Positions 1 through 64,000 of a stretch of 64,000 bases of DNA are shown in pieces; the first letter of the stretch is position 1; each line of letters opens with the position of its first letter. The stretch is from Tubiluchus corallicola. Its lineage: Eukaryota; Animalia; Priapulida. The notes under the pieces are model-generated. The model searched no databases, was not told the DNA's origin, and saw only the letters and a list, made by a program, of their open reading frames with translations. Location of the stretch: assembly GCA_030141605.1 (NCBI GenBank), contig JAQGDQ010000114.1, forward strand, positions 1-64,000, given 5' to 3'. The position numbers and the translations under genes were made by a program.

Positions 1-1425
1 ACACTAAAATAATATTGAGTGCATAATAGATTCCGAATTGGCTGAGCAGTACTGCGTACTGTAACGCAAAACATCAAAGTTGTGTCGATTCAATAGAGAA
101 TTGAGTGCGTAGAAGGATCTTTTGTCCAACCCCGACCCTTCGATTTTCCTACCATAACCCGCAAGTTCTCAGACTGTGTAAGACAATCGCGCAAGTTTAA
201 CCCAAACTATTGAAGCACGACTATTCTCTGTTGATTCAGTAATACTTTGATGTAATAAATTGACCTGTGTGTGTGCAATGTGTCAGTAAAGTGGGATTCA
301 TCCATGGGCCAGATATCTGGTACCACCTCGGAAGCCAAATTCTAGTTGCAATTTTTTGTTTTTATTTGTCCTAGATCATAATTTCTATTATGTCAGACAT
401 TGCGTATTACTGGTAGGCCCGTTTTTTGTGGGACCACCCCCAGAAAACCATGTTAGTGCAAATTTTTAAGTGGCAAGGAAGAAGCTGCACAATGTTGTAA
501 TCATAAGAATAAGTATTAAACGGCGTTTATCACATCCGGAAGACGTTATGCGTTATCCATCTGCGTATTAAAAATCAATAGCAAAAACAGCCGAAAAAAT
601 GACGCGTAGCACACGTCTCATAAACGGGTGCATTGAAAATAATATAGTCATTTTTTGTAACATATATGCATTCCGGATGTTTATTATGCGTCACTTTAAC
701 TTTGTTCAGTATTGTGCTACAAACAATTGTAATCAACTGCATATACTAGAAAGAAATTGAATGGCCCATCAAAATCTAATACCCTAAATGGTCCAAAATC
801 AGAAAGGCCCAAAAACGCATATAATGATACCCTGTTTATTTTTCATAGCTAGCTTTTTCTACTATAAGTTTCTGTCCACACTATGTACTAGTCTCGATAT
901 TGTTATATAAATCCCCATATTAGCGATTATTCAGAGTGGGGCAGTAGTTTGGCAAGAGGCATTTTGTGATGTCACGCCCAAAAACTATGGTTGATTAAAT
1001 ATGTTTGTGTTCAAATAGAGCTTTGTATAATTTAACTACATTCTAACATTATGCAACTTATTCACAAAAGTGCCACATATACATAGCCTTAGTAATTGCT
1101 AGAATAGCATTGTCCCTTCCATTAGTCTTGGAATGCGGAATAAATAGCTTCAATTCTAGCTAAAAATGTTGCTTTTTTAAATTTTTCCTGCTTAAAGCTT
1201 TGCAATTTATGCAATGGCTACTTGTGGTGTACAGTCAGAAACAGGTGATTAGAGATAACAGTTATCTCCAGTCTCCTGTTTCTGACTGACTGTACACCTC
1301 AAGTAGTTACTAATTCTGAATGTTTATAAAGTCAATATGCAAATATTTGGTTAGCCTTCAAGATCTTATATAGGCTATATCTAATTGATGTCAGGTATGT
1401 TTGTCAGTTTAATTTTAAATTTGTT
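1..1425 (+). repeat. Left arm of a ~1.4-kb near-identical inverted repeat (probably continues beyond the window edge)
   Basis: Position n pairs with 12453-n: 1-92 is the reverse complement of 12361-12452, and 1381-1404 of 11049-11072. Spot checks matched and the constant offset implies no net indel. The only mismatches I saw were near the inner end (1405, ~1419). Confidence 0.95.
1218..1306. repeat. ~90-nt near-perfect palindrome/hairpin (MITE-like) inside the inverted-repeat arm; second copy at ~11147-11235
   Basis: CTACTTGTGGTGTACAGTCAGAAACAGG..AGAGATAAC-A-GTTATCTC..CCTGTTTCTGACTG(ACTG)TACACCTCAAGTAG; the arms are complementary apart from a 4-nt indel and a few mismatches. Confidence 0.85.
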
Positions 1426-2441
1426 ATGTAATATGGAACCCGTAAGGTACGGAGCACGTAAGTCGACATTAGAAAAAAAATTTAAATATTTCGAAAAGTA
1501 TTCCGTTGCCTCGCAAAAAGAATTGCGTTTTCTTGTAAAGCGTTCGCAGGTTCGGATTTCGAAATCACGGAAGGATACAAATTACGGACTTTTATTAGGT
1601 ACTAGTGTATCTAAGCCATGGTTACCTTTTCTTGTGTCATTTTGACTAAAAATGACATAAACGCTTCTGAAGACAAATGCAGTTTTTGTAACTCTGTCGG
1701 ATACATATATATATTCAGCATGTGCTGTTTCATCACGAAACAGCATGACATGCGGCTTCTCACAAATGCCTGTGAAGCTAGTGCATGTGACATGACTTAT
1801 GTCTGCAGTTGCGACGCCGCATAAATACTTGACTGAATTTGTAATCGGTTAAATAATTTAACGCTTTGTAATGCCACTCACAGTAAAATTTGTAGTAAAA
1901 GTTACAAATGCAACATTGAAATTCGCAATTTACAAATTTATACAAATCACCCCGAACAAGGCCACTAGGTGTAAGAGACTATCGTAAAAAATGAAAATAT
2001 GAATACGGGTCATAAAAATATAAACTTGTAACTAATTTATTAGTGACAGACAGTAGGCATTAGTGTTCTACTTGTAGCAGGAAGGTGTAAAAGGAGCAAA
2101 CAGATTGATTCTGCTATATCAGAAGCTTTTTTAGATCTTGAGTTAATACGACATGAGCGACTTTTTTGACATGACATGAAGATCTCAGACTGAAGAAGAT
2201 GTTTGATAGTAGAATATTGTGATATCAGAGAATTAGTCTAGGCCCCAACAGGAATGTTCATAAAATCATCAGGATTGCTCATGTTTTCTTTGCCTAGCAC
2301 GATAATACAGGAGATGCCATGAAGAATCATTATATCATTATTGTTGGTTCTAATAAATCTAATACCTCACAGACCCCCCCCCCCCCCAATACACACCAAA
2401 ATAACGTCCAAAATAGTACTTCTTAAGTAATTCTTAGTCAT

Positions 2442-2645
2442 TCTACTAAATATAGTTGTCCGTGTATGTGTATGTACGATAAGAATCATCGTAGTCATGG
2501 GAAGTTTTTGGTCTAATGTCAATTATGTTACCGCCATTCCCTCCCAATTTGGCGGCCAAAACTGCGTACTAAGTGTCCATTTAATGAACTAGATAATATT
2601 TTTGCCGCATATTTTTTAGAGAATCGCTCCGCGGCAGAGAACTAG
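2442..2645 (+). mobile_element. Possible short non-autonomous Helitron-like element
   Basis: Starts TCTACTAAATATAG followed by a GTATGT microsatellite, and ends with GC-rich CTCCGCGGCAGAG then CTAG|T. Confidence 0.3.
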
Positions 2646-4494
2646 TGCACATGCCACGGGCGTACATTCTGCAAATACTGTTTTCACTTGATAGATTACG
2701 TCAAATTTGCTCCGCTCGAAACCAGGTAATTAATTCAGCTAGTCGTTTCATACAACGAATACACGAAACACAAACAAGTCTTACTCAAGGCACAAAAAAT
2801 ATAAAGTGGCTGTTAGAACTGAGAAGTCCCGAGATTTTTCTTAAGTTTCTAAGTTATGCCACCCAACATACACTATTTAATGGCGTTTGGAAACCAGCCA
2901 GCACAGATAAACTGCAAAATATCCAAATTAAGCTCACGCAATACAGAAATTTCCCAACAACTTTTGTTATAAGACAAAGTTATACGTTTACCTGTATAAA
3001 TTTAAGATCTGCGTCGCATATGTCCGATGTACTGTAACATTTTCTGTTGATATTCAATGGGTGTGGCTTTGTCTTGGTTTTCTTTAATGGAAGTAGCTCA
3101 GCCACATCTTCTTTTTCTGGAGACCGATTAGGGCTTCTGATTACATGAGGACCATCTTTCCCATTTTCCAAACAGTTCTTTAGGTTCATCGCTGCTTGTA
3201 TGCTTTCCATTTTGGTTGACTCTGTTTTCTTCTTTTGACTAATGATGTAGTGTTCTATAACTGACAGTTTGACTGCTTAACTGAATTGAGCTGACAACAG
3301 GCGCTTTCCACATGTAGAGTAACTGAAGAAATTTCCTTTTCGAAGAGATCCCAAACAATAAACCGTTTTAAAAATGTGTAATTTTTTCTTTAAATATAGA
3401 AGACCAATACTGTCCACGATACAACTATATTTTTGCAGCAAAATGGGTTTCAGTTACGGTGTCTTATACGTGTGGACAGAAAGATGTGTAGACGGAGAAA
3501 TGGCTTCAGCACTGAGTGTGCGCGAATATCTGTCAAACTGATTTACGGGGGTGTAATTAACTGCGTAGGATGCTAGGAAAACCCACAAACCTCAAGTGTG
3601 AAAAACTGGCGCAACAGAAGACCAGTGTAATTAAGACTATTGCGAGACTGAACGTGTACATAATTTTGGTCGTGTCACTCTTTCCAAAAACGAACAATTT
3701 CATTCTGCTTGGAGGACTCCAGTTGGAGTGCTCACTCACATCTACGCAACGAAACGCTACGTAAAACTTTTGATTCAGAGTTAATGTAACGTTCTTTCGT
3801 GTTGCTGTAAACGTGTGCATTCCAATGTTAATATAGCACTGCCCACATAGAAGTTTGTAGGTTGCCTATTTGTACAGTAACGATTTAACACGTGGGCTAA
3901 GTCGGCTGCAGACCAGGGTCTCTTGGTCCTTGAAGGGCCGTATTAAAATTAAAACAGATTAACTGATTCATACATTAATGAAACAATGAAATAGCATATG
4001 TGTGTATAACGGTCGAAAAAGCGTTTTAATATTTCATGTTAAACGAATTTGATATATATATATATATATATGCGTGTATAAAATAGTGCAATTAGTGTTT
4101 TCGCATTTTTCCTTAGAATGAGTTGATTTATTCCTCACTCAGCATTTCTTGTATTAGTCTTCTATTTCAAGTCCATTTCAAGAAAATCTTTATAAATTAT
4201 GACACTTACACCGTTATAGAAATATATCTTAAACGTTATAATTATACAACCTTGGAAGATACAGAAAAACTGGTAATGTTAAATGACAGGTATAGACAAT
4301 GCAGTACTCTTAAAACTAGCAGAAATGCTCTACTTGGCATAATTGTAAATGCATTAAACAAATACGCACCATCGGTAAAGGCGTGAGCGGTAAAAAAATT
4401 AACAATGAATTTAGACATTTTAACAAGTAATAACCCATAATTCGATGGGATATTAGAATACTAATTTTGACATTTGCAAAAAACTGATAATCAC

Positions 4495-4536
4495 ATATAT
4501 ATATATATATAACCACAATTGTGCTGTGATTATATA

Positions 4537-4578
<42 letters not shown>

Positions 4579-4580
4579 TA
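4495..4580. repeat. (TA)n microsatellite, imperfect
   Basis: Visible TATATA tract. Confidence 0.9.
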
Positions 4581-5046
4581 TACAATATTAAGATTATATT
4601 GTATATTATATACCATATACAATAAAGATTAAGCTTGCATAGTATATGTTCAGATTCACGGTAAGCGACAGAATGGCCCATAGTGTACTTCTGTTCGTAA
4701 ATGTTGATATACTTTTGCGACGTCCTAATAGCAATCTCATATTCATTCTCATTCACATCATTTCATCAACTTAATCCTACTAATTCCCATCTCCTGCACT
4801 CTCTACTATCATTCCATCATTTTTTACTTTCCCTTTTTTGCACCCTAACACCAGCACCAGTAATTGCATTATAGTCACACAAGTAATGCTTCTCACTATA
4901 ATGCAAGCAACAATTATATAGATATCATGCCATGTCAATTTTATTACGAAATTAATGTAACTATGTATACCATATTATCATAATGTATTTTGCTACATTG
5001 TATTGTTGTTTGGTGTTTTCGTAATAAAATAAAAAAATAAAAAATA

Positions 5047-5172
<126 letters not shown>

Positions 5173-7056
5173 AAAGTAATAAAAACATTTTAGAATAATT
5201 TATTGTCATTCTAAATTATTAGTGAAATGATTCACATTAACTTTGCGCCGATGCAGCACGTTGAAAGTTTAGAAACGCTGTTCATATTTCTCACGCCGTG
5301 TAATATTTCTCGAGTTAGATTACTGAATTTGCTTGTCAATAGGCTGCTGTAAATAGAGACTCTTTTCGGTATTTTTAATGCTACTGTCTTTATTCAACTT
5401 TCAAATTTATTTCATAATCAGTTTGTTCTCGTAATGCTGGTAGATGCAGAGCAGGATGAGCATCAGTACACGTATGGGTCATAGCGACTTTTTCGTTTTT
5501 TGAGCCGACGAAGTAGTTGCGGTACATGTCTATAATTCACAGAATGGCGAGAATGCTTAGATAATGTGTGATTTTAGGGCCTCGATGTAGGAAGTGCAAT
5601 AATCAACAGGGCTTACTGCGCAAGACGAATGCGGCAACCATCCAACAATTCTTGGCTAGCTGCCACACATGAATCCAGTGCAGTTTGCTTGGCCTAATAT
5701 TATAACAAAACTGTTCAAGGTAATATTCATTATTCTCAGCGACTAGTATTATACAGTCCCTAATTTGTTATTGCTATATTGTTTGATTAGCAAAATATGC
5801 AACAATTTCGCTATTTGGTCGAAACAATGCTTGATGAGTCTGACCCATTTGTTTTCTCGTTCGTTTGTTTATTTTCCTGTGATCTTTTAACCTACATAAG
5901 GCATAAAAGCATAATGGAACCGTTGCCCTACTATAAAAGCACGCTGTTTTCGCCATTTTTCTTTTACGTAAAGTTTCATTTTCTTTCCTAAACATGAAAA
6001 ATGATAATGTAAAAAAGAAAGTGAACAACAAGTCTGCTCGCTTTGTGGGTTCGCCGTTTGTGAAATGAGCTGCAAATCATGTGATTGTTATTTCTGTTAC
6101 GTCTAGACACACAGTGAAGTCTTATTTGCACATGGGCCTATGAAGAAGTCATGAGTTCTAGTCCGTATCTGGTTTTTGTCATCAGTCTGCAGGTGGGCTT
6201 TATGATTTATTGTACAGCTATTGTAAAAATTTGTAATAGCACTTGTGAAATTTTCCAAAAAACTAATTGACGTTCTCTGCACTAGAACGCGCTTCTTGTC
6301 GTTTTTGTAAACATCTTTAAACCATTCACTGACTTCAAGATTCAAAATCGAATAGGCAAGGCAGAACAGTGCACGACAATGCGTGCTTGGAGCTATTTGT
6401 TCCGTGAATTTTGTTCTCGCGTAATAAGATAAATGGTCGTTTTAATTAAGATTTAAGATAATTAATAATTTATAATCCAACAATTAATAATTTTTTACAG
6501 ATACTTACATTAGTTATTATTGAGACTTACTGAGACTGAGGAGACAAGAAATGGACCACAAATAAAAAATAGCAAGCCAAATTGGACAGTGAGGCTGTAC
6601 AGCAATTAGTCAACATAGCTACAATTATTGTTCATGCAGAGTCAAACTATTAGGTGGCTATAAGGCTGACTTTTAAGCATTAATTTATCATTTTATTAGT
6701 TGAGATTGAAGTGGCTAGACTAAGCAAATAACTACGCAGCAATGTATGAATCAGCGCGAAACGAATATTGTAACCTGCTTAACCGCCAGATGGTACACGT
6801 GTTGCAAATCTAGAGAAAAGGACAGTGGTGGTGGTAGTGGAAGGGGGGGGGGGGGTTGTTGTATGTGTATAACAATTTTAACGTGCGACCTTTTCTCGAC
6901 TTTCCTTTTATATCTTTACTGAACTGCTTGAGATTGCTTTTATTATTTTAACTGCTTTGTCGCATTCTTATAGTTTTTTCGGCAACTTTTTGCGATTCGA
7001 CAAAATTATAATGCTAAAGTAATATGGATAATATTATTTTACAATTTCATTTCTAG

Positions 7057-8514
7057 TTGCTGATGGTGGTTCATGTGGATGGTAGTGCAGAATGTTTTTC
7101 AGTTTTTTGTCCAAGTCCGTATGCCTACGCACGACACGCGGATGTGAAGTCACAACTTAAATACGGAGTTCCAGCAGTGTATGGGCACGACGGCATGAAA
7201 GGCGATGGTAAACCCAAACCACCTGGTCCAAAAGGTCCAACAGGGTACATGACATACGATCCTGTTCCTGGTTATCCGACAAAGAAAAAAAAGACTATTG
7301 AATACGGTGAAAATCGACCTTTAACAGAGAAGCATAAAAGAGGTAAAAGTCGTGCTAACTATGGAAATAAAGGACACGAAGTGAAACAAACAAATTCTTA
7401 TAAGCCAGATTTTGGGAACAAAGAATATGGCGATAAGCGCGAAGAAGAACCTCGTTTCAAGGAAAGTTTGCACGTGGTTGAAAAAATGAATTATTATGAA
7501 AAAGAGCTTGGCAAATTCAGCAGCAATAAAAATAAGTACGACAAAGTGCGGAAAAGCTCTCAAAGTAGGAAACCATATGGAATTCCCTACCCTGTGACCG
7601 ATAAAAGGAAGTATAATGATGATCATGCTAATCCTCCACCCCTCCATACAGCAGATGATATTAGGAACTATGCTGCTGCTAAGGTCCAAGCGCATGCTGA
7701 ACCTCACACCTTTAATAAGCCAGACAAAATTGGTAAAGACATTTACGAGCTGACACATAGCGGTGTTAATAAAAATGCCGGATATGACATTGTGCAAAGG
7801 CACGAAACAAGCGGCATGTCTCCATTTGAATATGTAGAGAAAATGTCACTTAAGCCAGTAAAAGAAAATGTGCCGTACGTTCCACAGCCAAAACATCTGT
7901 CTCACGCATCATATTCAAATACTGAGCATCAAGTTAATGCACATATTTCTCCTCTGTTAAAATCTTCAAAAGTTCCTCACCCTGATATAAAAGATTTAGA
8001 AAAAGCAGCTTATGCCAACGTCCCACATGCAAAATCGCCTGATATTTCCCATTACAAGCCTCAGCATATTAAATATGCAAATCCCGAAGAATTGGAACGT
8101 GCCGCTTTTGCAAATATTCCACACATAAAAACGTCTGGTATTTCACATCCACAACATGCGCTCATTAAATACCCACATCCCAAAGAAGTGGAAGATACTG
8201 TTTATGCACATGCTGGTGTACCTCAAGAAAAAACGCAAGATGTTACGCATCCTAAACCGCCGCCTATTCATTACCCCGATCCCAAAGAACTTGAGCGTGT
8301 TGCGTATGCTAATATCCCGCACACGAAAGCAGAAATGCGATACCCAAATCCCCAGCATTTGGAAAAATCTATCAATGTGCACATTTCTTCGCAAAAAACT
8401 CCACACGTTTCATTCCCTACGGCAAAGCAGCTAGAACAAGCAGCTTATGCTCACGTGCCTAAAAAGGACATTTATGAGGAAGTGGTGAAATTTACCAAAA
8501 GGCAATTATCATAG
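7057..8514 (+). CDS. His/Pro/Tyr/Lys-rich protein, probably secreted, with ~30-aa C-terminal repeats (consensus YPxPKELERAAYANIPH)
   Basis: 485-codon ORF in AT-rich DNA. The N-terminus LLMVVHVDG-SAEC resembles the end of a signal peptide. There are six imperfect repeats in the C-terminal third and an AATAAA at ~8565. An in-frame ATG at 7024 is separated from the ORF by TAG at 7054-7056. Confidence 0.75.
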   Translation: MLMVVHVDGSAECFSVFCPSPYAYARHADVKSQLKYGVPAVYGHDGMKGDGKPKPPGPKGPTGYMTYDPVPGYPTKKKKTIEYGENRPLTEKHKRGKSRANYGNKGHEVKQTNSYKPDFGNKEYGDKREEEPRFKESLHVVEKMNYYEKELGKFSSNKNKYDKVRKSSQSRKPYGIPYPVTDKRKYNDDHANPPPLHTADDIRNYAAAKVQAHAEPHTFNKPDKIGKDIYELTHSGVNKNAGYDIVQRHETSGMSPFEYVEKMSLKPVKENVPYVPQPKHLSHASYSNTEHQVNAHISPLLKSSKVPHPDIKDLEKAAYANVPHAKSPDISHYKPQHIKYANPEELERAAFANIPHIKTSGISHPQHALIKYPHPKEVEDTVYAHAGVPQEKTQDVTHPKPPPIHYPDPKELERVAYANIPHTKAEMRYPNPQHLEKSINVHISSQKTPHVSFPTAKQLEQAAYAHVPKKDIYEEVVKFTKRQLS

Positions 8515-10365
8515 TCCTAAGACAGGCATATGATGGATCTATTTCAAAAGAAGTGTTCTTTCGGTAATAAATGAGATAAATTCGTAACGTAAATCTACGT
8601 TACGACTTTTGGTAAAGTTCTATAGGCCTGCACATCAAGAAAGGAGCGACTGATTTTTACGCGAAGGGTAAATTTTCCGGGTTGGAGGGAGCTGGATAGA
8701 GTGGCTGGTGGCAAATGGGTCAATGTAGCCTGAACGTACGATTCTGACGCGTCTGGTAGAGGCATAAAGGAATAACGTTTGCTAAAAATGCTGATATTGT
8801 AAAGATGATAAAAAAGCATAATACGCATTAAGCACTGATTGCAAAAATACTTAGTGTGTACTTTGAAATAGGGCCTAGATTTCAAACCTGGCCGGGGCCT
8901 ATAAGGAGGTCAGCACGGCTCTGGGACTCAACTCAGTTTCTTGTTTCTTGTCTTTTTAAAGAAATCGTTCATTAGCTTGTTGCCCTGTTTTCACTCAGTT
9001 TGTTGCCCTGACCTTAAATTATCATTTTGGCACGTAGTAGTGTCATTGAAGCATATATTATACTGGTTTAAATAATTTATCGCAGTGATGAAGCTTACTC
9101 TTCCTGCACATTGGTTAAGAAGTGTTGATTTTTTAGCCACCCAATAATTCAATTAATGTACTTTGTTAGTTGTGCAAGATAAACCACGTTCGGTAATAAG
9201 AATAACACATTTATTATATGTTTTTTTTTTATTATGTCTGGCGCGCAAAAGATATTGATTTGTTCTTGTTTAGTAGTTCGGTCTGTTTTTGAACATGAAT
9301 TGAAATTTAAGGTAAAATTGAATAGTTGCCGCCGAAAAACTATATTTTTGCTCACAATAACATGTACTGGAAAAAAAACAACTTTGAAAATCTTGTAAGT
9401 CAATTGTTGGAACCTTTTTGGTTTTGGAAAATAGGATTTTAATTTCTTCATTTGGCTTCCGAAGACGCAATTTTATTTAACTTATTATCTAGGAAATTAT
9501 TTTTAATGAAAATAGCAATGCTACGCAAACATGTGAAGAATGTTTAAATAATTATGTACTCGTACTTTTCTTTAACGTTACACGAGACGTTATGAACAAA
9601 CTACTTTGAACAGTGGTGATGTGTCCAGCAAGACTTATATAAATATAAATAACGATCTAAAGATGATTAGTTTCTTCTGAGGTATCCACCTCTGGCTTAA
9701 CAGACCTGATTTTAAGAAGAGTGAAGTGTTACGTGGGAATTTACAGCTGTTCACGTATTCATGTCACACATTAAACTCTTGATCTAAAAATTCTAAATTA
9801 ATTTGAAGTCTGGTTCGAAGAAGCTCAGTTTATTTATGATGTGAAGACTAAAGAAAGACTAGAGGGTCCACCAACATAGTATTGCAAAGTCGTGTCGTGG
9901 AGGTACACCTAATGATAAAAAACTGTGGTTTGTTTTTCTTAAACGCGATGTTAACACAACTCCACATGTTGAACAAATTACTTTAGACCTATTCTAGAGA
10001 AAAGATTGAAATTGTTTATAATAAACTACTCAGAAGCTTTTATTTGACAATAGGTTCCTACTGGAAGCCAGAAGGTTTCCTAGCAAAACAAGTAATTTTA
10101 AGACCTTGAGAGTTAATAAATAAATGATCTTATTCAACGAGCTGAAGTCGCTACTCTGGATACGGCCTCTCTTTTGTTTTGGGAATGCACAGAGATCTAT
10201 AACAGTTTGCTGCAATAGTAGCCTATTGATATTAAATGATGTAAGTGAAATGCGTGTATGTCCATTGACATCCCATAAACTGTTATTGCGTATACCGTAC
10301 TATCAGTCGGAATTGTTGACACTGGTTTTAATAATGTATTATTTGTATGGCGTGCGATGGTACAA

Positions 10366-10700
10366 AATTGTATGAATTAAAACATCAGTGACGGTCTGTT
10401 CAAAATCTGGTTTGGTCATTTTCAGCTCTCCTTAGCAGTAGTTCTTAAATGTCTTGCATTGAGTTTGAATGGAAATGCTGACCATTAGGCGCGTACTGTA
10501 AATAATTAACTTATGGATTCATCTGACCTAGCTAGCATTAGATTGTCACAAAATTGAATGAACTAAAACATCAGCCAGTCTGTTTAAAATCTGGTTTGGT
10601 CATTTCCAGCTCTTTTTAGCAGTTTTTGGTTAGGTCTTTAGCAGGTCTTGCACTGAGGTTAAATGGCAATGCTGACCATTGGACGTGTAGGTAAATAACT
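10366..10700. repeat. Two diverged tandem copies of a ~185-bp unit
   Basis: AACATCAG..GTCTGTT.AAAATCTGGTTTGGTCATTT.CAGCTCT..TTAGCAGT..AATGCTGACCATT occurs at ~10381 and ~10568. Confidence 0.85.
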
Positions 10701-10750
10701 GTAAAAGAGGACAAAAAGCCCATAAATCTCAAAAAATTCCTTATTTTTTC

Positions 10751-10790
10751 TCCAGACGCTTTCGTCCTCTCGGACTTCATCAGCTGCACA
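10751..10790 (-). ncRNA. Minimal hammerhead-ribozyme-like motif of the Penelope-like-element type (possibly degenerate)
   Basis: The minus strand reads CUGAUGA-A-GUCC-GAGA-GGAC-GAAA-GCGUC: both catalytic core boxes and a 4-bp stem II closed by a GNRA loop. Stem I pairing is poor. Confidence 0.5.
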
Positions 10791-10827
10791 GAAAGATACG
10801 ATAATAAAAATTACATGAAAAACTAAT

Positions 10828-10990
10828 AATAAAATAAGGTGTACAATGTCAGTAAAATAGAGGGTACAAAAGCATGAAGAGGCTGAATTAAAAAATAAGA
10901 AAAAATTACAGATGAAACAATTTATAAAATAAAAGTGTACAATATCAGTAAAATAAAGGGTATAAAAGCATAAAGAGGCTGAATTAAAAA
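10828..10990. repeat. Two tandem copies of an A-rich unit, ~95-bp period
   Basis: GTGTACAAT.TCAGTAAAATA.AGGGTA.AAAAGCAT.AAGAGGCTGAATTAAAAA at ~10839 and ~10935. Confidence 0.85.
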
Positions 10991-11027
10991 CTAAATTAAA
11001 TGAAAAAGTAAAATTACCAACTAAGAA

Positions 11028-12452
11028 AACAAAATTAAAATTAAACTAACAAACATACCTGACATCAATTAGATATAGCCTATATAAGATCTTGAAGGCT
11101 AACCAAATATTTGCATATTGACTTTATAAACATTCAGAATTAGTAACTACTTGAGGTGTACAGTCAGTCAGAAACAGGAGACTGGAGATAACTGTTATCT
11201 CTAATCACCTGTTTCTGACTGTACACCACAAGTAGCCATTGCATAAATTGCAAAGCTTTAAGCAGGAAAAATTTAAAAAAGCAACATTTTTAGCTAGAAT
11301 TGAAGCTATTTATTCCGCATTCCAAGACTAATGGAAGGGACAATGCTATTCTAGCAATTACTAAGGCTATGTATATGTGGCACTTTTGTGAATAAGTTGC
11401 ATAATGTTAGAATGTAGTTAAATTATACAAAGCTCTATTTGAACACAAACATATTTAATCAACCATAGTTTTTGGGCGTGACATCACAAAATGCCTCTTG
11501 CCAAACTACTGCCCCACTCTGAATAATCGCTAATATGGGGATTTATATAACAATATCGAGACTAGTACATAGTGTGGACAGAAACTTATAGTAGAAAAAG
11601 CTAGCTATGAAAAATAAACAGGGTATCATTATATGCGTTTTTGGGCCTTTCTGATTTTGGACCATTTAGGGTATTAGATTTTGATGGGCCATTCAATTTC
11701 TTTCTAGTATATGCAGTTGATTACAATTGTTTGTAGCACAATACTGAACAAAGTTAAAGTGACGCATAATAAACATCCGGAATGCATATATGTTACAAAA
11801 AATGACTATATTATTTTCAATGCACCCGTTTATGAGACGTGTGCTACGCGTCATTTTTTCGGCTGTTTTTGCTATTGATTTTTAATACGCAGATGGATAA
11901 CGCATAACGTCTTCCGGATGTGATAAACGCCGTTTAATACTTATTCTTATGATTACAACATTGTGCAGCTTCTTCCTTGCCACTTAAAAATTTGCACTAA
12001 CATGGTTTTCTGGGGGTGGTCCCACAAAAAACGGGCCTACCAGTAATACGCAATGTCTGACATAATAGAAATTATGATCTAGGACAAATAAAAACAAAAA
12101 ATTGCAACTAGAATTTGGCTTCCGAGGTGGTACCAGATATCTGGCCCATGGATGAATCCCACTTTACTGACACATTGCACACACACAGGTCAATTTATTA
12201 CATCAAAGTATTACTGAATCAACAGAGAATAGTCGTGCTTCAATAGTTTGGGTTAAACTTGCGCGATTGTCTTACACAGTCTGAGAACTTGCGGGTTATG
12301 GTAGGAAAATCGAAGGGTCGGGGTTGGACAAAAGATCCTTCTACGCACTCAATTCTCTATTGAATCGACACAACTTTGATGTTTTGCGTTACAGTACGCA
12401 GTACTGCTCAGCCAATTCGGAATCTATTATGCACTCAATATTATTTTAGTGT
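11028..12452 (-). repeat. Right arm of the ~1.4-kb inverted repeat
   Basis: Reverse complement of 1-1425. Confidence 0.95.
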
Positions 12453-12861
12453 CGAAACTTCCGCATCTCGCAAAGCCTATAATCTTGAGAGGTACGACCA
12501 AATTAAGAGCAGGGCCACATTCAAGATCGTCTAACACATCGACATCTTGCATCTCCTGACCTGTTCGTTGAATATCGATCAATGGTATGTACTCGGATCG
12601 TTTTAGCCTCTACTCTCTCTTTCAAGATATCTCCTACACATATGTTCGGCAGATTTGAGTTTGAGATCCACACTAAATGTTGATAGAGGGCGTGATCATC
12701 AATTGACAGAGCATCACTTTGATGCAGTAAATTATTCCAGTGCTACTACTCCTTGTTGATTTTGTACGGCGCCTTAGCAAAAGCTCATGTTACAGGGCTA
12801 TTTGGCATATAGGGCTATTTGAGAGATAAATTATCATGAAATCTAAATAATTTATACTGTT

Positions 12862-14196
12862 TAGGTTCCAATTTAAACCATGTTTGCAGATGACACTAAT
12901 CTATTTTTAACAGATACTAAGATAATTAATTTACAAACCTCAGTTAATAGTGAATTGCCATAAGATTAATCAGTGGATGAAAGCTAACAAACTGTCTATT
13001 AACTATAAAAAGACAAAATACATGTTGATTACGCCTGGCCGCAAAACAGACGCATATGAAAATTTCCAGATTTCAATGAATAATCAAATATTAACTAGGT
13101 CTAAAGAAATTAAATACCTCGGTATGTTCATTGATGATAACTTAACATGGTCTACACAAATAAAACACATAACCTACAAAATTAGCAAAATCAAGGGCAT
13201 AATTGCGAGGATAAAACACTACGTAAATACAGACGTACTAAAACTAATATACCATGCTTTGGTTTATTCTTATCTTCACTATGGGATTCTTGCCTGTGGC
13301 ACTGCATCTTCAAATACTTTAAAACCAATACAAACTCATCAAAACATTATAGTTAAGCTGATGACATTTTCTGGTAGACGCGAACATGCAACGCAATCCT
13401 ACATTAAACTGGGCCTCTTGAAACTGAATGATATCTACAAACTCGAGCTTGCAAAATTTGTATATAAATTTAAGAATAACTTACTACCATATTTGTTTCT
13501 AAATTACTATATGCCAGTATCTGATATTCACAGTTACAACACTAGGTTTTCTACTAGCAGTTCTTTCTTCATCGAATGATTTAATACATCTAAGGGTCAA
13601 CGGTCGTTAAAATATCAGGGATCAGTTTTTTTGGAACTCCTTACCTGCTCATATAACTTCTTTACCTCTGCATTCACTAAATAAACAGTACGCTAAGGCA
13701 CTTCTTGAAACTTACAAATAAATCAGTTTTTTGTCTATTAGATGTACATTCTTGTGGTAACTTTTGCTGGAAAACAATTTTTTATAAGGTGCAAACTCAC
13801 TTTCTATAATGTACAACAATGAACATGCTTCTTATATTACAGGCAAACACAGTCAGCAAAATGGACATAATGATTTGACTCAGAAACAATTGTGAGGTAT
13901 TTTCAATGAGTTGCTTAGTAGTTGATAAATTTGTCATGGTTTTTGGTTTTTGATTTTTGTTTTTTTTTGCTGTTGTATTTTTGTTTTTGTATTTCTGCAC
14001 GTTTATGTATTTTTTAATATAGTTGTGTCTGCTGTCATTAGCGTCCTTTTGTTTACTGTCCTTTGAGAAGGGTGGTTGACTCGATAACCTTTGGTTTTTC
14101 GCCACCCTTTCTCCCAATGTTCGTTTGTATTTTTGTGTATTTCATTGTCAAATCATTGTAAATTTATGGAGGAAAATAAATTTACTATTACTATTA
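12862..14196 (+). mobile_element. 5'-truncated non-LTR retrotransposon (CR1/L2-group LINE) with a frameshifted RT C-terminus and 3' UTR
   Basis: MFADDTNLF at 12880 (RT FADD motif) frameshifts into KINQWMKANKLSINYKKTKYM...IKYLGMFIDDNLTW...YHALVYSYLHYGI...HSYNTR. The element ends with AATAAA and a short TACTAT repeat tail at ~14175-14196. Confidence 0.9.
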
Positions 14197-14512
14197 GTTA
14201 GTGCTATTATTTTAATTTGCGATTTCTTCATTTATTTGGCCTGACCTTTTATGTAATATTTAATAAACTATAACCTGCCCTTAAATTTCGCCTAACTTGA
14301 TTGTGGGAACTTTTCGAGTGAAACATCATGCAATGCCTCAAGTAAGTTTTAGTAATGAAGTCGACGTGATAGTGGTATGACAACAATTTTGTCAAGATTG
14401 CTTTGTTTGCGAGGTCAATCGCTGTTCACGGAAATAACTGCGGTTTGTGACGACGTTTTGGGCTGTTAGTCCATCAAAAAGTCCTAATATCGTCCCAAAC
14501 GCGCAAGAAATT

Positions 14513-16978
14513 ATGGCCAGTCCTCGGTGGAAGAACGGACAACATCGTGGCAAACAGGAAAATACCAGAAACGTCTACGAAAGGTCACAAAGCTATGAAT
14601 ACGAAGGCACTACTCCGCAGTCACCAATTCATTTAAGTCAACCTGTCAGAGAAGTTGGTATTATAGAAAAGCTTCTGCATTCATACGGTTTTATTCAGTG
14701 CTGCCAAAGACAAGACAGGGTATTCTTTCATTATAGCCAATATCGAGGTGATATCAATCAAGTATGTATCGGCGATGCAGTAGAATTTATTATGGGAGCT
14801 GATAGAAAAACAAACAAGCCTATTGCCTGTGACGTAATCACTGTGCCGCCAGTAATAGCTTCACCACTTCCTATGTTGCATGCTGAAAGAGTTTTAGGGA
14901 CAGTAATTTCACAAGCAAGATTTGGTTGTGAAGGTTCTCAGTATGGTGATGCTGAAAGGTCCATGGATGGTGGCATACAGTATGAGCAAAGTGGAGAAAG
15001 TTTTTTCTTGCCATATAATACAGATGATTTAACAGATCCATCGCAAAACCTCCAAGTAGGAGATCAAGTAACTTTCTTGATTGCACCAAGTAATACTGAT
15101 GGAAGTTTGAGAGCGGTAGACGTCGAAGCTTTAAACCATGGTGGTGAAAAAATTCAAGGTGTTATTTGCACATTGAAAGACTCGTTTGGCTTTATTGAAA
15201 GAGCTGATGTTGTAAAGGAAGTCTTTTTTCATTTCACTGAATATCAAGGTGATCTTTCAGAAATGCATCTAGGTGAAGACGTTGAATTTTGCATTCAGGA
15301 TAGACATAACAAAGAAGTTGCTGTAAGCATTGTTCCTCTTCCAAGTGGAACTGTCATTTTTGAAGATGTTAGTGAAGAAAAGTTGAAAGGTTATGTTAAA
15401 AAAACAGTTATAAGAAATAGAAGACAACTTCAAAATAACGATACTGCTGCTGGCAGGATATCCTTCAAAGTAGAGAATGATGATTTAGAAATTCAGTTTA
15501 GTGAGAAAGATATAAGTAGAGATTATACCTTGTTAGAAGGCGATTTTGTTAGTTTTCATATAGCAACTGACAGGCGTGATGAGATGCAACATGCAACACT
15601 TATTGAATTACAAGAAGAAAGTTTCTTAAACTCAGATGAAACAAGAGAAACTGGAGTAATAGCTGTCGTTAAAGAAGGATTTGGATTTATTAAATGTGCA
15701 GAACGAGAAGCAAGAATGTTCTTCCACTTCAGTGAATTGCTAAATTTTAGCCGTGAACCAAAACCTCAAGATGAAGTTGAATTCACTGTAACAGAGGACT
15801 GCAATTCTAATAGACCTGTTGCCATTAGAATCAGGACCCTTCCAAAAGGAAGTGTAACATTTGAAAAATTGTTGGAACAAAAGTATGTGGGACATGTAGA
15901 AAAGGAAGCATTTTCTAAACGTAGTAGTAACAGAAGTCCTACTAAAAGTAAAGAAGGGACCAACAACACTGGAGAAATTGGTGCTATTGTCTGTAGTATA
16001 GACAACGAAACTCATACTGTACAATTTTTCATGAAAGATGTTGATGTACGAAATGTGCCAAAAATTGGTGATACTGTAGAGTTTCAGCTTTTAGAACAGA
16101 CAAGAAATGGTACAAAAACAGCTGTAAACATTCGTGTCCTAACACGAGCTAGTTCAGGACAACAACTTAGTGGATTTATTACTGGTCTGAAGGAGAATTT
16201 CGGCTTTATTGAGACTTTGGAACACGATCGGGAAATCTTTTTTCACTACAGTAATTTTGATGGTAATCCAAATGTGCTGCATTTAGGCGATGAAGTTAAA
16301 TATAACATGATGAAAAAGAATGGTAAACAGTGTGCTGAAAATGTGATAAAAATTCCCCTAGGAACTATACCTGTTGATGACTTAGAAGACAAAGTGTATG
16401 AAGGTACTGTTATAAGACAGCTTCGTGCAAACATTCCTGATGGAGAGTATGCTGGATTAGTGCAAGATAGTGAGCTGAGTGTATACCCGTATACTATTGT
16501 TAGTCTACTAAATAAGCAAGAATTACTTCAAAAAGGCGACTCGATAACATTTCAACTGACAAAAAGTAATGACCGCAAACAGCAATTTGCAGCAAACATT
16601 GTTGTCAAACGACAGTTGGTTCAGTCACGTGTAGAAGCCATTAAAGGACAGTTTGGTTTCATGTCATATGAAGCAGAAGAAGGGAAGAAGCTGTTTTTTC
16701 ACATGAGTGAAGTTATGGGTAGTGTTGAGCTGCAGGTTGGCGACGTCGTTCAGTTTTTTGTCATACATAACCAACAAACTGGAAAGAAATCTGCTTGTAA
16801 CGTCAACAAAATCAGTAGTCAAACTGATGTACCACGACCGGAGCGTCTACTGAGTCGGCTAAAAAGCATCTCGCTTGATGAAAGCCAGCCTAGAATTGTT
16901 GTTTTACGGCAGCCAAAGCCACCAGATGGCGCAAATGGATTTAAGTTTATTCGCTCAGTTAAAATACCTGTAAAATAA
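14513..16978 (+). CDS. CSDE1: Cold shock domain-containing protein E1 (UNR), intronless CDS of ~821 aa
   Basis: Five canonical cold-shock domains with RNP motifs (YGFIQC..VFFHYS, FGFIER..VFFHFT, FGFIKC..MFFHFS, FGFIET..IFFHYS, FGFMSY..LFFHMS) and a C-terminal SUZ-C-like RQPKPPDGANGF. The first ATG is at 14513; the ORF track start is a GTG. Confidence 0.96.
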   Translation: MASPRWKNGQHRGKQENTRNVYERSQSYEYEGTTPQSPIHLSQPVREVGIIEKLLHSYGFIQCCQRQDRVFFHYSQYRGDINQVCIGDAVEFIMGADRKTNKPIACDVITVPPVIASPLPMLHAERVLGTVISQARFGCEGSQYGDAERSMDGGIQYEQSGESFFLPYNTDDLTDPSQNLQVGDQVTFLIAPSNTDGSLRAVDVEALNHGGEKIQGVICTLKDSFGFIERADVVKEVFFHFTEYQGDLSEMHLGEDVEFCIQDRHNKEVAVSIVPLPSGTVIFEDVSEEKLKGYVKKTVIRNRRQLQNNDTAAGRISFKVENDDLEIQFSEKDISRDYTLLEGDFVSFHIATDRRDEMQHATLIELQEESFLNSDETRETGVIAVVKEGFGFIKCAEREARMFFHFSELLNFSREPKPQDEVEFTVTEDCNSNRPVAIRIRTLPKGSVTFEKLLEQKYVGHVEKEAFSKRSSNRSPTKSKEGTNNTGEIGAIVCSIDNETHTVQFFMKDVDVRNVPKIGDTVEFQLLEQTRNGTKTAVNIRVLTRASSGQQLSGFITGLKENFGFIETLEHDREIFFHYSNFDGNPNVLHLGDEVKYNMMKKNGKQCAENVIKIPLGTIPVDDLEDKVYEGTVIRQLRANIPDGEYAGLVQDSELSVYPYTIVSLLNKQELLQKGDSITFQLTKSNDRKQQFAANIVVKRQLVQSRVEAIKGQFGFMSYEAEEGKKLFFHMSEVMGSVELQVGDVVQFFVIHNQQTGKKSACNVNKISSQTDVPRPERLLSRLKSISLDESQPRIVVLRQPKPPDGANGFKFIRSVKIPVK

Positions 16979-17645
16979 AATTAATGTAAAGATAACAATA
17001 ATGATGAGTTGGATATTTAACTAATATCTTTGTGTTGGTTAAATGATTTTTGACCGATTTTAAGATTTAGGCCTTTTTTAGGGTGTGGTCAGGCATTAAT
17101 TATATTTGTGAAATGACCATTTACATCAGGCAAAAACATATAAAAAGTTCTGAATTGATACTAACTAATCACTGTATTTTTTCTAATTTAAATGGTTAGA
17201 TGTTGAATGACAGCAGATGTTGCACGACGGTAGCTTTAACATTTTATCGATGAGAGTTTTTGTATTCAATTAATATTAACTTGTTTACAGACTAAAATGT
17301 ATTAAATGAACCCGAACCTGTCTCCAGTTGTGCTTTATGTTTGTTTGCAGTAATTTTATAATTTCAAATATGTTGGCATTTGTGAAAAAAAGTGACCATC
17401 TGAGTTTGATTGTATATTTTATACTGCAAACTGAGAAAGTTGCAGGAAATGTTTACATTGCCGCTGCTTCATTAATACTAAAATCTAATTGTTAACATGA
17501 GCTCTTATCAGGCAAATGTAGGAAAATTTTTGTTATTCGTAGTTTTGTGTGATATACCTGCTATTTCGTATAAGATTGCACAAATAATTTGTCTTATTAC
17601 AGATAGCGTAACATTTTGAGACTGAAACTAGCCACCGCATTTGTT

Positions 17646-18410
17646 ATGTCTCGATTTGCGAAGAAATGGCATAAATATCGGTACCGATTTGTTCCTTGGA
17701 TTGTAATGAACATGAGAGGTGGGCATATACGCGTCATTCCACCGGGAAGTTCCGATAAATTAATCCCAGACAATGAAGTAAAAAAATTTCTTTTGAATCT
17801 ATTCGAGAAATACTTGTCAGACAATGCTCTTCATAAAACTGAGGTACTGTATAAATATTCGGGATTTGAAATTGGACGTGTTACTAGTAAAATACCTGGT
17901 GCTGGTCGTGGAGTTGCAGTGACACGTGGTACTATACCTGCCGGCGCTGTAGCTGCTCTCTATCCTGGAACAATTTATCTTCCTTACGAGCCAATTCTCA
18001 TTCAGAGCATTGGCAACAGCTTCATCTTCCGATGTGCTGACCACATACATGTGGATGGGAAGGACACTGGCTTGTCACGACTTCTGTACCGATCATGTTA
18101 TAATAGAGAACGGTTCGGCAAATATCAGATGTGTGATAATACTTGGTTAACTGAACGTCCGGTTAATCCATTGGTTATCGGACAGTATGTTAATAACCAC
18201 AATGAGTCATTTCTTGCAAATGTTGCATATCAAGAAGTTGACATAGAAGATGATATTCCAATAAGACTACGACAATATATACCGAACGTGTACTACAGCA
18301 GAAATGAAAGTGATAGTCCAAGACCATTGCGCATAATAGCTTTAATTGCTACTAGAACTATTCTTGAAGGAGAAGAGCTGTTCTCTAGCTACTTCACAGT
18401 TATACATTAA
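17646..18410 (+). CDS. SETD9: SET domain-containing protein 9, intronless CDS of 254 aa
   Basis: The N-terminus KWHKYRYRFVPWIVMN matches the SETD9 signature, with SET motifs GAGRGV, ALYPGTIY, GQYVNN and GEELFSSY. There is an in-frame stop at 17604 and a splice acceptor TCTTATTACAG ending at 17602 upstream. Confidence 0.92.
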   Translation: MSRFAKKWHKYRYRFVPWIVMNMRGGHIRVIPPGSSDKLIPDNEVKKFLLNLFEKYLSDNALHKTEVLYKYSGFEIGRVTSKIPGAGRGVAVTRGTIPAGAVAALYPGTIYLPYEPILIQSIGNSFIFRCADHIHVDGKDTGLSRLLYRSCYNRERFGKYQMCDNTWLTERPVNPLVIGQYVNNHNESFLANVAYQEVDIEDDIPIRLRQYIPNVYYSRNESDSPRPLRIIALIATRTILEGEELFSSYFTVIH

Positions 18411-20954
18411 AGATTATTGTTATTTATTACTTTAAGTGCTTATAAAACGTGTGTTTCTGTGGCAAAATACACAAAAATGCATTTAAATTTTAATTAACAG
18501 GCAGTAGCTTTTGTAATTTTCAATATTTTTCTACCTACATGTTGAACTCTAGCATCAACAATCTTTTCAATGATTTAATTTACAAAGTGTTATTGTGACT
18601 TGCAAGTTGCTTGTATCAAAATTCGATTTGTATATAAAAAACTGTAGCCTTCATCATTACCAAGTTTCACAATCACTGTACATATGTCAAAACCCAAGTT
18701 TCCCACTCAACTCAAAATCAAGGTGATGTGCCATTCTGTTGTTTTTATTAAAATTTCTTTTGGGGTTTTACAAAATAGTAGTTGCCTTTGTTTGATTTTC
18801 AAACAAAGTTGACCTTTGTCAAGATACACTATAACTGCAAATGATGAAAACAAAAATACAAAGTTTTAAGATTTATTTCTTATGAATAATAACCAAATAG
18901 AATTTAGAATGTGATCCTATTACAAAGACATACTAAACTTCAGTCAGTTTACATCGGCAGTAATAACAATGCCACCAATATAATTTTTTGAATAGACATG
19001 TTAAAATGACAGAAAGTAAAATTTGATAATTTTCATGATCTACAAAGTTTTGGACTGTCGTTCTTCTCCTGTCCTTGTGTACAAAGTCAACTTTTTGATA
19101 ACAGCAGCTTCAGAGTTCAGAAAAAGGCTAGGTAATGCAATAAAGTGAATAAGAATTATAAGTCAGGCTTGTTCTTGGTGTTTCTTCAGGTTCAGTTACT
19201 TGAAGCTTGATAACCATTTCTGTCCATATTGACTGCAAACTCTCTGTGTTAGTTCCGATCTTGTTTAAACTTTTGATGTTTTAACAAGTAACTCTTCGTT
19301 TAGTTGCCTTACAATTATCGTCTCAATTAATAATACACTACAGACATTATTAATTTCTGATTTACAAAGGATTAACTAAGTTGTGATGGGTAATTAACTT
19401 AATATGAAACATTCCATATAGGCTACTGACATGATTTTTAAAAGTAGATACAAAACACTGAATAAGTTACCTATTTCAAACGCAGGCAGGATTCCATAGC
19501 AGAACAATCTTTATAGCTGAAGATATGCGCTTAGCCAGAACCTAGTGTGTTTTTGATAACACCCTAAGACTACACATTCTATTTCTGTAACTTTCAATAT
19601 GTCAAAATGGCCAAATGAACAAAATGGTTTCTTAAGAACACAAAACAAGCAAAAATAGAAAAAGTGAAGTTGTACAAAATCATGATCAATCGTAGCTTGC
19701 AAGAAATATACAGATACTAGTATTTGTAATGGTCCCTGAGAGCTCTATCGAGTCATAACCTGCAGCAGAAAGTGTTTGTACTATGCAACTGCCTGCAGTT
19801 ACTAAATAATGGATGAATATTTTAGTGTCACAACTGCATTTTAAATATTTAAATGCAACTTGCACAAACAATAGTAACATAGGTTTTACTGATTTCTGGA
19901 TATTACTGTTACACAAGTTTTTGCGAGCAACTTGTTTTTGCAAATTTCGTGAGCAGGAATAAAAAAACATAAAAATTAAATAACAGAATTTTAAGTTGAC
20001 AAAACTTTTTAAAATCAGAGAATCGCACCAATGATGTATAAAAGAGCGATAATTTATAATCTATTGGTAGGGATGCTGAATATGGTAGAATGGCTTAGTA
20101 CATTTTTGGTTTTCTGTCAACGTTCTGTGATCAATCAGTGCTGTATAGCTGTAAAACTTGCAGGCCTGCTTTATCATTACATCAGTATGTCATTTGCGAT
20201 TTATCTCTTTTGGGGCTACAAGCCCAAAGGCCATATTAATGGGTGAAGGCAGTGGTGATGCACCTGAAATGTGTGAATCATAGACTTGCGTCATGAAAAT
20301 GCACAAATGACTATTTTGTGGCAGCTAGTCTTCTAGTAAAATACTAAAAACTTTGGTTGGAAAAATGTTAAAAGTAAAATTCTACCAATTATTTACTTTG
20401 CGTTACAGAAAGGATTGTACATGACAAGTTCAACATTAACTGACAGTTATAAAACTTGTTTAGAAGTTATCTGTTTTCTTAACAATGACGAGATTCAAAA
20501 ATTGAAAAAACAGATAACAAAATAGTTTCCATGCCAACATTGCGAACTTAAATGTTTTTCAGTACTTCTTCAGTTCAACATGGAACTTTTTCAGTTCCAT
20601 GTTGATCACAGGAACAAAATTAAAACTTGGAAATTTCTTTTAGTATGTAACTGTGAAACAATGACTAGTTAGAAATAATACAACAAAAATAACCACTTGA
20701 GTCTAAGCTGATTCTTTAATGAGGTGTGAAATTAGTTGGCAACTAAATGTAAATGAGAACTTTTCTGTTACCAAAAATTCCAAACTAAGAGAGCAAGGAT
20801 AGTTGTATAGCACACACCGTCATCACTCAGCTATATCTACTTCTCTTATCTACAGTTTTTGCTTTTGACATAAACCTCTACACACATTATTTTCACAGAA
20901 TGTACAGAGTGAAAGTTTTGTATAAAATCACAAAGAAAACTACGTCTTAGCAGC

Positions 20955-37323
<16,369 letters not shown>

Positions 37324-39794
37324 CGTGCTTAATTTAATTTTGTTCCTTGATGTAGTACTGTTTAACGGCTGAAAATTGAAATACAGTTAATAACTAATTA
37401 TAATTTTAGATCTTGATGTCTTAATAAATAGATATTTTATTTGTGAGGCGGCTAACTGAAAATAAGTTGTAGTTAGACTTACTTTATCAGAGTTTAGTTC
37501 ATGGATAACTGAATCGTCTTTAAACAATCAGTTAACTATAGCAAGACGGTTTTGAGTTATTACTACACATTATTATTAGTGGCCTATCATACTGCACATT
37601 GAAACAATGATGTGTTTGAAGTTGACTATCAAGGGCTCTAGACTGTACAGCTGCTAAGCAACAGGAGTAGACATGTAGCACTAATAACTATTAACCTAAA
37701 TAGCTTGTGTAAAAATTAGCCAGGCATCCTTTTTAGGTTTACATGATACTTCTTTGGCAAACTCATTAATAACTTCAGCTATGCATGAATTCTGTTTCTA
37801 TGACATTGTAATTTCACTAAACAAATATTTTTTTACAACTGCAGCCACTAGTTCACAACAAGTTACTGCTTAACTGAATTGGTCTAATACTGTTATCAGA
37901 AATAGCAGGCTTCTCTGCCATTATTCAAGTTTAAATAGTAAATCATATAGAAGAATCTTAGGCATTATTAACATCAGCCAGTGACACAGCCAAGTGATTC
38001 AGATGCAGTTACTAAATTAGCAGTATGACAAGCAGCACAACATAATCCTTGTTTTTATTGTACATTCAAATTAATAAATGTAAATATGTACATTCTTGTA
38101 ATCCACTTAAAAAAGACCAGCAATGTAGTTGAAAGAAAGAAGGCATCTATAACAAGCCATTCCTATGTATGTACAATAGACATTGATCGGTTAGAGTTGT
38201 ACATATGCAATTAATTCGGTTAACAAACGTGTAGTGTACTTCGAATTACAAATTTTTGTAAGTGGTTGTAAAAACAAGTTATTACAGTTGACCTTATAAA
38301 GTAGGTACTATAAATGTAGTAATCAGTTTGGTCTGTGTGTCTGTCCACATGGTGTGCCTTTCTGTCTATATATTGCCACCTTTTCTTGGTTCTGGAATAA
38401 TCTGGAAAGTTGCATCTCGGTAGAGAAGTAGGAATCTCTCTCCAAACTCTGAGTCTATTGGTTTTTGGGTCAATCGGTGCAGATCTGAATTTTTCACAGT
38501 TTTTTAAAGATCTGCACATAACAGCTGTTGTGTTACTGAGGTGCAGGCGATTGATAGTCTGCTGCTTGGCCGTTATCAGACAACAACAATCAGTGACACA
38601 CATTTTAAGTTAATTCCAACTTGAAATAACCGTTGAATTCAGTCTATATCTAGACTGTTGCATTTTTTCATAGTATAATTTCCGTGATTAAGTATAATTT
38701 TAAGTGAAAATTACAAAACGTCAATATAGAAAATGCATCTTTTGCTGTAGTCTCCATGTATGTTGATCTCATCATAGTAACTGTATCCCTCTACTGGAGA
38801 CTCTGCAGTTTTATAAGCAAATAACATTATATTAACAGCTTTTTTAAGCAGCATGGCATGTTTGAAATTATCTTGACAAATTTGAAGTTAAAGTTCTTAC
38901 ATACACTTAAAAGTACACGAAGTAGCTGCAAAAAGTTTGTCCAAAAACAACAATTCATGAAATATAAAACTTTTAAAGAATCCAAATGATAGCATTAGTT
39001 TTATCATTTGCTTATAAATGACTGGAGTATCAATGTGCTTGACCAATTTTGCAATAATCAAAAGAAACTTTTGATGATTTTTTTCATATGAACATAATAG
39101 GAAATGACTAACGTTGACATGCTTTGTTCAGCTAATGAAATGCATTGTATAATCTACATTATTGTACTATACTCCAGCTAATTTTTGATGCTGAACCTAG
39201 GCAACTCAACTTGAAATCGGTTTGCTGCGAAATTCATGAAGGGTTGAAAGTGCCTAACACTATAATCATAGCTCTTTTTGTTATTCGTACTTTTTTCTCA
39301 GCTTGAATCAAAATATTGCATTATTTATATCTGTTAAATGATACTGTTTTTTCCTGTCTACAGGAAAAATCGCAAAAGTATGTTAAATATGTTTAGTACG
39401 CTTCGCATACTTTGATAAACTTTCTTGTGTTTTATGCTTAGGAAACTTCTCTTACAGAATAGAACTTAATATGGACTCTATTATTTACAAAAATTTCATG
39501 GTCAATAAACAATATATATAATTGGTTTCAGCATGATATCATATTACCATATAATTTACTTTATTTGCTTTTTGCGTACATCAAGCAAAATGTCATGCAA
39601 TGTCGGTTACTGAGTTTTCGTTAAAAACGGATTTATAAAAAACCTTGTAGGCAAATGGTAAGTAATAGTGGCCTATACAAAATTTATAACAAACTGGGAT
39701 AGTGGAGGATTGTGCAACTTTCATTTGATTTTCCTAGGATTTAGTTATACAAGAGTACAGATTTGTTCATACCTGTTTAACTCCAAAAAAATGT

Positions 39795-39971
39795 TCATAT
39801 AAGTCTGGTTTCTTCACTAATTTGATCTAAAGTCTTTTCCAGTTTTCGGTGGAGACGATCACGTTTATTCTTCAGATATCGTAATCTCCATGTTTTCAGC
39901 TGATATCCAAAAAGTACGCCAATGATAAAAGAAATACTAATAGTTGCTATTGTAGCATTCCTTGGTGTCAT
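39795..39971 (-). CDS. MTLN: Mitoregulin-like mitochondrial micropeptide, 58 aa
   Basis: MTPRNATIATISISFIIGVLFGYQLKTWRLRYLKNKRDRLHRKLEKTLDQISEETRLI has a single TM helix ending in GVLFGYQ, then a basic RYL..KR.RL..KL..T helix. This matches human MTLN as I recall it (FASGVLLGWQANRLRRRYLDWRKRRLQDKLAAT). The exon 39986-39773 is bounded by AG and GTATGA. Confidence 0.88.
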   Translation of the reverse strand: MTPRNATIATISISFIIGVLFGYQLKTWRLRYLKNKRDRLHRKLEKTLDQISEETRLI

Positions 39972-40599
39972 GTCAGTACAGATAGCCTATCAATAAAAAT
40001 ATAAATATCCAGTAATTTGTATCACGCTAACTTTGCAATAGGGTAGTTTTTGTTACTAGGGTTTAATTTTATTCCAACATTCCATTTTGTGAAGATTGCT
40101 ATTGATACCGAAATTAAAAAATCCTTAGTGCATTTAGGCAAGTTTATCTAACCTGCCACAGGGAGGTTAGATCAACAAGTTTTTGTTCCAACGTTTATCC
40201 ATAGCTCGTAACACAATAAGTGTCATAGGAACTATACTTTCTTCTGAAAAACTTGCAGTCGTGAATCTTTTTTCTTTTTTGGATGGCAGAAGTGCTTCCT
40301 CAATTTTATGGGTCAGTTAAAGAAATATGGATTTGTGGTGGAATGTACGTTGTTCTGATATCAACTGGTTAATAAGCAAAATACGTTTCGTGTATTATCT
40401 ATAATCTAGATTATAATATAATTAAGCTGTTACTACTACTAGTGTTAGGTAACTAATACAAGTTATCTTTGCTTGGTTGTTATATACTAGGATCTTTTAG
40501 AACATGGTAGTTTTTGTAGATAATTTCTTTTCAGTAACACCTGCACTTAGGAACGTGATAAATATGGTTGTAATCAAAAAACCCAGTTGCAGTATACAC

Positions 40600-40720
40600 T
40601 ATTCAGCATACCCGCAAACCACGCGTACAGTCAAAACACAGAAGTGTGCTGTGTGCACGTTAGGGTTATCCATGCGCAAAATACCCTAACTTTTGCTTGG
40701 CGCCTGCAAATAGAGTCATA
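40600..40720. promoter_or_regulatory. Candidate promoter and non-coding first exon for the MTLN-COQ8 unit
   Basis: Locally CpG-enriched, with a minus-strand donor GCGG|GTATGC at 40611. Inverted GTTAGGGT/ACCCTAAC boxes flank an NRF1-like CATGCGCA at 40659-40690. Confidence 0.35.
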
Positions 40721-43334
40721 GATACAGAAGTGTTAGTTCACTTGTGAATATGAGTAGCGTCAAACAGGGTATCACTGATCGACTGGTCGGTGCTCCGAAT
40801 TAAGTTTCTGGTAGCATTGCATTTACACGATGAAATTAAGTTATAATTTCGAATAATTTACATCAGAGTATCTTACAAACATCTAAAACAGATATCGTGT
40901 TACATTATATAAGCAAACAAAAAAAAAACAGATGAAAAATGTCCATAAAACTTTTTTCAGGTATTACAAGCAAAGGTCAAAGTCATAAGAAAACTGCAGA
41001 GTAGGAATAAACATCATGAAAAGCGGGAGCAGGCCAAGTTGCAGGGAGAATATACTTAAATATTATTGAAAGATGAATATCTAGCTCTGAATGTTCGTAG
41101 GGTATCTAATGTTTTCTGAAGCAGAACATTTCAGCACGGGGATAAGTAGAAATTAGATTAGTTGCATGGATCACTATCCATACATATACGCATTTGTAGT
41201 AGAATGGCAGGTATTTCGATTTTTCATTTGATGAAAGGCAATCATTTTTATGATCCAAGAACATCCATTAACACAAAACAAATTTTGGAGACATCAGTAA
41301 GATACACTGATGATTGTGAACTATACTCTAACCTCTTCTATTCCCTGATCCACTCAGTATTGCAAAGGCTGTACGTGTGAGACACAGTAGGCTTGCACAG
41401 TAAGTTTTTAGAGCAGAACAGACTCATTACTAATATTTCGATGTAGTAAGTTGTCACACTATAGGTTAATTTTTTGCACCTCTCTGATCAAAAAGTTATG
41501 CTACTTATTCATGGGTGGTATAAGTGCAGTTGGGCATTTTTATGCTCATTATTTTTCGAGGGATTATTTTTAAGTTGTGAATAAATTCAAATATGGTCAT
41601 AAAGCGAATTACAGTAGGAGATTTGTATTTTACTGGATTTTATAAATTTGTAAAAAAAGATCCCAGAAATACTAAAAGGTACAAATGGAAAATGTGGGTG
41701 AATGAATAGTTGTGGTATTAATGATGTAGTGGAAACTGCAGAAAAGTACAGCATAGATGTGGAAATGTGAACACTATAAAAAAACCATTGATACACTACC
41801 AGGAAAAGACAACAAAAGGAAAATTGGATGTTCAGTAAAAATGTGCAAGAAGCTGCAGGAATAGAACCAAATTATGATTGTTAAAATATACCTTTGGTGG
41901 AGATGGCAAAATTACACGGGCCATATCTTATAAGCTCTTGTTTTTAAACATGGTATACATGTTATTAGTTAAAGTGGGAAACGTTGATAAATCGAGATAA
42001 ATCGAGATTAACTTGGAAAAAGCGTTAACCCAGAAATATTGCACAGAATTTTAATTATTACTACAGAAAAAGGCATTTTCATTATCCAAGATAAAAAATT
42101 TACTATCTGTTTATTCATTAACAAGTTCTGGTAGTGAGTTCATATTATGTTTTACTATTTAAAGTTTATTTTTGTACATTTAAAAATATACAAAACTTAA
42201 CTTTATATCTACCTTAATTTTAAAGCAAGTAATTGAATTATTTTTGTTGTTATGGGAAAGAGGGGTTATTGACGCTATTAGTGGCTCTTGGTGCTGTAGA
42301 GAATGAAGGCAGTTGTGCTAATTACAGCAACGATGATTGGTGGCGATTATAATGGCAGTAGTAACTGCATCGTGTGGCATTGCTTCCTCCCGCCGATGCT
42401 GCTTGCTGCAGGCATAATTATTTTTGTGGTTTGTTGATTTGTGTTGTTAATATGATGCCAATGAAAATGTCACTGTGATGTTGTCATTGTTGTTGCTACT
42501 GCTGCATTCCTATAGCTGCTTCATTCTCTGACACCATGCAACTATGTTAGGACTCGTTTTCCTATACATACATTATATATACATGTATATATACAATTAA
42601 AAAGAATGACGTTAATGACGAGATAATTAAAATAACAACAGCAACCTTTAGGACTCCGTTAATTAAAATAAGAACATTATCAGGCACCTTTAAGACTCAT
42701 TATACATGCATACATATGAAAGAAATCTTTAAGAGTATATATTTGAATTATGAGTCGTAAATTTGTTGGTTAATGTTGTTATTTTTAATTATCATGTCGT
42801 TAAAATTGTCTTTTTAATTATATATTTTGTCTTTGAAACGTGGCGACCGGCAGAAAGCAAAACATATTCTTTTCCATTTGTGCTATTGTTCCTATACTTT
42901 TTAACCGTGCTATTCTTTCCTGCGCCATTCATACATATTTTTTATTTGTACCATTTTTTCCTGTGTCATTTTTTGTGTTGCAGATTTTAAATGCCGCACT
43001 GGCGTTTTATGTATAGCCATTAGCCACAAAACCCCAGCGAATCAGCCACACACATTAAAATCTATGGCTATAGCCAAGTTGCAGTTTTGCGCAAGCGGAC
43101 GCACCGGGGAGTATGGCATCAAATTATCACTGATGCTGTGTTGAATAACTGAAGCACCTAAGATGAATTAATCATGATTTACTTTTTTTCTGGATTAAGC
43201 GTTTTTAAGTTGAGTGTTGATACTGATATATAAGTGTTATATTTTTACGATTGCAACCGCGCAAACAAAGAATTTTCACGGAGTTATGCTCAGCTTCGTT
43301 CATTGACTCATCGCGAGAAGTGATCGGTAGCGGT

Positions 43335-46300
43335 ATGGGCATAAACGTCGTCACTCTTTTTGAAAGGCAAGATCTCATAAACCAGTTGGCAGATTTATTA
43401 AACAGTCAGTGGAGACGATCTAAGGCTGCCAGGTTTTTACATTTCACATGTTTATTTGTGTTTGCTTTACTGAGGGTACATTTAAAAATGATTAAATTTT
43501 AAGGTTACGCTTTGCTATTCTGTTGCCAACAAAATAGCATTTCCCCTAAGTGTTATTTAAAAGTATTTTGCTGTTAAACAACACTTGAATTATTTTGCTT
43601 CGAGTATGTTATTGTCTTTGTATTGTATCGTACTTCGAACAGAAGATACTTTGGCCATATAATTGACATAGCGTTCTTGTACACTATGGTTGATTGTCTT
43701 TTAAAGTATCACTGAAATAACTGTTGCATAAACTTGTGTGGGCAGCTTGCGCACAAAAAATTAAGCAAACTAATCTAAAGAGACTTTGGGTTGACCTAGA
43801 ATGACCGGAAAAGGTTGATAATATTAACATCCAATTGTAATAATTATATAAATTATGTATGTATAAAATCCAACAATGCAGTCTGATTAATATCGGCAAT
43901 TTGTTCCAAGTTGAACGTTTTATTACCTAACACATTACCTATTCTGGGGTCACAGGAAAGTACTATTGTATTATTATTATTAATAATTTCTACTACTACT
44001 ACTATTGCATTGCCTTCATTAGTACTGTACATGGAATCAACTTCTAAATATTTCATGTATAATCGCATAACTAAAAATCGTCATATTAATGGCAGCTCAA
44101 TACGAATGCCCAAGACTTGGCTCTTTGTCACAGTTAGTGTGAATTCTTCTGCTAATTATATTATCCAAGTAATGCATTATGAGTGTTCTTAGGGCAAAGT
44201 GCTTTCATGTAAGGGAAATATGGTGTTCACAGACATTATGCATACTTAAATGTTTAGTTCATAATTTCATTTTTTACAGAGTTAATAGCCTAGAGAAATC
44301 GTTGGGATCATTTCCTGTTTCACTGATTCTGCTTGATTGTGGATTGAATGGAAAAGAAGAAGTGATAGGACATAGTAGGATATGTATGGTTCTTGATAAG
44401 AATAATGCTTGTTGGGTAGAATCAGGTTAGTAATTTGTGTTTCTGCTAATTATTCAAAAACTTGTTCAGTGAACTACTAGTTTTACTTTGACTTTCTAAA
44501 AGACAAATGATGTTTTTTTTACAGTTTGGCAGTATTATATTGAATTTAGCACTCATCATCTGGACTTACTCATTATACGTGGGTGTTATAGGATTGAAAT
44601 CAATCTCATTATCTAGGATGCTTCTCTTAGGTGAGATGCTAAGTGGCATATGGTCTCGGCTCACATTCACATAGTGCATGCAATTCGCCTCCACACGGCA
44701 ATTATCCATGGACAGTATGGGCAGATGGCACTGTTCAAAATTGGTGGTTACCCATTCATTTATCCACATTGCTCGATGTTGCATATCATCAGGCACTAAC
44801 TTCCTCACCCCACTATGTAAACACAATAACTACTCAGTTATCAGCTTGCCTTCCTCATCATACGAAACTGCTTTTAAATGTACTTGGTTCACACTTTATA
44901 GCTATAATCAACTTGGTTGGTATGCTGTATGAGTGGTATCTTTTTTGCTTTTAGTTGTCGTGAAAAGAAGCTTAAGAGGAAAAGGCTTCGGAAGGTTAAT
45001 TATGAAACACACGGAAGAATATGCAAGAAGGTACTGTTTTAAACATGTAATTAGTGAACAACTTAATTAATTTCATTGTAATCTCCTGAAATTTTTGCAC
45101 ATTTTGGTAAAAACGGCAACGTCATATGATATGTGGTTTTGGAGTTAAGCACAGTTAAACGGCAACACTACACAGTGCACAAGCTGGTAGGAATACACCA
45201 TGCATTCATAGACACATCATTATGTGGCATTATTGAGTTGCTAGTCAATGAGTTGTAATCAAAGGGGTGATTTCTTCTTAAAATAGCAAAACTTGTATAA
45301 ATTATACTTTATAAATGCATTCTTAGACAGTTATCACTCTCAGTTTGTATCAACACTATGTATAAACAGTTGCTTTTGGGCGTCTAGTTTAACTAGAACA
45401 AATGAAAATGTGTTAAAGCAGCGATTTACCGATTTAACCATTAATTTATAATTTTATTGTAATGCACATGCTTACATTAAAATTCTAATTAAGTAGTAAC
45501 CTACAGAGCTGAAACTTGGTACCCTGACGGAGTTTTTAATATGATACAGTCAAGAATGTAGATAGCGCTGCTTCTCAAATATAACCAGAACCTGTCAGTG
45601 GATCCCTTTGATGGATTTCCTCTTTAAATGGGTCACGTGTGAAGCCAATTCTTCAAAATGAAAGCCTATGTAAGTTTACATTTCAATGAAGGAGTAAATT
45701 TATAATTAAATTGACATGTGGGTTTTGGTAAATGAGTTTTACTTGAAAAAAACAGCCTCATTTTAGGATTTTCTACAAGCAGCCTGCCACATCTCTAAAA
45801 TGAATGCTCACGTGGGTTTCAGTAAGTTGGTAGGTCTGCTCTTATGTATTATTCTCTCATCGAATATTTAGGCAGAAAATAGAAATAAAAGACCAATATC
45901 CTTTTCAGGTTGCCTTGGCATTGTATGAAGAGGCTCCTTCTATGGCAACCAAAATGCAACAAGTTTAAGCTTTAAAGCGATACTGAACTGTAAAACATCA
46001 TAAGTTCAGATCATGTGCTGTGTCTTATAAAGCGATTTCATAAAAAATTTTCGAACGATATATTTCACAAACTCCGAAAGGTTAATTTTTATATTAAAAA
46101 TTTCCACTCACCCTGTGATCAGCTGTCGCAAGTGCTATGTCGCACTGTGCGTAAGCTATGATGTCATTTCGTCCTCGCGCATTTGGCCTGCTCAATGCTA
46201 GTATACGCAGAGAACAGGGATAGTTTCTCACTGTTTATAGGAAACAATGTCTAAGCTGACTGCTAAAAATTGATACATACAGTAAATAGCAGGAGCACAG

Positions 46301-48425
46301 AAAGAAATAGAATAATTTTTACTAATTTTTAGACAGTGGAGCTGTAGAGCTTTGATTTTCTCTGCTGGGATTCCCATCTTAGCTGTTAACTTTTAGCCTC
46401 TAACAACATTTGTACAGATTTTTTGTAATGTAAAAATGTAAACAAATTGCTCCTTTCATGCAAATCTCTGTATTTAGCTGCATGTATTAGGTGAAATTCA
46501 TCAAGCCATTTATGCGAGAACTAGCTTGTAAGGACTGCACCAACCAATGTAGCACTGTTGTTCTTCTTTGAGATGATAGCATATAGGGAAGCTCTTTGCG
46601 TCCCTTCATGTAGCTACTTCTTGAAATGTACGAACCCGGCAAATTATTAGACTGACTATGGCGTTCATACTGTCGACACTATCATCAAACCAAGCGAGTA
46701 CAGAACGTGACGAGGCACTCGGTAATTGCAGAACTGGTCCTCATGCTACGTCTATACATTGGTGTATCTTTTCCCAAGATTCAATCGTTAATTTAAAAAC
46801 AACACTACTGCTGTTCCAGTGCTACAGCAAGTACAGACCACACTTTGTGCCATACACTTTTCAAAATTGACATCTATTCTCAGCATACAAGAACTGTAAT
46901 CCTAGCAAGTGCCACAGGCACGTATTAACTTTCAACGTACTTGCTAATGAGGACTTTGAGAACTGCGGTTTTTGAAGAACCAACTGAGACGTGTTGTAAA
47001 CAAGCTACAACTACCGGCGATGATGAAAGAAACCCCTCGTACTGCACAGTGGTTCAGTCGGTTCCATGCCATAGCAGGTTCCATTCTGTGTTGGTTCGGT
47101 GCTGTACTGCTGCCGATCTAAGATTGCAGGTTCAAATCCACTGGTGCAGCTTAGGACTACTGCCCCCCCCTCCCCAGTGTGACATTGAGCAGATGGTGCT
47201 TATACGCTTGACACGGCATACTTGTAAAGAAAACATAGACAAAGCAATAGTAAAAGTGAAATCATAGAATTGAGTAACTCGCCAGATATATAATCCGTTG
47301 TGTTCCATGCTGGCTGTCATTATGGAGTAGGTGCTGAGGTGGAAAATGCACCTGCCCGTCAGCCCACGAACCGACAAGGCCATTCCATTGCAACGGTTTT
47401 ATATCTGGTATTCAACACCACTATGCAATTGCTTAGTATGGAAGATTCCCTCACAATGTAGAGGGGTGGGTAGAAAATAAATGGCATAATGGAATTTTGC
47501 CTCCATAACAGTATTTTGGCATTGTAAATTATAAAACTGATAGTGACATTATCAAATTCGCTAAAGTCGGCTAAACTACTGAGTAAAACATTGAAAATAG
47601 ATTTTTGTTAAACTAAAACGCTGGTGAAGCTTATAAAGAAGTTTCTTATAGGAAATGATTTAACGAGATATGTTTATATATTTATCTACACATGCTGGTA
47701 AAGCTTACAAAGAAATTTTTTTTATAGGAAAGGATTTAATGAGATATATCTATCTACACATGATAAGCAGAAGTTCTATTCCCATCTTGGGTACAAATTT
47801 TGTGAACCTGTTGTAACTCTAGGAGGAGCCTCACATCTAATTAGTAGTGAAAAGGTAAAAATACTTTTAGATGATAAAACACATTTATATGATGACATTG
47901 TTGCGGCTGTATTCCGATGCTTTTCAAAAAAGTTAAATTTATTTAAGATTTTTTTTGTAGTTGCATGATTCAAGCTGTTAAATAGATTGTTTCCTTTAGT
48001 CCATTGTTAATGTTATTTATGCGAATGTGTGTTTCATTGTTTTTCTTCTTTCTATAAATTCATTCTTTCAGTTTCGACATCTACGGGCATCTCTTACTAA
48101 AAGTGTTAGGAACTCTGAAGAGCTAAATGATAATCGAGTATATGGCAGCAGGTATTTAGACTTGGAGAACACAGCTTCTGAGACTGATGCTTTGCAGCAA
48201 CTGAAAAGTACAGTTTCTCATACGTCAGGGAATTCATCTAGTCAATGTAATGCATACAGTACAAATATAAATTCTAGTCTGCCATCACATGTCATTCACG
48301 TGTCATCTAAGTCTGCTTCTACAGTTATTCCTCCTATACCTCCACCTCCTCCTATCCCGTTGCCCAAACCCAACAAACAGACTGCACAAGATGTGGTGTC
48401 TTTTATGATGAAGAGCTTGAGATAG
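43335..48425 (+). CDS. NAA80: Actin N-terminal acetyltransferase NAA80 (NAT6/NatH), 5 coding exons, ~266 aa
   Basis: Exons 43335-43432, 44280-44425, 44955-45030, 47728-47854 and 48072-48425 join in frame. Motifs are ADLLNSQWRRSKAAR, FPVSLIL, VIGHSR, the GNAT acetyl-CoA motif VVVKRSLRGKGFGR, YLSTHDKQKFYSHLGY, a poly-proline loop and a C-terminal FMMKSL. Confidence 0.93.
47620..47761 (+). repeat. ~75-bp tandem duplication spanning the NAA80 exon-4 splice acceptor
   Basis: GCTGGT.AAGCTTA.AAAGAA.TTT.TTATAGGAAA.GATTTAA.GAGATAT..TATCTACACAT occurs twice. Confidence 0.9.
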
Positions 48426-50517
48426 TGTTTCCAGAAAACTGCAGTTTGGTAAATTTGATGCCAATGGTGGTGCTTTAACTGCTTTTAGGATTTTTTGTTT
48501 TGTATTTTTAGATGTATTTTTTGAATCCTTCTTAATATTAAGCAAGGTACAAAATGATTTTTTTAAGATTATAATACCATAAATCCTCAAATGGCAAAGA
48601 CTACCAATTTCAGTTAAGGTCAGAGTGAAAATGATCCAATTGTTTAGGAATGGGCTACAGCAGCATACAACTGTAAATAATTACATAAATAAAATGTTTT
48701 GTGCATTTAAATTTTAATCCTTGTTTTTATACTAAATATAAAAGAGTTCACATTAAACCCGTTGACTCCCGTATACAATAGGGGAGCGAGTGCAATAAGT
48801 GATGAGATAACAGATTACGCATTTTTACATATAAAGTTCCTGATTTGATCACGCTTTGAATATGCAGTTTAGTCAGCCACCACATATCAGTAGCACTGGT
48901 CTGTTATTTTCACATTAAAATATTGAAGTTCTGTTCTTGAACCTGTGATTGACATAGATGGCTTCTGCTTTTAGGGCTTCATATATTACAAATAACATTA
49001 CTGTTCATTAGTATACAATAGGAATACACAGCAGTTTTCTTGTAAGTTAACATTAATTTTGAATAGAATTTGTGCTTTCGCAGCTTTTCCTGCTGCACAT
49101 TAAATTTGCTGGAAACTTCTTAAAAAAACAATTAGCATCTGCTCTTCTTTGTGGCGTATGGTATTACTTTAAATGCCAACAGTTGCTCGACCATTACACG
49201 ATCTCGCGTAACGTTACCTTGCAACTCTATGAAAAAGTGATTGTACTGGCAGTATAGCGATGACCACAATGTCTTGTTTGCTCAGGCGTGTAAATAGAAA
49301 CTTATGTAGCACATCAGTTCTACTCAGCTTTCAGCAGATGCGTGGTTAATTCTTTTCTGTTGTGCGTATAGGGCATCTTTTTTAGTTGAATGTTAAAAGA
49401 GGCCTGATTGCCCTGTTAATATTCATTTATCGGTATTCTAGAATTTACAATCTATTCTATACATGGTGTGTGTAATTTTATTCACAGTTTTACATTATAA
49501 GCAGAACTACAAAGACCCTTGCCACTTGTCATATATTGCACCATAATGTATTTTCACCAAAAAACATTCTCAAGTAAAGTGAACTGACAGTTGTGGGGAT
49601 AATAATGTGAATTGCTATAAATATGGAAGCATCAGCATGATGTACAATTTCAAACTTTCAATAAAGATATTGCTAACAAAGTAGCTGAAAAACTAAAAAT
49701 TCATGGAAATATATTACAATAGTCATAATAAGACATTTTCTTCAACCTTTTTTTGCTACTGGACAGTACAGCATAGATAATTGATAAAGGCTGTTTTGTG
49801 CAAAAACGTTTTATCAAAGACCCATAGCTTGAACATTTTAACATAGTAACAAGATAGTATATCTCACAAAAGAACAATTTTGAAAATATAATTCATATAA
49901 AATCGGGCTAGTAGATGTTTAATTTACACATGAATAAAAAAACATCACCGTACTATTACTTCATTAAATTATTTCTGATCCATAATGAAAGAAATGACAA
50001 AAACAAGTCATACAAACTGTATTGAAGTTAAATATTTCTATGGCTTTTCCTGTCAAATCTTCTGTAATAATAATTATTAAGTTCTGTCAGTTTCAATAGA
50101 CAATGTGCATACGTGAAACGGCAAAAGATATTTCCTATGCAATGCGTAGTAAGATTAATTTAAAATCAAAACAACAAATAACCACTAGTAGTCGAGCCAC
50201 ATACAACATATTATCCTCATTTTAAGGCACTTTAAACTCAGTTATTACAAATTTAATCACAATTATGATTACTAACTGGATGGTTGCACTAAAGTCAAAC
50301 AAATACAAATTTACAGAGAAGGTAACCACTTTCTTGTATGTGACTCTAATAAAACCTTAGTTTAATAAGCAATTGTATTCCACAGCTTCCATAATTTCAT
50401 GGTCTTTCATTGCCACAATACTTTGCAGTAACAGCTGCACAAACACAACGATCATATTTCCATATGGTTTTTATAACAAACCATGACGTGTTTAATCTAG
50501 ATCCATCAGTCTATTTT

Positions 50518-63926
<13,409 letters not shown>

Positions 63927-64000
63927 CTGCAAAAGATAATTAAAGTTATGAAACAGCAAATGTTTAAATTTTAGTAATGTGCTTCTGAATTTAACAAGTG

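Follow-up and report, generated by a model that had tools for sequence, protein, structure and literature searches.

A mitoregulin ORF predicted to be spliced into the COQ8 leader: a candidate bicistronic MTLN-COQ8 mRNA

Introduction

In human MIURF-MIEF1, PYURF-PIGY and STREMI-SLC35A4, pairs described under the term 'gene symbiosis', a conserved small ORF lies in the leader of an unrelated gene, and the genes are older than their pairing (accessible text of PMC13303939). The upstream product in these pairs is also a mitochondrial microprotein, as is predicted for the MTLN-COQ8 locus reported here (same text). Drosophila dicistronic loci and polycistronic small ORFs (smORFs), such as sloth1/sloth2 and CG42497-Tim10, likewise carry small mitochondrial ORFs on shared transcripts. 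According to the available parts of the fly literature, exclusively polycistronic loci have spacers of -34 to 319 nt, a range that includes the 67 nt modelled in the window, by which we mean the whole 64-kb stretch of DNA analysed here. Drosophila smORFs seldom keep their polycistronic arrangement across phyla, as stated in the accessible portions of bioRxiv 10.1101/2022.04.24.489283 and PMC4528330.

Reviews present mitoregulin as a vertebrate, stand-alone microprotein. The vertebrate protein (MTLN / MOXI / LEMP, LINC00116; PF22002) shares with the window peptide a length of 56-60 aa, a hydrophobic N-terminal helix and a basic tail. The present locus differs from the human 'gene symbiosis' bicistrons in that the upstream ORF is MTLN, the partner varies by lineage, and the shared mRNA is predicted from DNA. 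Compared with the model in the accessible text of PMC13303939, the COQ8 gene of the window keeps its introns and is not a retrocopy, whereas a Makorin-type partner found at another MTLN locus (L006/L023) is intronless, as the model predicts. MTLN in front of unrelated genes would match the pattern of 'bipartite origin, bicistronic transcription' given there for human STREMI-SLC35A4 and others.

Results

The minus strand of the window holds, at 39971-39795, an ORF of 58 codons followed by a TGA stop. Its translation combines a hydrophobic N-terminal helix with a basic C-terminal tail: the best 19-residue segment, beginning at residue 7, has a hydropathy of 1.74, and 11 K/R stand against 5 D/E beyond residue 23. 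The Pfam profile PF22002 (MTLN) matched the peptide at 44.9 bits (E 1.1e-11; gathering cut-off 27). Its nearest ESM Atlas clusters were two mitoregulin clusters, the top one labelled 'Mitoregulin family protein' (0.92); the named sequences in them belong to an oyster and an isopod, and the commonest phylum recorded for the closer cluster is Mollusca (among 2 members with a phylum record). Of the 25 proteins found by a full HMMER search, 24 were MTLN-like; the remaining one, P0010, was a repetitive false match and was excluded from the MTLN alignment. A word-based protein search with the peptide gave no match, the viral contigs searched for MTLN gave 0 matches, and an alignment search restricted to proteins of 273-2000 aa, a weak probe, found no longer fused protein containing MTLN.

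Further MTLN loci were obtained by scanning metagenome contigs with a degenerate DNA pattern for the conserved MTLN core, a method that finds only homologues fitting the pattern. The scan yielded 27 loci, all scoring 61-88 bits against the MTLN alignment and representing 22 distinct loci in 6 clusters. Within the largest cluster, of 14 related loci, pN was lower than pS in 91 of 91 pairs (means 0.082 and 0.55). Between the window MTLN and six other loci, pN was 0.35-0.48 and pS, which is saturated at this distance, 0.78-0.89. Judged by its translation and profile match, the ORF at 39971-39795 encodes a genuine, intact invertebrate mitoregulin, and by the same kind of evidence mitoregulin is present across invertebrates. 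The preliminary description of this DNA had reported a complete 58-aa MTLN-like ORF here and had tied its identity to family membership and purifying selection; all of this is borne out. Translation, a mitochondrial site and binding of cardiolipin or of partners in lipid metabolism are properties of the family that the predicted window protein may share.

About 2.4 kb downstream on the same strand lies COQ8, modelled as 12 exons from 37368 to 20955 with GT-AG introns and a 627-aa frame without internal stop. Exon 1 (37162..37368) has a 45-nt leader and a modelled start at 37323; the exact N-terminus is likewise predicted. It is followed by exons 2 (36074..36439), 3 (34131..34197), 4 (27642..27710), 5 (26622..26747), 6 (25060..25145), 7 (23609..23749), 8 (23150..23325), 9 (22664..22805), 10 (21954..22061), 11 (21655..21807) and 12 (20955..21242, through the stop). 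Proteins of the COQ8/ADCK3 group (UbiB family) are marked by a KxGQ motif, an A-rich loop, a catalytic lysine and DFG. The model carries the whole set in an intact frame, with KxGQ in exon 5, the A-rich loop and the lysine in exon 7, and DFG in exon 11, which also gave a weak Pfam ABC1 match. Exon 12 matched the solved human COQ8A structures in the PDB at E 9e-36, and COQ8A and COQ8B both scored about E 1e-35; exon 1 had no usable match in the ESM Atlas. As modelled, then, the window COQ8 is an ordinary, intact gene whose protein shows nothing unusual, resembling COQ8A/COQ8B (ADCK3/4, the UbiB/ABC1 atypical kinase family) in its motifs and its last exon.

The entire MTLN ORF fits into a predicted exon at 39773..39986 (-), with a 15-nt leader and 22 nt past the stop. 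We scored its boundaries with a splice matrix built from the window's 11 COQ8 coding introns only. The predicted donor CAG|GTATGA (39767..39775) scored 8.45, which places it in the top 0.8% of 7,369 GT sites, above the median of the true COQ8 donors (2.8-11.0 on leave-one-out, median 7.4), and first among the donors between 41332 and COQ8 exon 1. The chance of so strong a donor within 30 nt of a given stop is about 1.4%. The predicted acceptor AG of the MTLN exon (39987..39988), which implies an upstream first exon, scored 6.6, and the acceptor TTTTCAG of COQ8 exon 1, ending at 37369, scored 5.7 (top 3% and 4.5% of 7,186 AG sites, respectively). Between donor and acceptor would lie an intercistronic intron of 2,404 nt (37369..39772), inside which there are weaker donors at 39644 (7.3), 39548 and 39113 (6.7). 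Joining 39773 to 37368 leaves a spacer of 67 nt without ATG between the two ORFs. The preliminary description had placed these three splice sites at the same positions, and our reading of the letters confirms them.

The CpG content of the region varies sharply. The putative intron has a CpG o/e of 0.43 overall and 0.15 over its last 800 nt, directly upstream of COQ8 exon 1, which is among the lowest 1% of 800-nt windows; the pooled COQ8 coding introns have 0.38. Upstream of MTLN, an undepleted stretch at 40600..41000 (o/e 0.97, no strand assigned) is a candidate for the unit's promoter or its first exon. CpG is also undepleted at 42600-43600 (o/e 1.06) and moderate, at 0.6-0.8, across 39000-39800. 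According to the accessible text of PMC8821070, CpG loss is a mark of methylated gene bodies in invertebrates, and all DNMTs are present in a priapulid. From the CpG contrast and these priapulid DNMTs we take the sequence preceding COQ8 exon 1 to be intronic and place the promoter ahead of MTLN; a proximal promoter of COQ8's own seems unlikely.

The two ends of the putative intron carry the same 9-mer, GTTAAACAG, once ending at the donor (39773..39781) and once 2 nt into COQ8 exon 1 (37358..37366), both on the minus strand. These are the two copies in the 64 kb, both strands counted. Random pairs of strong donors and acceptors share 9 nt so placed in 0.08% of cases, and the true COQ8 introns share 1-5 nt; the coincidence was noticed post hoc and is unremarkable once the local alignment is left free, where 59% of random 211-nt pairs reach its score. 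Neither a longer duplication around the copies nor terminal inverted repeats of the putative intron were found when looked for. The pair would fit the insertion of an intron, with target-site duplication, into a formerly contiguous MTLN-COQ8 leader. Donor strength, CpG depletion and the paired 9-mer make a splice between the MTLN exon and the COQ8 leader the most plausible interpretation of the DNA, and quite probably the correct one. The splice had been proposed in the preliminary description; it has gained site scores, the CpG pattern, the 9-mer and the precedents described below, yet it remains a prediction from the DNA. Of two sequencing runs compared with the window, X1 yielded genomic contigs with no joint across the candidate intron, and X2 matched only at a repeat near 30400-30840; they speak neither way on expression.

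Whether one mRNA could serve both ORFs depends in part on its AUGs. The spacer is indeed free of ATG, as had been noted before, but from the MTLN start to the COQ8 start an out-of-frame ATG occurs three times, always on the minus strand: one inside MTLN at 39956..39958 (3-codon ORF), one inside MTLN at 39889..39891 whose context is strong (A at -3, G at +4; 8-codon ORF), and one overlapping the MTLN stop as AUGA at 39796..39798 (10-codon ORF in the modelled splice). Other MTLN loci have 0-2 such AUGs, and synonymous resampling predicts 1.1 of them inside the MTLN coding sequence where the window has 2. The MTLN start itself has a weak to moderate context (G at -3, A at +4), and the COQ8 start has A at -3. 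Green-algal bicistrons that use leaky scanning are AUG-depleted (accessible text of PMC11892635); the window matches that type in the weak start of its first ORF, but lacks the depletion before the second. Because of the three out-of-frame AUGs, plain leaky scanning to COQ8 is weakened and fits poorly. Reinitiation after short ORFs, for which there is viral precedent (PMC3561293, in its accessible part), appears the more likely route. Where leaky scanning and reinitiation had earlier been offered as alternatives, the second is now favoured. That both ORFs are translated from one mRNA we regard as roughly an even bet.

Eight of the 27 other MTLN loci have 2.7 kb of downstream sequence and three have at least 6 kb; COQ8 was found beside none of the 27, among which there is no close relative of the window. 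At three distinct loci the MTLN stop is directly followed by another gene. In L027 this is a complete 319-aa asparaginase_2 ORF, beginning 1 nt past the stop. L018 has a multi-exon asparaginase beginning about 150 nt past the stop, and its MTLN core is just 39% identical to that of L027. L006/L023 has an intronless 453-aa ORF 27 nt past the stop, which we read as Makorin from its CCCH and RING domains. In addition, L010 has an ORF 460 nt behind MTLN. In the 90%-identity cluster of the L027 asparaginase, members lose the shared sequence at residues 95 and 169 and continue into short tails of unrelated residues, as intron read-through would produce. Since the shared sequence ends at apparent intron positions, the L027 contig is most likely a spliced mRNA bearing both ORFs. 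A contig does not equal one molecule, yet the 1-nt gap suggests little room for two separate mRNAs. The MTLN start combines A at -3 with G at +4 at 0 of the 3 partner-bearing loci and at 15 of the 19 others, a difference whose Fisher p of 0.023 is overstated, as the loci are not independent and 14 of the 22 fall in one cluster; the window start, like those of the partner-bearing loci, is without this combination. Stand-alone MTLN also seems to exist, to go by L025, where 1,010 nt downstream contain no long ORF.

Judging from these loci, mitoregulin seems to have become a first cistron several times and with different partners (COQ8, asparaginase, Makorin). The occurrence of MTLN directly before other ORFs in other animals provides a precedent for a spliced MTLN-COQ8 unit and makes a bicistronic MTLN-COQ8 mRNA more likely a priori. 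At the same time, the change of partner across lineages weakens the case for a tie between MTLN and coenzyme Q synthesis. Such a tie had been suggested from the pairing; with COQ8 at none of the 27 loci, and with asparaginase and Makorin unrelated to CoQ, the suggestion is not supported, and a specific functional link now appears improbable.

Discussion

The explanation that we lean towards, if by a little, is that the MTLN exon is spliced to COQ8 exon 1 in transcripts from a shared upstream promoter, giving one mRNA whose two ORFs lie 67 nt apart and are both translated. The promoter would be near 40600-41000, upstream of MTLN, and the MTLN exon would be joined to COQ8 exon 1 (39773 -> 37368). 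Ribosomes passing the moderate MTLN start would then engage the short out-of-frame ORFs before they reinitiate at COQ8. Shorter isoforms may occur alongside, MTLN-only through the AATAAA at 39565 and COQ8-only through exon skipping. The MTLN-COQ8 pairing is probably specific to this lineage, one instance of mitoregulin becoming the first cistron ahead of an adjacent housekeeping gene, rather than a dedicated tie to CoQ synthesis. A stronger version is possible though doubtful: that outside vertebrates the old animal gene mitoregulin has repeatedly been a first cistron with exchangeable partners, namely COQ8 in the window, an isoaspartyl peptidase/asparaginase in two distant lineages and Makorin in a further one, and that here COQ8 co-translation is obligate, possibly stop-start coupled, and doses a cardiolipin-linked microprotein together with the ATPase of coenzyme Q synthesis.

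The same promoter could instead feed separate messages, the MTLN exon being a cassette or alternative terminal exon, with COQ8 made from the skipping isoform and MTLN from the inclusion isoform or from one ended at the AATAAA at 39565. The exon does have both an acceptor and a donor, and four AUGs (the MTLN start and the three out-of-frame ones) stand ahead of COQ8 in the inclusion form. Of 159 dicistronic loci in Drosophila, 114 yield monocistronic forms as well, and sharing of promoters and 5' exons is reported for 130 genes (PMC4528330, accessible part). However, a strong donor 22 nt past the stop would be useless in a terminal exon. An inclusion mRNA with an untranslated COQ8 ORF would moreover keep 11 downstream junctions and be a likely target of nonsense-mediated decay (NMD), and we consider separate messages unlikely. 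Two independent neighbours would require MTLN to end near 39540 and COQ8 to have its own promoter and non-coding first exon within 39700-39100. The preliminary description had stressed that no AATAAA separates the MTLN stop from the donor; this is true, but the interval is merely 22 nt, and the putative intron contains three, at 39565, 38059 and 37441. The one at 39565 (39560..39565, minus strand, 229 nt past the stop) is followed by a U-rich stretch and is either the poly(A) signal of a short MTLN-only mRNA or a chance match. Together with the moderate CpG over 39000-39800, the donors at 39644, 39548 and 39113, which could serve a separate COQ8 first exon, and the apparently solitary MTLN of L025, it speaks for independence. 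Against this, AATAAA is common here (25% of 250-nt windows; 16 copies in the 11 true COQ8 introns), and independence leaves both the best donor and the paired 9-mer unexplained. We judge it distinctly unlikely.

Two further arrangements are each highly improbable. The AGs that precede MTLN by 15 nt, COQ8 by 45 nt and the ATG of a SETD9-like gene by 43 nt could be trans-splice acceptors of a spliced-leader (SL) operon, which would yield one mRNA per gene. An acceptor shortly before the ATG is indeed seen in several genes of the window, and SL trans-splicing is practised by nematodes, themselves ecdysozoans (accessible text of PMC7986045), but the 2.4-kb gap and the strong cis donor are a misfit, Rfam gave no match within the window, and no priapulid or kinorhynch spliced-leader paper was among the matches listed. 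The translation of the two ORFs could also be coupled, if the AG of the second 9-mer copy (37357) were used: the AUG overlapping the MTLN stop would then be in frame with COQ8 and add 20 residues of targeting peptide by stop-start reinitiation. Through this acceptor the AUGA start does read into COQ8 without a stop, and the MTLN/partner junction of L027 is near stop-start. Yet the 37357 site has a score of -8.2, with a better AG 11 nt ahead of it, and by our estimate an in-frame read-through would arise by chance in about one case in six regardless.

That invertebrates have mitoregulin is already known in the sense that database clusters label invertebrate proteins as members of the family, and the type of arrangement is known as well; what is new is the partner swapping of MTLN in other lineages. 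The Drosophila gene CG32649 is presumably Coq8. Neither name was matched in 12 supplementary files of PMC4528330, file 1 lying outside the search. The accessible text of that paper and of bioRxiv 10.1101/2022.04.24.489283 makes no mention of mitoregulin with COQ8, and in the accessible text of the latter, a smORF paper, the words 'mitoregulin' and 'MTLN' are absent. No invertebrate mitoregulin, nor its pairing with COQ8, asparaginase or Makorin, was described among the literature matches listed, which leave most subscription papers out of reach and absence from print unproven; within that range, the preliminary description was right to be aware of no published MTLN-COQ8 pairing.

The window and the further loci extend the mitoregulin family across invertebrates, and they suggest that the protein may have been overlooked because it is concealed in the leaders of other genes. 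Invertebrate mitoregulins offer simple systems for a protein of disputed function, and the COQ8, asparaginase and Makorin partners form a natural series in which to study the origins of bicistronic mRNAs and whether function or chance decides which partner is taken. Should the translation of COQ8 depend on the ORF ahead of it, the leader would also be a point at which coenzyme Q synthesis is controlled through translation.

As to the origin of the DNA, the CSDE1 gene of the window has its best match in Priapulus caudatus (968 bits; next 806) and groups with Priapulus at an SH-aLRT of 100 in a quick, midpoint-rooted tree of 19 proteins that drew on 18 of 120 matches listed. Being one gene, CSDE1 supports a priapulid or related scalidophoran affinity and no more.

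Neighbours of mitoregulin at other loci

Among the other mitoregulin (MTLN) loci, which lie on metagenome contigs, an isoaspartyl peptidase/L-asparaginase (Pfam Asparaginase_2) was found directly behind MTLN in two distant lineages (L027:110-1259 and L018:8087-10089, both minus strand). On L027, a spliced, transcript-like contig, the gap between the two is 1 nt. We regard MTLN-asparaginase as a candidate conserved bicistron, one that is better supported than the pairing of MTLN with COQ8.

A different partner was observed at L006 (6309-7874, minus strand) and L023, where 27 nt separate the MTLN stop from an intronless ORF, named Makorin-type from its CCCH plus RING domains, and where the MTLN start context is weakened. 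No such ORF was found in the flanks examined of 13 related loci. This fits a retrocopy inserted behind MTLN.

On L004 (344-3623, plus strand), a CTC1-like ORF lies about 340 nt upstream of MTLN on the same strand, with a splice acceptor immediately at the MTLN ATG. On L010 (35-1119, minus strand), a multi-exon gene begins about 460 nt past the MTLN stop, likewise on its strand.

Other features of the window

Within the CpG-rich candidate promoter, an inverted pair TTAGGGT/ACCCTAA (40654-40690) flanks a GCGCATG-like core, which we take to resemble an NRF1 site. One exon of a plus-strand gene (43250-48430) that runs divergently from MTLN/COQ8 weakly matches a mitochondrial fission regulator (E 0.02).

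Intronless CSDE1 is followed, after 667 nt, by an intronless SET-domain ORF, presumably SETD9-like (14513-18410, plus strand), with a splice acceptor 43 nt upstream of its ATG; from this arrangement, a second shared transcript or a shared first exon is possible.

A Pfam search with a repetitive 485-aa ORF (7057-8511, plus strand) returned zero matches. EML-family beta-propeller exons occupy 53957-56225 (minus strand), and an intronless rhodopsin-family GPCR (32154-33134, minus strand; 7tm_1, E 8e-23) is nested inside COQ8 intron 3, on COQ8's own strand.
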